Of a stretch of DNA of 64,000 nt, positions 1-64,000 are shown in pieces. The notes below the pieces were generated by a model. The model did not search any database. It was not told the origin of the DNA and worked only from the letters and a program-made list of their open reading frames with translations. How positions within the stretch are numbered: position 1 is the stretch's first letter; every line of letters begins with the position of its first letter. The position numbers and the translations under genes are program-made. This stretch comes from a virus (taxonomy: Duplodnaviria; Caudoviricetes): positions 32,001 to 96,000 of the IMG/VR virus record IMGVR_UViG_3300045594_000145. One strand, given 5' to 3'.

Positions 1-625
1 TCTTTTGATAAATATCTTTTGGTTGTACTTCAACCATATATTTACTATCATAAGGATGGTAAGACAGTTGACTATATTTGTTGCTTCTCCAACATCTTAC
101 AACATCTTTCCCACAATCTGCTCCCTTTAAGATGATATACTCATTATTGAGAAGATTCTGAGTGTTTACATCTGGTTGAGAAAATAAATCATTGGCTTCC
201 TCGTCCGTTAAAGTCTTTTCTGTATATCCTAGATAACTTCTTCGATCAATTACTTTTGCTCTTTCGACCTTGATAGATGTTTTATTGGCGATATTAGCTA
301 ATGATAAATCATTAGTAACTAAAGTTTCTATATCATTATCATATAGGGCGCACAATAAAATTTTGATATCATTTGTTATCTCATAATCGGCGAACTCTTG
401 AGAAAAGTATGCATCCATAATATCATTATAGTTTACTACATCATAGCTTTTAGAATTATTCCATAAGTCTCGAACCACTCTGCGCGCAGCATATTTTGTT
501 GCTTCGTCTTTATTATGACTTGTTTTAATATTCTCTAATTCACTTAAAGTGATAGAGCTAATTTTAAAATGTTCTTTTGGCAATTCATCCAAAATCAACA
601 AACTCGAAGTATCATATAGCTTAAT
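1..625 (-). CDS. PIN domain + PhoH-family ATPase (PhoH2-like), runs off window edge; probable ATT start
   Basis: Own translation: IKLYDTSSLL...ITLSELENIK...TNDIKILLCA...LVTNDLSL (PIN motifs), open to position 1; GGAGG RBS 8 nt upstream of ATT at 625; missing from ORF track. The ATPase part lies outside the window and is inferred. Confidence 0.7.
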   Translation of the reverse strand, partial: MKLYDTSSLLILDELPKEHFKISSITLSELENIKTSHNKDEATKYAARRVVRDLWNNSKSYDVVNYNDIMDAYFSQEFADYEITNDIKILLCALYDNDIETLVTNDLSLANIANKTSIKVERAKVIDRRSYLGYTEKTLTDEEANDLFSQPDVNTQNLLNNEYIILKGADCGKDVVRCWRSNKYSQLSYHPYDSKYMVEVQPKDIYQK

Positions 626-668
626 AGTAAATCCCTCCTGTTGTTTTGGTAATACGAGAACGAGATTC

Positions 669-1277
669 TTATGCAAGAATCTCGTCTACCATACCATATT
701 TTTTCATATCCTCAGCAGTAAAGTACCAGTCTTCTCTCCAGTGCTTTTCATAATCTTCTGCCGATAAACTAGAGTTATTTAAGACAAAATTCTTTGTCAT
801 TTCATCTAGTCGATCATTAAAATTTACTAAATCTCTTACTTTATCAGTATTTCCATCGACGGTCATGTTTCCAGCATGGAGCAATCCGATAGAGCGATTA
901 TAACAAACTCTCTTCACATTAGGGTTGTTTTTACCCGCAATAAATAATAAGAACCCTGCACTTAAGGCATAGCCCATATTAACTATTACCAATGGTTTCT
1001 TATAACTCTCGATAATGTTTGTAATGAAGAATGAATCAAACGCACTTCCACCATTTGAGTTAATATAAAAATATACTGGTTCATTAGAAGCGTCTTTTTC
1101 AAATTCCATAATAGGAACTACGACACTCTCAATAATTGAGCCATTAATTTCATCATTTAACAGAATTTTTCTCTGCTTTAACATTGAAATATATGCTGCT
1201 TTTTCAACGGTGTTACCTTTTAGGACATCAAGAAGTTCTTCGACATCACCTACTGCATTATCTACTTGTAAAGACAT
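669..1277 (-). CDS. clpP: ClpP-family protease
   Basis: YINSNGGSA, GYALSAG (catalytic Ser), LLHAG, EDWYFTAEDMKKYGMVDEI are ClpP motifs. Confidence 0.85.
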   Translation of the reverse strand: MSLQVDNAVGDVEELLDVLKGNTVEKAAYISMLKQRKILLNDEINGSIIESVVVPIMEFEKDASNEPVYFYINSNGGSAFDSFFITNIIESYKKPLVIVNMGYALSAGFLLFIAGKNNPNVKRVCYNRSIGLLHAGNMTVDGNTDKVRDLVNFNDRLDEMTKNFVLNNSSLSAEDYEKHWREDWYFTAEDMKKYGMVDEILA

Positions 1278-1678
1278 TAGTTACTCTCACTTTCTTCGGT
1301 TAGTTTGTTCGGGTCATTAATCACTAAATCGTGATAAAGTTCATTAGCTTTTTCAGAAATGTCATTATTTTTCTGCATTTGCTTAGCAATACCTCTCATG
1401 GCTTCTTCAAAATAACTGTGTTCTCTTGCCAATCTTGCTTCATAAATTTTTGCATTGTAACTGTAAAGTTTATCTAATGCTCTAGCATAAGCCAACTTCT
1501 TGCCGAAATTAACATCGTACTTGTCTCCGGCCTCACGATTGAGTTTAGCAACTCCAACAAACTTCTTATTGTTTGGATAAGTATAAATAATAGCCTTGGT
1601 AATTGTTGGTATCCCTACATAAATATAAGCCACATTTTTTTCTCTACAAACACTTTCATAAGCAATTTCGTTTTTCAT
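1277..1678 (-). CDS. hypothetical phage protein
   Basis: 133-aa ORF coupled to clpP; GVAKL..GDKYDVNFGKKLAYARA motif seen in phage proteins. Confidence 0.7.
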   Translation of the reverse strand: MKNEIAYESVCREKNVAYIYVGIPTITKAIIYTYPNNKKFVGVAKLNREAGDKYDVNFGKKLAYARALDKLYSYNAKIYEARLAREHSYFEEAMRGIAKQMQKNNDISEKANELYHDLVINDPNKLTEESESN

Positions 1679-1718
1679 TTTATAATATTTCCTTTCTTTA
1701 TAAATATTATATCATATT

Positions 1719-2435
1719 TTAATGTGTTTTCAAAGGAATTTTATTAAAAGTCTCAAGAATTCTTTTACATTTCACACATCCAATACAATCTTGTTCACAT
1801 TGAGATCTTAATTGATCAAATTCTTCTGGCAGCAGCCCAATTCCAACTTGATCTTTGTGCGGAACCCCGCAAATAATGTCATCTTCCTCATTGCTGGCAC
1901 ATATCCCGCTCTGATATCTTCTAATGGCATTACTAATATTATTTACATAATTTATATTCCAATTAGAAATAAGATTATCGTAAATTTTGATTCCTTCTGG
2001 TCTAATCCAGAACTGTCCATTCTTTCCATTATTTGGAGTTGAAAAGAAAATAATATCTTTGTCAATATTTTTGTTTAATAATCTCCAATTTGATAATAAT
2101 TCTTGCCCGATGGTAATGATTTTATATCCTCTATTAATGGCGTGATCAATTTGAGATTCAGAATGGCACACTTTTGGGTACATTGTATTTGGATATACAA
2201 GTTCTTCATTCTCATCATTATAAAAATATATTTTTAGTTTATCAAAAGTTTCTGCGTATTTTGCAAATTTTTTAGGTATAACTAAAACAATATCACCAAC
2301 AATGGGGTCTTTAGTATATTTAGCAATACGCTCTAAAAAGGCAGTTTCTTTTTCTTGAGGGTCTTTTGTCATAAATAACCCTATTGGTAGTACATTACTA
2401 ACTTCTTTAAAGTATTCTTCTTCAATATATAACAT
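1719..2435 (-). CDS. hypothetical protein with C-terminal Cys cluster (possibly U32-like)
   Basis: 238-aa ORF; CEQDCIGCVKC. Confidence 0.55.
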   Translation of the reverse strand: MLYIEEEYFKEVSNVLPIGLFMTKDPQEKETAFLERIAKYTKDPIVGDIVLVIPKKFAKYAETFDKLKIYFYNDENEELVYPNTMYPKVCHSESQIDHAINRGYKIITIGQELLSNWRLLNKNIDKDIIFFSTPNNGKNGQFWIRPEGIKIYDNLISNWNINYVNNISNAIRRYQSGICASNEEDDIICGVPHKDQVGIGLLPEEFDQLRSQCEQDCIGCVKCKRILETFNKIPLKTH

Positions 2436-2438
2436 ATA

Positions 2439-3113
2439 TTAACCTTGCGCCCATCGCCAACATTGACGATTAGGTTTACTCTCTAAAGTTATATTATACT
2501 TATTTTCATAATTTTGACACTCTAAAAAGATTACTGCTTCAATTCTACTATCCTCAAGTGCGGTATGATCTTCTGCATAATCTGGATTGCCTGTGAGAAA
2601 GGCATATACTGACTCCGCATTAGTTAATCTATTTCCTGCGGGACTTAATCTTCCAGTTTCTGTACAAAAGACTGAGTATGCTTCTTTATTTCTTTTTAAC
2701 ATGTCACAAGCCATTGCATAAATATCTTTAATCTCATATTTACTAAGATCTATATACATGTGCATATAATCACAAGTATCCAACAATGACTGCTGGTCAA
2801 AAGAAATATTATAAGCAAGAACGGTGTTTACATTGTATTTTTGTAATAGATTTTTTATATTTTTAATTGCATCTGAGAAGGTAACTTCTGTAATATCTTG
2901 AAATTTATCAAGACGATCCTTAAAATAAAAATTATCCATAATCTCTTCGTTTTCCCAAATTTCTCCAATAAGGTAATCGAATTCTTCAATAATTTCTTGC
3001 CGTTCTACGTCAATAATAACTCCACCGATATTCAGAATCATATTTCCGTTTATAGAAAAACAATCTGAATGGTTTATATTTGAGGTTTCTGTATCAAACA
3101 CTAATACATTCAT
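2439..3113 (-). CDS. DEDDh 3'-5' exonuclease
   Basis: VFDTETS (ExoI), AYNISFD (ExoII), HTALED (ExoIII). Confidence 0.85.
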   Translation of the reverse strand: MNVLVFDTETSNINHSDCFSINGNMILNIGGVIIDVERQEIIEEFDYLIGEIWENEEIMDNFYFKDRLDKFQDITEVTFSDAIKNIKNLLQKYNVNTVLAYNISFDQQSLLDTCDYMHMYIDLSKYEIKDIYAMACDMLKRNKEAYSVFCTETGRLSPAGNRLTNAESVYAFLTGNPDYAEDHTALEDSRIEAVIFLECQNYENKYNITLESKPNRQCWRWAQG

Positions 3114-3115
3114 TC

Positions 3116-3307
3116 TTAGTTGTCCTGGTGATATTTCTCACTAGTCCAAGTCTTTAAAAGCTCTTCTAATTCTTCATTTATTTCATATACATAACAAGTA
3201 ACTTTTGTCTTGCTATGAATGAATTTTCTAATATACTCCTGCCCATTATCTTCAAGATACTTGTGAAGTGGTCTTGAGTAACATTCATAAACTTTCTTAT
3301 CCATCAT
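3116..3307 (-). CDS. small hypothetical protein
   Basis: 63-aa ORF with RBS, downstream of a sigma-A promoter. Confidence 0.65.
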   Translation of the reverse strand: MMDKKVYECYSRPLHKYLEDNGQEYIRKFIHSKTKVTCYVYEINEELEELLKTWTSEKYHQDN

Positions 3308-3411
3308 GCGATACCTTCTTTCCTTAATAAAATTATATCATTTTTTTTCAATTTTGTCAAGAGTAAAATGACTTGATTTTATTAAAAAAATAGTGTATAA
3401 TATATATATAG

Positions 3412-3855
3412 ATGGTAGTGGAGGATTTTATGAGCAGAAAAAGATTAAATAATGGAAGACTATTACATACATATTCAGAAGTAATGGATGATTTTGGTTA
3501 CTTCTTAGATATCGGTGGCGCAATGGAAATTGGCGTAGGATGGATGAATTGCGTTTATGACTGTTGTGCTAAAATAGATGCTCTTGATCCTCAAAATTTT
3601 ACTATAACAATTATTACCGAACATGATGGCCTTCTCCATATAGGGTATAGTTATACTTACACTGGCACCGAAGAGGATATAGATTTTATCACTAAGGTTG
3701 ATAAAGCTATTAAAGAGGCAGAAGAAGAATCTTCTATAACTTGTGAATCTTGCGGGAACGCTGGTATTTTAAGAGATAAAGACTGGAAGAGAGTAACGTG
3801 TATAGATTGCGAACAATATTTATATGATATTGATGCAACTGACGATAATAAATAA
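3412..3855 (+). CDS. hypothetical protein with C-terminal Zn ribbon
   Basis: CESCG...CIDC; divergent TTGATT-17-TATAAT promoter upstream. Confidence 0.7.
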   Translation: MVVEDFMSRKRLNNGRLLHTYSEVMDDFGYFLDIGGAMEIGVGWMNCVYDCCAKIDALDPQNFTITIITEHDGLLHIGYSYTYTGTEEDIDFITKVDKAIKEAEEESSITCESCGNAGILRDKDWKRVTCIDCEQYLYDIDATDDNK

Positions 3856-3975
3856 AAAATCGCAGGAAAATGCGATTTTTTTGTGATCTTTTAAATTCCA
3901 TTTTCAGAAAAAACAGGATTCCACTTTTTGAAATCGAGCGGCTGTAAACGACTGGAGCAAATTTCACCCCAATCG

Positions 3976-5412
3976 TTAATTATAATTATCTTCTAAAATT
4001 CCAACCGCGTCTCCTTCTCGTTCTGACTCTTCTAATTCGTCATAACACTCCGGGCAAATTAAATCTCCATTTTCTCTCTCAATTAAAGAATCTCTATGAT
4101 ATCTTTCCCCACAAGAACCACATTCGTAAATATCTAAGCAAGTATCACACCAGAAGCCATTATCATCATAATATTCGTTACTATAACTAATTCGATCACC
4201 ACAGCCAAAACAGTACGCGCAATCCCTAGGGTTATATGAATAACTCTTACTATTACCCTCTTTAAAATTCTCTGTTGTTGCCATTAATTTGCATGGCCCA
4301 TCGTCATAGGCAACTCTTAAGTTGAAATAAGCTTGGATATCTTTTTTAGATACGTCTTTGCTATATTTATTATTAGTTAATTCATTTACGAATTTAACGA
4401 TTTCCTCTGAGAAAGCTAAATTTTGGATAGGATAGTTTTTATCAATAGTTATGGCACTTTCATCTGCAAATACCCATGCCCTAATTATTTTATTACTTAC
4501 AAGATTATCTTCCTTGTCTCCATCTGCGTCTATTAATCTATATGGCTTATCCGTTTTTAAATAAGCTAAAAAGACGTTGTGTGCAGTAAGCATTGATAAT
4601 GAATGAACATAATTACATCCAGTTGGCATCATAGAAAAGCAACTATTCCATCCCAAAGAGTTATCAGAACAAGTAATAAATTCAAATGGATCAATGCTTA
4701 TACATAAAGTACCCTTTAGTGTACTAGATCCTTCTAGTTGCGCTCCATACCCTCCAATTTGATCAATATATCCTCTGCATTGCTTTGCAGTCTTAGGGGT
4801 TATATAATTGATATTTTCTAATAAATCAATAATTTGATTAACTACTTTCGCGCATCGAGAATGCTTTTGAATAGTTATGCTCTTATGCTCCCCAGATTTG
4901 GAGACATAATTTATCTTTTCTGCCTTTGGTGTATTTAATAAAGATTCACCTAAATCACAAAAAGATGACTGAAGCCAGTCTTCTTTTACACACCACAAAG
5001 TTATTAAAACCATATCTAAATTATTATCTTTTACTTCTAACGCATCTTTTAAAATTTTACATATTTTTATAATATTGTCTGTATAACTCTTATATATATT
5101 AATCATTCTATCATCTTTTAATTCATAATTATATCCCATCTTTAAGATGTCTTCTTTTGTTATTTGTAAGTTTATTTCTTTTTCATAAGTGAATTTATCC
5201 TTAAAGATCTCTGGGATTAAAAAATCACTTTTTGCTTCTGCATAATCATCAAGATATTCTCTTGGAAAACCGTCTCCAGATCTTTCTAGATGGTTTTCAC
5301 TCTGAACAAATTTTAAATATCTGTTCATACGGTCATAAAACAAAGATTGAGCATCATCGGTTGAAAGATGATGCTCTTTAATTATTGGATTACAATTATT
5401 TATCTCGCTCAT
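3976..5412 (-). CDS. hypothetical phage protein with C-terminal Zn fingers
   Basis: 478 aa; ISIDPFEFITCS..GWNSC motif; four CxxC pairs at C-terminus. Confidence 0.7.
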   Translation of the reverse strand: MSEINNCNPIIKEHHLSTDDAQSLFYDRMNRYLKFVQSENHLERSGDGFPREYLDDYAEAKSDFLIPEIFKDKFTYEKEINLQITKEDILKMGYNYELKDDRMINIYKSYTDNIIKICKILKDALEVKDNNLDMVLITLWCVKEDWLQSSFCDLGESLLNTPKAEKINYVSKSGEHKSITIQKHSRCAKVVNQIIDLLENINYITPKTAKQCRGYIDQIGGYGAQLEGSSTLKGTLCISIDPFEFITCSDNSLGWNSCFSMMPTGCNYVHSLSMLTAHNVFLAYLKTDKPYRLIDADGDKEDNLVSNKIIRAWVFADESAITIDKNYPIQNLAFSEEIVKFVNELTNNKYSKDVSKKDIQAYFNLRVAYDDGPCKLMATTENFKEGNSKSYSYNPRDCAYCFGCGDRISYSNEYYDDNGFWCDTCLDIYECGSCGERYHRDSLIERENGDLICPECYDELEESEREGDAVGILEDNYN

Positions 5413-5849
5413 TATTCTCCCTCATATTCTAATTTAAAATCTTTAAGATTATATTTAGCTTCAATTTTTTGCCAAGAACCACCATAACAAGTTTTAGTGC
5501 TACCACTTAAATTTCTCTTTATCGTGGCTTTTATATTTGACTCATTTTTATCTGGATATAGTTCTTTAAGAACTTTTACTGCTTCGTCGATATCCTTTGC
5601 GGCTATCTTAGTTGTTCCCTTTTTATAGATATATCCAATTTGTACGATAATTTCAGGATTTTTTTGAATATTGCCTAAATAATCAATATGTACTCCTTTT
5701 AAACGACAAAGTTCCATACTTTTGTCAAATTTATCTGCAACTTCATTTCCAGTCATCTTGCAAATCTTTGCCATGTATCCCACGGAAGCCGCAGAGGAAA
5801 TAAGCTTTACGGTTTTGTTGTCATAGTTGATCACACCCAAAAATTTCAT
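5412..5849 (-). CDS. hypothetical protein, NUMOD1-like DNA-binding C-terminus
   Basis: IKRNLSGSTKTCYGGSW resembles homing-endonuclease DNA-binding modules. Confidence 0.5.
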   Translation of the reverse strand: MKFLGVINYDNKTVKLISSAASVGYMAKICKMTGNEVADKFDKSMELCRLKGVHIDYLGNIQKNPEIIVQIGYIYKKGTTKIAAKDIDEAVKVLKELYPDKNESNIKATIKRNLSGSTKTCYGGSWQKIEAKYNLKDFKLEYEGE

Positions 5850-6096
5850 AATATTTATTCACTATCCTTTCTAATTCCTGCTCTTTGTCCAAGATTTCTT
5901 TTTGAAAATCTGTGCCATTACTGAATACTTCTGGATTAGTTAATTCTTCTTTTAAAACCTTATATGTAAGGAGTTTCATTGCATATCGAGATAATTCTTC
6001 TATTTTCTGTTCTCCATTCTCAATAATATACATTTGATTATGAGCAATGGGGAAATTATGATTACACCAATTGTCTCTAAATTCTTTTGCGTTCAT
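5821..6096 (-). CDS. hypothetical protein
   Basis: ORF; probable start MNAKEF after AAGGAG RBS. Confidence 0.6.
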   Translation of the reverse strand: MNAKEFRDNWCNHNFPIAHNQMYIIENGEQKIEELSRYAMKLLTYKVLKEELTNPEVFSNGTDFQKEILDKEQELERIVNKYYEIFGCDQL

Positions 6097-6189
6097 ATCT
6101 ATAATCTCCTTATCTATTATTATTATATCATAGAAATTAAAAATCGTCAATAAAAAAGGGCAGTGCGGTTTCACGCTGTCCTCTTTATA

Positions 6190-6489
6190 TTATCTAAAAT
6201 GATTTGTCGTTACAATCCTACCAATATCTTTATTATAGCAACTTTCACAGAGAGTTCTTCCATCAAAATCACTATGTTTTACGTGACCAGGCTCTATTAA
6301 TCTTTTACAGTCCTTACAAGTGCATTGTGTATTTGTATCGGTCGGCGGGACATAATAATTTCCAGAACTTGGTGAAGCGGGTGAAGAGAAGTAGCTCCAC
6401 AATAAAACTACTCCAAAAAATAATAATAAAAGCCAAACAAGCGGGTTCTTAAAAATTTCTATAAGTATCATACCTAAGAACGTAACCAT
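6190..6489 (-). CDS. membrane protein with Zn finger
   Basis: N-terminal hydrophobic helix, CKDC...CESC. Confidence 0.65.
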   Translation of the reverse strand: MVTFLGMILIEIFKNPLVWLLLLFFGVVLLWSYFSSPASPSSGNYYVPPTDTNTQCTCKDCKRLIEPGHVKHSDFDGRTLCESCYNKDIGRIVTTNHFR

Positions 6490-6541
6490 ATTTAAATTCT
6501 CCTTCTTTATAATTATATTATATCACAAAAATTAAAAAATG

Positions 6542-6823
6542 TCAAAAAACATGTATCTCAAAATCTTCTAGTATATTAGTAAGTTCTATGGCTTCTTTAT
6601 TATCAGAAGTCAAGATCCTATATATGTGAGATATCGCCGTTTCATTTTCTCTTTTACTTATGATCTTCAAGATTTCTCTATATTCTTCTGGAATTTGCAC
6701 AAGAGTTATCTCTTTATTGTCAAGTTTTTCTAAATATTCTAAAATATTTATTGTTCGATCATAACTTCCATATAATTGTTTGCTCATAGCCACTGCGATT
6801 GACTCTTTATCTTCTATTTCCAT
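6542..6823 (-). CDS. hypothetical protein
   Basis: 93-aa ORF with GAGGAG RBS. Confidence 0.6.
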   Translation of the reverse strand: MEIEDKESIAVAMSKQLYGSYDRTINILEYLEKLDNKEITLVQIPEEYREILKIISKRENETAISHIYRILTSDNKEAIELTNILEDFEIHVF

Positions 6824-6842
6824 ATAATCTCCTCTCTAGGAT

Positions 6843-6878
6843 AAAAAAATAACTGCAAGACTCTATCATGCAGTTATT
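6843..6878 (-). terminator. intrinsic terminator ending the large ncRNA
   Basis: AAUAACUGCA...UGCAGUUAUU hairpin followed by U-tract on minus strand. Confidence 0.75.
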
Positions 6879-7860
6879 AATACATAGGTTATAGCCTGTA
6901 TTCAGAATTGCACTGAATGTTATCTACTAAGACAGACAGTTTAGCAGGATTATCGCACCTGCTAGGCGACTTAGGCTGAGAAAATTGACCTTCATTTACT
7001 TACATCCTTGCTCGGTTGGCCGCGCAATTTCACACAACTGTTTTACAATTGTAGTAAGTATCGACACTGGTTTTGTGAAAACCAGCAAACTCTTACTATA
7101 TCCTCAGATAACTTTCCTTTCCTAACAGCTCCCCTTGGAAGGGTTCGATAGCTCCCGCCACCTAAGTTAAATTAGTAATTGTACTTGTTTGCCCTATACC
7201 TTGCGAGCTAGTAGCATCTGTATGTTACAACAGAATAAGTCGATATGTCAGAATATAGTCGAGCACGCTTTTGCTTTTGTTAGAAAACTTTTCAATATCC
7301 AATTGATTTTTCATATTTTCATAAAAGTTTCGCGTAATAACGATTTATTAGTCGATGTGGTGCTCGTTCGGTATCCCACTCTTTTGGAGTGGATCCAACC
7401 AACACCGCCTTCCTTTCGCGTCACCTACTCAGTTTATTTGCTGTTTACAAGTGATGTTTCAATCGACTCGTTGCAAATAATGAAGCCCGCACTTAAGTTT
7501 GACGAACTTTGCACGAACAACCTCTATCCGTAATCGTATATTTCTATACTTATTTACCGGCTACGAACCGATAACTGCTCTAATAACTATAAAATCTGCA
7601 CGAAGTTATAGCTAGCACTACGCATAATATAGAGTCTTTCTGTGGAAGCATTACACTCGCAAAGCACGTTGAACTTTGCTTTGGCCCCATTACTGGGGTT
7701 ATCCTTGGCTACGGCTACGAAGACTAGCCGCTGAGAATTTAGCTTATTGACCGAAGTCATAATTTCTAGGCAATACCACGTAGAGGTATCTCAATCATTG
7801 CCCGACTGGCTTGCGCCAGCTTCTTTTGTCGTTTCTATTAATAAATTAAGTTTTCCTTAA
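6850..7860 (-). ncRNA. large structured ncRNA, ROOL/GOLLD class (ROOL favoured)
   Basis: ~1 kb with no credible ORF between a sigma-A promoter and a terminator; dense hairpins; motifs CUGAGUAGG, GGUGUUGG..CCAAAAG..CACCAC, GCAAAAGCGUGC and 3' UCUCAGCC recalled as ROOL-like; near tRNA cluster. Confidence 0.65.
7732..7803 (-). ncRNA. HDV-like (theta-type) ribozyme R7
   Basis: P1 GGGCAAU/AUUGCCU, P2 UGAGAU/AU(U)CUCA, P3 ACC/GGU, L3 UCUACGU, P1.1 CU/AG, P4 with UUCG loop, J4/2 GCUAA. Confidence 0.85.
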
Positions 7861-7871
7861 CTTATATAATA

Positions 7872-7900
7872 ATTATATCATATTTTTTAAAATGAGTCAA
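7872..7900 (-). promoter_or_regulatory. sigma-A promoter of large ncRNA
   Basis: TTGACT-17 nt-TATAAT with TG extension. Confidence 0.8.
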
Positions 7901-8526
7901 GAAATTTTTGAAAGAATTAATTCACTTTCCGGAAGTGTTTCTACCCACTCGCAAAAAATTCTCCACTCTGGTAAACGATGGTTTTTTCTTTGAGAATAAA
8001 TAGTCTTTAATTCTCTATAGTTAGTAACTATGCGCGCAGTCAAACGGAAACCCGCAGGATTAGAATATAGAATCTCTAAATATTTCTCATTTAACTCTCT
8101 TCCATAAAGTTCTTTTTGTTCTTTTGTTTCAGCTAAATCTGATTTTTGAAGAAGATCTTCATATTTAGCAATTTTGTCTCTCATAATTTCTATGATGCGC
8201 GGATCAACTTCTTTCATATAACTTGTATCAAGATCAAAAGAAGTAATTCTGTGCATTGTAGACTGAGAGGAAACAAAATTTGCAAAACGGTATCTTTCAA
8301 ATTCTACCCACGCCTTATTGGAAAAGCAAAGATCGAACATTACGGTTATTCCAGTTAAAAATTGGTCTTCACCGCATCCTTTAGGAGAATTTGCAAGAGC
8401 TTTAACCGTCTTAGTAATCTCTGGGGTTGCTTTTGAAAGGTCTGTTAAGTAAGAAAATTTAGAGCCTTGAATAGATTCTTCTAATCCGTAAACATGGACA
8501 TTTGAAATTATATCATCAATTTCCAT
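7897..8526 (-). CDS. ThyX-fold (FAD-dependent thymidylate synthase-like) phage protein
   Basis: EFERYR..VSSQSTMHR and TNYRELKTIYSQRKNHRLPEW resemble a ThyX-related phage family. Confidence 0.5.
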   Translation of the reverse strand: MEIDDIISNVHVYGLEESIQGSKFSYLTDLSKATPEITKTVKALANSPKGCGEDQFLTGITVMFDLCFSNKAWVEFERYRFANFVSSQSTMHRITSFDLDTSYMKEVDPRIIEIMRDKIAKYEDLLQKSDLAETKEQKELYGRELNEKYLEILYSNPAGFRLTARIVTNYRELKTIYSQRKNHRLPEWRIFCEWVETLPESELILSKIS

Positions 8527-8527
8527 A

Positions 8528-8968
8528 TTACTTCTTTGCCCCCCGAGACTTCAGTCCAAGGCTTCCAAGAGGATATCTACACCATGGTATAAGATTTTGA
8601 TACATTCCTTCTGTGCCATAGAAAACAGCGATTGGTCTATTGGTATCACTTTTAATTTCCAACATTTCGCCGGTCACGTTCAAATAAACTCTTTCAATGA
8701 AGGCTGGCGCAGGGGTTAAATGGTCACATTGGAACTGTAAGAAATCTTTCTCTTGCTTATTTAGTAAAGAATATTCTTCACATTCAGATTCTGCCCATCT
8801 TTTCTGAACATCCCTACAAGACTCACTTACGCCAGGTTCGGGGTAAAAAGAACAATCACTACAGTTACAAGTGTTGCAGTCAACTAGTTTTCCATCTTTT
8901 AGTGCGATTATTTTATTTTCGAGGGCAAATTGAGCTAAAGTTTCAAGATTTTTTTCTTTGTTGTTCAT
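8528..8968 (-). CDS. hypothetical protein (Cys-rich N-terminus; C-terminal domain shared with 11545 and 33688 ORFs)
   Basis: CNTCNCSDC; L..QEKDFL...YPLGSLGL. Confidence 0.65.
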   Translation of the reverse strand: MNNKEKNLETLAQFALENKIIALKDGKLVDCNTCNCSDCSFYPEPGVSESCRDVQKRWAESECEEYSLLNKQEKDFLQFQCDHLTPAPAFIERVYLNVTGEMLEIKSDTNRPIAVFYGTEGMYQNLIPWCRYPLGSLGLKSRGAKK

Positions 8969-8999
8969 AATAATAATTACCTTTCTATGGGTTAATTAG

Positions 9000-9071
9000 T
9001 GCGTCCAGAAGGGGACGATCCTTCGACTGGCCCTTATCAGGAGCCTGTTTTTACCGTTGAACTATACGAAT
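9000..9071 (-). pseudogene. degenerate tRNA-Ile(GAU)
   Basis: D, anticodon (CUGAUAA) and T arms present; acceptor stem does not pair. Confidence 0.6.
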
Positions 9072-9117
9072 ATAAGAATCTTTAATAAGAATAACATATT
9101 TTTTAAAAATTGTCAAG

Positions 9118-9190
9118 TGGACACTTTTGGAGTCGAACCAAATTCCAAGGCTCTTCAAACCTCTGCTATAACCGTATCAGCTAAGTGTCC
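9118..9190 (-). tRNA. tRNA-Phe(GAA)
   Basis: GGACACU/AGUGUCC acceptor, UUGAAGA loop, UUCGA T-loop. Confidence 0.85.
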
Positions 9191-9195
9191 ATAAA

Positions 9196-9256
9196 TTTTG
9201 GTATCATGGCTCGAACATGAGATTGCCGACCGTTTTACCTACTAAACTATACCAAA
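9196..9256 (-). ncRNA. tRNA-like RNA lacking an anticodon arm
   Basis: Acceptor UUUGGUA/UACCAAA, D-arm, T-arm UCAUG-UUCGAGC-CAUGA; only 11 nt between D and T arms. Confidence 0.75.
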
Positions 9257-9307
9257 ATATGCTATTTTTATTTTTAAATACAGAATACTGCTATTGAATG
9301 GGAAGAA

Positions 9308-9730
9308 TTAGTCTTTTTCATGCGCCTTGTTATACTCATCTTCAATCTTAACCAGAACCGCTCCAAGACATTGTGGATATAAATATACACGAATGGCAAC
9401 ATCGCAATATTCTGCCCCTTTTTTGATGAGGACACTTCCATCCATTTCAAATTCCTTCAATACATCAAATAACAAATCTAGATTATGGCATAGATATTCT
9501 TCTGCTTGATATGTGTTGAAAGTATAAGAACCAGAACTATTGCCTGTGATACTATCTTCATTTATTACTTCATCGTTTAAATATTCTTCAAGGTCATTAA
9601 AAGTATCATAATCCTCAAAATCAATATTATCTTTTACATACTCTAAGATATCATTCTTTACTGCCTGTTCATAATCATAAGTTTCTGACATAAGACTCTC
9701 CTGTCTATCATAAACCATAAACTTTGTCAA
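9308..9730 (-). CDS. acidic helical protein, Ocr-like DNA-mimic candidate (paralog family A)
   Basis: Very D/E-rich; YDYE..DSITGNSSGSYTF..AEEYL..N..LL motif shared with 20594 ORF. Confidence 0.55.
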   Translation of the reverse strand: MTKFMVYDRQESLMSETYDYEQAVKNDILEYVKDNIDFEDYDTFNDLEEYLNDEVINEDSITGNSSGSYTFNTYQAEEYLCHNLDLLFDVLKEFEMDGSVLIKKGAEYCDVAIRVYLYPQCLGAVLVKIEDEYNKAHEKD

Positions 9731-9752
9731 ACTATTTCATACGATATTTTAG

Positions 9753-9824
9753 TATCCCCACAGAGATTCGAACTCTGATTGTAGGTTTAGAAGACCTATG
9801 CACTCTCCTTTGTCCTGTGAGGAT
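9753..9824 (-). tRNA. tRNA-Arg(UCU)
   Basis: UAGGU-CUUCUAA-ACCUA; full cloverleaf. Confidence 0.85.
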
Positions 9825-9828
9825 ATAA

Positions 9829-9901
9829 GGGTGTCATTCAAGAATCGAACTTGAATAAGATGTTTCACAGACATCCACGCTACCTTTGCGCCAATGACAC
9901 C
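9829..9901 (-). tRNA. tRNA-His(GUG)
   Basis: GAUGU-CUGUGAA-ACAUC; G-1:C73 pair. Confidence 0.85.
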
Positions 9902-9904
9902 AGA

Positions 9905-9978
9905 TGGAGGACGGAGTGAGAGTCGGACTCACGATCTAGGGGTTGCGGCCCTATGCCTTACCGCTTGGCTAACCGTTC
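9905..9978 (-). tRNA. tRNA-Cys(GCA), atypical (C33, acceptor mismatches)
   Basis: UAGGG-CCGCAAC-CCCUA; encoded CCA. Confidence 0.7.
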
Positions 9979-10014
9979 TAGTTTTGAATTAACTACTTTC
10001 TTAAGAAAGTATAG

Positions 10015-10085
10015 TATACGCACTAAGAATTGAACTTGGATTTAGCGCTTATCAGGCGCTCGTTCTACCATTGAACTATGCGTAT
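10015..10085 (-). tRNA. tRNA-Ile(GAU)
   Basis: AUACGCA/UGCGUAU; AGCGC-CUGAUAA-GCGCU. Confidence 0.85.
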
Positions 10086-10091
10086 ATATAA

Positions 10092-10164
10092 TGTTCTGAT
10101 TGGGACTTGAACCCAAAATCTTATTCTTGAGAGGAATACGATTTAACCATTCGTCTACCGCAGC
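10092..10164 (-). tRNA. tRNA-Glu(CUC), weak acceptor stem (possibly pseudo)
   Basis: UAUUC-CUCUCAA-GAAUA; good T-arm; several acceptor mismatches. Confidence 0.6.
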
Positions 10165-10170
10165 AAATAG

Positions 10171-10259
10171 CGCAAACTGCTAGCTTCGATCTCGCGCTAC
10201 GAATAATCGTAGGACGGTTTAGCGAACCGTTGGTTTCAACCAGACTCACCCAAGTTTGC
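10171..10259 (-). tRNA. tRNA-Ser(GCU), C33
   Basis: ACGGU-UCGCUAA-ACCGU; long variable arm; G73. Confidence 0.75.
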
Positions 10260-10263
10260 ATAG

Positions 10264-10345
10264 TCGGTTGCGGGAGACTTGAACTCCCACGTCTTTCAAC
10301 ATTAGCTTCTAAGGCTAACGCGTCTGCCAGTTCCGCCAGCAACCG
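10264..10345 (-). tRNA. tRNA-Leu(UAG)
   Basis: UUAGC-CUUAGAA-GCUAA; Leu-type D-arm and variable arm. Confidence 0.9.
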
Positions 10346-10351
10346 ATAACT

Positions 10352-10423
10352 TGTGGAGTAATGAGATCGAACCGATATTATCTGTTTGGTAAACAGACTT
10401 ACTAGCCGTTGTAAGACCTCCAC
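10352..10423 (-). tRNA. atypical tRNA with ACC anticodon (Gly), weak T-stem
   Basis: UCUGU-UUACCAA-ACAGA; GUGGAG/CUCCAC acceptor; T-stem poorly paired. Confidence 0.55.
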
Positions 10424-10436
10424 AATTTTGAAGCAG

Positions 10437-10507
10437 TCTCCGCAGAATGAATCGAACATTCGTCTCTCGGTCCCAGGCCGAGTGGTCTACCATTAACCTA
10501 CACAGAG
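10437..10507 (-). tRNA. tRNA-Pro(UGG), C33
   Basis: CUCGG-CCUGGGA-CCGAG; C1-G72, A73. Confidence 0.8.
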
Positions 10508-10511
10508 ATAG

Positions 10512-10585
10512 TGGAAGATAAAGAGATCGAATCTTTAGTCTATCGGTTATGGGCCGAGTGCTTTATCCTATTAAGCTAATCTTCC
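10512..10585 (-). tRNA. tRNA-Met/Ile2(CAU), C33
   Basis: GGAAGAU/AUCUUCC; loop CCCAUAA. Confidence 0.8.
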
Positions 10586-10621
10586 AATAATTGCATATTT
10601 TATAGCGTTATGCTACGCTAA

Positions 10622-10694
10622 GGCCAAGTAGTGGAATTGAACCACTAACCTCCTACTTACGAAGTAGTTGCTCTACCGATTGAGCTAAATTGGC
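10622..10694 (-). tRNA. tRNA-Thr(CGU)
   Basis: loop UUCGUAA; canonical D and T arms. Confidence 0.85.
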
Positions 10695-10705
10695 AATTTG
10701 ATAAG

Positions 10706-10785
10706 TCCTTGAAGTGAGGTTCGAACTCACACGCTCTCGCAGTGGATTTTAAGTCCACTTTGTCTGCCAGTTGCAACATCCAAGG
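10706..10785 (-). tRNA. tRNA-Leu(UAA)
   Basis: GUGGA-CUUAAAA-UCCAC; variable arm present. Confidence 0.85.
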
Positions 10786-10790
10786 AGTAG

Positions 10791-10864
10791 TGCGCGACGT
10801 AGAACTCGAATCTACAATAACCTATTTTTGAGACAGGCTCCTCTGCCAGTTGGGACAGCCGCGC
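10791..10864 (-). tRNA. tRNA-Leu(CAA) with short variable loop
   Basis: CCUGU-CUCAAAA-AUAGG; variable region only UUAUU. Confidence 0.8.
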
Positions 10865-10906
10865 AAGATTTTAAATTTATTTAATTCTTTCTTTGTTTAT
10901 GTATAT

Positions 10907-10935
10907 ATTATATCATTATATTAGGAGATTGTCAA
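10907..10935 (-). promoter_or_regulatory. sigma-A promoter of tRNA block
   Basis: TTGACA-17-TATAAT. Confidence 0.8.
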
Positions 10936-11023
10936 GCTTTCTCTTTTAAAAATGAGGACAAAAGACGGAAGAATTACCTACGTCTTTCTGGTATCGTTCC
11001 TACACTTGGCAGGACAATGAAAT

Positions 11024-11079
11024 TAGAGGCAGCCAGACTCGAACTGACATATTGACTCTTACCCTTGAGCTATACCTCT
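11024..11079 (-). ncRNA. 56-nt tRNA-like RNA with no anticodon arm
   Basis: AGAGGUA/UGCCUCU acceptor, GCUC-AAGGGUAA-GAGU D-arm, 6-nt linker, GUCAG-UUCGAGU-CUGGC T-arm. Confidence 0.8.
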
Positions 11080-11186
11080 TCTGTTTGATCGTGCACAATC
11101 CTCCACAGATGGAGTGCCGCTTAGTAAATAAAAGAACAAGCAGGCTTATTCAGTCAGATGGCACTGCCATCTATTACATGCGGCAA

Positions 11187-11306
11187 TTTGTTCGGTAAGG
11201 ATTTGCACCTTACAAGCATAGTCATTGCTTTTTCAACTTTAATTAGAGTGATAGCTCTATGCGGTGCTCACTGGACACCCGTGTTTACCTATTCCGCCAC
11301 GAACAA
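11187..11306 (-). ncRNA. Leu-like tRNA scaffold with very long variable arm
   Basis: UUGUUCG/CGAACAA acceptor, GGCGGAAUAGGUAAAC D-arm, GGUGU-CCAGUGA-GCACC, ~48-nt arm closed by GCAUAG/CUAUGC, UGCAAAU T-loop. Confidence 0.7.
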
Positions 11307-11311
11307 TTTAA

Positions 11312-11530
11312 TTACTTACTCAATTTAATATCTTCAATCTGGGCACGAGTTTCAAGCACATATAAATACTGCCCCATGATTGATGCCTGCTTTCTCAATA
11401 AATCAATTGGGCATGTAGGTGTAAACTCTAACTTTCCCGCATCATATTTAACAAGCATCTTATGTAATTTCTGGTACTTATCATCTAAATCTTTATATTC
11501 CTTCACAAATCTAACTTTGTAATCTTCCAT
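11312..11530 (-). CDS. conserved small phage protein
   Basis: LL.KQ..IM.QYL.VLE.RA motif; RBS AAGGAG. Confidence 0.75.
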   Translation of the reverse strand: MEDYKVRFVKEYKDLDDKYQKLHKMLVKYDAGKLEFTPTCPIDLLRKQASIMGQYLYVLETRAQIEDIKLSK

Positions 11531-11544
11531 GTTATTCTCCTTTC

Positions 11545-11943
11545 TTATAGTCCTAATTCCTTTGGTGTATAATCACATTCTCTTTTCATGCCAATGAACT
11601 TAGTCCCTCTATCAAAAGGAAATAGAAGAATATTTTCTCCGCCTTCTGTTTCAATATCAATGTTCTCACGATTGGCGTTATATAGTTTGCAAATTGAAAT
11701 TATTTTTCTATCTGCTTGACTGATTACGGTTTTTAGATAATCATGTTCTTCCTGCGTTAAGATTGGTTCTGGCTTAATAGGCTCCCATGCATTAGGCGAT
11801 ATTTCTGTTAATTTACAGATACCATTATTTCTGCCAATCAAGCAATTATCACATCTATCTTGTTTTTCACAACAATTCCGTATTGTTTCGATAGCTTCAT
11901 TCAATTTTTTGATTTCATTTTCCATATTATTTTCCTCTTTCAA
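11545..11943 (-). CDS. hypothetical protein (Cys motif plus shared C-terminal domain)
   Basis: CCEKQDRCDNC; LTQEEHDYL...YTPKELGL. Confidence 0.7.
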   Translation of the reverse strand: MKEENNMENEIKKLNEAIETIRNCCEKQDRCDNCLIGRNNGICKLTEISPNAWEPIKPEPILTQEEHDYLKTVISQADRKIISICKLYNANRENIDIETEGGENILLFPFDRGTKFIGMKRECDYTPKELGL

Positions 11944-12097
11944 TATTATCTTATCATTTTTAAATTAATTGTCTATAATTTGTAACCATTTTCGCAGTTA
12001 GCCTAAAGCCCGTTTTGCTAGATACCGATGGCCGAAGCCATAGAGTCCTACCATCAAACGATGACCTAATATTAAGTGGAGGTGTGGGGCAATGCTC

Positions 12098-12727
12098 CTA
12101 TAAATATTCAAAATGATAACCCAAATAGCTTGTTTTGTTATTATATCCAGTAAGAGACTCACTTATCTTTTTCCCTACATTATCCACTTTTTTGGTTCTT
12201 GTATAGTTGTTATCTATCAACCACTGAGCACATTCAACTACAGAGGAAAACTCTTTTTCTAATTCTTTAACTTTAATTGGTTTTGCGTGAATTTCTGCAC
12301 TACTTTTTATCGGAATATTATTTTGAATTAATATATCATGAACGCTATCTGTAGATATTCCTAATTTCGTGGCTGTTTTTCTTATATTCTGTTCTTCTTT
12401 ATAAGTTTTAATAACAAGATCTCTATCAATATAAGGTTTTCCATCCCCGCCTTTTGTTGCGTTATACCCATTTCCATAAGAGCCGTATCGACTAATCCAA
12501 TAGATTTCTCTTTCTTCAGCTTCTGAATCTTCACATTGTTCTACCTCTTCAACTGAAAAATTTTCAACACCATATTTGTTCATGGCAGAATAAAGAGGCC
12601 GGTGTTCCATCCGACATTTCTTATAATCTTGACAATGTTCTTTAAATCTTTTTTCTATCGTGCCCAGAGTTTTTCCGATATAAATTTTGCCATTAATTGA
12701 ATTTGTTATTTTATAAATATATGCCAC
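12098..12727 (-). CDS. free-standing GIY-YIG homing endonuclease
   Basis: YIYKITNSINGKIYIGKT..RFKEH..E..W..GYN..GGDG; C-terminal HTH/NUMOD; GTG start with AAGGAG. Confidence 0.9.
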   Translation of the reverse strand: MAYIYKITNSINGKIYIGKTLGTIEKRFKEHCQDYKKCRMEHRPLYSAMNKYGVENFSVEEVEQCEDSEAEEREIYWISRYGSYGNGYNATKGGDGKPYIDRDLVIKTYKEEQNIRKTATKLGISTDSVHDILIQNNIPIKSSAEIHAKPIKVKELEKEFSSVVECAQWLIDNNYTRTKKVDNVGKKISESLTGYNNKTSYLGYHFEYL

Positions 12728-12789
12728 GATGACTAACTCCTTTTCTATAAAAACTCTATAGAAATTGGTAAAGTAATATCACAATAATT

Positions 12790-12828
12790 CTTGTAATCTT
12801 GCTCGCCTACCAATTACGACACATGCCG
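12790..12828 (-). pseudogene. 5' half of a tRNA truncated after the anticodon loop
   Basis: CGGCAUG-UG-UCGUAAUUGGUAGGCGA D-arm, then no 3' half; abuts the GIY-YIG leader. Confidence 0.5.
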
Positions 12829-12833
12829 AATAG

Positions 12834-12904
12834 TAGTGATTATAGGTAATGCTCCTATGTCTACCGCTTATCAGGCGATTGCTCTACTTTTGAGCTAAAT
12901 CACT
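12834..12904 (-). tRNA. tRNA-Ile(GAU), atypical T-loop
   Basis: AUCGC-CUGAUAA-GCGGU; T-loop AGCAUUA. Confidence 0.8.
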
Positions 12905-12908
12905 AAAG

Positions 12909-12979
12909 AGTTCTATATCGGGATTGAACCGATGCTATCTGCTTGGAGGGCAGATGTACTACCATTATACGAATAGAAC
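12909..12979 (-). tRNA. tRNA-Gly(UCC), C33
   Basis: UCUGC-CCUCCAA-GCAGA; U73. Confidence 0.85.
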
Positions 12980-12980
12980 A

Positions 12981-13054
12981 TGGCTGGCTCTAAGTGAATT
13001 GAACACTTATACTCTCCTTAACAGGGAGGAGTTCTACCATTGAACTAAGAGCCA
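12981..13054 (-). tRNA. tRNA-Asn(GUU)
   Basis: loop CUGUUAA; encoded GCCA end. Confidence 0.85.
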
Positions 13055-13175
13055 ATATTAAGCACTATCGCAGTACCCGCGTCCCTTGCTATTATTGATA
13101 GCGCCGGAGACAGCTGATTTTTTAAACGTCGCGACCGAATCATCCTAGATGTTAGACGGTCTATTCCAGACGTAG

Positions 13176-13246
13176 CACAGGAGCAAGGATTTGAACCTCG
13201 ATAAGCAGTTTTGGAGACTGCCGTCCTGCCGTTGGACGACTCCTAT
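13176..13246 (-). tRNA. tRNA-Trp(CCA)
   Basis: GCAGU-CUCCAAA-ACUGC; G73. Confidence 0.9.
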
Positions 13247-13251
13247 ATAAG

Positions 13252-13326
13252 CCTTCTCTGAGAGAGTTGAACTCTCAACCTCTTCGTTCGTAGCGAAGCC
13301 GTCTATCCAATTGACTATAAGAGAAG
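13252..13326 (-). tRNA. tRNA-Arg(ACG)
   Basis: CUUCG-CUACGAA-CGAAG. Confidence 0.8.
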
Positions 13327-13332
13327 ATAATA

Positions 13333-13403
13333 AGCCGGCTGGGAGAGTTGAACTCACATTTACAGCTTACAAGGCAGTTGGTCTACCGTTAATCTAAGCC
13401 GGC
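13333..13403 (-). tRNA. tRNA-Thr(UGU)
   Basis: GCCGGCU/AGCCGGC; loop CUUGUAA. Confidence 0.8.
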
Positions 13404-13407
13404 ATAG

Positions 13408-13480
13408 CACGCTCATAGAGATTTGAACTCTAATTATGCGCTTAGAAGGCGCATGCCCTATCCAATTAGACTATAAGCGT
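13408..13480 (-). tRNA. tRNA-Arg(UCU), second copy
   Basis: UGCGC-CUUCUAA-GCGCA. Confidence 0.9.
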
Positions 13481-13484
13481 ATAG

Positions 13485-13557
13485 TTGCGTGAGGCCGGAA
13501 TTGCACCGGCGACCTCTTGGTTATGAGCCAAGCGAGCTACTACTGCTCCACTCCGCG
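13485..13557 (-). tRNA. initiator-type tRNA-fMet(CAU)
   Basis: CGCGGAGUGGAGCAG start, C1xA72 mismatch, loop CUCAUAA. Confidence 0.85.
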
Positions 13558-13832
13558 ATAAGAGATAATATTAAAGAAGAAAACTCTTTCCTTACTATAT
13601 AATATTATCATAAATCTATGAAAGTGTCAAGAAACACTTTCTGTCATCTTTTGTTTCAATCTGAACTTCGGTTCTGCTGATGACTTACCGATACACGTAG
13701 TAAAACTACAATTTGTGAACGTCACTTCTATTCACTTGCGCCTGTCGTTTAAAGATGGCGCTGACGCCGCAAAACTCTTTTACGGAGAACTAGTGCATGG
13801 GTTTATAAGGTTTTCCTTCCTTTACTATATAT

Positions 13833-13861
13833 ATTATACTACTTTTTTAAAATTTTGTCAA
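13833..13861 (-). promoter_or_regulatory. sigma-A promoter preceding an ORF-less structured segment
   Basis: TTGACA-17-TATAAT. Confidence 0.75.
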
Positions 13862-13880
13862 GTGGTTTTCTCTAAAACTT

Positions 13881-14555
13881 TTACCAAGCCGTTGCAATAT
13901 CTAGTTGAGTTGGATTACCCTCAGCAAAACCACCCGTATCTGCTACGATTGCTTCCCCTAAAGAACATAAAACAATCGAACCGCGAGGCCGCAGATTAAG
14001 ATTAGCCGCAACCATAACATAGCTGCCAAGCATCTTCGCGCCATCCGATCTTACCCAATATGGATATTCTTCTGCTGAATAGCCCATATTTCTCATAATT
14101 CTAACAACCCCACTCATATCAAGATTATAGTAAGTTTCTTTGCCAGATGGCCCGATAATAGAACCATTAGACGGGTTAAGAACTGCGCCGCTATAATCTA
14201 TCGTATAAGTAGACTGCGTTACAGAACTTTGAGCAGCCTGTATAGCTTCTTCTGCGGCCTTCTTGGCGGCTTCATCCTCAATCTGTTGGTTTAGTGTGTC
14301 AATCTGTGTATTCAAATCATCCTGTGCGGCTATAAGAGCAACATTTTTTTCACAAAGTAGTTTATTAGTTTCATTTTTATCATTATTTTCTACGATTAAA
14401 GCAGCGTTTTGTGCTGCAATATCTTCATTTTTATTTTGTAGTGTATTATTTGCCTTGTAGGTGATTGATGTAGTAACTATTCCTATAAAGATAACTACTG
14501 CTAACAGGATAGTTAAGCATTTTTCTCGTTTTGTCATTTTCCTCCTATGCCCCAC
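13881..14555 (-). CDS. membrane-anchored coiled-coil protein with 3D/DPBB-like cell-wall domain
   Basis: N-terminal TM helix, coiled coil, ETYYN...VAAN..RPRGS..AIVADTGG..LDIAT. Confidence 0.65.
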   Translation of the reverse strand: MGHRRKMTKREKCLTILLAVVIFIGIVTTSITYKANNTLQNKNEDIAAQNAALIVENNDKNETNKLLCEKNVALIAAQDDLNTQIDTLNQQIEDEAAKKAAEEAIQAAQSSVTQSTYTIDYSGAVLNPSNGSIIGPSGKETYYNLDMSGVVRIMRNMGYSAEEYPYWVRSDGAKMLGSYVMVAANLNLRPRGSIVLCSLGEAIVADTGGFAEGNPTQLDIATAW

Positions 14556-14723
14556 GACAAAAAAGTCTGGATCACTTTAAGTCATGACGTCTTTTTAAAT
14601 ATTCTTGGTAATCTCTTTCTCTGCGCTCGTCTTCTAAAGAAGCCGCCTTTGCTAAAGCAAAAACCATTACTAATAATCCGCCAATAACAATAATAGTCAT
14701 AATAAAAGCTTGTAACTTTAACA

Positions 14724-15068
14724 TCAAACTATCTCCTTCTTGTAGACCTGAGCAACCATTAAATCTGGAGCTGTCCGCGCATACCGAACTTTATCGGCAT
14801 ATTTCTTCATGTCTGTATCGTCATCTTCATACAGAATATTTCTATACCAGTCAAGGATAGTTTGAATATTCTCATTTGAAGATTTCCCTTCAGAAGTTCC
14901 GCCCTGCATCTTTGCACAAGTTAATAGGCACTCTGCGGCTTCTTCATCAGTTTCTAACATACCTTCCATTGCAATAATTAAATCTGCTGGAAATTCAATA
15001 ATGAACTTGCTCGGCCAATCTTTGTATAAAATATTGACTGTCTCCTTCTTCTTCTGTTTTATAATCAT
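14724..15068 (-). CDS. hypothetical protein
   Basis: 114-aa ORF in operon. Confidence 0.6.
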   Translation of the reverse strand: MIIKQKKKETVNILYKDWPSKFIIEFPADLIIAMEGMLETDEEAAECLLTCAKMQGGTSEGKSSNENIQTILDWYRNILYEDDDTDMKKYADKVRYARTAPDLMVAQVYKKEIV

Positions 15069-15669
15069 ATTTCCACTCTCTAAACTTTCTAGCGGCTACA
15101 TCAAAATATTGAGGATTAACAAATACATACGTCAGCGGCCAGCGCGCAGAATATCTTGTGCAATATATTACTCCTAAATCTCTTAAAGCATCTAAATAGT
15201 AACTCACAGTAGTGTGTGAATAATTACTTAGTTTTGCTAAAGTTGAAACTTTGGGGTGAAGAGTAGATTTAACAGGATTTAATCTTGATAAGATATAAAG
15301 ATTTCTTAGTCTATAATATATCACTAGCAATGAACTTGCATTATTTTTATACTCGCCAGAGACAATTTTATTATATGCCTCATCTGGGATCGGGGTATAA
15401 TTAAATTCTCCATTGTCCGCGCAATGGCAAATAATAATTGGTTCATTTATCGTGGTATGGTCTCTCTTTATAACCCCAAGAGAAGATAATTTATCAAGTT
15501 GCCTTAATATGCTAGATTTTGATACTCCTGCTAATTCTGCTAATTCTTTGGTCTTTAATGTGCAAACTCCATTTATTTCTTTCTTGTTAAGGATAGAATA
15601 TAATAAAGTTACACTTTGATTGTGGGAAGTCATAATTGCATCCATATCAATCTGAGTCAAATTTATCAT
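14995..15669 (-). CDS. tandem winged-HTH DNA-binding protein (replication-initiator-like)
   Basis: TKELAELAGVSKSSILRQLDKL..GVI and VSTLAKLSNYSHTTVSYYLDAL..GVI. Confidence 0.65.
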   Translation of the reverse strand: MINLTQIDMDAIMTSHNQSVTLLYSILNKKEINGVCTLKTKELAELAGVSKSSILRQLDKLSSLGVIKRDHTTINEPIIICHCADNGEFNYTPIPDEAYNKIVSGEYKNNASSLLVIYYRLRNLYILSRLNPVKSTLHPKVSTLAKLSNYSHTTVSYYLDALRDLGVIYCTRYSARWPLTYVFVNPQYFDVAARKFREWKYDYKTEEEGDSQYFIQRLAEQVHY

Positions 15670-15723
15670 TTATTTTTCCTCATAATTATATATTATCATA
15701 TTTTTTAACATTTGTCAAGGAAT

Positions 15724-16008
15724 TTAATTTAAATGAGAAAAATCTTTTTTCTCATTCTCCTCTTGCGCCTTCTCAGACAGATCTTTAAGGCTGTCGTAGG
15801 TATTGTCTAAAATAGTATTTAAATCTTTAACCGATATGCTCCCTTCTTCTCCGTAGATGTGTGCGACACCATTTTTAATGGCTTTAATCTGAGATAACGA
15901 ACCCAAATATACGCCTTTTTTGTAGGCTTCTTTTATACTATCCTCAATTTCATCATAAAGCTCATAATATCTTTTTAAAGATTCTTCGTCTTTATCATTA
16001 CTTGACAT
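15724..16008 (-). CDS. hypothetical protein
   Basis: 94-aa ORF overlapping upstream gene. Confidence 0.6.
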   Translation of the reverse strand: MSSNDKDEESLKRYYELYDEIEDSIKEAYKKGVYLGSLSQIKAIKNGVAHIYGEEGSISVKDLNTILDNTYDSLKDLSEKAQEENEKKDFSHLN

Positions 16009-16357
16009 TTTTTTCGCTCGTTACTTTTAGTTGAGAGTGAAAGTCATCTACGAAGTCTGTCGGAGTTCTTGTAGTAGAAGTTGTATTATCCTTCTTAATC
16101 AAAGTTGCATCGGCGCTACTATTATTACAAGTAGATGTGAATTTAGATGGACCCCAAACAGGCACTACCTTTGGTGTCTCTAGTGGCGCAGTGGGAAAAG
16201 GGAAATTATTATATACAACTGGTGAATTTAAAATATATCCGATCGTTTCATCTATCCCATTATTAAAATCATCATGACTAATTTCTGCAAGATTATACTT
16301 GATATGATATAGGAAATCTAAACAATCTCTTTTCTTCTGTAAATCTGTTTTTTCCAT
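15998..16357 (-). CDS. hypothetical protein
   Basis: 119-aa ORF with AGGAG RBS. Confidence 0.6.
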   Translation of the reverse strand: MEKTDLQKKRDCLDFLYHIKYNLAEISHDDFNNGIDETIGYILNSPVVYNNFPFPTAPLETPKVVPVWGPSKFTSTCNNSSADATLIKKDNTTSTTRTPTDFVDDFHSQLKVTSEKNVK

Positions 16358-16591
16358 TTTATTTTTCTCCTATTTCTTTCATTATGTTTTTATATCTTTT
16401 GCGGATACAAATATAATATTATTATAATTATCTACAATCACTCTGGAATTATCTACCACAGGCCGCATTTAATGTTATTCTTCTTCTTCAATTATTCTTC
16501 ACTCTTTATCTTAATGACAGGAGGAACTACGATAATGATTGCAGCAACAACTAAAACCGCAAAGGTCTTGATGATGAAGGATGTTTTAATT

Positions 16592-16912
16592 CTACCAGTT
16601 GTTTTCATTTTTTTCTCTCCAACGTGTTACAGTTACAAGTCTTGTTTCTTCTTTTTTTACTACTTCAACCGGATTAAAAGGGAAATAGTTCTCTTGGTGT
16701 TCCGTTAAACCCTGCTCCCAAGTGAAGCGAAAATACCTGTCTTCAGCTTTTAGTATAGTAGTTACTGAACGAGTCCAACGACCAAGGTCTGAACTGAAAT
16801 TTTCATCCACAAGTTCAAGGGGTTCTTTTTTATAATGATGGCAATAAATTAGTTCTTTTAATTCATCTTTTGTAAACTCATGGTCTGAGTCATAATCTTT
16901 AAGAAATTTCAT
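16592..16912 (-). CDS. hypothetical protein (paralog of 17198..17521)
   Basis: MKFL.DYDSDH.F...RWTR.VTT...DRYFR..W.QGLTE.QEN shared. Confidence 0.8.
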   Translation of the reverse strand: MKFLKDYDSDHEFTKDELKELIYCHHYKKEPLELVDENFSSDLGRWTRSVTTILKAEDRYFRFTWEQGLTEHQENYFPFNPVEVVKKEETRLVTVTRWREKNENNW

Positions 16913-17197
16913 AATGGTTTTCTCCTTTTAGTAGATGAAATTTGATAGTTCTATTCAAAGTAAAAGAGCCTAGTCTACCATACTTACTCATGCGCGATCG
17001 CAAAGTCCATTGTTAACTGAGGGAAGTCTGAGTCACTGCGGTCTCATTTCCTACTAAGCCGGAGAAGGTATTATCCATGATGGCAATTTCATGTTCACTT
17101 AGTCTTACAACGAGGGTTCCTTCTCCATTATCCATCTCTAAAATTTGCATATTTATCTTTCCTCTTTCTATATAGGGTGGCCGCATTAGCCTTTAGT

Positions 17198-17521
17198 TTA
17201 TATCGCTTTTCTGACAACTTCCCATGTGGTTGTAGTAGTTTGTACCATTTTTGTTTCAGTGTGCGGGATAACTTCATCAATCTTGTCCCAGTAAGAGTTC
17301 TCTTGGTATTCTGTTAAGCCTTGTGCCCAGTTGACTCTAAAATATCTATCTTTGACCTTGAAGGTGGTAGTTACATTACGAGTCCAACGATCAAGCATTT
17401 CAGAATAGTCTGTATCAACAATTTCAATAGGCTCGTTGTGGTAGATTTGATCACAAACCAGTTCTTCTATTTCGTCCTCAGAGAAGCAATGATCTGAGTC
17501 GTAGTCTTCAAGAAATTTCAT
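17198..17521 (-). CDS. hypothetical protein (paralog of 16592..16912)
   Basis: same shared motifs. Confidence 0.8.
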   Translation of the reverse strand: MKFLEDYDSDHCFSEDEIEELVCDQIYHNEPIEIVDTDYSEMLDRWTRNVTTTFKVKDRYFRVNWAQGLTEYQENSYWDKIDEVIPHTETKMVQTTTTTWEVVRKAI

Positions 17522-17625
17522 ATATTTTTTCTCCTTTTAGTTAAGATATATAGTGATGCGGTCATGGTTAGAAATATTTGTAGAAGGAATGATTTCTTAA
17601 TTGTCCCGCTTGTCCTTATAATTAA

Positions 17626-18285
17626 TCACTTCTCGCAGAAGTCACAAACTTTAACCTTAGTGACAATGCGGCGCCCTCTGCGGTCACGCAATTCAAGAAT
17701 AGGCTTACAGACAAGGCCTTCCATCACTAAAGAAGGATCCTCAGCAACAAGAGAAGTAGGCTTTGTCTTGACAAAAGCAATAGCTTCAGCTAGTGTCGCA
17801 GAAGGAAGTACAACTGGGGCCGCAGATATACCAAATTTAGTGGCAACATCTTCAACATCCTGCCGAGAAAGGTATAGGTCGCCCTCAGGGAAATATACAT
17901 CAAAGAGCGCAAAGCCGCAAGAGTCGTGTAAATATCTTCCTCCACCCTTTTGAATCTTCGCCCCATAACCTTCTCCAAAGAGAATAACCTGAGTCGAGCC
18001 AAAGACTTGCTCAAAGAGTTCCTCGGTGTTAGAGTCTCCAAAAGTAGAAGTCAAGTAGAAAACTAGATTAGAAGGAAGTTGCGCCCTGTCAGTGTGTCCC
18101 GCAAAAGATACTCGATGCCCATCCCAGATAACTCTGGTATTAGTTCCGTCAATTTTTTCAGTGCAACAGAATGGCAAGTCTTTAATAAACTCAAGTTCCT
18201 CAGAACGATATGCGCCCTCTATTAACCTCTTAGTCCCATCTTCCGCTCTGCGGAATGGAGTTTCTATCTTTTGATATTCAATCAT
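17626..18285 (-). CDS. ATP-dependent RNA ligase (Rnl2-like nucleotidyltransferase)
   Basis: motif I TEKIDGTN, LFGEGYG, FALFDV, MEGLV, TKVK. Confidence 0.8.
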   Translation of the reverse strand: MIEYQKIETPFRRAEDGTKRLIEGAYRSEELEFIKDLPFCCTEKIDGTNTRVIWDGHRVSFAGHTDRAQLPSNLVFYLTSTFGDSNTEELFEQVFGSTQVILFGEGYGAKIQKGGGRYLHDSCGFALFDVYFPEGDLYLSRQDVEDVATKFGISAAPVVLPSATLAEAIAFVKTKPTSLVAEDPSLVMEGLVCKPILELRDRRGRRIVTKVKVCDFCEK

Positions 18286-18535
18286 AATCTTTCCTCCTTA
18301 TCTAAAATAATTATATCATATTTTTTAGAAATCGTCAAAAATTTGCACTGCGAAATTAGAGCATTTCGAGGGAAATTTATAGGGTTTTCCCTGAAAAAAG
18401 GCTCTTTTATTTATGCTTTAAATCAACCAAAAAGCGTTTTTAATGCAAAAACTTGACAGTATAAGTAAAGGAAATGATAACTCATTTTCCAGAAAAAATC
18501 TAACGATTTTTTCTTCCAAATTCGTTATCATTTCC

Positions 18536-18570
18536 TTAGGAGAAAAGTGCCTTCGGCACTTTTCTCCTAG
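18536..18570. repeat. long inverted repeat (cruciform/hairpin) in an ORF-poor segment
   Basis: TAGGAGAAAAGTGCC-TTC-GGCACTTTTCTCCTA. Confidence 0.8.
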
Positions 18571-19065
18571 GGCGGTTTCAAATATTCCAGAAAAACGGAT
18601 TATCTAATCCATCCAAAGGTCATGACTATCCCTTATCCTCTTAGTTCATGCAGAGGGGATAGATAAAATCCTAACATAGTGGCGCATATCTTTCTTCTTC
18701 TTCTTTTTCTTCTATGGCTCTATTGTTTCTCTTCTAGTGTCTATGAGAGGAACTAGGAGTCAGTGTAATGGTAGATATGCGGTCTTTCTTCTGTATTGCT
18801 TCTTCCTCTATTGAAAAAACTTTCGCCGTTGGCTCAGTTTTTTCCCTTAGAGCAAGATCTGCTGCGCAGATCTTCCTCTGCTAACTACTGGGTAGTTTTG
18901 ATATGCGCCTGCCGCATTTGTAAAGAGATGGCTTCGCCATCTATTTACCCTAGCTCGCTTCGCTCGCGCCAGACGTCAGCAGAGGAGGAGTGGAGGAAGG
19001 AAGATAGAAGAGAGATTGCGGCCCTTAGAAGACTGTTCCGCGTTTTATCTAAATTCGGCAATGTT

Positions 19066-19362
19066 CTATTTTGCCGAATTTTGATGAACTATAGGGAGTC
19101 TAGGGGTTCTAGGGGTTCTTGAGAATATGCGCGAACAATGAACACTTCGGAAATGCTTTTCAAACCACTCTTCCGATTTCAACTCCAAGAAATCAAAGAA
19201 ATAAGTCTTATTAGTTCTATAATCAATCATGTAAACAACGATATAGTCTTCAAAAGAACGGGCTGTAAAGTCGCAAAAGCTAGTTGTCCATTCCTTAACT
19301 AAAGGGAGATCTTCATAGGTAACTGAAGACTCGGTTGTTCCTTTTGTAAAATACATTAGCAT
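19066..19362 (-). CDS. hypothetical protein (paralog of 23019..23288)
   Basis: Y.ID.R.N.T.FFDF....SEEW.E.HFRS.HCSR.FSR shared. Confidence 0.75.
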   Translation of the reverse strand: MLMYFTKGTTESSVTYEDLPLVKEWTTSFCDFTARSFEDYIVVYMIDYRTNKTYFFDFLELKSEEWFEKHFRSVHCSRIFSRTPRTPRLPIVHQNSAK

Positions 19363-19928
19363 AGTATATTTCCTTTCAACTTTATAATATCACAGCAATA
19401 GTAAAAGGTCAAAGGAAGCGCGCGGAGCGCGATTCCTGTCGCAGAAAATTGACTCTTCCAAAAAAAGATGGTAAAATATATATAGATAGAAAAATAAATT
19501 GCGTTCGCGCAAGTGCGCGCAAGTGTTTATAGAGGTGTGTATGCTTATAAGAAAGAGTTCATTAAGAGAGGTGAGTCGAAGGGGGGTGTGGCCTCAGCGT
19601 ACGCTCCTTCCACGAGAGGTTGATGGTTTCTATATGTTGCTTTTAGATGTTGAAGATATAACGGAGCGCATATCTGGTGGAACCCTAACAAAAGCGGAAC
19701 ATCAAGAAGCGTATATATTATTGCCCTCTCTCTAAAGTTAATTCTTCTTTTACTATTTAAAGTATATCATAAAAAAAAAGAGCCTGTCAACCAGACTCTT
19801 TAGTAAACTAAAACTTTAAGTTCCAATCTGAAAAAGCATCTTTATCAATTTGCTAATGTTGATGATTTTTTAAGATCTGTTGCCATTTCTTATTTCCACA
19901 ACCATATTCTGCTTTAAATCAGATTTTT

Positions 19929-20249
19929 TCATCTTCCTTTTTCCTCTTCATTTCTTACAACATCTTCAACATTCAAAGCGAAGGAGACAACACAAAAATA
20001 AGATTCTTTAAAGAACAAATAATTATAAACTTCGTCCTTTTTCATACCAGCTTGTTCTTCTGTTATCTCACCCCAAGTTAAGCGCTGAGCTATTTCATAT
20101 TTTTCTTTTAATTCTTTATCCTCTTTGATCTTTTTGTCTCTTAACTCTTCTGCGCCGCGCTTATTATCGAAAACACCTACAATCCATTCTTCGTGATCAG
20201 AATATTCTCCGCTTTCACCATTAACTATGTATATTCTTTTGTTTTCCAT
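19929..20249 (-). CDS. hypothetical phage protein
   Basis: IYIVNGESGEYSDHEEWIVGVF; AAGGAG RBS. Confidence 0.7.
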   Translation of the reverse strand: MENKRIYIVNGESGEYSDHEEWIVGVFDNKRGAEELRDKKIKEDKELKEKYEIAQRLTWGEITEEQAGMKKDEVYNYLFFKESYFCVVSFALNVEDVVRNEEEKGR

Positions 20250-20280
20250 TGTCTTTCTCCTTTATCGCTGATACGATATC

Positions 20281-20559
20281 TCATTTATCCATAGAGTTTT
20301 CAACTTCCACTTTCGCAAGTTTGTCTCTATAAATTGCCTCCAGATTGTTCCAAAAATTTGCTGGTAGTCCAAGAACCATCTCAAGTCGATTCGCAACATC
20401 AGGTGTCAACTGGACTTCACCGTTGACTAAATGACTCACATGCTTCTCTGACATACCCATTCGAGAAGCAAATTCTTTCTGACTCATACCACGGTTCTCT
20501 AATTGTTCTTTTATAGTGGCACCGGGTGGAGTAGCTATAAAGTTCCGACTCCTCGTCAT
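20281..20559 (-). CDS. higA: HigA-family antitoxin / XRE HTH, orphan
   Basis: ATPPGATIKEQL..RGMSQKEFASRMG...LEMVLGLPANFWNNLEA.Y. Confidence 0.85.
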   Translation of the reverse strand: MTRSRNFIATPPGATIKEQLENRGMSQKEFASRMGMSEKHVSHLVNGEVQLTPDVANRLEMVLGLPANFWNNLEAIYRDKLAKVEVENSMDK

Positions 20560-20593
20560 AATGTTTTCCTCCTTTAATTACGAAGCAGGTAAC

Positions 20594-20959
20594 TCAAGAA
20601 AGATCAGCAAGAGCTAACTCAATACAAGATTTAAGCAAGTACTGACGAATGAAAGAATCATCAATCCGAACATCTTCGTCTGGAGAAATCTCTAGTGCTT
20701 CAACAGCTTCAAAAAGTAAAGGAATGTTAGAAGCAACAGCTTCTGCGGCATCCTCTTCCCTAGAGAAATAGTAAGAATAACCTCCAGTAATGTTATCGAG
20801 CGATTCTAATTCATCGTAGAGAGAGGCAATAACCTCATTGGCAGATGGATCTTTTGGAAGTTCATGTCGAGCCGCGTAATCTTCAAGAGAATCATAATTA
20901 GAGTGAAAGTATGAAACAATATTAGAAATCATGGAGCTTTCATAATCATAACAGGACAT
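20594..20959 (-). CDS. acidic protein, paralog family A (Ocr-like candidate)
   Basis: YDYE...DNITGG.SYYF..AAEAVASN..LL...D..IR.YL; start MSCYDYE after RBS. Confidence 0.6.
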   Translation of the reverse strand: MSCYDYESSMISNIVSYFHSNYDSLEDYAARHELPKDPSANEVIASLYDELESLDNITGGYSYYFSREEDAAEAVASNIPLLFEAVEALEISPDEDVRIDDSFIRQYLLKSCIELALADLS

Positions 20960-21124
20960 TTTAGTTCTCCTTTCTTTAATATATATATTATAACACAAAA
21001 GAGAAGAAAAGTCAACAGGGGCCGCAAAATGGGTTCAAAGAATGGGGAAAAGATACCCCCCTGTTCCGCTCGCCCCCCCCCTTTTTTTTCAATATCTAAG
21101 AAATCTATAAAGCAGCGGCGCCAA

Positions 21125-21415
21125 TTAGTTGTCGGCCTTCAAATTATAAATAGGATATAAGTGATCAAGAACCTCCGCAGTAGGCGCGATTAATTCTTCA
21201 ATCTCTGCGGCGTCCTTATAGGCATCTGGGGCTTCGTCTAAAGTATTGGCAGAAACAGAGGTAGTAACAATATCTTCCATCTGCTCCTTATAGGCATTGA
21301 GATCAATTGTTGCCTTAGCAACTGTTCTACTCATTGCGCGACCCGCGCCATGTGGGGCTGAGCAGTTCCATTCTTCATTCCCTAGACCCCTACAAATTAG
21401 AGTGCCGGCGCGCAT
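21125..21415 (-). pseudogene. rtcB: C-terminal fragment of RtcB RNA ligase
   Basis: GNEEWNCSAPHGAGRAMSR and TLDEAPDAYK are RtcB C-terminal motifs; N-terminal metal-binding region absent; no clear RBS. Confidence 0.8.
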
Positions 21416-21702
21416 ATCTTACAAGAACTGCATTTCGTCCCTTGATTGCCTTTTGTTTCTTGCTTAGTGGGCTCTAACACTCTTTCGTCAAAATACCAGT
21501 CCGTTACATCAAGAAAATAATCTGCATTACCATCAACGCCACCACACTTTTTAGTAACAGTGTGAACTGTATTACAGAAATCTGCCATTTGTCTACAGAA
21601 ACCTGTATTTCCTTTAAGGTTTCCACACTCGTCTACTCCAAATTCTTTTTCCATACTCTCCCAACTTCTAACTCTAACCTTGTCACCTACTTTGAATTTC
21701 AT
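21397..21702 (-). CDS. hypothetical SH3-like protein (N-terminus shared with 33688 ORF)
   Basis: MKFKVGDKV.VRSWE.M..EFG.D..G. Confidence 0.7.
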   Translation of the reverse strand: MKFKVGDKVRVRSWESMEKEFGVDECGNLKGNTGFCRQMADFCNTVHTVTKKCGGVDGNADYFLDVTDWYFDERVLEPTKQETKGNQGTKCSSCKICAPAL

Positions 21703-21780
21703 AATATTCTCCTCTTTAATTAAATCTGAAAATTCAATAATTTCAAAACCTTCCTAAAGTGAGTACACTGGCGACATCTA

Positions 21781-22239
21781 CTAATTCCGCTTTTTTTCGA
21801 AATACCAACTATTGGCTGCAAATATTTTCTGTGCGCGGACTTTTTTGATTCTATCTAAAGAGGTATTAATAATATCGTAATCAGAACTAAGACTACCATC
21901 TACTTTATCAGACGGACTCAACGTAATCATCTGACACTTATTTGGTAAGATTGATTGAATAAAATTTTCCGCATCATCAATAAAGAATAATACGTTTTCT
22001 TCCTTAAGTGCCTTATTTAAAGGTTCTTCTCCATAGAGTTGCCGCATTAAAGTTTCTGCTAATAATGGTTTATTTTGAAATGGCATAGATAACTCTCTAG
22101 CCTTGGCTTCAATCGAATTTCTATTCATTGAATTTGTACAAATTAAATAGCAATTATAACCTTCCTTTTGTTTCTGGAATATTTCGTAAATCATTTCGGT
22201 TGTTTTGCCAGTTCCTCTTGGCGCATAAATTATCTTCAT
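21781..22239 (-). CDS. small P-loop NTPase-like protein
   Basis: APRGTGKTT Walker A; FFIDD Walker B-like. Confidence 0.6.
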   Translation of the reverse strand: MKIIYAPRGTGKTTEMIYEIFQKQKEGYNCYLICTNSMNRNSIEAKARELSMPFQNKPLLAETLMRQLYGEEPLNKALKEENVLFFIDDAENFIQSILPNKCQMITLSPSDKVDGSLSSDYDIINTSLDRIKKVRAQKIFAANSWYFEKKRN

Positions 22240-22501
22240 ATTATATTACTTCCTTTTCTGATTTTTTACTAATAGACTTTAAGTAAGAAGAAATTTGTTC
22301 TTCCTCTTCTGCGGTTGGATTCTTAAATTGTACTGCTCTTTATAAAGTTCTGGAAGTGGCATCTCCTTTCAACAAAGTATGACTTTAAATAGTGCTATGA
22401 CTAAAAGTGTTATAGCAATGATAAGTAAACCTAAACTATAAGCTGCTAATGCGGTTAGACAATGCTCGATTGAGAAAATTTTCTTTAGCCTGCTGATGAA
22501 A

Positions 22502-22939
22502 TTATTCATATTTGTTCTCTTCGTTCAAATCTTCAGTAGAGTTCCAAAAAGTTCTTGCAACTCCACTATTAACTACGTCTGCAATAATTCCGTCCATAAT
22601 CCCATCATAGGCATATTGCGCAACCATCCTTGACATGTATCCTTCACCTTCGCGGATATCGCGCCAGTTGAGATCAAGGTTATAGCAAGCTTCGGCAAGA
22701 AGTTCAAAGTTCCCAAAAAGACGCGCCGCACCAGTCATGTTGTCATCTACTTCTCCGACAATGGCATCTTCCTCTTGCATATCTTCACAGACGTAATTCA
22801 CAAACTCTACAAAAGTATCAAAATAAGTAAAATCAGTTCCCTCATAAAGCCACTTATATGCGGCGGCCTTTACTTCCTTATGATAGTCAAAAACATTGTT
22901 GGTTGATAACAGAAGCGTTGAACACTTATTCTTTTTCAT
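22502..22939 (-). CDS. acidic protein, divergent member of paralog family A
   Basis: FDYHKEVK...EDAIVG...GNFELL; D/E-rich. Confidence 0.5.
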   Translation of the reverse strand: MKKNKCSTLLLSTNNVFDYHKEVKAAAYKWLYEGTDFTYFDTFVEFVNYVCEDMQEEDAIVGEVDDNMTGAARLFGNFELLAEACYNLDLNWRDIREGEGYMSRMVAQYAYDGIMDGIIADVVNSGVARTFWNSTEDLNEENKYE

Positions 22940-23018
22940 AAGATGTAATTCCTTCCTTTTATATATTAATTATAACATAAAAAGCCGCAGAGGTCAACAA
23001 AAATCTGCGGCAACCACA

Positions 23019-23288
23019 TTAGAGGGTTCTAATCGGTAACCTTGAGAAATACCTAGAGCAGTGCATCGATCTGAAGTGTAACTCTAACCATTCCTCTGAT
23101 GGCTCCTGTTGAAAATCAAAGAAGAAGGTGCGGTTATCCCTGTGGTCTATCAAATATAAGATATATGGGTAAATACCTGAAGGATATTTCCGCAAAATAA
23201 AATGACACCATTCTCCCTCGAAGTCATCTATCATAGGGAACGACTCAAAATCTTCGCCCTCTGGCTTATCAACTGTGTATACTTTCAT
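23019..23288 (-). CDS. hypothetical protein (paralog of 19066..19362)
   Basis: shared C-terminal motif. Confidence 0.75.
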   Translation of the reverse strand: MKVYTVDKPEGEDFESFPMIDDFEGEWCHFILRKYPSGIYPYILYLIDHRDNRTFFFDFQQEPSEEWLELHFRSMHCSRYFSRLPIRTL

Positions 23289-23574
23289 CTGGCAGTATCC
23301 TTCCCCAAACTACCCAGTTCCAATCTAGTCCTAAGCAGTTCGCATCAGCAGTGGTTTGAATGCGGTCATAGTCAATCAAGGCGTCCTTTTCGATGAACCC
23401 CTTGGCTTCCTCGACTCTATCAAAATAGAACATTGACCGTACATACTTCCCATTCATCAACTTGAAGCAGTAATAGCACTTCTCTGGCTCGCCACTGATG
23501 GCACAAAGGTCATAGCGATATATACCATCTTCAGAGAGCCACTGGTCTTTGCTTCGTATTTTCTTAAATCTCAT
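23269..23574 (-). CDS. hypothetical protein
   Basis: 101-aa ORF, ATGA-coupled to upstream gene. Confidence 0.6.
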   Translation of the reverse strand: MRFKKIRSKDQWLSEDGIYRYDLCAISGEPEKCYYCFKLMNGKYVRSMFYFDRVEEAKGFIEKDALIDYDRIQTTADANCLGLDWNWVVWGRILPDESIHS

Positions 23575-24011
23575 AGAGTCTCAATCTCCCAAACGTTCCT
23601 ATCCGCAGGTTTACTGATATAGATGTTCCCATTATCCTTACAGTTTTCCGCACTAAAGGTAAGCATAGTGAATTGTGAATTATGTCTTCCTTCCCTATAC
23701 CCGACAGCAAGACTCAGATCGCGGCCTTTTCTTTCTACCATAACTCTAATAGAAGTTACCAGAATGAAGTCTCCAGTGAGTAAATCGTCTGCTAACCATT
23801 GGTCACTTGTTTCAAATTCTGCCTGTTCATCTGCCGTCGAGATAGTTGCCTCAAAGAAATCTTCTGAAGACAGCTCTGCGTTCCCTAAACTTGAGAGTGT
23901 TACCGTTATGCCCTGTTGCGGCATTCCATCTTCCTGCTCAGTTTTCTGGATTTTGAGAGTGCAAAACCCATAGAAATTCTTTTCAATATTTACATCAACA
24001 CTGTTTTTCAT
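23571..24011 (-). CDS. hypothetical protein
   Basis: 146-aa ORF with RBS and promoter. Confidence 0.65.
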   Translation of the reverse strand: MKNSVDVNIEKNFYGFCTLKIQKTEQEDGMPQQGITVTLSSLGNAELSSEDFFEATISTADEQAEFETSDQWLADDLLTGDFILVTSIRVMVERKGRDLSLAVGYREGRHNSQFTMLTFSAENCKDNGNIYISKPADRNVWEIETL

Positions 24012-24139
24012 AGTTTTATCTCCTTCTATTATATTATATCATAGTGCGCGCAAAGTGTCAATAAGCACATTTTTTGACAATTTTTAAAAAATATGCTATA
24101 ATTAGTATGTAAGAGAGGAAAAGGAGCTTAAAAACTAAC

Positions 24140-24691
24140 ATGGGACTAAATTTATCGCAAACTGAACGTTTGCTTTCATATAAAGTGATACTGGGATACT
24201 TCAGACACCAAAGAGTAGCAGATTATATAGGTGTCGACAGAGGAGTCATCCACAATGTGCGGCGTCACGCAGATTTAACAGAAGAAGAATTGAAGGACTT
24301 GGAATCAACTATGTACTTCAATCTCTATCCGAATGAGGTTAATGCCCTCCTCGACCTCATGGAAATGCTCCAAGTGCATGCAGAGGAGTTAACTAATAAA
24401 GATTTAACAGATGCGGAACGTGAGGCGCATATGAAAGTCCTCATGTACTACCTAAGACCTACACTAGTTGGTCGTATGGCAGGTGTCTCCGAATCTGATA
24501 TTCACAATCGGCTTACCCTTTTTAGAAGGAAGCCTCGGATCAGCGTTTACAAACAGGTTCAAGAGATATTACTTGCTGATTTCTTCCCGCTAAAAGAGTG
24601 CCTTAAAGAAGAGAATCTTTCAGAAGAAGCTCTTGAGCAATTTAGGAAGCTTGACGGCAAGGAACGTTTCAAACAAGTAAGACTCCGCTAA
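24140..24691 (+). CDS. putative DNA-binding regulator with two HTH-like segments, divergently transcribed
   Basis: QRVADYIGVDRGVIHN and TLVGRMAGVSESDIHN; own TTGACA-17-TATAAT promoter. Confidence 0.55.
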   Translation: MGLNLSQTERLLSYKVILGYFRHQRVADYIGVDRGVIHNVRRHADLTEEELKDLESTMYFNLYPNEVNALLDLMEMLQVHAEELTNKDLTDAEREAHMKVLMYYLRPTLVGRMAGVSESDIHNRLTLFRRKPRISVYKQVQEILLADFFPLKECLKEENLSEEALEQFRKLDGKERFKQVRLR

Positions 24692-24697
24692 ATCTCC

Positions 24698-25351
24698 TTA
24701 GCAGTTTGCTTCATCTGCTTCATCACAGAGCTGCTCCTCTCCCTCAGCATTAAACAAACCTACATAGTCTTTATCAAATAGACCATCCACTCCGCCGTAA
24801 TCAATAAATACAATTCGACCGTCATAAATACCAATATTTCCGTCATGGGCATCTTTAAGTAAAAAGATATAAAGGTCCCCATTTTCAGCCCACATTTTAG
24901 ACATTCCGTCTAAAAAGTTACTCACCATAGCATTTACATCTTCAGCAGACATTCCGAGTTCAGCGGCATTGTAGAGAGAAGTTTTAACAACTTCCTTCAA
25001 TTCATATTTCCAGCCATCAGCAAAAGCATTTTCGTGAGACTCAGAGATCTGATTAGTTCTGCTCACATAGGAATTATCTTCTTCCTTGCTATTAGGATAA
25101 TATCCTTTGCAAGTTGCGCGAGCCATCTTAATGCACTCATAATCGCTATGCTGTAGGTCAATAGGACATAACACATTATACTTAGATCCGAATTCGTTGA
25201 AAATACCAAGCTCATTGAGATTGGTGTAGAGAATATCGAGGTTAGAAGATTCTCCACTTTCAACATTCTCAGTGTTGTAGTGCTTCTCAACATAGTCTGG
25301 GTAAATCTCAGTTCTTCTAAATAAACCATAACGTACATCTTCTGGAGTCAT
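24698..25351 (-). CDS. protein-kinase-like fold protein
   Basis: KDAHDGNIG (catalytic-loop D-x-H-x-x-N) and FIDYG (DFG-like); start MTPEDV after AAGGAG. Confidence 0.55.
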   Translation of the reverse strand: MTPEDVRYGLFRRTEIYPDYVEKHYNTENVESGESSNLDILYTNLNELGIFNEFGSKYNVLCPIDLQHSDYECIKMARATCKGYYPNSKEEDNSYVSRTNQISESHENAFADGWKYELKEVVKTSLYNAAELGMSAEDVNAMVSNFLDGMSKMWAENGDLYIFLLKDAHDGNIGIYDGRIVFIDYGGVDGLFDKDYVGLFNAEGEEQLCDEADEANC

Positions 25352-25664
25352 AATTGTATTCTCCTTTTCTTTATACATATAGTATACCATAAAAGGTAAA
25401 AAACGTCAACAGAGAAGTTTTAGAGATCTTGATAGTATTGTTACCAAAGCACGGAGCGCAATTTCTACTAAGATGTCAACTAAGATCCCACATGACGAGT
25501 CGATCTCCTGTTCACACACTTTTCTGTCCTTCCCCCACTTTTTATCTACTTTTCTCCCACATTTTGCAGGAAATCTTCACTTTTGGTAGCACTGTTTCTT
25601 CCGGTTTTTAGATATGATTTTAGCTTAATCGTTCATTTAGGCTCAGAAAAACGGGTAAATATCC

Positions 25665-26480
25665 GAAAAAGGGCAAAAGCTAAATTTAAAGCTGCTCAGA
25701 ATCAGCCAAAAGCTTAATTTTCATAGTAAAAAATCGGACAAAAGACTCCTCCGGAGAGAAAAAATTTGCTCTGTGTTTCGTCGGCAAGGCTCTATGCTTT
25801 TAGCTTATCTTAAAGTGCGCGCACGCCCATCATTGGGTTCAATTCTTCAGTCATTATTCCACTATTTGCGGCTAGACATTCCCTAATTTTTGTCTAAAAA
25901 GTCAGGTTTCCCCCATATTTGGTCGAGTTTCTTACATTTTCCCCACAATTTCATCGAGTTTCCTACAATTTTCTCATCCTTCCATCCTATTTCTTCTAAA
26001 AACTGCCTATCCCGCAACGTCTTTTTTCTATTACTGCCAATTATGTGATTTTTATAGCTTTTTCCCTTGTTTTTTCACATATTTATGCTAATAGAGCAAA
26101 TTAAATTTTTCCCTCTACTCTCCCAAAGGAAGGGGCAAAAAGCGCTTTCTTATTCAGCTAGAATTCAGCGAAAAGCTTGATTTTTGAGTCAAAAAATATG
26201 ACAAAACAACTTTCGGAGAGAAAATTTTGTCCTGTGTAATGTCAGAAGAACATTATGCTTTTAGCTGGTTGAAAATCCTGCGCAAAGAGTGCGGCCAGGT
26301 ATGTCAGGATGCGCCGCATTTCAATAAAAACACCTGTGATATAGCTTTAAATTTTTTTTACGGGTATTTACTCGAAAAATGGAAAAACGCTTTTTTAAAG
26401 CGCTAAATAGGAAGCAAAAAGCTTGTTTTTTGAGTCAAAAATCATGACAAAAGACTGCCCGGAGAGGAAAATTTTAGTTA
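25665..26480. repeat. three degenerate ~100-140 bp direct repeats in a 1.4-kb non-coding tract
   Basis: AAAAGCTT..TTTT..AGT.AAAAA...GACAAAA..CT..CGGAGAG.AAA.TTT at ~25708, ~26171 and ~26417. Confidence 0.8.
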
Positions 26481-26824
26481 AAAATCTGACACAGGAGTAC
26501 ACCCAATTTTTGATTTTAGAAGATATTGCGCGATGGACACTTTCTAAAATTTGTCTACCATTTGAAGTCTCACTAGTCCGCCATTTCGGGTTGGACTTTT
26601 TTGCCGTTTCAGTGGTCAAGATTTCCTTGACAAGTGGCCGACATGCGCGTAAAATTGTCGCGTTTGACGGGACACTGTATCTCTTAGTTGCGCCGCAGTT
26701 TATAATTTACTCCAAAAATTTTGTGTACCATTTTCAGAATACAGAATTTTTTTAAGCTTTTTGCACAAAAAAAAATTGTGTACTCATTTCAGAATACAGA
26801 AATTTTTCCAGCTATGGGCGCAAT

Positions 26825-26853
26825 AAAAAAGAGAAGCCGCAAGGCTTCTCTCT
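26825..26853 (-). terminator. intrinsic terminator
   Basis: GAGAAGCC-UUGC-GGCUUCUC + U6. Confidence 0.8.
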
Positions 26854-26863
26854 AGGTCAACTA

Positions 26864-27157
26864 TTAGAACCAGAATGGAAAATTGAAAATTGAATCAAAG
26901 ATATCGGTTGGCTTGTCATCAATGCGCGTCTCAACAGAGAACCAGGTGCCGTAATCCTTGATGAACTGATTCTTCAATTCATTGTAGTGATCGATTGCGT
27001 CTTCAGCAGACTTCTGCGCCTTCTCAACCTCAGCCGCACGCGCCTTCTTTTCTGCGTTCTTCTTCTTTGTGAGTTCTGCGCTCTTGGCTGCTTCTACTTC
27101 AGCCTTCTTTGCATCCTCGATGTTGTCAAATGTCTTTGTTCCTACTAAATACTTCAT
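26864..27157 (-). CDS. hypothetical coiled-coil protein
   Basis: start MKYLVG after AAGGAG; Ala/Lys-rich. Confidence 0.7.
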   Translation of the reverse strand: MKYLVGTKTFDNIEDAKKAEVEAAKSAELTKKKNAEKKARAAEVEKAQKSAEDAIDHYNELKNQFIKDYGTWFSVETRIDDKPTDIFDSIFNFPFWF

Positions 27158-27211
27158 GTGTTTTCTCCTTTGCGGCCCTTGCTGCCGTCTTACTACTGCG
27201 TCTATCACGCA

Positions 27212-27234
27212 GGAAAAACCTGCCGAAGCAGGTT
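27212..27234 (-). terminator. terminator-like hairpin closing the ribozyme array
   Basis: AACCUGC-UUCG-GCAGGUUUUU. Confidence 0.7.
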
Positions 27235-27289
27235 GTATGCGTAAATGATATATACGTAGAATTATCCCAGTGGATTATCATTTACGACT

Positions 27290-27374
27290 AGAGAATTGGT
27301 TCTTCTACTTCGGCGGCGAACCGCTTCCTTGAATTAGTAGACTGCGCCGCATAGAGGCTTCTCTTATGCAGTCC
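27290..27374 (-). ncRNA. HDV-like ribozyme R6
   Basis: P1 GGACUGC/GCAGUCU, P2 AGAGAA/UUCUCU, P3 GCC/GGC, L3 UCUAUGC, P1.1 U-A, J4/2 AACCAA. Confidence 0.8.
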
Positions 27375-27544
27375 TAATCAAATCATAATACACATACTTC
27401 TCAGGTATGCCGAGGCTTATTTGCACTGGTCATGACTCCACGCTTATTCGCCATTTCTGCCGCAACCTACTTTCATCGCGATGTCCAGTAAGTTCTTTTG
27501 GTGTAACCATCCTAACAGTAAGGACTGGTAAGATTTGATTGTGA

Positions 27545-27610
27545 TAGATTTAGTTCTCTCGCCCAAGAGCAAGTCCAGCCGCACCCCGTGGAGGTATCTA
27601 ACTTGCGGCC
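27545..27610 (-). ncRNA. HDV-like ribozyme R5
   Basis: P1 GGCCGC/GCGGCU, P2 UAGAU/AUCUA, P3 ACC/GGU, L3 UCCACGG, P1.1 CC/GG, P4 CUCUU/GAGAG, J4/2 AACUAA. Confidence 0.9.
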
Positions 27611-27860
27611 ACCCGCTTATCTTATTGAAAGCGGTAGAAAGTCAGTTTTGCTCTTTGAAAAGCTAAGTCAACCTGCCGCCGCAGGATTTAAAGCGTACGC
27701 AACTCTTCTTTTTGGTTAAGAGAGGTATTGACGAGAGAACCGCCCCACGTCTGGGGACTTAGTGGCTTAAGCTTTGACTTCGTACAGTGCTACACTAACT
27801 GAAGTCTAGGCGTTAGTATGTCATTACATTGCAGTAATGGATACTTAATCCTTGTATTTT

Positions 27861-27931
27861 GGGTACGTCTGGAATCGAACCAAAACCTTCTCCCCATACA
27901 AGAGGAGATGCACAGCCACGCACTGTATACC
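27861..27931 (-). ncRNA. degenerate tRNA-like domain inside the ribozyme array
   Basis: T-arm UUUGG-UUCGAUU-CCAGA, extended anticodon arm UCUCCUC-UUGUAU-GGGGAGA, partial acceptor GGUAU/GUACC. Confidence 0.6.
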
Positions 27932-27959
27932 GTCAGGGTCTTTCACCAAAGGATTATTT

Positions 27960-28030
27960 GTAGAACTTTGTTTAGTCTGGAGCTACCAAATTGTCCACTC
28001 TCGCCACGGGGAGGCGTCTACTATGAGAGC
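27960..28030 (-). ncRNA. HDV-like ribozyme R4 (bulged P2)
   Basis: P1 GCUCUC/GAGAGU, P3 GCC/GGC, L3 UCCCCGU, P1.1 CC/GG, P2 GUAGAC/GU(U)CUAC, J4/2 CAAA. Confidence 0.65.
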
Positions 28031-28086
28031 ATATAGATTGCGCGGTTACTTACTTGGGCGCGCCAATGAACCGTCTGCCGCAATCT

Positions 28087-28140
28087 TGATGTATTAGTTG
28101 GATATCCAGACACGCCACGAGGAGGCTACATCATGTGTCC
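28087..28140 (-). ncRNA. minimal theta-type ribozyme R3
   Basis: GGACAC-A-UGAUGUA-GCC-UCCUCGU-GGC-GUGUCU-GGAUAUCC-AACUAA-UACAUCA; all HDV elements present. Confidence 0.92.
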
Positions 28141-28608
28141 ATCCCCTTGCCTAGGAGCTACCTAGACAGGAGTTATATGCTTTCCCTAAGCAGGGGCCGA
28201 AGCCCAAGGGGTTAGTTCGCGTGGGAAACTACCAAGGTGCTAAATCCGATCGGTTGCGCGCAATTTTCCTGACACTCTTTAGACTCGCGAGGAAAATTTC
28301 TAATTCTACGAGCAAGCTTTTCTCTTCTTTATACTTGGTGAGCGTTCATCCAAGCGGCGTTTACTTCTTTATCCTCGCATAAACACCAAAACGCGAGTCG
28401 GCCGCAGGCCGTTTATCCTTTAATTTTACCACTAGAGAAGTAGGAATATGGGTATGTTCACTCGCGGAACATACAAGTAGCGCTTTGCTCTAATCACGGG
28501 ATAGAGGTACGAGATCGGCAGTTCCTGTTTACCGCAAAGGTGGAGGTTTAGGGGTGCGTGAACCTGTTTCTTTCAATTATAACGCCCGAAGTTCTAAGAG
28601 GCAGCTTA

Positions 28609-28938
28609 TTACTTATTAGCTTTATAATTCTTCCAGAAATCGGAGTTGACTATAAAGTTATTCATATGGAGATAGAAGTTATCACTATAACCGGTTGCCG
28701 CATTAGTCATGTGATACTGATCAAACCATGCTTCTTCACTGTAACCATTTGCTCTATCGTGGAAAGTAACACGATACACTGAATTGACGCCACTGTGGTC
28801 TTCATACCTATTATCGTATCTTTCATGGATAACCGCGTAGAAGCGACCTTTGTAAACGTCCTTTTCTATTTGTTTATTCATGTGACGAACAGCAGTTCTA
28901 GCGCGTCTTTTATTCGCTCTTACTTTTTTGTCTATCAT
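28609..28938 (-). CDS. hypothetical basic protein embedded in the ribozyme tract
   Basis: start MIDKKV after GAGGGAG RBS and promoter. Confidence 0.7.
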   Translation of the reverse strand: MIDKKVRANKRRARTAVRHMNKQIEKDVYKGRFYAVIHERYDNRYEDHSGVNSVYRVTFHDRANGYSEEAWFDQYHMTNAATGYSDNFYLHMNNFIVNSDFWKNYKANK

Positions 28939-28963
28939 GTTAACTCCCTCACTTTCTATATAT

Positions 28964-28992
28964 ATTATATCATAGATTTTGAAGATTGTCAA
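28964..28992 (-). promoter_or_regulatory. sigma-A promoter driving ORF 28609 and ribozymes R3-R6
   Basis: TTGACA-17-TATAAT with TG extension. Confidence 0.85.
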
Positions 28993-29001
28993 GCAGATGT
29001 T

Positions 29002-29057
29002 TGATGATTCTCAGTAGAAGAGCAGTTGCGCCGCGAGCAGGCGATCATCATGCAACC
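29002..29057 (-). ncRNA. HDV-like ribozyme R2
   Basis: P1 GGUUGC/GCAACU, P2 UGAUGAUC/GA(A)UCAUCA, P3 GCC/GGC, L3 UGCUCGC with compensatory P1.1 GC/GC, J4/2 CUGA. Confidence 0.75.
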
Positions 29058-29109
29058 ATATGGGGAGCCGTCTGGCAAACGACTCCCAGCAAAAGAGAGA
29101 GTATACAAA

Positions 29110-29171
29110 CGAACTTTTAGAACCCGAAGGGGTAGCCGCATTGCCACGTCAAGGCAAGTTCGATAATGCGG
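29110..29171 (-). ncRNA. HDV-like ribozyme R1 (non-canonical C at +1)
   Basis: P1 CCGCAUU/AAUGCGG, P2 CGAACUU/AAGUUCG, P3 GCC/GGC, L3 UUGACGU, P1.1 G-C, P4 ACCC/GGGU, J4/2 UCUAA. Confidence 0.75.
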
Positions 29172-29203
29172 GAGTCAATGCCCCGAAGGGCATCGACCGA
29201 TAA

Positions 29204-29572
29204 TTACTTAGCGAGACTGTAAACCTTAGTCTTCTTCTCGCCGTCTGCTGAAACAGCCTTACCAGCCTTAACAAGAGCTGTTAATGCGCCGATAGCCTGA
29301 GCAGTTGTGATGTTAGCCTTAGCTGCGATATCCTTAGAACCTGCTGGTTCATCAGTCAGAACCGCAAGGACTGCGGCCCTACGAGCTTCAACTTCAGGAT
29401 CAGCCTTACGGACTACTGGGTGAGCCTTACGATACTCCTTAACATGAGCATCCTGTTCGATCTTTGCATCAACCCAAGCTGCCAGTTCAGCATCTGTATT
29501 TCCATTAGCGGTGAGGAAGTCCTTAATCATCTGTAAACCCTTAGTGTTAGTGATTTTTTCTGTCTTTTCCAT
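29204..29572 (-). CDS. small basic protein with C-terminal winged-HTH (paralog of 29798)
   Basis: PEVEARRAAVLAVLT...SKDIA..A.GALTALVKAG; biased codon usage. Confidence 0.8.
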   Translation of the reverse strand: MEKTEKITNTKGLQMIKDFLTANGNTDAELAAWVDAKIEQDAHVKEYRKAHPVVRKADPEVEARRAAVLAVLTDEPAGSKDIAAKANITTAQAIGALTALVKAGKAVSADGEKKTKVYSLAK

Positions 29573-29797
29573 GATTTTCTTTTCGAGATTTTATAATCTC
29601 TTTCCCTTTCTTATAAGTACATTATACCATATAATTTTGAAATCGTCAATAATTTTTTTGTAAGATTTTTTCTTTGGGAATTTTCCCTTTCCTTACCTTA
29701 CATAATAATTATAACATATTTTTTTGAGTCTGTCAACAACAATTTATTTAAGCGATGAGAGGAAGTGCGCGCTGGGCGCACTTCCGATCAGTGAAGG

Positions 29798-30160
29798 TTA
29801 GGCATTAACCTTGTAAGTATTCGGCTTTTTGCCATTGTCGACCTTAGTGATAGAACCTGCCTTAGCAAGAGCAACCAGAGCCGCAGATGCCTGACCAGCA
29901 GTTAAGCCAGTCTTTTCAGCAACTTCCTTAGAGGTCATCTCATCAGCAGTTAGAACTGCAAGCACAGTAGCCTTTCTTGCTTCGACTTCTGGATTAGCCT
30001 TTTTAACAGCTGGGCGCGCGGCGCGTCTAGCCTTTACCTTTTCCTCAGCTTCGATTCTAGAGTCGATGAAATCAAGTAACTCCTTCTGATTCTCAACGTT
30101 TGACGCCTCAACCAAAGCCTTTACCTCTGCAAATCTCTGTTCATTAGTAACCTTTTTCAT
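29798..30160 (-). CDS. small basic protein with C-terminal winged-HTH (paralog of 29204)
   Basis: PEVEARKATVLAVLT...SKEVA..ASAALVALAKAG. Confidence 0.8.
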   Translation of the reverse strand: MKKVTNEQRFAEVKALVEASNVENQKELLDFIDSRIEAEEKVKARRAARPAVKKANPEVEARKATVLAVLTADEMTSKEVAEKTGLTAGQASAALVALAKAGSITKVDNGKKPNTYKVNA

Positions 30161-30336
30161 GATGTTATTCTCCTTATTTTTTACATTTATATTATAACAT
30201 AGAATTTTTAGTTTGTCTACAATGACTTTTGGGGAATTTTCATTGTTGAGTGTAATTCATAAGGTTTTTATTACCCTTCCCCTACCTTATATAAATATTA
30301 TACCATAGAATGTGAAGATTGTCAACAACAACTTAA

Positions 30337-30996
30337 TCAATCCTTGTGGTGAGTCATCTTCACAGATCCGAATGGGTACTTCCCATTTACCATTGCGTAG
30401 CCGCACTGAGAACCAGCAACAGAGAGCGCAACGAATAACTCAGGATTTTCTCTCAGTACATTCTCAAGTGCCATGCATCTGAGTTCAACATCGGTAGGTG
30501 AAGTAGGAACTGGCTTGCCCTCTGCATCTTTAGCAAGTCCGCGTCTCTTAATTTCCTTGGTAACCACCTTCGGAGTCTTATGCTTTGCTAACTTAATGGT
30601 CAGCTGCTTGCCATCTGGCAAGTTGTACTCAAGAGTTGATTCATCTTCTGCAACAAGCTCGCCGAATAAGAACTTGTATTCAGCTTCAATACGTTCCGCA
30701 ATGAACTTAGTGCGGGACGCTTGATCTGCCTTAGTCTTTGCGGTTACTTCCTTAGACACCTTGGTTGGCATTGCTAAACCAAGCAGACGAGTTGACTTAT
30801 AGAATAATTCATCAACCTTCTCCTTCTTCATGCCGCAGTGGTCGATGAGGTAAGCTTTGGTGTCTTCATCCTTGTCGCAATACTTAGTATCAAAGACATA
30901 TAACTCCTGCGCCTCATCATCAGTGCATCTATAAGCCTTCTTGTAGCGCGTAATCATCTTTTCTTTCTCACTCTGGACAGTAGTGTTCTTTAACAT
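30337..30996 (-). CDS. hypothetical early protein
   Basis: 219-aa ORF with promoter and RBS. Confidence 0.75.
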   Translation of the reverse strand: MLKNTTVQSEKEKMITRYKKAYRCTDDEAQELYVFDTKYCDKDEDTKAYLIDHCGMKKEKVDELFYKSTRLLGLAMPTKVSKEVTAKTKADQASRTKFIAERIEAEYKFLFGELVAEDESTLEYNLPDGKQLTIKLAKHKTPKVVTKEIKRRGLAKDAEGKPVPTSPTDVELRCMALENVLRENPELFVALSVAGSQCGYAMVNGKYPFGSVKMTHHKD

Positions 30997-31061
30997 AACT
31001 TACCCCTTTCTTATCTTACACATATATTATACCACGGAACCCTGAAGATGTCAACAATGAC

Positions 31062-31259
31062 TTACTCAGAAATTCTCTTCCAAGAGACAATCTCGCAACC
31101 GTGGAACCCATCAGTGGAGTATGAACTTGAACCCCAGATCTTAAAGCATTCTCCTTCGACCTCTGTCATGGAATTGACTTTTACAGTCACAATTTCTGCA
31201 GCATTGCGGTTCACGTAAGGAGTGTGCCGAACTGTTACTTCGTATTTTTTATTTTCCAT
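31062..31259 (-). CDS. hypothetical protein
   Basis: 65-aa ORF downstream of promoter. Confidence 0.6.
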   Translation of the reverse strand: MENKKYEVTVRHTPYVNRNAAEIVTVKVNSMTEVEGECFKIWGSSSYSTDGFHGCEIVSWKRISE

Positions 31260-31630
31260 TTTTACATCTCTCTTTCTTTATATATATATTATATCATATT
31301 CTGGGGTAAAGTTCAATAGACAATTGTGAGGGAGTGTATAGTGGGATCCTGAAAGTGAAAATTTTGACTTGTCAATAGACAGATATAGTAAAGTGTCTAT
31401 TGACAGTTTACGGGATCCGTGCTTTGGGGAAATGTTGATATACAAATTGTGTAAAATGCCTATTGACAACTCGCGAAAAGTGCCGCCGGCTAGCGGTGGC
31501 TGATTGAAAAGTCAAATAGAAAATTTTTTACATTATTTTATTTTTGTTTCTGAAAATTTTTCATTCGCCGCAACTTTCTTTACATTTCTTTCTGAAACAA
31601 TTTTCATGAAAATGTAAATAAAAAGAAAGC

Positions 31631-31840
31631 TTACGCTTTCTTTTCATATCTTTCAACGCCACGCTTCGGAGCAATTGGTTTTAACTGTACATCAAACTTT
31701 TCAAGATGAATTACCATGGTGCCTTCAGTAAAACCGTATTCCATGCCATCATCAAATTTAATGCCATTTGCTTCCAACATCTTTGAAACCATTGCCATAA
31801 CTTCATTTTTTGCTACAACCTTTTCATCAACCTTTTTCAT
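31631..31840 (-). CDS. hypothetical protein (paralog of 36252)
   Basis: DG.EYG.T.GT..I...Q.K.I.PKRGV..Y shared. Confidence 0.75.
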   Translation of the reverse strand: MKKVDEKVVAKNEVMAMVSKMLEANGIKFDDGMEYGFTEGTMVIHLEKFDVQLKPIAPKRGVERYEKKA

Positions 31841-31900
31841 ATTCTCTCTTATCTCTCTTTCTACATATAGTATATATCAGATTGGGCGGAATGTCAAGAC

Positions 31901-32275
31901 TTATTTTTGAAATTCTTTATAAATCTTTTCAGTGCTGTTGTAAATCTGGTCGAGTGCATTTTCCATAAATTCGCAAATCTGTTCATCAATCACTTCAGCT
32001 TCTCTTACACAATAGTTGTAAGTAAAGAGTGCCGCATGGGTTAATTCATGCGTAATAGTCCTACGGAGTAACTGTGGTGAAAGTCCTCTTGCAATGTAAA
32101 TCTCACTTGTTTCAAAATATGTAATGCCATAAGCCCCATCATCAACAGTTGTTTCATCTGTTACCTCAGCCCTCCCAAACATGTGAGGATTTTCACGAGC
32201 CACCAATCTTACATTCCAAACAATATTACCAATAGTTACAGTGGTGGTGTCATAAATTTCATCGTTCGTTCTCAT
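31901..32275 (-). CDS. HExxH zinc metallopeptidase (ImmA/IrrE-like)
   Basis: YGITY...IYI...TITHELTHA...EQICE. Confidence 0.7.
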   Translation of the reverse strand: MRTNDEIYDTTTVTIGNIVWNVRLVARENPHMFGRAEVTDETTVDDGAYGITYFETSEIYIARGLSPQLLRRTITHELTHAALFTYNYCVREAEVIDEQICEFMENALDQIYNSTEKIYKEFQK

Positions 32276-32624
32276 TACCTTTTCCTCACTTTCTATAATA
32301 ATTATAGCACTGAATTACAGGATTGTCAAGCACAATTTCTTTGAAACTTTGTTTCATTCACGTCATTCCCTTCCCTCACTTTCTATAATTATTATACAGC
32401 TGAAACCTGTTACAGTCAAGTTGAAAGTTATGAAAAATTTTTTCTGAAAGACCGCCGAGAAGTTTGCAACAAGTTCCAAACCGATATGTAAATGTTACAA
32501 ACATAATGTAAGATCTTACATTAGTTTTGGGAGTTTTTCATTTCACAATGTAAAAACTTTCATTTGTGAATGTAAGCGATTTTCTCACAAGCAAAAATGC
32601 CGGTCGCCATCGGCCGGGCAATTT

Positions 32625-32873
32625 TTACCCAACCGACTGGCTATCTTTTTCGATATATAATTTTGAATCCTTATTGCACAGTGTTTGCAGATGTTCATTG
32701 ATAACGAAGATACTGTTTACATCTAATGTGATCCCAGTATTTTCTTCAAACACGTCGGACTTATTCTCTGCCATTATCTGACAAAGGCGAGCTAAGGAAG
32801 CCGCAGCCTTGCTGACAGCTTCCTTTTCTTCTTCCGTAAATCTATAAACTTCCTTCATATTATACCCTCTCAA
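32625..32873 (-). CDS. hypothetical protein
   Basis: ORF coupled to the methyltransferase gene. Confidence 0.55.
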   Translation of the reverse strand: MRGYNMKEVYRFTEEEKEAVSKAAASLARLCQIMAENKSDVFEENTGITLDVNSIFVINEHLQTLCNKDSKLYIEKDSQSVG

Positions 32874-33618
32874 GAATCATTTCTCTATGCGTCTGTAAGT
32901 AATAATAGTCATCCTCAGTGATATTGAAATCTCTTTTCAGAGTTCTCTCAATATACTCATTGAAGTATGAGTGGTTATAAGTGATTTGGAATTCTTCATC
33001 CTCTTCAATTTCTTTCCAAGGAACGCTCGCATAATCTTCGAGGTTTTCTAATGCCCAATTTTCAGTATATCTGTACTTCATCAGGAACTGAAGAAGATAT
33101 GCACTATTAACTTCTCCGGGGTTGGTTTCAATGTAATCTCTAAACTCATAACCATATGGGCTAGTCTGGATTGCATTGACAATTCTGAAGAAGGCTTTTG
33201 GCTTGAAGTCGTTAAAGAGAAACATATCTCTAATGATGACTGCATCGGCATTTCGGGAGACCCAACTCCAAACTGGATAGAAGCTCAAGCTAAGTTCATG
33301 AAGGACAGAGGAGAAGATAATTGCAATCTTTCCTCTGTCAAAGAATGGGTCATCATTTACAGCTTCAACTGATGTATAGAACTCAACATTTGGGCAATTA
33401 GTTTTAAATCTCCTTGCCATTTCGGGAGAGTTGTCAATTCCTACTAACTTTTTAGAATTAATACCAACTGCAATCAGATGTTTAATTAATGTACCATCTG
33501 CACACCCAAAGTCAATGATTGTATCATATTTGGATAAGTCAATCTTGTCCAAGAAGAATAACTTCTCAGCCATGGCCGCATCCATGCGGTTTAAGTATAC
33601 TTCATAATCTCTTTTCAT
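32860..33618 (-). CDS. class I SAM-dependent methyltransferase
   Basis: IIDFGCADG, VGIDNSPEM, FSSVLHE. Confidence 0.8.
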   Translation of the reverse strand: MKRDYEVYLNRMDAAMAEKLFFLDKIDLSKYDTIIDFGCADGTLIKHLIAVGINSKKLVGIDNSPEMARRFKTNCPNVEFYTSVEAVNDDPFFDRGKIAIIFSSVLHELSLSFYPVWSWVSRNADAVIIRDMFLFNDFKPKAFFRIVNAIQTSPYGYEFRDYIETNPGEVNSAYLLQFLMKYRYTENWALENLEDYASVPWKEIEEDEEFQITYNHSYFNEYIERTLKRDFNITEDDYYYLQTHREMILERV

Positions 33619-33687
33619 ATTAGTTATCCTCTTTCTTTTTGGAAGTTCTTCAAGGGAGTTGAGACTCCCTTGAGAGTTCTTTTATTC

Positions 33688-34200
33688 CTAATTTCTTTTA
33701 ATTCCGAGTTGCCTTAAGGTATATGGTATACCCTCTTTCATTCCTTTGTACACCTGGGATGTCCTAGGGAACCGCGGGAACTCCATGTATTCCTCTTGAT
33801 TTTTGAATAAGATGTAGATATAACACTGGTCCTTATAGATATTATGTCTGTCTTTTACGACACAATCTACCTCATTATAGATTGATTTTGGGCCAACTAT
33901 ATTTGACAGATAAGCCCGTTCGACTTCATCAAGGACAAAGTTCTTTTTCTTTGGACTTTTTTTGATGACTGGCTCGAACATTTCCTCAGTAAAGTGCCAC
34001 CCGTTGTCATTTTTAAAAAAATAACTTTTATCCTGAACTGCTGAAATAATTTGGGTAGTACCACAAAAATCTAACATCTTTTTTAGGAAATAGACTTTTT
34101 CTTCTTTAATTATAATATCTCCATCATCATCTGTCCCAAATTCATCTCTCATATCTTCCCAACTTCTTACCTTAACTTTATCTCCAACTTTAAATTTCAT
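33688..34200 (-). CDS. two-domain hypothetical protein (N-term like 21397 ORF; C-term like 11545/8528 ORFs)
   Basis: MKFKVGDKV.. plus LDEVERAYL...YKGMK..YTLRQLGI. Confidence 0.75.
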   Translation of the reverse strand: MKFKVGDKVKVRSWEDMRDEFGTDDDGDIIIKEEKVYFLKKMLDFCGTTQIISAVQDKSYFFKNDNGWHFTEEMFEPVIKKSPKKKNFVLDEVERAYLSNIVGPKSIYNEVDCVVKDRHNIYKDQCYIYILFKNQEEYMEFPRFPRTSQVYKGMKEGIPYTLRQLGIKRN

Positions 34201-34267
34201 ATTTTTCTTCTTTCTAATATGATTATATCATATTTTTTAAGATTTGCCAAATGACAATCTTAGAAGG

Positions 34268-34723
34268 TTACGCTTTTGCCAAACCTTTAAGGACTTCTAA
34301 CATCCCGCTCGATGAATTGATTGCCTTACCAATCTGCCATTCTTGTAAATTCTTTTCTTCGTCATCAAACAGGATAGCGCCCGCTTGATTGTCTTTGAAA
34401 AATGAATTCTTTGCCGTTCCGTAAGGGACAATGTGAACTTCATCATATGGGAAATGATGCTTCTTTAACCAATTTAACTTTACCTTTGTGACTTTGCGGT
34501 CATACTCTGGGGTACTTGTTTTCGATAACCAACTAACAATTACAATCTTGTACCCTTGCGCTTTGAGTGTACGCACTGCCTTATTGAGGCGGCGCATATC
34601 ATACTTTGGCTTTGCCTGCGTATATGGGTTAGTCTTTCCAGCTTTCAAAGATGAAAGCCAGCCTTCGACATGGTAGAACTCATTCAGAGTCCCATCCATG
34701 TCGAACACCAGTGTCTTATTCAT
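34268..34723 (-). CDS. HAD-superfamily phosphatase (5'-nucleotidase-like)
   Basis: VFDMDGT motif I; ILFDD motif IV. Confidence 0.8.
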   Translation of the reverse strand: MNKTLVFDMDGTLNEFYHVEGWLSSLKAGKTNPYTQAKPKYDMRRLNKAVRTLKAQGYKIVIVSWLSKTSTPEYDRKVTKVKLNWLKKHHFPYDEVHIVPYGTAKNSFFKDNQAGAILFDDEEKNLQEWQIGKAINSSSGMLEVLKGLAKA

Positions 34724-35285
34724 AGTCTTTAGTTCCTCTCTTAATTACCCCATAGATTTTGCGATTGAATTTGACATTATCTGTGCGATATATCAACATG
34801 TATTCGTCTGTATCTCTTCTGGTTACGTACTTTTTTAGTACGCTCATTTTGTGCGTCTGCGCATCGACTGAAGTAAGACGATTGTTTCTTAATTCAAGAT
34901 TGAAGACATGCGCGCCACCTTCATCCCAAGCAATATGAATGATATAGCGACCGCATCCATTATTGCTATGCCGCCTTGTCCATTCTGAGATTTCTCTCAT
35001 ATTCACAACAGGGCATCTTTCAACCTTGCCAAAGGTATTTGACCAGAGGTACAGATATTTATCCCTATCGCCTTTATATGTTTTGGCTTGAACATTGTAA
35101 CCCCGTCTTAACAATTCATAGGCAAGGACGCAACGCTGACAGTTCATAGAGTAACTGTCTGAAGAAGGCGAATAGTTGGGGTTCGCCTTTTTGATTGCCA
35201 GCTTGATTGGATAGGGTTTATGCTTTTCGCCGATTGCCTTTAAGGTAGTTTCGGGAAGTCTTGTGAAATCTTTCATAGATATCAT
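34716..35285 (-). CDS. papain-fold toxin glutamine-deamidase domain protein
   Basis: NCQRCVLAYELLRRGYNVQA, GAHVFN, VDAQT (C-H-D triad pattern). Confidence 0.7.
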   Translation of the reverse strand: MISMKDFTRLPETTLKAIGEKHKPYPIKLAIKKANPNYSPSSDSYSMNCQRCVLAYELLRRGYNVQAKTYKGDRDKYLYLWSNTFGKVERCPVVNMREISEWTRRHSNNGCGRYIIHIAWDEGGAHVFNLELRNNRLTSVDAQTHKMSVLKKYVTRRDTDEYMLIYRTDNVKFNRKIYGVIKRGTKDYE

Positions 35286-35947
35286 TCCTTTACTTTTCTA
35301 TCCTTTGGGATATAGTATTGCGCGACACCCCTGTAGTGCTTTAAGATGTAGTTGAGAATATATGCTTCGATTCTGCAATCTGCTAAGGCAGTATGCGCTT
35401 CATGGAAATTGCCATCGCCAACTAAGTAGCGGTATACATGCTCGGCATTCGTCTTCATGTTACCGATGGCAGTATAACCATCGTCACAGGAGTCGATATA
35501 CTGAGCATATCCAGCTTCCTTGCATACAGTATCTTTTGCTAATTTCCAGATATCCAACATATTCTTTGCAAGAATATACTTTACATCCCTATCGTTCTCT
35601 AGCCCAAAGAACTTTGCCGTTGCTTTAATAGCACGATAATCAAATGCCAAGTTATAAGCCGCCATTGTTTTAATCTTATTAGCCCGCTCGTCTTCGGCTA
35701 ACTGGTGAACTACATTCTTGAAACGTCTACAGGCGGTATCTTGTGAGATTCTGTGCGCGACATAGAAGTCGCTTGCTTCCAATAATTCTGGGTGCTGATA
35801 ATGGAACTCTGAGACTCTAAAGTCTCTTTCGCAGGTGGTATCACCACTCTTGTCGACCATGTGCCAGCCAGCATTATGAACTAATGGAGAAGTCATAACC
35901 CCGATAGTTTCGGTGTCTAAGACTACAATATTACTTTTTACTCTCAT
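35282..35947 (-). CDS. DEDDh 3'-5' exonuclease (paralog of 2439..3113)
   Basis: LDTET, AYNLAFD, TNAEHVY, HTALAD; likely start MRVKSN. Confidence 0.85.
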   Translation of the reverse strand: MRVKSNIVVLDTETIGVMTSPLVHNAGWHMVDKSGDTTCERDFRVSEFHYQHPELLEASDFYVAHRISQDTACRRFKNVVHQLAEDERANKIKTMAAYNLAFDYRAIKATAKFFGLENDRDVKYILAKNMLDIWKLAKDTVCKEAGYAQYIDSCDDGYTAIGNMKTNAEHVYRYLVGDGNFHEAHTALADCRIEAYILNYILKHYRGVAQYYIPKDRKVKE

Positions 35948-36185
35948 TTTCTTCTTCCTCTTCATCCTCTGGGAAAAGTAAATAGGCTTCATTATAATCA
36001 AGATAGCTCATCCCAAAAGGAACCTCAAAATACTTAAGCGGTGGTTCACCGGAAGCCCTAAATAATGCTTCTGATGGTCTAAAATCTTCTCTAGCTTCTT
36101 CAACGGTTTTATAAATACCCTCAACCATGGTATCATTTCCGAAACCATCAACCCAGTTAAGAACAACAATAACACTATCATCCAT
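35931..36185 (-). CDS. acidic hypothetical protein
   Basis: 84 aa with poly-E tail. Confidence 0.65.
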   Translation of the reverse strand: MDDSVIVVLNWVDGFGNDTMVEGIYKTVEEAREDFRPSEALFRASGEPPLKYFEVPFGMSYLDYNEAYLLFPEDEEEEENESKK

Positions 36186-36251
36186 TTTCGTTTTCCTCTT
36201 CTACTTCATTACTTTCTTTTTTCTCTACTCGCCGAGGCGAGAGGAAGAAGC

Positions 36252-36479
36252 TTATTCAGCTTCTTCCTTAGAGTATTCATCTACTCCACGCTTAGGCGTG
36301 ATAAGCTTCACCTGCATATCGCATGGTAAGTCTCCGCCCTTCTTGATGATGAGCGTACCAGCAGTCTTGCCGTACTCTTCCCCATCTTCAACCTTTAAAC
36401 CCCTTGACTCGAAGAACTCCGCAAGAACCTTGCTCATGTTCTCTTTTGCCACTGCCTTAACATCAATCTTCTTTGCCAT
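36252..36479 (-). CDS. hypothetical protein (paralog of 31631), first early gene
   Basis: start MAKKID; shared motifs with 31631 ORF. Confidence 0.75.
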   Translation of the reverse strand: MAKKIDVKAVAKENMSKVLAEFFESRGLKVEDGEEYGKTAGTLIIKKGGDLPCDMQVKLITPKRGVDEYSKEEAE

Positions 36480-36747
36480 ATTACTTGTATCTCTCTTTCT
36501 AGCGTTTTGCGCTTTTATTGGCGCCCTCTTGGGCATATGGAAGTGGCTACTTGCATAGCCACTTGTTTTCTTTACTCTTCGATAGATTGTTGCTCTTTAA
36601 CGTTAGGGACTATCACCGCTAGTTCGATACTTTGATACCAATAGCTATTGCTTTCGCTTTGGGTTGGAAGGGAGAAAAATTCCTTCTTCACTGTACGGTA
36701 TATCGACTTAAATGCTTGTGTTTTATAGCACCTACAATCTCGCATTC

Positions 36748-36766
36748 TATCTAATTTTCAAAGGTC
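36748..36766 (-). promoter_or_regulatory. rrn-type boxA antitermination-like element
   Basis: GACCUUUGAAAAUUAGAUA resembles the Bacillota rRNA-leader boxA (..CUUUGAAAACU..). Confidence 0.55.
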
Positions 36767-36932
36767 GCATGTCCTGCCGTTCGGTGTCAATGATGGGAAC
36801 ATCCCCAGCGCATTGATATTACTCCGCCACCCAGAGTTAGATATATTTTAAATATATCATCATGTCGTTTTATAATGCCGTAGTCACGTTCTACTCGTTT
36901 TGACTGACAAGGTATTGCTACCTTGTACTTAT

Positions 36933-37154
36933 ATATTAGCATAGCGTTTTCGCTATGTCAATACCTTTTTGAAGAAACTTTTTTCAAGGTTTCAAGCGTT
37001 GCCGCTTGTTACTTTGTACCCTTATTTTAATTCATTGCGTTTCCTTTGTCAAGGGGTTTTTGAAACTTTTTTTACAAAGTTTTGAGGGCTTGCGTTTCCG
37101 GTTGCCCTTGTTACTTTGTACCCTCATTCTATCCCCGCCCGCCTACAATGTCAA
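36933..37154 (-). promoter_or_regulatory. three tandem sigma-A promoters heading the early region
   Basis: TTGACA-17-TAATAT (36933-36961), TTGACA-17-TAAAAT (37024-37052), TTGACA-17-TAGAAT (37126-37154); repeated GGGTACAAAGTAACAAG start. Confidence 0.8.
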
Positions 37155-37277
37155 GGGGTTTTGTGAATGTAAATTTTTTCATTTCGGGATGAAAAAATTT
37201 TCAGGGGTACCATTTTTTTGGCTGGCCAACAAAGTACGCAACCCCACTTTTAATTTTACGAAACGATAAAAAATCCC

Positions 37278-37306
37278 TTGACAAATTTTAAAAAATAATC
37301 TATAAT
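37278..37306 (+). promoter_or_regulatory. sigma-A promoter of packaging operon
   Basis: TTGACA-17-TATAAT. Confidence 0.8.
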
Positions 37307-37333
37307 GTATTTAGGAGGAATTAAAATATCTTT

Positions 37334-38716
37334 ATGCCAAATAATTATCCAACTAAAAACAACGCCCGTGTCCAATGTGTCAAGTGCGGTAAAACTAAGA
37401 GTTTAAATTATTTTTATGCCTCAGCCGCTCCTACTGAGAAAGCGCCTGCAGGGGTTGTTCCTATTTGTAAGGAGTGCGTCCTTCAGACTTATAATCCAGA
37501 TGATCCTAACACTTTTATCCCTCTGTTGAGGGAAGCTGATATCGCTTGGGTTCCAGGTATCTATCGTGATTGTTACCAGAAGGTAATTGATGCTAAGAAG
37601 TCACCAATTGGTATTCTTGGCCGCTATATGTCTAGGATGAAGCTCGGTCAATATTCTAACTTCCGCTATTCTCAATCAGTGGAGGCGCAGGTCTATTACT
37701 TCTCCGAGGAAACCCCAGATGATCCTACCCACTATGGCGCCGCTAATCTCCCTCTTGGGGAGTCTTACTTAGGCGCTGTTGAGAATGTGGCCGCGCGCCT
37801 TAGATTCCCTACTGGTTTCTCTGAGGGGGCTAGTGGTGGATTTGTCCCATCCTCTGTTGCAACCGCGGCGCCCGCTGGGCTTCAAGTATCTCCCGCAAAT
37901 GGAGATTTTGAACATGCGGCCGGCGGGGCAGATGATTCTTCTGCCGTTGTGCAATTGACGCAGGAGGAAGACCAGTATTTGCAACTTAAATGGGGTACTT
38001 TGTACAATAGGTCTCAACTTCTTCGTTTGGAGAAGGAGTACCTTCAGATGCTTCAGGACTATGATATTCACACTACTAACCAGAAGGACTACTTACGCAA
38101 AATTTGTATTGCTTCCCTTCGTTATGATGAGGCTCTTGCTACCAATGCTTCTGATGAAGCTAAGCGTTGGGGAGGTCTTTATTCTTCTTTGACTAAGGAA
38201 AGTGGATTACAGCCGGCGCAGGGGAATGAGACTCAGGCAGACTACATGGACTCTGTTGGTGTCCTTGTTAAGATGGCTGAGAATAATGATGACTTTATTC
38301 CACGTTGGGATACTACTGAGAGTCGTGATAAGCTTGATATGATTCTTAATGATTATAAGCTATTTGTTAAGCGTCTTGTGTCTCAGAATGATGACATTGC
38401 AGATCGTATTAATATTGCTACTCAAGACCTGAAGGCGCAGGATGAAGTAATTAAGAACAAAGAAGTCGATTCAGAGACAACCCCTAATTTAGAAGCAGAT
38501 GATTCTAACACTTCCCGCACGGTGCCTGCGGCACCGGAAGAGGTTGATCCTACTGCTGATATATTTGGTGCTTATGCTGGACTAGATGGGAATGATGATT
38601 GTGATTTAACATCCGTAGATCCCGAGGATGATGATTTCCCAGAGAAAAAGGAGAGTGAATTAAATGCAACAGAACGAATGCATGCAATCCTTAAGGGAAA
38701 AATTAAATCTAACTGA
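37334..38716 (+). CDS. putative terminase small subunit (N-terminal Zn finger)
   Basis: CVKC...FY...CKEC; directly upstream of large terminase. Confidence 0.55.
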   Translation: MPNNYPTKNNARVQCVKCGKTKSLNYFYASAAPTEKAPAGVVPICKECVLQTYNPDDPNTFIPLLREADIAWVPGIYRDCYQKVIDAKKSPIGILGRYMSRMKLGQYSNFRYSQSVEAQVYYFSEETPDDPTHYGAANLPLGESYLGAVENVAARLRFPTGFSEGASGGFVPSSVATAAPAGLQVSPANGDFEHAAGGADDSSAVVQLTQEEDQYLQLKWGTLYNRSQLLRLEKEYLQMLQDYDIHTTNQKDYLRKICIASLRYDEALATNASDEAKRWGGLYSSLTKESGLQPAQGNETQADYMDSVGVLVKMAENNDDFIPRWDTTESRDKLDMILNDYKLFVKRLVSQNDDIADRINIATQDLKAQDEVIKNKEVDSETTPNLEADDSNTSRTVPAAPEEVDPTADIFGAYAGLDGNDDCDLTSVDPEDDDFPEKKESELNATERMHAILKGKIKSN

Positions 38717-40592
38717 TCACAAAGACTATAGCCCAAACGCGGCGCTACTTGAAACTCCCGTTTCTTTAATTCAGAAATTGCTTGGAGACGAAGTAGTTCA
38801 AGATACTAAGAAAATTGGTATGTCAAAAGAAAGAATCACAGCAGCTCTGCCGAACTTAAGAACTTTATTTTCTTTCTATAGGGCATATCCAGATTTACTA
38901 CTTGATATAATGCGCGACCCAGAGTCTAACTTTGAACTTAGACCTTATCAGCGTATCTTCTTACGTGTGATACTGCGGCACCGATATGTATATGGAACTT
39001 TCCCTCGTGGATATTCTAAATCTTTTATTGCTATTCTTGCCAACTATTTGAAATGCATTTTGTATCCAAATAGTAAGGTGTTCTTAGTATCACCTGGCAA
39101 ACAGCAATCTATGTCTATTATTCAAGAAAAGGTAAAAGAAATCTGGGACATATGGCCTGGACTTCGTAATGAGATAATTGAGGGTAGAGATGCTGGCGCA
39201 TCCAAGATGCAAGCTAACATGTTTTCCTTACAGTTTAAGAACGGTTCATTCTTCGATGTTATTGCTTGTTCTGAAAGATCAAGAGGTCTCCGTAGAACTT
39301 CTGGTATTATTGAAGAAAGCGCTAAGGTCGATGGAACTATTCTTTCTAGTGTTATTATTCCTACCATGAACATTTCAAGACGCTCTGCCAATGGTAGAGA
39401 AGACCCTAATGATATGATGAATAAATCACAATGCTATATTACTTCTGCGGGCGAAACTCAAACCTTTGCATATGAGAAGTTAGCTAATATTTTAATCTGG
39501 TCAGTGTTGCGCCCAGATGAAAGTTTCTGTTTTGGTGGCACTTGGAGACCTCCAGTTGTATTTGGTCTGTTAAATAAGAATTTCGTCTCAGACTTGCGAG
39601 ACGATGGAACATACTCTGAGGCTACATTTGCCCGTGAATATGAATCTCAGTGGACTGGTAGTTCTACAGAGTCTTTCTTCAGTGAAGAAGAATTTGATAG
39701 GTGTCGCACGGTTCAACAGTCAATGACAGAAGCTCCTGAAAAGATGCCAAAGGGTGCGCGCATTATCCTTGGATACGACGTTGGTAGAAATAATGACTTA
39801 AGCACCTGCATAGTTATCTACATGGAATCTCAGGCTAATGGAACTTATATTAAGAAAGTAGTCAATATTTACGCTTGGGAAGGTTTACATTTTGCAGACC
39901 AGGCTTCAATTATTAAAAAACTTGTTATGAGATATAATGCCTACAAGTTAGTAATTGATGCTAACGGCCCAGGTTTAGGACTAGTAGATTTCTTAACTAT
40001 TAAAACAAAGGATCTAAAGACCGGCGTTGAATTACCTGCGCTTGGTATTGATAGAGAATCTGATACAACTGATATGTATAGGAATTTCTATAGAGTAGAA
40101 GAACATCTATATGATGAAAAAATTTGGCTGATTAGAGCTTCTGATAAATTAAATAGCCAGATGCACAATCTTGTCAGTACACAAATTGCTAGTGGCAAAG
40201 TTCGTTTCTTAATTGATGATACTACTGCAAGAGAAGCTATGTCAAGAACTCGCGCGTGGGCCACATACACAGAAGAACAAAAGGTTGCGGTTATGCAGCC
40301 ATTCGTCATGACCAGAATCCTAAGAGAAGAAATGATGAATTTACGCCGCAAGACTGAAGATACAACAAACATCACACTGAAGAAAATTTCTAGTTCAATT
40401 AAAAAGGATAAATTTTCTGCTTTTGAATATGCGCTTTGGTATTGCAGAAAGTTAGAAACTGAACGCCATAAGAGAATAAATGCTGAAGATCTTGATTTAA
40501 TTTCTACTGGCTCAAGACCTGGCGCGACTAGAAGAGATTTCAGTGGTGAAAGAAAGAGTTTTACTAGAACACACTCTTTTGGAAGGAGATAA
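38664..40592 (+). CDS. terL: terminase large subunit
   Basis: FPRGYSKSF Walker A, RGLRR..IIEES, FAREYESQW, LGYDVGR nuclease motif, KKDKFSA. Confidence 0.9.
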   Translation: MQQNECMQSLREKLNLTDHKDYSPNAALLETPVSLIQKLLGDEVVQDTKKIGMSKERITAALPNLRTLFSFYRAYPDLLLDIMRDPESNFELRPYQRIFLRVILRHRYVYGTFPRGYSKSFIAILANYLKCILYPNSKVFLVSPGKQQSMSIIQEKVKEIWDIWPGLRNEIIEGRDAGASKMQANMFSLQFKNGSFFDVIACSERSRGLRRTSGIIEESAKVDGTILSSVIIPTMNISRRSANGREDPNDMMNKSQCYITSAGETQTFAYEKLANILIWSVLRPDESFCFGGTWRPPVVFGLLNKNFVSDLRDDGTYSEATFAREYESQWTGSSTESFFSEEEFDRCRTVQQSMTEAPEKMPKGARIILGYDVGRNNDLSTCIVIYMESQANGTYIKKVVNIYAWEGLHFADQASIIKKLVMRYNAYKLVIDANGPGLGLVDFLTIKTKDLKTGVELPALGIDRESDTTDMYRNFYRVEEHLYDEKIWLIRASDKLNSQMHNLVSTQIASGKVRFLIDDTTAREAMSRTRAWATYTEEQKVAVMQPFVMTRILREEMMNLRRKTEDTTNITLKKISSSIKKDKFSAFEYALWYCRKLETERHKRINAEDLDLISTGSRPGATRRDFSGERKSFTRTHSFGRR

Positions 40593-40952
40593 ATGTCAGG
40601 GTCATCCGGAGAATTAAAAATTGAATCTATATTAACTGCGGCCAATCTTCCTTTTGAAAGGGAATACGAGTTCCCAGATTTAGTTGCAAGTAGCGGTCGC
40701 CCACTCCGCATGGACTTTGTTGTCTTTGAGGATGATGGTACGATTGCTTTTGCAATTGAATATGATGGAGAGCAGCATTACAATGCGGTAAAGCATTTTG
40801 GTGGTCAACGTGGTTTAAACCATCAACACTATAATGATTTAAAAAAGAATCAATATTGCCTGGACCATAGTATTCCATTGGTAAGAATACCCTATTGGGA
40901 TTATGATAAAATTAACCTAGAGTATATCTTAAATCGAGCAAATTTTTTCTAA
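40593..40952 (+). CDS. Vsr/DUF559-like endonuclease
   Basis: LRMDF..AIEYDGEQH..DLKKNQYC..IPLVRIPYW. Confidence 0.75.
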   Translation: MSGSSGELKIESILTAANLPFEREYEFPDLVASSGRPLRMDFVVFEDDGTIAFAIEYDGEQHYNAVKHFGGQRGLNHQHYNDLKKNQYCLDHSIPLVRIPYWDYDKINLEYILNRANFF

Positions 40953-41012
40953 TAATTTTTAGAAAATCTCTTGACTTTTGGAAAAAAATAGGATATAATT
41001 TATATGTAAGAG

Positions 41013-42557
41013 ATGGAGGACTTAAAACGCATGCTAAAAAATTATAGCAGCTCTGGTTTCCAATCATCTAACTTAAGTCTTACCTACTCTTCCGGTAAAA
41101 AAGTTAGAGAATTAGTTAAAGATTACAATACTTCAAATTCTTCCTATCGGAAGAAATATGAAAGAGAAGAAATACTAAGAGCTTTTAATGGAGTAAAAAG
41201 TTCTCAAATAATTGAGACGTCAAAATATTACTATAAGACAAGCCCTTTATATACACAATATATTAATTACTATAGTACAATTTATCCATATCGTTGGGCA
41301 GTTTTCCCACGTTTAGAATCACCAAAGATAAAGAAAAGTTCTTATAGTAGATGGTATGATACTCTCCGCTATGTGGAGATGATTAATCCAGAATTATTGT
41401 TTATAGAAATTGCGCGCAAGACTCTAATTGAAGGATCTTGCTATATCGCAGTTAAGGATGATAGTTCTTCTTTCGGAATACAGTTCTTACCACTGAGCTA
41501 CTGCCGTTCTAATAAAACATATAAAGGACGTCCAGTTGTAGATTTTAACGTGACGTATTTTAACTCATTAAAACCTACTGATAAAATAGAAGCATTAAAA
41601 ACATTTCCAGCTACTGTAGTTTCTGCCTATAAAGATTGGCAGAAGATAAAAGATAAAACTTCTGAAGACGAATGGCAGTCTTTGGATGTTGATTATAGTT
41701 ATAAATTTACTCTCCGCCCAGATGATTTACCACTTATCTATGGCGTGGTGCTAGATTTATTAGATGTACAAGATGCAAAAGATATTACAATGTTCAAGAT
41801 TGAGCAAGAAGTATCTAAAATCTTAGTACAGAAATTTGGAGTTGATAATCAAGGTCAGCCAGTTATTGCCTTGCCAGAATTAAAACAATTCCAAAGAGAT
41901 ACAAGTACCGCATTAGCTTCAATTCCTGGACTTGACGTTATGACTACTTATGCTGACGTCAGTGTTGAGAATTTACAGAAAGCTACTTCGTCTTCATCTA
42001 CAGAAACTCCAATTTCTCAAATTGGTCAAGATGCATATGAGGCCGCAGGCGTATCCTCGAAGTTAATTAACTCAGATAATGCGGGTACATTAGGAAAATC
42101 TATTCAATTGAATGAAGCAACAATGACTTATTTATTGCTCCAGTTCAGACAGTTCTTACAAGTCAGAATAGATGTTCATACAGCTAATAATAAAGAATCA
42201 TATATTCTTGAAATGCCTGAAGTTTCACGCTTCAACTGGAAAGAAAGATATGATTCTTATATAAAGGATAACTTACTTAATTCTAAAATGCTTGCCCAAG
42301 TTATATCAGGTCGCAGACAATCTGACATAATGGCAGCATATTTCTTTGAAGAGGCTTGCTTTGGTGGAAGTGAGGAAGATGGACAATCTTCTGCTTCCAG
42401 TTCGAGTTCTTCCGACAGCTCTTCTGATGGTAGTAACGATAACTCCGGTTCAGATACTTCTGCAACGAGTGGAAGTGACACTGGAGAAGTCGGCCGGCCA
42501 GAATTGCCAGATGATCAGAAATCGGAAAAAACTCTTCAAAATAGAGAAAGTTTGTAG
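41013..42557 (+). CDS. portal protein
   Basis: 514 aa following terL; C-terminal GRPELPDDQKSEKT motif; synteny. Confidence 0.75.
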   Translation: MEDLKRMLKNYSSSGFQSSNLSLTYSSGKKVRELVKDYNTSNSSYRKKYEREEILRAFNGVKSSQIIETSKYYYKTSPLYTQYINYYSTIYPYRWAVFPRLESPKIKKSSYSRWYDTLRYVEMINPELLFIEIARKTLIEGSCYIAVKDDSSSFGIQFLPLSYCRSNKTYKGRPVVDFNVTYFNSLKPTDKIEALKTFPATVVSAYKDWQKIKDKTSEDEWQSLDVDYSYKFTLRPDDLPLIYGVVLDLLDVQDAKDITMFKIEQEVSKILVQKFGVDNQGQPVIALPELKQFQRDTSTALASIPGLDVMTTYADVSVENLQKATSSSSTETPISQIGQDAYEAAGVSSKLINSDNAGTLGKSIQLNEATMTYLLLQFRQFLQVRIDVHTANNKESYILEMPEVSRFNWKERYDSYIKDNLLNSKMLAQVISGRRQSDIMAAYFFEEACFGGSEEDGQSSASSSSSSDSSSDGSNDNSGSDTSATSGSDTGEVGRPELPDDQKSEKTLQNRESL

Positions 42558-42568
42558 GAGGAAGATGG

Positions 42569-44023
42569 ATGGATAAAAAAATACCTTCCCATGTCTTCTC
42601 AATAGCTAAATTCTCGAATGGAGAAAAAATTTCTGATATCATCACAAAGTATAAGGTGAGAATCTTATATCTTGGTGGAAATCGAAACGGAAGTTACTTC
42701 AAGAAAGATACTGTTGATCAGATGTGCGAAAAGATGGGCGGCGTTCCGATCATTGGATATTACTCCAAAGATCATGGAGATTTTACGTCTCACTTTGGAG
42801 AGTATATTCAGAAAGTCATCAATCCGGAGACCGGCGCAACCTGTGAAGATTATCTCGACACAGTTCCGTACGGTTTTATTCCTACTGATCCAGAAGTTGG
42901 TTGGGAAAAAGTTACAGATGATGATGGAGTTGAAAGAGAATATCTAACAACTACAGTTTATCTCTGGGACGGCCGTTATCCAGAACTTAATGTTCTGCAT
43001 GAGGGTAGACCAAACAACCTATCAATGGAACTCGATCCAGAGACCGTTGAGGGTGATTGGATTTCAGTTATGAATGAAGGCATTGAATCTGAGTATTTCT
43101 GTTTCTCACACGCAGATTTCTTGGGTTTATGCATTCTAGGAAAGGATGTCGAGCCATGCTTTGAAGGCGCAGACTTTGAGCCACTCTTTGCATTAGAGCA
43201 AGGGAACAAGTTAAAGGATGTGTTAAAAAACATGAGTGTTGAACTGAAAAATGCTCTTTCTTATTCTGCAACTGAAAATGACGAACATGAAGAAAATGAA
43301 CCTGCGACCGCAGTAGAAGATACTGCTGAGCAGGAAGTTGAACCAGTGGTTAACAATGAATTGGGCGATGATGCCGAAGATTCAAACGTTGCGGCTGATG
43401 CAACTTACATTGAATTCACTCCTGAGGATGTGTCTGAATCTAAAGAAGCGTTTGTCTTTGCACAAGAAGCAGATGAAGAAGAAAAAGAACCAACAGATGA
43501 AGAGTTGAGAGCAATTGAAAATTCTGAGTCTGAGGGGAATCTAGATGAAAATCTCGATGACCTAGACAAATTTGAGGAACCTGAAGCTGAGCATATCTCT
43601 ATTGATGATTTACTCGCTGAAAATCAGAACTTAAAGAGTTCTTTACAGGATCTTCAAGATAAATTCAATTTAATGAAGGAAGATTTTGATAAAGCTAATA
43701 GTGAATTAACATTAATTCATGCTCGCCCAGATAAATATTCTTATCTTGATGGTGAAAAGAATAATATTGATTCAGCATCTTATGAAAAATTCTACAATGA
43801 TGTAGATAAATATTCATTAGATAGTCTAAAAACCGCAGTTAAACTTTGCGGTTATGAATACTTAAAGACTTTGGTAAATCGTAATTTTAGTTTGTTAGAG
43901 CAAGAACCTAAAAAGGAAGACAGCTCTAAGGCTATAATTCACAATTTTGATACTCATGAAGATGCAGTAGATTCTGCGCCAGAATGGGTAAAAGAAGTCA
44001 TAAAAGCCCAAAACAAAAACTAA
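42569..44023 (+). CDS. prohead protease / scaffold
   Basis: NRNGSY, LW..RY, LSME, LCILG..VEPCFEGA protease-like domain plus acidic coiled-coil C-terminus. Confidence 0.75.
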   Translation: MDKKIPSHVFSIAKFSNGEKISDIITKYKVRILYLGGNRNGSYFKKDTVDQMCEKMGGVPIIGYYSKDHGDFTSHFGEYIQKVINPETGATCEDYLDTVPYGFIPTDPEVGWEKVTDDDGVEREYLTTTVYLWDGRYPELNVLHEGRPNNLSMELDPETVEGDWISVMNEGIESEYFCFSHADFLGLCILGKDVEPCFEGADFEPLFALEQGNKLKDVLKNMSVELKNALSYSATENDEHEENEPATAVEDTAEQEVEPVVNNELGDDAEDSNVAADATYIEFTPEDVSESKEAFVFAQEADEEEKEPTDEELRAIENSESEGNLDENLDDLDKFEEPEAEHISIDDLLAENQNLKSSLQDLQDKFNLMKEDFDKANSELTLIHARPDKYSYLDGEKNNIDSASYEKFYNDVDKYSLDSLKTAVKLCGYEYLKTLVNRNFSLLEQEPKKEDSSKAIIHNFDTHEDAVDSAPEWVKEVIKAQNKN

Positions 44024-44036
44024 GGAGGTTTAGTAA

Positions 44037-44585
44037 ATGGCTAATACAGCATTAACAAAAGTTGGCTATGCTCAGGTTGAACCGAACAGATTAACTGCTC
44101 AGAAGACTAGAGAAGTATATGCCCAACTTCCAGCAGACTCTGCAATCACTAAGATTGAGAACGGTATGTTCTTAGTCTATGATCAGGCAGCTGGAAAAGT
44201 TACACTTCCTGCAAAGGAAGGTGCTCGTGCTCAGCTCGTTATGAACGAAATCATCTTAACTGATGAACGTTACCAGGCTGACAGCGATTATGTTATGACT
44301 GCACATCCAGCTACTGATTATCAGGCAGCTATGGATGCTTATCCACGTGTATATGCTATGCATGTTGGTGATTCTTTCACAACAAATGCAGTAAATTTAG
44401 CAGTTAAGGATACTCTGCCAATCGCTGGCGATAAGTTTATCGTTGGTCTGGATGGATATCTTGAACCAATTGCAGCCGTCGCAGACGCTGAAATGATTTT
44501 CGAGGTTGCAGCAGCAGTTAATGGAAAGACAAATATTCTTCCAGACGGTCAGACCGCAGTGAAGTTTGTTTGCATTAAGGCATAA
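44037..44585 (+). CDS. head decoration / minor capsid protein
   Basis: Located between scaffold and MCP; IENGM, GDSFTTN. Confidence 0.6.
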   Translation: MANTALTKVGYAQVEPNRLTAQKTREVYAQLPADSAITKIENGMFLVYDQAAGKVTLPAKEGARAQLVMNEIILTDERYQADSDYVMTAHPATDYQAAMDAYPRVYAMHVGDSFTTNAVNLAVKDTLPIAGDKFIVGLDGYLEPIAAVADAEMIFEVAAAVNGKTNILPDGQTAVKFVCIKA

Positions 44586-44602
44586 GGGGAGGATAGATAG
44601 AT

Positions 44603-45637
44603 ATGGAAATGAATGAAATTAAGAATATCGTTAAAGCTCTCTCTGAGTGCAAAAAGAACGGTAAAACTTCTTATACCTTTGCTCTCGCAGAGGATAAAAC
44701 AGAAGAATTGTCAGTTGGCGCAATGAACGAAACACTCCGTAAGGAATTATTCGAACTTTGCGGAACAAGAACAGGCTATGAACGTCATAAGCTTGACCTC
44801 TTTGATTTAATTCAGGAAAGCATTGATGCTAAGGTTCCAGCAGAATTAGCTCATTTCTTCGATGGATTTACAACTGTCCAACAGTTCGGTCCGAAGGATG
44901 AACCAGAGTTTACACTCCGTAAGGATAAGAAGAACTTACGCGCAAGAAAGTTTGCAGTATTAGGTGCTTCTGCTGGTTCTTATGAAGTTTTCAGACTTGC
45001 TAAGGAAAACAAGATCAGAATCAACGTTACAGCTGTCACCGATGCTTGCCAGATCTCTTTTGAAGATTTCTTAAGTGGTCGTGTTGATTGGAATGAAATG
45101 CTTGATGCTATCCAGATGGGTATGGAAGACAGAGTCTATGATGAAGTCTTAAAGTGCTTAGCTGTAGTTGAAGCAAAACTTCCACAGGCAAACAAAGCTA
45201 GTTCTACTGACTTTGATCCAGTTGCTCTTGAGAAGGTAATGGGAACAATCGCTGTTTACGGCGCACCTACAATCTTCTGCACAGAGACATTCGCTCGTCA
45301 GATTACTGAAGGTTATTCTTGGGCCTCTGATGCTGAGAAGCTTGCTCGTAGAAATGTCGGTTATTTAGCTAACTACAAGGGAGCTAAAATCGTTATTCTC
45401 CCACAGAGCTTCACAGATGAAACAAATACAACAAAGGTTACTGATGACTCTAAGGCTTATGTGATGCCAGCAGGCGTAGGATCAATTTTCTACATTGCTC
45501 TGCAGGGTGACACACAGGTTCGTGATATTGACAGTAACGAAGACTGGAGTATTGAACTTCAGACTTATAAGAGATTCGGTGTTGCCGCACTGGTTTACAA
45601 CGATCTTGGTACTGTTGAAATTACTTCTTTAAAATAA
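44603..45637 (+). CDS. major capsid protein
   Basis: 344 aa, synteny, strong codon bias, followed by hairpin. Confidence 0.75.
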   Translation: MEMNEIKNIVKALSECKKNGKTSYTFALAEDKTEELSVGAMNETLRKELFELCGTRTGYERHKLDLFDLIQESIDAKVPAELAHFFDGFTTVQQFGPKDEPEFTLRKDKKNLRARKFAVLGASAGSYEVFRLAKENKIRINVTAVTDACQISFEDFLSGRVDWNEMLDAIQMGMEDRVYDEVLKCLAVVEAKLPQANKASSTDFDPVALEKVMGTIAVYGAPTIFCTETFARQITEGYSWASDAEKLARRNVGYLANYKGAKIVILPQSFTDETNTTKVTDDSKAYVMPAGVGSIFYIALQGDTQVRDIDSNEDWSIELQTYKRFGVAALVYNDLGTVEITSLK

Positions 45638-45705
45638 TCTAATAAAAGATAGCGCGAGGGGAGATATCCTCTCCCCTCAACTATTTATATCTTGAAAGGA
45701 AAAAT

Positions 45706-46260
45706 ATGGAAAACAAGAAATACAATGTAACAAGTAAATTTAATGGTTATGTTTCCGTTTCCTTACTTAACTCTGGCATTAAGTATGTTTGGAATAACAT
45801 TAACAGTTCCCTTGATTTGACAAAGGAAGAAATTAAACAGATTCTTAACACTCCTGGTGGAAGAGACATTCTTGAGAATAAGGTTATTATTAGTGATGCC
45901 GATATTCTTAAGGAATTAAATTTAAATGTAGAACCTGAATATTTTTATACAGAAAAAGATATTGAGGATTTATTAAAAAATGGTTCAATTGATCAACTAC
46001 AAGATGCTCTGGATTTTGCGCCAGAAGGAACGGTAGATTTGATTGTTGAAACAGCAACTAAAATGAAACTTGAGGATAGAAATAAACTCAAAATAATTAA
46101 AGAATCAACTGGATTTGATGTCGAATCAATGATCGACACGTCAGCTGATAACCAAAATGAGCAAGAGACCACTGAGCGTACCCGTAGAGCAGCTCCTTAT
46201 AAACCAGAAGTTACCCCTACGTCAGATACGATTTCAGTTAAAAAATACAAACGAATTTAA
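45706..46260 (+). CDS. hypothetical head-region protein
   Basis: synteny; ALDFAPEG motif. Confidence 0.65.
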   Translation: MENKKYNVTSKFNGYVSVSLLNSGIKYVWNNINSSLDLTKEEIKQILNTPGGRDILENKVIISDADILKELNLNVEPEYFYTEKDIEDLLKNGSIDQLQDALDFAPEGTVDLIVETATKMKLEDRNKLKIIKESTGFDVESMIDTSADNQNEQETTERTRRAAPYKPEVTPTSDTISVKKYKRI

Positions 46261-46280
46261 TAGAGAACGGAGGGTAAACT

Positions 46281-46814
46281 ATGGCAAATGAAACGTCATA
46301 TAAAGATATTTATGATAACTTTCTATCATTGGTCACAGATGACCTCTATTCGACCGGTGAAGATGATTCCGCTTGGACTCAAGAGGCTACATATGCAGAC
46401 CTTGAGATTTTACTTGAAAATGCTAAGGTAAAATTCTTTTTGCCAAAAGAAGATATATTATCTTATACTACTGTGGGCAATGATAAGTATTTCACAAGTA
46501 CCCTTTCAGTAGGTACAATTAATATTTTGACTCTTTTAATGATAAGAGAATGGCTTGCCCGCCAAATGAACACTGTCCGCATTACTGAGACTCAGTATAC
46601 TGGATCAGATGCTAAGGCTATTAATACTAAGGCACAAGCAGAAGCAATTAAAGTTGCTCAAGATGCAAATCAATTGGAACTTAAGTCTGCTTATCATCAG
46701 TATCAGTATCAATCAATAAATCAAGATACTAAAATAGCTGAGGTTAGTGAACTAAATTTAACTTCTGGAACCAAATATGCTGCGAGTACCAGAGGTAAAT
46801 ATCGTGGCTATTGA
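46281..46814 (+). CDS. putative head-tail adaptor
   Basis: synteny; TSYKDIYDNFLSLVTD. Confidence 0.55.
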   Translation: MANETSYKDIYDNFLSLVTDDLYSTGEDDSAWTQEATYADLEILLENAKVKFFLPKEDILSYTTVGNDKYFTSTLSVGTINILTLLMIREWLARQMNTVRITETQYTGSDAKAINTKAQAEAIKVAQDANQLELKSAYHQYQYQSINQDTKIAEVSELNLTSGTKYAASTRGKYRGY

Positions 46815-47997
46815 TAAATTTACACTTTCCATGCTGCGGGCAAAGCACAACTCTGTATCTAATTTAAAAGATAGAAACTTCAATGCTAGATTGCAGAATG
46901 ATTACAATACTGAACTTCTAGCTAAGTACAACAATGTCACAAATACTTTTAAAGCAATTGTGCAAATGTCTACCTATAATTATAGCATTGAATCTCGTAT
47001 CCTTGATTATCAAAAAGTGAGCGTTCCATATTCAGCAGAGGTGCAGATTGGCGATGTGCTATACTGGCCTCGCATGAAGAAGAATTACTTAATTTTTGCA
47101 GACAGAGACACAGAAAAAAATTATTTTCTCTGTTATATGTCTCCGGCTGATTATGAAATTACTTGGTATGATCAGTTCGGTAATAAACAAAAGCAAGTTG
47201 CTAGTTTTATTCAAACCGCAAAGGAAACAATTAAAACTAGCGGAAACTTATACGATTATCTTGATGCAGGCATGCAACTATTATTAAAGGCAAATGCGGC
47301 AACCGATGCTTTATCTTACTATAATAGAATTTATATTAACGATAAAAACTGGGAAGTTATTGGTAAAAGCACAAACACATTCCCCGGAATGATTGCTTTA
47401 TATTTAAGAGAAGTACCTTTTAATAAGTGGAAAGACGTTAAAGATGGCTTGCCATCTGGTTCTCAGGTTATTACTACTTCTGTAATTACCTCTTATGACG
47501 ATGTTTCAGAATTGACTATTGGTTCTACTGGAACATTAACTTTAGGAACTGTAATCAATGGCAACCCTATCTCAGACAGTTATGAAGTTACTACGACTAA
47601 TTGTACCTTTGATAAATCTACTTATACATTAATGTTTTCTACTTTAGGAACTTCCACTATTACGATAACAAGTAAGAGAAGTTCATTGTCTAAAGTATTA
47701 ACAATTAATATAGTGGAAACCGCAGAAAAAACAATCTCTTATTCTATTGAGGGCAATGAGAAAGTTAGTGAGTTCTTAAATTATACCTATTCTGCCTATA
47801 AGATAATTAATGGAGTCAAAAATAAATTTAATGTAACTTGGTCTGTTGGTAATTCTAAGTTAGTTAACATTACCGCTACAACTGATAATAGTTGTTCTAT
47901 TCACATGGGAAATGACACTGGAGTATTTACTTTAAATGCTATTTCAGATGGGAATGTTATCGCTTCTAAAGAAATAACAATAGAAAGTGCATATTAA
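46804..47997 (+). CDS. putative head-closure protein with C-terminal Ig-like domains
   Basis: GTG start after AGAGGT; beta-rich Thr/Ser C-terminus. Confidence 0.55.
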   Translation: MAIDKFTLSMLRAKHNSVSNLKDRNFNARLQNDYNTELLAKYNNVTNTFKAIVQMSTYNYSIESRILDYQKVSVPYSAEVQIGDVLYWPRMKKNYLIFADRDTEKNYFLCYMSPADYEITWYDQFGNKQKQVASFIQTAKETIKTSGNLYDYLDAGMQLLLKANAATDALSYYNRIYINDKNWEVIGKSTNTFPGMIALYLREVPFNKWKDVKDGLPSGSQVITTSVITSYDDVSELTIGSTGTLTLGTVINGNPISDSYEVTTTNCTFDKSTYTLMFSTLGTSTITITSKRSSLSKVLTINIVETAEKTISYSIEGNEKVSEFLNYTYSAYKIINGVKNKFNVTWSVGNSKLVNITATTDNSCSIHMGNDTGVFTLNAISDGNVIASKEITIESAY

Positions 47998-48014
47998 GGA
48001 AGGGGATGTAGATT

Positions 48015-48563
48015 ATGTATGATGATTCAAAAATAACTGATTTTCAAGTCCCCGCAGCAGATCTTCAGATAATTTCAGAAAAACTACTAAATAACAATGA
48101 CTTGTGTAAATTATTATATTTTGCTAATGATACACCTTTCCAAATGACTCTTACGGATGAGCAAAAAGCAGAAATATTTAAGGATGAATATATTCAGATT
48201 GTTCCGAAAATTTATGCGGCAACCTTTGAAAAAAGCAACATTATTATTACTTTTGATAACTTTGTCGCAGGGTTTGACAATCCTTTATATATGAGTTCTA
48301 ATATCATATTTGATATAATTGTTCCTCTTTCTGCTTGGAAAATAAAAGATAAACAAAATAGATTTACCACTTTAAGACCATATGAAATTGCGCACTTAGT
48401 TCAGAAAGGAATGAACGGGACTAAATTAACTGGAATCGGCAGATGTAATTTTTTGGGAGCAGGTCAGATTTTACTTCCTGCGAACGAAGAAGTCGCTGGT
48501 TTAACTGTAAGATATTCAGTCGAAAATTCAGATAATGATGGATACAAACTTACAAATAGATGA
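48015..48563 (+). CDS. putative tail terminator
   Basis: synteny; LCKLLY, LRPY.I, LTGIG. Confidence 0.5.
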   Translation: MYDDSKITDFQVPAADLQIISEKLLNNNDLCKLLYFANDTPFQMTLTDEQKAEIFKDEYIQIVPKIYAATFEKSNIIITFDNFVAGFDNPLYMSSNIIFDIIVPLSAWKIKDKQNRFTTLRPYEIAHLVQKGMNGTKLTGIGRCNFLGAGQILLPANEEVAGLTVRYSVENSDNDGYKLTNR

Positions 48564-49305
48564 CTTTAGTCTGTTGGCGGGGGTAGATATTTATAGCAAG
48601 GAATTAAATTTATCTTTCCATCAGCCAAAACTTTACGATATCGCAGCTTTCGGGCTAAGTAAGTGGCAAGCAGTAATCAATTTACTACTCTGGGATAAAG
48701 AAAACTTAAAAGAGGAAAATAAAAAAAATTTAGAACAACTTTCTAATTTTGATTGTATTTATCTTTTGCTACAAAATAGAGATCAAAATACTGGAGTTTG
48801 CCGGTATGAAACTAATTTCTTAAATTTTTGTACCTTAGTGTTCCCCGAGTTTACAGTTTTAATTCATCAAAAACAAAAATTTCAACTTGTCTTTCAGAAT
48901 AAAGCGACAGAAGAAATAATTATTATAAATAAAGATAATTATGATATTTTCTTATTTTACATTGAAACATTGTTTTTAAAATTTGACTGTCAGTCTAAAG
49001 ATCAATACAATATTGATAAAAATGACCAACTCGCAAAGAGAATAAAAGAAAAGTTAGACAGAAGACATAAAATTTTAGCAAAGAATGATTCAACAAAGGG
49101 TAAACATTCAATATTATACAATATGGTTTCTAGTCTTGCTCTTGATTCACCGAGTGGACTAAACGAACTATATAATCTTACTTTATACCAATTTTATGAA
49201 CAAGTAGGCCGCTATCATAAGAAAGTTGCCTATAATGCAGGTTTATCTGCGATGCTGGCCGGCGCGCAAGATATTGAACTTGAAGATTGGTATGGAGATA
49301 TATAA
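48535..49305 (+). CDS. hypothetical tail-region protein
   Basis: LTLYQF..Q..R...MLAGA...W motif. Confidence 0.6.
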   Translation: MMDTNLQIDDFSLLAGVDIYSKELNLSFHQPKLYDIAAFGLSKWQAVINLLLWDKENLKEENKKNLEQLSNFDCIYLLLQNRDQNTGVCRYETNFLNFCTLVFPEFTVLIHQKQKFQLVFQNKATEEIIIINKDNYDIFLFYIETLFLKFDCQSKDQYNIDKNDQLAKRIKEKLDRRHKILAKNDSTKGKHSILYNMVSSLALDSPSGLNELYNLTLYQFYEQVGRYHKKVAYNAGLSAMLAGAQDIELEDWYGDI

Positions 49306-49328
49306 AATACTAAGGAGGTATTTACTTA

Positions 49329-50165
49329 ATGGCGAAGTATGGTATTCGTGAAGTAACCGACATGGTCTTTAAAGCCAAGAGTGCTATGAGTATTGGTGCT
49401 AAGACTTTTGCAACTGGTCAGCCGGTTCTTGTCATTGATAGTGCTAAATCTTCTACTCTTGAAGGTGCTTCAACTACAGTTTATGCTCAGGGTGGTAGAG
49501 GTAACCCAAGACGAATTGCTTGGGATGGTGAAAAAACACTGACCTTCAAATTCCAGGATGCATTAATTAGTCCTATTACAGCTTCTATTCTGATGGGCGC
49601 AGGCTTATCTGAAGATACTCCATATGCTCAGCATGTCTTCGGATATGTTACATGCACAACTGCGGGCACATTGGATTGCACAGGATTAGTTGAAGATTCT
49701 CTGTTCCTTGGCGCAGGAGATACAGCTCCAACTGCATTTACTGCTCCAGTTTGGGCAACTAAAGTTACTGATGGAGAAATGGTTGGTACAGCTGAAAAGG
49801 TAGCAGACGTCACAAAAATCAATGCTATTGCAGTAGCAGCAGCGGTGCAGGGTGATCAGTATATGATCGATGGTTATGTTACAACAACTAAGGGAACAAG
49901 TTTGAAGATTACTCCAGACAAGTTTGCTGGTAGTTTTGAGATTGTTGCATCTACATTATGGAGACGTGAATCTGATGGCGTTGATGTTCCTGCTCAGATT
50001 ACAATTCCTAATGGAAAGGTAAAGACAGCATTTACATTAACGCAGTCACCTACTGGTGATCCAAGTACTTTCGACTTTGAAGTCGATGCATTAGCAGACT
50101 ATATGTCTAATGATACATCAGCAGTTAAGAAGAAGGTTCTCTGCCAGATTGATGTTCTGGGTTAA
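49329..50165 (+). CDS. major tail tube protein
   Basis: GGRGNPRRIAW, GDPSTFDFEVD; biased codons; terminator follows. Confidence 0.7.
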   Translation: MAKYGIREVTDMVFKAKSAMSIGAKTFATGQPVLVIDSAKSSTLEGASTTVYAQGGRGNPRRIAWDGEKTLTFKFQDALISPITASILMGAGLSEDTPYAQHVFGYVTCTTAGTLDCTGLVEDSLFLGAGDTAPTAFTAPVWATKVTDGEMVGTAEKVADVTKINAIAVAAAVQGDQYMIDGYVTTTKGTSLKITPDKFAGSFEIVASTLWRRESDGVDVPAQITIPNGKVKTAFTLTQSPTGDPSTFDFEVDALADYMSNDTSAVKKKVLCQIDVLG

Positions 50166-50175
50166 GCAATAATTG

Positions 50176-50203
50176 AAAGGCTCTTCGCAGAGCCTTTCTT
50201 TTT
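50176..50203 (+). terminator. intrinsic terminator
   Basis: GAAAGGCTCT-TCGC-AGAGCCTTTC-TTTTT. Confidence 0.85.
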
Positions 50204-50275
50204 CTAATAAGAATTCCTTGACAAAATTAGAAAAAGAGTGTATAATTAAAATGTAAATGTATAAGGAGAAGACCG

Positions 50276-50764
50276 ATGGGAAAAATAAATGACTTTATTA
50301 AAAATCATTTAATAGATAAAGGGCAAAAACCTTTATCTTTCTGTCCTATAGCTAAAGATCTTCCTTTTGCGGTTTATCATTTATTGAATGAAATATCGGG
50401 GGAACATTTCTTCACATCAAATCGAACCGAAGGAAATTATTTTTGTGCGTTAGGATGGAAATATTTGGGCATTGCTTTCTATCATTTAAATGATGCAGGT
50501 ACACCCGTATATAGATTATACAACAAGAGACTAGATAATTATCTTTATACTGTAGAGGTATCAGAAGTGCAGGATTTGTCCCAAAATGGTTGGGTTTATG
50601 AGGGAGTATGCTTTACCGCAGCTTCCTATGGTTTACCAATTTATCGAGTTCAAAATAAACTTAATAATAAATTTATTTTTACTCCAAGTTTATATGAAAG
50701 AGACAAACTTATCTTAAAAGATTGGTTAAATGAAGGCGTTGGCTTTTATGAAGGGATAAATTGA
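50276..50764 (+). CDS. DUF5648-like repeat protein
   Basis: three VYRLYN..H.YT..E..L..GW.YEG..F repeats. Confidence 0.7.
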   Translation: MGKINDFIKNHLIDKGQKPLSFCPIAKDLPFAVYHLLNEISGEHFFTSNRTEGNYFCALGWKYLGIAFYHLNDAGTPVYRLYNKRLDNYLYTVEVSEVQDLSQNGWVYEGVCFTAASYGLPIYRVQNKLNNKFIFTPSLYERDKLILKDWLNEGVGFYEGIN

Positions 50765-50765
50765 T

Positions 50766-51143
50766 ATGGACTCACAAGTAGTTATTGCAATTATTGCTGG
50801 ACTTATGGGTTCTGGTGTTACTGGACTGATTCAATTTTTAGTTGCTCGGCACGATCGAAAAGAATTAGCAAAAGAAAACGCAGAATCCGCGCAAGCCTTA
50901 ATGTTACTTGGCTTAGGGCATGATAAACTTTTATCATTAACCGACAGATTCGTCAATCGAGGCGGAATTACCCTTAAAGAGAAAAGAAATCTTGATTATC
51001 TATATAAACCTTACGTTCGTATGGGTGGTAATGGCGACTGTAAGATTGGCTATGACGCTTGCCAAGAGCTAGAAGTAATTTCAGAAGACCGAGCAAAAGA
51101 ATTAGACACGCAAATCAAAAGGAAATTTTGTGGATTTGAATAA
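50766..51143 (+). CDS. lysis-module membrane protein
   Basis: N-terminal TM; LY.PY..MGGNG motif. Confidence 0.65.
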   Translation: MDSQVVIAIIAGLMGSGVTGLIQFLVARHDRKELAKENAESAQALMLLGLGHDKLLSLTDRFVNRGGITLKEKRNLDYLYKPYVRMGGNGDCKIGYDACQELEVISEDRAKELDTQIKRKFCGFE

Positions 51144-51181
51144 TCTTTCTAAGGAAAGAAGATAAAAGAAAGGAGATAAGT

Positions 51182-51475
51182 ATGGATATAACGCAGTATT
51201 TAAATTTAGTTGCATTTTTAGGAACATTTTTAATTCTTTATATTGTTAAGCCATTGTTACCAGAGAAGGCGGTTAAATTTATTCCAGTTATGGCTGCAAT
51301 TTGCGGTGTAATCTTCGTATCATTAATTAAAGGAAACTTTGATGTAATGATTTTTATTGAAGGTTTAATTTCTGGTTTAGCAGCAACTGGATTGAAGGAA
51401 ATTATCAAAGGTATCAAAGAAGTCCTTTCTACTACAGATACCACTGATACAACAACTCCAACAAAGACAGCTTAA
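51182..51475 (+). CDS. holin
   Basis: three hydrophobic segments; KFIP..GLISGLAATGL. Confidence 0.75.
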   Translation: MDITQYLNLVAFLGTFLILYIVKPLLPEKAVKFIPVMAAICGVIFVSLIKGNFDVMIFIEGLISGLAATGLKEIIKGIKEVLSTTDTTDTTTPTKTA

Positions 51476-51596
51476 AGAAAACGCTTGAGAAATCAAGCGT
51501 TTTATTTTATTTAAAATATTACTTGACAAATGTTAAAAAATATGATAAAATAAATATGTAAAGGGGAACTAAATTACAGAAAGGGAGGCCCCAGCT

Positions 51597-52148
51597 ATGG
51601 AATTGGAAATTAAAATAGAAACAAAAGAAGTCGAAATCAACGGCGAGAGTATTACTGTTAAAAGTCGTATTTCAACTAGGGAAAAAGAAACAATCATTGG
51701 CATTTGCCTTAAGAACGCTTCGCTCGGTGGAACATATAATAAATTACGCTATGAAACAACCATCTACGCAATGCTAGTTTTATATTATTCTAATATTGCA
51801 GAAAAGATTGATAATTTCAAAGAAGAAAGCAATGCTGATTTAACATCTTTATATGATAAATTTGATTCTAATGGAATTACTGATACTATTATTAATGAGA
51901 TTGAATCTATGAATAAAGGTGAAACAATTCTCTTCTTAAATTATGCAACCGAAATGTATAATGAAGCAAAGGAGTCCGCAGACAGTGTTGGCTATGCATT
52001 ATCAAATTTAACAACTACCTTCAGTACAACTATTGATAATATTACAACCTCTCTTGGGGAGTATATAAATGATCCAGATTTTAAAGAAAAGTTATTAGAA
52101 GAAGCAACAAAAGCTCTTTCTAATTCTTCTACTAAGCCGATAGCTTAA
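51597..52148 (+). CDS. putative tail assembly chaperone
   Basis: acidic, upstream of tape measure. Confidence 0.45.
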   Translation: MELEIKIETKEVEINGESITVKSRISTREKETIIGICLKNASLGGTYNKLRYETTIYAMLVLYYSNIAEKIDNFKEESNADLTSLYDKFDSNGITDTIINEIESMNKGETILFLNYATEMYNEAKESADSVGYALSNLTTTFSTTIDNITTSLGEYINDPDFKEKLLEEATKALSNSSTKPIA

Positions 52149-52164
52149 TAAAAGGAGTTAATAA

Positions 52165-53922
52165 ATGGTAGCTAAATATTTGCATGCCGCTGCGGTAGTG
52201 CCACTAAATAAATTTAGAATAGGCAGTTATATTTATTTTAATTACTACAACTGGCAAGCAGCTACCGCGGTTCAGACATTTGATGATAATTTGAATATTG
52301 GCAATATCAAATCTTATTGCGAACAGATAATTCTCGAAGAAACCGCTAGATTCAAAGCGGTAACTGGTATAGATTATAAAGATTTTATATCTGGCTTAAA
52401 GGAAAATGCTGAGCTAATAAATAATTTTAATATTTTATTTACTGGCGGAGTTGTTTCAAAAGAAGATGTCGGGGAAAACCCTTCTGGTAATTACGATAAA
52501 ATTAGAAGGGCTTCTGCTGACATTGCGAATCTTTTACATAATGGCCAAGCGCTTTCTCCGGAAGAATTACAATTAATTGAAGCCTTCCTTGAAAATATGG
52601 GAGAGGTTAGTGCGAACCAGTATTTTTTAATTCAGCAAATGAAAAGTCCTAAGAGTGTTAAAGCATTAAATAATCTTTCTAATGGTTCTTATCAAATAAA
52701 AATTAATTCTGATGAATATTTCATTCAGATGGCTTTATCTGAATTATATAAACAATTAAATTCTCCTACGAGTTTTGCTCAAATGGGCGGAGAAAAATTT
52801 GATAATATCGCAATAGACAAAATAATTAAGCAAACTAATTTTATTGCGACGAAAAAAATGCAGGACAACATCCAGAAGAATGTTGATAGTTTAGGAATTG
52901 TTTTGCAGAAAATAAAAAATCACGAGAAAATTTCTCCGGCTGAGATTTCTAAGCCACTTTCTGAGTTACAGTTAGCTTATGGCGCTCAAACTGAATTGGT
53001 TGGCGCCTTAGAGCAAAAAATAGTTGAGAAAATCGGAGAAAAAACTTCTAATTTCGCTGGTGCAACGATTTCAAGAGAAAGTCTTGATACCATTTTTTTA
53101 AAAATTAAAAACACTGGGACAAAAAGTATTCGTCTTACCGAGGCTTATGACCCGAAAACAGGCTCAATTAATAAAGCAAAACTCTCCGATCTTGCCGTTA
53201 ATAAAACTGCTGATATTACGGTTACAATGCGGGAAGGACAAAAAATTTCTGTTTCTCAGAAAAGATATAATCCTATGTCTTCTTATGGTTTACATATTAC
53301 TTCAAGAACTCTTTCTAATCTCTTAGGTTATGCGTCTTCAGTTGACCCAAGCTTAATTAACCAATTAAATAATCCCATGTTATTAAATGCTCTATATTTT
53401 GCTTATGGCAAAAAATCTTATGACTATTCAAGAAATTCAGACGGTAAATTAATTTTCCCTTTAAAAATTGTTAGTACGAATCCAGGCGGTCTCGGCAGGC
53501 CAAGAATAGATAAAGATAATAATTTAATCTTATCCAAATTTGCTCTTCGCTTATTAACAGGTTCTCTTTCATCAATAAATGCGGCCTTAATAGAGGTGAA
53601 TGGAGAATTAATTCCTACACCTGCTTATATGGAGTTAGTTTTAAAAAATGTTCAAAAAACCTTTGGCGCCGGTGATGATTCTACAATATTTAAGGATGTT
53701 CAATTTAATGTTAATAATTTCACAACTGAATTGAGTCCAGTTATAAAAAATGCTAAGAAAAAGCCAGATAAAAATGAACCTTTCTCCGAAAGCAATAAGC
53801 GGTATGCTATTGAACGTAATACCGCGGCAAAAGAAATAATTGGCGACCACAGAGTCACAATTCAAACACCTTTTGTTACAATGGAACAATATAAAAGTTT
53901 ATTAACGAGTGGTCACTTTTAA
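52165..53922 (+). CDS. hypothetical protein
   Basis: 585-aa ORF directly before tape measure. Confidence 0.7.
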   Translation: MVAKYLHAAAVVPLNKFRIGSYIYFNYYNWQAATAVQTFDDNLNIGNIKSYCEQIILEETARFKAVTGIDYKDFISGLKENAELINNFNILFTGGVVSKEDVGENPSGNYDKIRRASADIANLLHNGQALSPEELQLIEAFLENMGEVSANQYFLIQQMKSPKSVKALNNLSNGSYQIKINSDEYFIQMALSELYKQLNSPTSFAQMGGEKFDNIAIDKIIKQTNFIATKKMQDNIQKNVDSLGIVLQKIKNHEKISPAEISKPLSELQLAYGAQTELVGALEQKIVEKIGEKTSNFAGATISRESLDTIFLKIKNTGTKSIRLTEAYDPKTGSINKAKLSDLAVNKTADITVTMREGQKISVSQKRYNPMSSYGLHITSRTLSNLLGYASSVDPSLINQLNNPMLLNALYFAYGKKSYDYSRNSDGKLIFPLKIVSTNPGGLGRPRIDKDNNLILSKFALRLLTGSLSSINAALIEVNGELIPTPAYMELVLKNVQKTFGAGDDSTIFKDVQFNVNNFTTELSPVIKNAKKKPDKNEPFSESNKRYAIERNTAAKEIIGDHRVTIQTPFVTMEQYKSLLTSGHF

Positions 53923-53940
53923 GCACTACGGGAGGTATAC

Positions 53941-56900
53941 ATGGCAGTAACTTATGAGAATAAAATTAAGAATACTATTGAGACAGTCGAAACAGGTGGC
54001 GCAAAAGCTTCGCAGACTTATCAGAATGTTGCAGACTCTTTACAACAGATATCTAACAAGGCAAAGCCAGCGCAGACTTGGTTAGACAATCTTGGAAATA
54101 CTGTTCTTAATACTTTTAGATACCAAGTTGTTAATAAATTTACAGACGCTCTTTTAAGTGGCGGGGAAGAAATTGTTAGCTACTTAAAAGATGTAGATAA
54201 AGAATTAAATAATATTAGAATAGTGTCTGGACAAACTCAAGCGCAAGTTGAGAGTTTTTTAAGTACCGCTCAGACTGGCGCAACCCTTTTGGGCAAGACA
54301 ACTGCCGACTATCTTGAAGCCGCTCAGCAATATTATCAGCAAGGTCTTTCTACTAATGAAGTTATTGCGCGCACAGATGCAACTTTAAAAGCTGCGAATA
54401 TTTCTGGACAAAGTGTTTCTGATACCGTCCAGCAGACAACCGCTGTTTTAAATGGGTTTAATGTATCTTCTAAAGATATTAATAAAACTTTAAGTGTCAT
54501 GGCATCTTTGGGTGCGGCAACTGCCTCAGACTTTGAAGAATTATCAACTGCTTCACAGAAAGTTGCATCTGCTGCTAGTACCGCAGGTATTCCATTAAAT
54601 AATACAATGGCAATGATTACCACTATTGCTTCTGTAACTCGTGAGTCAGCAGAATCAGTGGGTACTTCATTAAATGCAATGATTGGCAGATTCAACAAAT
54701 TGACAGTTGATGAGCATCAAAAAGTTTTTTCTACTATTGAGACGACTCTTAGAAATACAAACAGTGATGTTTCTGTATTTGATAAAACAACGGGGCAAGT
54801 TAGAGATTTAAACTCAGTCTTAACAGACTTAGCCGGCGCCTGGAAAACATTAGATAAAAATAGTCAAGAAGCAATTTTAACTCAACTTGCCGGAACGAGA
54901 CAAGCAAATAGACTTGCGGCTTTAATGAACAACTGGGATGACTATCAGAAGAACTTAAAGATTGCCGCAGTTGCTGAAGGTTCTTTAGATGCACAGAATC
55001 AAGTCTACATGCAGTCCCTTGAAGCTTTAGACAACCAAATGAAGACTGCTTCAATGACAATGTGGGGCAATCTATTTAACACAGATATGCTTAAGGGTTG
55101 GGATAAAGGTTGGACTAATTTTTATACTACAACTGGGAACATAATTAAGAATATCGGTGGTTTGCCATCAATCCTTTCTCAACTTGGCATTGCCTTATTA
55201 CCAATCTTAAATAAATTAGCTACTCCAATTATAACAAATCTTGCTGTAAAGTCCATTAATACTAAAACGACTGCTGAAGGGATGCCGATTGATAAGACTC
55301 AGAAAGGTATTAATTCACTCGGTGGAATCTATTCAGATGTTAAATTATTAAACGATAATCAACTTTCTAAATTATCTGAAGGCCAAGTTACTGCATATAA
55401 TAAAGCAGTTAATGCATTAAGTGAGCAGGTTACTTTAAAAGCAAAATTACAAGAACTTGAAGAAACTCAAAAGTCCTATAATCTTAATGATATAAATGCA
55501 GCAGTAAAAAAGAATGAATTAATTGAAAAGGAACTTGAAGCTGAAAAGCAAAAAGCTGCTTTAAAGGCTCAAATCGAAAAGAGTCAAAAAAATGATATTG
55601 CTGTCGCAAAAGCGACTATTAAAGCAAATAATGATGCTTATAATGCTACGGTTAAAACCGAGGCAATTAAAAATTTCCCAGAACTTTTTAAAGGTAAAAC
55701 AAAGGCATCAAAACTTTCAAAAGAAAGTAGAGAAATTATTGATTTTGCAGATGATACCTCTTCTAAAAGAAGTATTTCCTCTTTTGTTGACCAATATGAC
55801 TTAAGCTCTAAAGAAAAAGAACAGCTCGTTAAGGAAATAAAAAATTATCGAGCAGCTTTAAAAGCCGCTGTAAAAGTACAAGAAGATGCAAATTCAAAGG
55901 TTAAAGAGACATCCGCTGAGACAGAGACACTTAAAGCAACTTTAAAAACTCTGGAAAAGAATTTTAACAATAAACAGAATGTAAATTCTAAAGATTTTAC
56001 TTCTTTATTGGCCGCAGGCGGGGACAGTAAGAATATTATTACCCAAAAATTTAATGCTTCAAATGCAGTTTCTCTTGGAACTTTGGGTGCGAATGAGACT
56101 TCTTTCTCAAGACTTGAGACAATTATAAATAAAATTGCTGACGGACGAGATTTAGCATCTGTTTTAGATGAGTTTGGTATAAAACAGAAAGATCTTAATG
56201 GTGCATACTCTGTCTTGCTGGATAAAACAAAAGAAGTAATTCTTGAAAATGGTGAGAATGTTAAGGGTGCAACAGAAGACTTTAAAGAAGGAAACCTAAA
56301 AAATCAACCTGAAGTAGAACGACTCCTTGCGATGGAGAAGGCTAAGAAAAAAACTAAGACTCTTACGGCTATTGCCGCAACAGTTGCAGGCGTTACTACT
56401 TTGACAAGTGCTTTAAGTTCAATGTCAGAAGTCGGCGCAACCGGGTCTCAAAGAGTTCAAGCTGGTATCCAGGGAATTGGTTCTTCTTTGGCCGCAGCTG
56501 CAGCCATGATCCCAGACTATGGCTTTATAATTTCTGGCGTAATTGGTTTAATTACTACTGGTTTGCAGTATTTTGCAGAAGTCTCCCAACTTGGCGCAGA
56601 CGATGCTGAAAAAATGCTCAATAGAATCACTGCGGCAAAAAAATCTATTGAAAAAATGACACAACCACTAGCCGAAGAAAGAGATGCCTTGTCTTCTGTC
56701 AGCGTTGCCGCAGATGATTTAGCAAAGAAATATAAAGCCCAGAAATTTACTTATGATCAACTTTCTGAAAGCGAAAAAACTAACTATGACCAAGTTGCAG
56801 AGTATGTTGAAAAATATGCTCCTCAATTAATTTCATATTATGATAAAGAGGGTAAGGCTGTTTTGAATTTAAACCAGCTTTACTCAAATTCAGCTAAAAC

Positions 56901-59900
56901 TAACCGTAATGCTCTTGATGAAAAATACCTGTCTGATGCTTATGATGTTTATTCTTCAAACGATATCCAAAAACAAGTCGCTGGCAATAGTGCTGCTTTA
57001 TTAGGGACTTACCAAAATGCGACTTCTGCGGTTATCAAATATAAGGAAGAAATATCTAAGGCGATTTCTCTTGGTGATACAAAGAATTTAGATACTCTTA
57101 ATGATAAATTAGCAGAGCAACAACAAATTTTAGCTACTTTAAATAGTGATTGGGATGAAATTGTTAGCAAGCCAATTACTTATGGAGATAAGTCTTTCCA
57201 GTCTTTGGATGATTCTGGCCAGACTTTGATGAAAAACTTAAGTTCTTTCAATAATTTCTCTTCTCTTGGCATTGGGCAAGACGAAGGTTCAATCAGTGCT
57301 TATACTGGAGAAATTGAAACTTTAAGTTCTAGTTTAGCAACTCTTGGAGATCAAGCCAATAATTTCCTTGGTATGGATCAACAGCTTCAAATTGACGCCG
57401 CAAATATTGGAATTAGTTATGGCTTCACAAGTGACCAACTTCAGAAATATATTAGTGGATTAACCGAAGCTTCTTTCTTACAAGGAACTTGGATAGACCA
57501 AGTTAAAGAATTTGCTGATTCAAATTATGACAAGAAAATTTCTTCTCTAAATGATCAAATCGCAGCTTTAGAAGACAAAATGGCCTCAAATTCGGAACAA
57601 CAAAAATCCGAAGAATCAATGGCTGGTTTTGTTACCACTTCTGGAGATTTTGAAAGACAGCAAGAACTTGAGAAAGAAGCCAATAATGAAACTATTCGAG
57701 AACATCAAAGGTTAACAGATGCGAAAGCTAGGGCAGTTCGAGATCAAGCTAACCTAGACAAAGAACTTTTAAGAGTTTATGAATCAGATGCTCGCCAGTA
57801 TGCAAACTCTTCCAATGAAGCGTATAATAAAGTTTTAGACGATTTCAATGAAATGCAGTCTAAAATGGCTGACAGTGACGATGATACTAAAGCTGATTTA
57901 CAGAAAAAATCTGGACGTCTCTATGCCATCTTAAAGGGTGACGATGCCGATTATTATGATCACTGGGTTTCAATTAATATGGCTGAGATTGGAGACGAAG
58001 CCGAAAAAACTGGAATTTTAGCATCAAATTATAGCACTTATAATGAATATATGAGTGCCGTTGATGCAGAATATGCTAAAGCAAAAATAATTATTGCGAA
58101 TACCACTGGAAAGGGTATCTTAGAAACAGAACAAGCGATTACTAATGAGAAATATAAAAATTTAGCTGTCCAGTTAAGAAATGAAGGCAATAACGCTTCT
58201 GCGGAAACTTTAATTGCTGGTTCCGTTTCTGATAATAAAATATTAAAAGATAATGCAGCAACTACTGCTCAATTAGAAGGTCTTAGACAGACATTGCTTG
58301 CTAGAAAAGCACACGGTGAGCGAGTTTTAATATCAACCGACGGAGTTTATGAACAATTAGGAAATTTATATAATAACTCAATGAGTGCGATTGGCGCAGA
58401 CGTAGTTGGTTTTGCCAATACGGGGACTGAACAAGTTTCCATTGATGAAGCTCTTAAAAGTATTGATAAGGCTGAAGCAGCAATTAATAAAAAAACTAAA
58501 GAGACCGAAGGCAACGGTTCTTTGACTCAAGAACAGCAAGACGAGATCAATGCTGCTATTGCCGGTTTCCAAAATTATGCTGACCTTGTGAAAGGTTCAA
58601 CTGGTACTGAGTCAGATTTTAATTATGATACTACTGATTTTGGTGCATTAGCATATAAAGATACTGGCGGAGATGTTGTCAGTAATACCACCCCAGATGA
58701 TGGAAGTGGCGATAGGGATAAAACAAAGAAGACTAAGCTTACTTCTTTAAAGGACATTAAAGAAGGTAAGGTCTACGATGAAACCATTGATAAATTAAAG
58801 AGATATGATGAAGAAATTGCTCAGGTTGAACATGATTTAGATATTCTTTCTGCAAAAAAAGACCATCTATATGGTACAGCTTATCTCGATAATCTTAAGA
58901 AAGAAATTGACCTTCAACAGAAAGATTTAGACCTTTCTAAGCAACGTTTAACTGCCGCTGAAGCTATCGGCGCGCAAGAGAAGATAGACTTAGAAACACA
59001 AGCTAAAGCGCATAATCTTGCACTTGCTTATTCTTCTACCGGTTCTATTTCTAACTATAATGATATTATTCAAGCAATGGAAGCCGCTTCAAAAGATTAT
59101 CAGACTACTATTGATGCTAAGACCGCGCAAGTAACTGCTTTAACAACTCAATATAACGCAATGAAAGCAGCATATGATGATGCCTCAGATAATGACGCTA
59201 AAAATGCTGAATTAAATGCTTCTGCTGACCAAATGAATGCGCTTGCTGACCAGATTAATGCCATTACAGAAGAAGTCAATGCTTCGGTTGCAAGTCAATC
59301 TACATACAATGATTGGACAAAGAGTTTCAAAGACTCAATGGATAATTATGAAAAGTATGCTGTTGAGGAAGTCCAAAAGACAGAAAAAGACATTCAAGAT
59401 AAAATCTCTAAAGTTCTTACAGATAAGATTGAAGCTATTGAATATCCAGTCACAATTGTAACAGATGCTTCTGAACAAAATGAAAAATACCTTGACTTAC
59501 TTGCTGATATTGCAAAGAATAAAGGCAAAGTAACTTTCTCGGTTGATGAAACAAATAATTTTGATAAGTTACAGAATACAATTAGTGAAATTAATTCACT
59601 GCTATCTCCAAGTGTTACCGGAGGTCTAAAAGATCTTCTAACTCAGAGTGACAATTTACTTGGTAAGATTCAGGACACTGATCTTGCGGCGGCACCTAAA
59701 GATTTGCTTGATGCTATTCGCAAGCAAGAAGAAACAATGATTAGTACAGCATCTAATTTACAATCAATTATTTCTTCAATGAAGGATGCCTTTCAGACTG
59801 GCGTTGACTCTGCTGTTAGTACATTAAATGATGCCCTTGATAAATTCAGTGTAACTACAACTGCTTATGATAATTTAGTTAATGCGGCTCAGAAAGCTAA

Positions 59901-61641
59901 TGCAGATACATTTGATTTCTTAACATCTGCTTCTAAGGTTTCTTTAGATATTTCTAATAAACAGATTGCTCAACTGCAAGAGCAGGCCGATGTCATAAAA
60001 GCAACTAGGGACGGTTTTGCTAAGGGGACAGATGAATATTTAAAAGCTGATCAAACTTATATTCAGCAGATGAATAAGATTGCTTCATTGCAACAGACAG
60101 CTGCTGAAAATATTAATAAAACAATTACCAATTTGATTAGGCGCAACAATAAAGACCTTGAATCTACTTTCCTCGGTGGGCAAACCGCTGCTAATATCAA
60201 ACAGACTTTGTCTGACTTAAATGAAGCTCGTAAGAAGTATCTTGCTCAAGAGAGAAGAATTTATGAGACCATTAAGTTAGAAGAAGATATTACTGCTGAT
60301 ATTGAAAAACATCAAGATAATACGGCTATTCAGAAGAGATTAAAAGATTTCCAGCAAGCTGAATTAAAATATTTAAATAGTAAGGATAAATTAACTCAAT
60401 CAGATCTTGATTTAAGTCAAAAGCAATATGAAGTATTAAAAGCTCAGATTGCTCTTGAAGAAGCACAGGAAGGTAAAGAGTACACTAGAATGTTACAACG
60501 TAATAGTTCTGGAAACTATGGTTATATTTCTGTTGCAGATACTTCAAAGATTGATGCGGCTAAAGAAGCTTACCAGAAATCTATTGATGCTTTATATCAA
60601 TATGCCTCTGGTCAGTATGATACTTACTTAAAGGATTTAAGTACAGCTGTTAGCGATTATGAAACTAAGACAAATAAGATAATTACAGAGTATCAAGCTG
60701 GCAATATTACGAAAGGAAAGGCTGAAGAGTTATATCAGCAAGCACAAGAAGCATTAAAAGCTCAGTACAAAGAAGCTCAAGATGGAATGAAGACAATGGC
60801 AACTCAGATGTCTGGGACTACTGAATTGCAGAAGCTTGCTTCTGATAAGTTAAGTACCTTGACGACTCAGGCTAGTACCCTTGATAAATTAATCCAAGGC
60901 AACGCGGAAGGGTTCGATGATTTATACAAGGAAATGACTGGAAAGAGTGTCGATGATACTATCTTCTCTGATTTGAATAATACCGCAATTGATTTGACTA
61001 AAAATTGGAAAGAATTATTCTCCGTTCTTGGCACAGATCTTAGTACGGTAGACTTCAGTAAACTTGATACAAATATCAATACTATTCTTAACTCTATTGA
61101 TGATTATAATAAGTTATTGAAAGATTGGTCTAATACTGCTGCAAATACTGTAAATAGTATTATCAGCACAGACTTAATCAATCAAATCAACACAAACGCT
61201 AGTGAAATAAATGCGGCTGCTTCTAAAGAACTTGAATCTGTTGCAAATACAACAAAAGCTTATGAAGCGCAAAGAGCGGCTATTGAAGAAAGCAATGCAT
61301 CAATAATGGACATGATAAATGCTCTTGATGCCGCAAGTGCTAAGATAGAATCAACCTTCGGAGTAACTAATGGAACGGTTGATACGTCTAACTTAACCTC
61401 TGGTATAGCAAATACAGATATTTCTTCTGCTCTCATTCCTACGACTGCTAGTGGTTCAGATTCTGCGGCATTGTTCGCAAAAGCTGCTCAGTCAGCTGGC
61501 GCAACCGTTACCACAAGTCAAGATCAGTACCACGTTGAGATGGAATTCCCAAATGTTACAGATAAGGATGAAATTATTAAAGCATTTGAAGGTATTAATA
61601 ATTATGTTGATCAATACCTTGCTAATAATAAAAATTCATAA
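53941..61641 (+). CDS. tail tape measure protein
   Basis: 2566 aa; TP901-type core (TRESAESVGTSL, LAGTRQANRLAALMNNW), TM-like segments, long coiled coil. Confidence 0.9.
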   Translation: MAVTYENKIKNTIETVETGGAKASQTYQNVADSLQQISNKAKPAQTWLDNLGNTVLNTFRYQVVNKFTDALLSGGEEIVSYLKDVDKELNNIRIVSGQTQAQVESFLSTAQTGATLLGKTTADYLEAAQQYYQQGLSTNEVIARTDATLKAANISGQSVSDTVQQTTAVLNGFNVSSKDINKTLSVMASLGAATASDFEELSTASQKVASAASTAGIPLNNTMAMITTIASVTRESAESVGTSLNAMIGRFNKLTVDEHQKVFSTIETTLRNTNSDVSVFDKTTGQVRDLNSVLTDLAGAWKTLDKNSQEAILTQLAGTRQANRLAALMNNWDDYQKNLKIAAVAEGSLDAQNQVYMQSLEALDNQMKTASMTMWGNLFNTDMLKGWDKGWTNFYTTTGNIIKNIGGLPSILSQLGIALLPILNKLATPIITNLAVKSINTKTTAEGMPIDKTQKGINSLGGIYSDVKLLNDNQLSKLSEGQVTAYNKAVNALSEQVTLKAKLQELEETQKSYNLNDINAAVKKNELIEKELEAEKQKAALKAQIEKSQKNDIAVAKATIKANNDAYNATVKTEAIKNFPELFKGKTKASKLSKESREIIDFADDTSSKRSISSFVDQYDLSSKEKEQLVKEIKNYRAALKAAVKVQEDANSKVKETSAETETLKATLKTLEKNFNNKQNVNSKDFTSLLAAGGDSKNIITQKFNASNAVSLGTLGANETSFSRLETIINKIADGRDLASVLDEFGIKQKDLNGAYSVLLDKTKEVILENGENVKGATEDFKEGNLKNQPEVERLLAMEKAKKKTKTLTAIAATVAGVTTLTSALSSMSEVGATGSQRVQAGIQGIGSSLAAAAAMIPDYGFIISGVIGLITTGLQYFAEVSQLGADDAEKMLNRITAAKKSIEKMTQPLAEERDALSSVSVAADDLAKKYKAQKFTYDQLSESEKTNYDQVAEYVEKYAPQLISYYDKEGKAVLNLNQLYSNSAKTNRNALDEKYLSDAYDVYSSNDIQKQVAGNSAALLGTYQNATSAVIKYKEEISKAISLGDTKNLDTLNDKLAEQQQILATLNSDWDEIVSKPITYGDKSFQSLDDSGQTLMKNLSSFNNFSSLGIGQDEGSISAYTGEIETLSSSLATLGDQANNFLGMDQQLQIDAANIGISYGFTSDQLQKYISGLTEASFLQGTWIDQVKEFADSNYDKKISSLNDQIAALEDKMASNSEQQKSEESMAGFVTTSGDFERQQELEKEANNETIREHQRLTDAKARAVRDQANLDKELLRVYESDARQYANSSNEAYNKVLDDFNEMQSKMADSDDDTKADLQKKSGRLYAILKGDDADYYDHWVSINMAEIGDEAEKTGILASNYSTYNEYMSAVDAEYAKAKIIIANTTGKGILETEQAITNEKYKNLAVQLRNEGNNASAETLIAGSVSDNKILKDNAATTAQLEGLRQTLLARKAHGERVLISTDGVYEQLGNLYNNSMSAIGADVVGFANTGTEQVSIDEALKSIDKAEAAINKKTKETEGNGSLTQEQQDEINAAIAGFQNYADLVKGSTGTESDFNYDTTDFGALAYKDTGGDVVSNTTPDDGSGDRDKTKKTKLTSLKDIKEGKVYDETIDKLKRYDEEIAQVEHDLDILSAKKDHLYGTAYLDNLKKEIDLQQKDLDLSKQRLTAAEAIGAQEKIDLETQAKAHNLALAYSSTGSISNYNDIIQAMEAASKDYQTTIDAKTAQVTALTTQYNAMKAAYDDASDNDAKNAELNASADQMNALADQINAITEEVNASVASQSTYNDWTKSFKDSMDNYEKYAVEEVQKTEKDIQDKISKVLTDKIEAIEYPVTIVTDASEQNEKYLDLLADIAKNKGKVTFSVDETNNFDKLQNTISEINSLLSPSVTGGLKDLLTQSDNLLGKIQDTDLAAAPKDLLDAIRKQEETMISTASNLQSIISSMKDAFQTGVDSAVSTLNDALDKFSVTTTAYDNLVNAAQKANADTFDFLTSASKVSLDISNKQIAQLQEQADVIKATRDGFAKGTDEYLKADQTYIQQMNKIASLQQTAAENINKTITNLIRRNNKDLESTFLGGQTAANIKQTLSDLNEARKKYLAQERRIYETIKLEEDITADIEKHQDNTAIQKRLKDFQQAELKYLNSKDKLTQSDLDLSQKQYEVLKAQIALEEAQEGKEYTRMLQRNSSGNYGYISVADTSKIDAAKEAYQKSIDALYQYASGQYDTYLKDLSTAVSDYETKTNKIITEYQAGNITKGKAEELYQQAQEALKAQYKEAQDGMKTMATQMSGTTELQKLASDKLSTLTTQASTLDKLIQGNAEGFDDLYKEMTGKSVDDTIFSDLNNTAIDLTKNWKELFSVLGTDLSTVDFSKLDTNINTILNSIDDYNKLLKDWSNTAANTVNSIISTDLINQINTNASEINAAASKELESVANTTKAYEAQRAAIEESNASIMDMINALDAASAKIESTFGVTNGTVDTSNLTSGIANTDISSALIPTTASGSDSAALFAKAAQSAGATVTTSQDQYHVEMEFPNVTDKDEIIKAFEGINNYVDQYLANNKNS

Positions 61642-61642
61642 T

Positions 61643-61676
61643 AAAAACCTCAGACCTAAAAGTCTGAGGTTTTTTA
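61643..61676. terminator. bidirectional terminator between convergent tail genes
   Basis: AAAAACCTCAGAC-CTAAAA-GTCTGAGGTTTTTT. Confidence 0.85.
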
Positions 61677-63974
61677 TTGTTCAAGTTGAGGGGCTTCTGT
61701 CAAAGATACTGTCATAATTGATGTTTCATCTATATTGTATGAAATCTTGTTGATTAAATAGAAACCTTGTATAGATGCGGGCTGATAGAATATTTTTGCT
61801 CGATTGTTTACGTCTAGCCAATAATATGGTAAGGTTGTAATTGAAACCTGTGTGTTATATCCAGTCTTATCATATAGAAGTTCTCTAACCGCAGAGAAGG
61901 CATCATTATAGATTGAGCCATAATTAGTATATTTAACTTCTTTAGTATATCCATCTATACCGTCTCCATTACTCGAACTTATATCGAAAGTGTGAGCAGC
62001 ATTAAACCAATATTTCTGGTAAGAAGTATCTTCAGTAGCATTCTTGATAGTATCTGTAACTAAGAAATAATCACTTATTGTTGTCGGCATTAAGGCTTTA
62101 ATTGATTGATCCGTTTTAGAAAAAGTTCTTCTTCCAATTGAACTGACGCTAAATTGTTTCAAAGAAGAATCTGCATCTAATATCTCAAAGTTATAGTTAA
62201 ATATCTTCTTATCTGTTATTGGATTCCAGTTAGCATCATAATATTCATTTTTCCAGAGCGTTGATAGTTCATCATAATAGTCTGGTAGTTGTTTAGAATG
62301 GACAATATCCACCTTTGTCATTGTTCCCGCATTGTAGGTGTAATATCCAGCACTTGTCCCACTAATAAACATACAGAGCGTAAAGGAGCCTTCTCCAAAA
62401 AGATTAAGATTATTTTGTATGAAAGCACTTGCCTTGGACACTTCATATGCTCTTCCGACAAATTTATATGTGCCACTATTATAGTTATGAACAATAAATT
62501 CTCGATAGTCCATTTCAGTAAAACTACCATCCTGCGCGACTACATATGCTTTTGAAGTTGGCTTAGAGTCTATTACCACATGATAGCCAATGAAAGTTCC
62601 ATTTACTGTATTTGATACAAGAATATCATTCTTAATGTTGGTGTAGTCTATGGTATTATTATAAGATATATTATTCGCGTCAGAAGAAAAATCAATGGCA
62701 ACCGCAGATTGATTATATTTTTTTAAATAGTCAGATTCTTTTAGCTCTTTAATGTCTGGTGTCCTATTGTATTTGTAATTTTTAATCTCTTCAAAGTGGA
62801 AGTAACCATTAACGTCATAATAATATTGGTAGTTTCCGCCAAGAGCAGAATTACAATTATCATAAACCTTTGAGACGGCTTCGCCAGCATTTAAGGTCAT
62901 TTTATCTGGATAGGTATATTTTATCATCTTATATCCTATTGTATCTTCTCCGAAAGTTTTAGAAGAACCGTTCATCATAGTTAAAGTTGTTCCCTTAGGG
63001 ATAAGAACTGGACATTTAATGAAATCTGGAACATCGCTAATAATAACTTTGCCCGGCGCCTCTCCTCCAAACGCGGTTGCCGCATAATATATTATATCTC
63101 TTATTTTTAATTTATTTTCATAAAGACTAGAAATAAGAGAACTTAATATAGTCCCGCAAGTTGTTTTTGCAGACTCATAGTCGGCAGAAAGAGTAGCTGT
63201 GCTTATTGTATTTAAACTTTGGAGTAAACTATATACAGCAGAATTATCTAAATTCCATATTTCAGAATAAGTGGTATTATTAAGGTATTGACTCTTAATA
63301 TTATTTACTGTTTCTACTCTGTTTAAGAAAGTCATTGAATTATATAAACTGCTAATTCCATCAATTAAATTATGAGTCGTTGAATTAAGAGAACTTGAAT
63401 CAATCATTTCTGCATCAAATCTAGTTGGTCTATCAATCATTCCACCGACTGTCCCATTATGTAAACAACCTTTATCCTGAAGGGCAATTGAAATTTGTTG
63501 AGCAGATGTTGAAAGAGTAACTGTTGGTTTTGTTATTATATATATACCAAGATTGTACCAGATAAAATCTTCATCATGCTCTCTTGACCATGAACCAGAA
63601 GATTCTTGTACAATAGGATATTCTTTCATTAAGTCTTTAACCTCAATAAAAATTTTAACTTTCTTATTAAGAGATAATTTATTTGCGGGATCTGTCAAAT
63701 GATAATTATCTTTGATAAAATTCTTTTGTAGAGAACCAGTTATCCGATTATATTTACCGACATAATTATCCTCAGTTTTAGTGATATTAATAATTAAATT
63801 TAAAGTTCTTCTAATCGCACTATTCCCATCAAGGGAGATATTGCCACTGACAACATCTCCCTCTAAGGAATCAATCTTTCTTTCTTGATTCCAATCTAAT
63901 ATATCAATCTTAACTCTAGTTTCTCTTATTTTAGACTGAAGGACTTCATTTATTTTTGCATCATAATCTGACAT
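61674..63974 (-). CDS. putative tail/baseplate hub protein on inverted strand
   Basis: GNISLDGNSAIRRTLNL, LGIYII, LQDK..L.NG.VGG, PYYWLDVN motifs typical of post-tape-measure tail proteins. Confidence 0.6.
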   Translation of the reverse strand: MSDYDAKINEVLQSKIRETRVKIDILDWNQERKIDSLEGDVVSGNISLDGNSAIRRTLNLIINITKTEDNYVGKYNRITGSLQKNFIKDNYHLTDPANKLSLNKKVKIFIEVKDLMKEYPIVQESSGSWSREHDEDFIWYNLGIYIITKPTVTLSTSAQQISIALQDKGCLHNGTVGGMIDRPTRFDAEMIDSSSLNSTTHNLIDGISSLYNSMTFLNRVETVNNIKSQYLNNTTYSEIWNLDNSAVYSLLQSLNTISTATLSADYESAKTTCGTILSSLISSLYENKLKIRDIIYYAATAFGGEAPGKVIISDVPDFIKCPVLIPKGTTLTMMNGSSKTFGEDTIGYKMIKYTYPDKMTLNAGEAVSKVYDNCNSALGGNYQYYYDVNGYFHFEEIKNYKYNRTPDIKELKESDYLKKYNQSAVAIDFSSDANNISYNNTIDYTNIKNDILVSNTVNGTFIGYHVVIDSKPTSKAYVVAQDGSFTEMDYREFIVHNYNSGTYKFVGRAYEVSKASAFIQNNLNLFGEGSFTLCMFISGTSAGYYTYNAGTMTKVDIVHSKQLPDYYDELSTLWKNEYYDANWNPITDKKIFNYNFEILDADSSLKQFSVSSIGRRTFSKTDQSIKALMPTTISDYFLVTDTIKNATEDTSYQKYWFNAAHTFDISSSNGDGIDGYTKEVKYTNYGSIYNDAFSAVRELLYDKTGYNTQVSITTLPYYWLDVNNRAKIFYQPASIQGFYLINKISYNIDETSIMTVSLTEAPQLEQ

Positions 63975-64000
63975 AAAATCCTCCCTTACATGTCTTCGTA

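Follow-up and report, generated by a model that had tools for sequence, protein, structure and literature searches.

The stretch of DNA analysed here, called the window below, is 64,000 nucleotides long and forms part of an IMG/VR record of 108,945 bp with direct terminal repeats (IMGVR_UViG_3300045594_000145, positions 32,001 to 96,000). The record belongs to a phage of the Caudoviricetes that carries around 20 tRNA genes and is found in data sets from manure, pig, wastewater and sludge. Its words make up small shares of the RNA runs X15 to X20, and these shares are no evidence on habitat or expression. The large terminase of the phage shares no more than 45% identity with its counterparts in Bacillota-type phages and in phage contigs from gut and rumen MAGs. 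Relatives at intermediate distance, with large terminases 59-69% identical, exist in Logan/ENA.

We studied a 166-nt non-coding RNA segment of this phage, hereafter the cargo, encoded at 27375..27540 on the minus strand. It sits in a non-coding stretch of 1.4 kb that is flanked by two small orphan genes. Upstream of this array lies the gene of an Arg-rich protein of 109 aa (28609-28938, minus strand), and downstream of it the gene of a 97-aa protein. The unit is preceded by an extended sigma-70 promoter (28964..28992, minus strand; TTGACA, 17 nt, TG-TATAAT) with 12 of 12 matches, and a strong intrinsic terminator (26828..26853, minus strand) ends it past the 97-aa gene. Since the unit is transcribed on the minus strand, the cargo is read as the reverse complement of the window, from 27540 to 27375. 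Neither flanking protein matched a Pfam or PHROG family, and relatives sought through them were absent from viral and metagenome contigs; the 97-aa protein has only a 98% identical twin and one 43% identical relative, the latter from Logan. The GC content of the cargo (41.6% vs 36% for the genome) is unremarkable, as 18% of the windows reach the same value. Past the array and its ribozyme R6 (see below), ahead of the 97-aa gene and its ribosome-binding site, we observed a terminator-like hairpin (AACCUGC-UUCG-GCAGGUU followed by UUUUUCC, 27210-27234, minus strand), which could attenuate the read-through of the array into this gene.

On its 5' side the cargo is preceded by R5, an HDV-like ribozyme at 27544..27610 (minus strand) with a predicted cut 5' of G27610. 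R5 gave a weak yet full-length match to the Rfam family drz-agam-1 (exactly 27545-27610), and its P4 is short. The P1 helix reads GGCCGC/GCGGCU in the window and GGCUAU/GUAGCU in other strains, i.e., it is kept between strains by two compensatory pairs and one wobble. R5 is also a hot spot of divergence: the window and the strain contig L083 (2079-2145, minus strand) are 86.6% identical over the ribozyme, against around 99% for its downstream neighbours. On the 3' side of the cargo lies R6, also HDV-like (27294..27374, minus strand), which starts at G27374 and whose predicted cut makes the 3' end of the cargo. Read from the sequence, R6 has a 7-bp P1 opening with a G.U pair, a 3-bp P3 (GCC/GGC), a 7-nt L3, a P4 with the tip GCGG-UUCG-CCGC, and a 6-bp P2 (AGAGAA/UUCUCU).

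A covariance model built from two R5 alleles alone (model R2) matched R6 at 27292-27373 with E=0.006. Across the 64 kb this model matched ribozymes R2, R3, R4 and R6 and one more, all on the minus strand and with E<0.01 (match positions in ascending order: 7802, 27373, 28030, 28140 and 29057), and every remaining match was no better than E=0.55. The additional HDV-like ribozyme is located outside the array (7734-7802, minus strand; E=0.0009 with model R2, and 57 bits with model R3, a ribozyme model made from the elements of this phage). A 209-aa minus-strand ORF (7897-8526) lies just upstream, and the ribozyme is preceded by the hairpin GCUGGC-GCAA-GCCAGU, which ends 2 nt ahead of the cut. Judged by these models and by their helices, R5 and R6 are genuine HDV-like ribozymes, for which we predict self-cleavage.

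HDV-like ribozymes cleave at their own 5' end. Hence, R5, which is expected to cut 5' of G27610, should remain joined to the 5' side of the cargo, and the predicted product is an RNA of 236 nt running from 27610 to 27375, with a 5'-OH and a 2',3'-cyclic phosphate. One 196-nt contig of the RNA library X17 spans 27389-27579 and bridges the junction between R5 and the cargo, as expected if R5 stays on it. The data of the RNA runs consist of contigs, which are no proof of transcription, strand or RNA ends. The contigs of run X17 fall only in the non-coding array, some bins of run X15 are empty, and such gaps in contig cover carry no meaning.

The limits of the cargo are precise. It begins with the 5' arm of a closing stem (AAUCAAAUC, 27532..27540, minus strand), 3 nt past the end of R5. 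The 3' arm (GAUUUGAUU, 27376..27384, minus strand) is followed by a single nucleotide, A27375, which is the last one before the R6 cleavage site. The two arms form a perfect Watson-Crick helix of 9 bp. A stem placed in this way is rarely expected by chance: only 96 of 200,000 random anchor pairs with the same spacing in this window had one (around 5e-4). An earlier note, made from the letters of the window, had described a segment of about 165 nt between R5 and R6 with a 9-bp terminal stem, and both were found as described, the segment being 166 nt long and the RNA strand being the minus strand. In a nested pairing model, which ignores the pseudoknots of the ribozymes, the pairing probability of the closing stem is 0.96 in the excised cargo, 0.62 when R5 is attached and 0.08 in the uncleaved piece. 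All of the ribozyme cuts in this phage have a stem of 6-11 bp within 1-5 nt upstream, and those at ribozymes R2, R3, R4, R5 and the one at 7802 are short local hairpins. The cargo is a real, precisely delimited element, and its exact fit between two HDV-like ribozymes that are predicted to self-cleave, together with the 9-bp closing stem, indicates that it is probably excised as a small stable RNA.

The cargo belongs to no known family. Rfam 15 gave no match in it at the gathering thresholds, nor at E<=10 with queries of 5 kb and 341 nt. ARAGORN identified no tRNA or tmRNA in the cargo, and no tmRNA in the whole window. The Rfam tRNA model had no match in the 341-nt query at E<=10, not even a local one. 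The covariance-model comparison proposed in the earlier note has thus been made, and nothing matched even with lax filters. Nor does the cargo have coding capacity. The same note had reported no ORF, which is essentially right: only a 43-aa ORF on the plus strand (27407-27538) and a 46-aa ORF with a GTG start on the minus strand (27444-27584) overlap the cargo, and neither has a ribosome-binding site. We also considered an antisense RNA and rejected it, since no complementarity between the cargo and the phage genome exceeds 12 nt, a length expected by chance.

We then compared the inner fold of the cargo with the five helices proposed before. The minimum-energy fold (-39.9 kcal/mol vs -28.3 for the fold of the earlier note) consists of the closing stem, two hairpins and a 3' hairpin domain. 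Hairpin 1 (27506..27529, minus strand) pairs ACCA-(G bulge)-UCCU with AGGA-UGGU around a 7-nt loop, and this bulged hairpin is one of the proposed elements that stood. Hairpin 2 (27464..27494, minus strand) is an 8-bp helix, AACUUACU/AGUAGGUU, with an inner CAU/AUG stem and a CGCG loop. Its pairing probability is 0.47-0.62, it is invariant in all strains seen, and it takes the place of two of the helices proposed earlier. In the 3' hairpin domain (27387..27427, minus strand), the helix AGUGCA/UGUAUU is followed inwards by a 3-bp stem and, at the apex, by a 5-bp stem with a CUGAGAA loop. The proposed CAUAC/GUAUG hairpin is also present at the place given for it. The other two proposals fared worse: UACUGG/CCAGUG has a pairing probability of 0.01-0.07 in every context and has one of its pairs turned into a C.A mismatch by a strain variant at 27426, and the minimum-energy fold has hairpin 2 instead of UCGCGAU/GUUGCGG. 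Two of the five helices were therefore wrong or unsupported, the rest being present. The fold is not more stable than that of shuffled sequences beyond chance (z of -1.0 for the isolated 166 nt and of -0.3 to -0.5 with flanks). The heptamer AAUAAGC does occur twice in the cargo, as had been noticed (27415-27421 and 27442-27448, minus strand). We rejected it as an enriched motif, since it occurs at chance frequency in the whole window (17 seen vs 19.2 expected).

Variation between strains provides information on this fold. We used contigs from four runs and one JGI contig, L083, a metagenome strain that carries the only other copy of the cargo (L083:1910-2075, minus strand; 165 of 166 positions identical, 99.4%). 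Five sites of the cargo vary in the strains and none of the changes breaks a pair of the minimum-energy fold. In run X3, an A-U pair of hairpin 1 (27526 and 27509) became G-C on the RNA strand, a compensatory change of both partners. At 27426, a change from G to A on the RNA strand turns a G.U into an A-U pair in the 3' hairpin domain. The two remaining changes fall at the bulge of hairpin 1, which varies freely (27525, RNA strand G to A), and at an unpaired position (27503, RNA strand C to U). The minimum-energy structure is the same for every strain variant. When the five substitutions were placed at random, the combination of no broken pair with at least one compensatory pair arose in around 1% of the trials (P ~0.01). 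The fold rests on this one compensatory pair and on the placement of the closing stem, and not on thermodynamics or deep covariation.

The sequence of the cargo is conserved to the same extent as R6, the leader and the coding block next to it. Between L083 and the window, identity is 99.4% in the cargo, 98.8% in R6, 99.3% in the leader, 99.0% in the coding block and 86.6% in R5. In run X3, 5 of the 22 differences fall in the cargo, roughly in proportion to its length. Hence, no constraint is evident at the level of the sequence. The cargo has no insertion or deletion in any strain, while nearby non-coding modules carry replacements of 65 to 194 nt. For example, one contig of run X3 has 40 other letters in place of 27845-28040 (the tRNA-like module and R4, a 194-nt replacement), and L083 lacks about 77 nt inside 27611-27859. 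The strains are mosaic across 27806-28040. ARAGORN reports a 'tRNA-Thr' at 27860-27932, which has no Rfam tRNA match even at E<=10.

Searches for homologs of the cargo covered phage, viral, metagenome and MAG sequences, and outside strains of 97% identity or more they found none. The 1.5-kb array had no blastn match among the INPHARED phages. Degenerate DNA patterns derived from the cargo found nothing in viral or genome contigs and one near-identical strain in metagenome contigs. A covariance model built from the single cargo sequence (model R1) scored 214-215 bits on the window and on L083, its sole matches. Overall, around 110 distant relatives gave it no match, and the sequences searched took in 50 complete IMG/VR records from terminase relatives and 76 further loci that included phage contigs from GTDB MAGs. 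With filters off, it found none in 12 loci selected by ribozyme or synteny, and it detected no paralog of the cargo within the window. The search for homologs with covariation, which the earlier note had suggested, thus returned nothing outside near-identical strains, and covariation amounts to the single compensatory pair given above. The proposal of a novel ncRNA motif fared well in part: the segment is non-coding, flanked by ribozymes and free of Rfam matches. Given the lack of distant homologs and the two unsupported helices, we regard the cargo as a candidate for a conserved motif or a new ncRNA family, and not as an established one. Its detection in near-identical strains alone leaves both fold and function weakly supported.

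More distant relatives of the phage inform on the role of the ribozymes rather than on the cargo. A search of 35 related viral records with model R3 gave matches in seven. These matches start directly after a tRNA in five loci (L157, L158, L159, L160 and L164) and directly after a tmRNA in L162, they follow ORFs in L154 and L155, and in L156 the match lies 4 nt past an 11-bp stem that encloses a domain resembling a T-arm and a D-arm. The theta-type ribozyme thus follows on tRNAs, on a tmRNA, on a closed tRNA-like RNA and on mRNAs, and by these positions it acts as a general maker of 3' ends in this phage group. The tmRNA of L162 (1152-1560; G032:C1:10465-10872, plus strand; tag AKPYRLAA* according to ARAGORN) ends at the base just ahead of the theta-type ribozyme match, which would therefore make its 3' end. 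The L156 module (1405-1500, in G011, plus strand) has 91 nt, a closing stem of 11 bp (AGAAAUGCUUU/AAAGCAUUUCU) that ends 4 nt ahead of the ribozyme cut, and a canonical T-arm (GGUUCGAAUCC) followed by a D-arm-like element (GCAGAGCGGUUAAUUGC). Its appearance is that of a permuted tRNA or of a tRNA-like domain that lacks free acceptor ends, and it resembles the tRNA-like module of the window upstream of R5.

Homologs of the 109-aa protein (around 30-35% identity) are encoded inside tRNA clusters, in the same orientation, in L170, L171 and L176 (genomes G003, G011 and G005, respectively). In G011 the homolog is followed by around 495 nt of non-coding sequence, a ribozyme and tRNAs, which mirrors the arrangement in the window. 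The cargo operon is therefore the positional counterpart of a tRNA/ncRNA operon.

The theta ribozymes are among the known systems closest to this arrangement. They are minimal HDV-like ribozymes associated with tRNAs in gut phages (Kienbeck et al. 2024, PMC10879173). The same study reported 526 theta ribozymes that are not associated with tRNAs, 493 of them in non-coding regions and with no function assigned, and described no non-tRNA cargo (PMC10879173). As in these systems, an HDV-like ribozyme lies here directly 3' of a stem-closed RNA, with the cut 1 nt past the stem, and distant relatives of this phage carry the canonical form of tRNA and ribozyme. Yet, the RNA ahead of R6 is not a tRNA according to ARAGORN and Rfam, and R6 has a full P4 hairpin and thus is not of the minimal type. 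A further difference is that a ribozyme, R5, also lies ahead of the cargo and would stay on the 5' end of the RNA once released.

Another comparison is offered by the RNAC and RNAD of phage T4, small non-coding RNAs that are transcribed together with tRNAs from its tRNA or ncRNA region and are still without a known role (PMC3014915, PMC9697503) and are classed as late RNAs (PMC9697503). The cargo operon resembles them as the positional counterpart of the tRNA clusters of relatives, and differs from them by its early-type sigma-70 promoter. Maturation of the T4 RNAs relies on cellular tRNA-processing enzymes and is not known to involve ribozymes. By analogy, they may be regarded as the closest functional counterparts of the cargo, with no relation in sequence or family expected. 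In the bacterial Y RNAs (YrlA/YrlB), the 5' and 3' ends form a closing stem, and they are often found near a tRNA-like Y RNA and RtcB. The window has its tRNA-like module one ribozyme upstream of the cargo, and the phage has a remnant of RtcB. By eye, we recognised no Ro-binding helix motif of Y RNAs in the cargo. A TROVE/Rsr gene (PF05731) is absent from the whole record of 108,945 bp, in a search that gave matches in control genomes, and a Y RNA would therefore lack its partner. We dropped this reading for want of a TROVE/Rsr gene in the phage genome.

We favour the view that the cargo is a lineage-specific small RNA of the phage with ends made by the flanking ribozymes, and give it a probability of about 0.5. 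Its boundaries, its closing stem, the identities of the two ribozymes and its lack of coding capacity are observed; from these we infer cleavage, accumulation of the product and any function in trans. The perfect sigma-70 promoter at 28992 would give rise to one minus-strand transcript comprising the 109-aa gene, around 1.4 kb of non-coding RNA and the 97-aa gene. R5 would cleave at its own 5' end (27611/27610) and R6 between 27375 and 27374, one nucleotide past the closing stem, in a geometry equivalent to that of a tRNA acceptor stem, discriminator base and theta ribozyme. The resulting 236-nt RNA would contain R5 and the 166-nt cargo, and if a host nuclease trimmed R5 the cargo alone would be left. 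Once freed, the cargo might fold by itself into the closing stem and three main hairpin domains, the stem protecting its 3' end. The RNA would then act in trans early in infection, most plausibly by binding a protein or as a decoy. Counting against this reading are the ordinary fold energy, the lack of homologs outside near-identical strains, a conservation no higher than that of the adjacent R6, leader and coding block, the want of any antisense target above 12 nt in the phage genome, and the low probability of the closing stem (0.08) in the uncleaved transcript.

The main alternative is that the cargo is a structured spacer, or folding insulator, which has no function in trans and merely separates R5 from R6. 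We consider this possible, if rather unlikely. The stem next to the cut would prevent upstream sequence from mispairing with the ribozyme, and the ribozymes would process the mRNAs of the two flanking genes. Upstream hairpins indeed help the genomic HDV ribozyme to fold, and the stems found just upstream of every cut in this phage, mostly short local hairpins, are what one would predict under such a role. The position of some ribozymes of relatives directly behind ORFs (L154, L155), the ordinary fold energy of the cargo and the absence of detected homologs also count in its favour. However, a local hairpin of 6 bp suffices elsewhere, whereas here a perfect 9-bp stem spans 166 nt, with the low chance probability given above. 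In addition, the substitutions between strains leave the inner helices intact, and in a dense phage genome these 166 nt have been kept free of indels while adjacent modules are swapped.

The three other explanations are weaker than both the small RNA and the spacer. The cargo is improbable as the relic of a tRNA cluster, i.e., of one or two tRNA or tRNA-like genes decayed past recognition and kept as mere filler of an operon that in relatives has real tRNAs. Such an origin would fit the placement of the homologs of the upstream 109-aa protein in G003, G005 and G011, the gene order of G011, the length of the cargo (about that of two tRNAs), and the closing stem, single nucleotide and cut that mimic an acceptor stem with its discriminator base. 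Yet, neither ARAGORN nor the Rfam tRNA model detected anything of the kind, the cargo has no T-loop or D-loop motif, and the fold preserved by the strain substitutions is not that of a tRNA. Even less credit is due to a switch acting in cis, in which CAGUCCU of the cargo would pair with AGGACUG (the cut junction and the 5' strand of the R6 P1) and thereby control R6 cleavage and the downstream gene. When the cargo is folded with its flanks, its 5' portion does pair with the beginning of R6 at minimum energy, and the closing stem has a probability of only 0.08 in the uncleaved transcript. But nested folding ignores the ribozyme pseudoknots, a complementarity of 7 nt inside 250 nt is unremarkable, and run X3 alters two of the seven nucleotides of the alternative helix (27526 and 27525) with no compensation on the R6 side. 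That the cargo is a gene for a small protein is very improbable. The two ORFs mentioned above exist, but neither is preceded at a usable distance by a Shine-Dalgarno sequence, the one on the minus strand begins within the core of R5, and the one on the plus strand opposes the transcription unit. Moreover, only one of the five strain substitutions falls at a third codon position in either frame.

If the preferred reading of the cargo as a small RNA is extended to the phage group, its theta-type ribozymes could be general makers of cassettes, releasing tRNAs, a tmRNA and undescribed stem-closed small RNAs other than tRNAs. The cargo would be a member of the last class: a stable RNA that takes effect early by binding a host protein or serving as a decoy for one, and its 5'-OH and 2',3'-cyclic phosphate ends might also make it a substrate for ligation of the RtcB type. 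We put this forward as a tentative idea, more doubtful than probable. The locus is a clean case, as two ribozymes bracket a self-contained, stem-closed RNA that is not a tRNA in a strongly promoted unit. Its value is as a case in which one can test what the non-tRNA theta-type ribozymes process. Should the cargo accumulate, ribozymes would form the 3' ends of a new type of small RNA in phages as well as those of tRNAs, the role of such RNAs could be approached through a tractable example, and the locus would be a natural version of the 'ribozyme-RNA-ribozyme' expression cassettes used in synthetic biology. Should it be only a spacer, it would be an ordinary by-product of the ribozyme array.

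Some other features of these phages deserve mention. The RtcB of this phage is a C-terminal remnant (21137-21421, minus strand) that covers Pfam positions 325-425 of 426 and contains one internal TAA. An intact gene of an RNA-ligase family is encoded at 17626-18285 (minus strand). Finally, the window phage has no tRNA with a CUA anticodon; such tRNAs, labelled 'Pyl' by ARAGORN, are amber suppressors and are encoded in L156, L162 and L166 (genomes G011 and G032), which suggests stop-codon recoding in these two phages.
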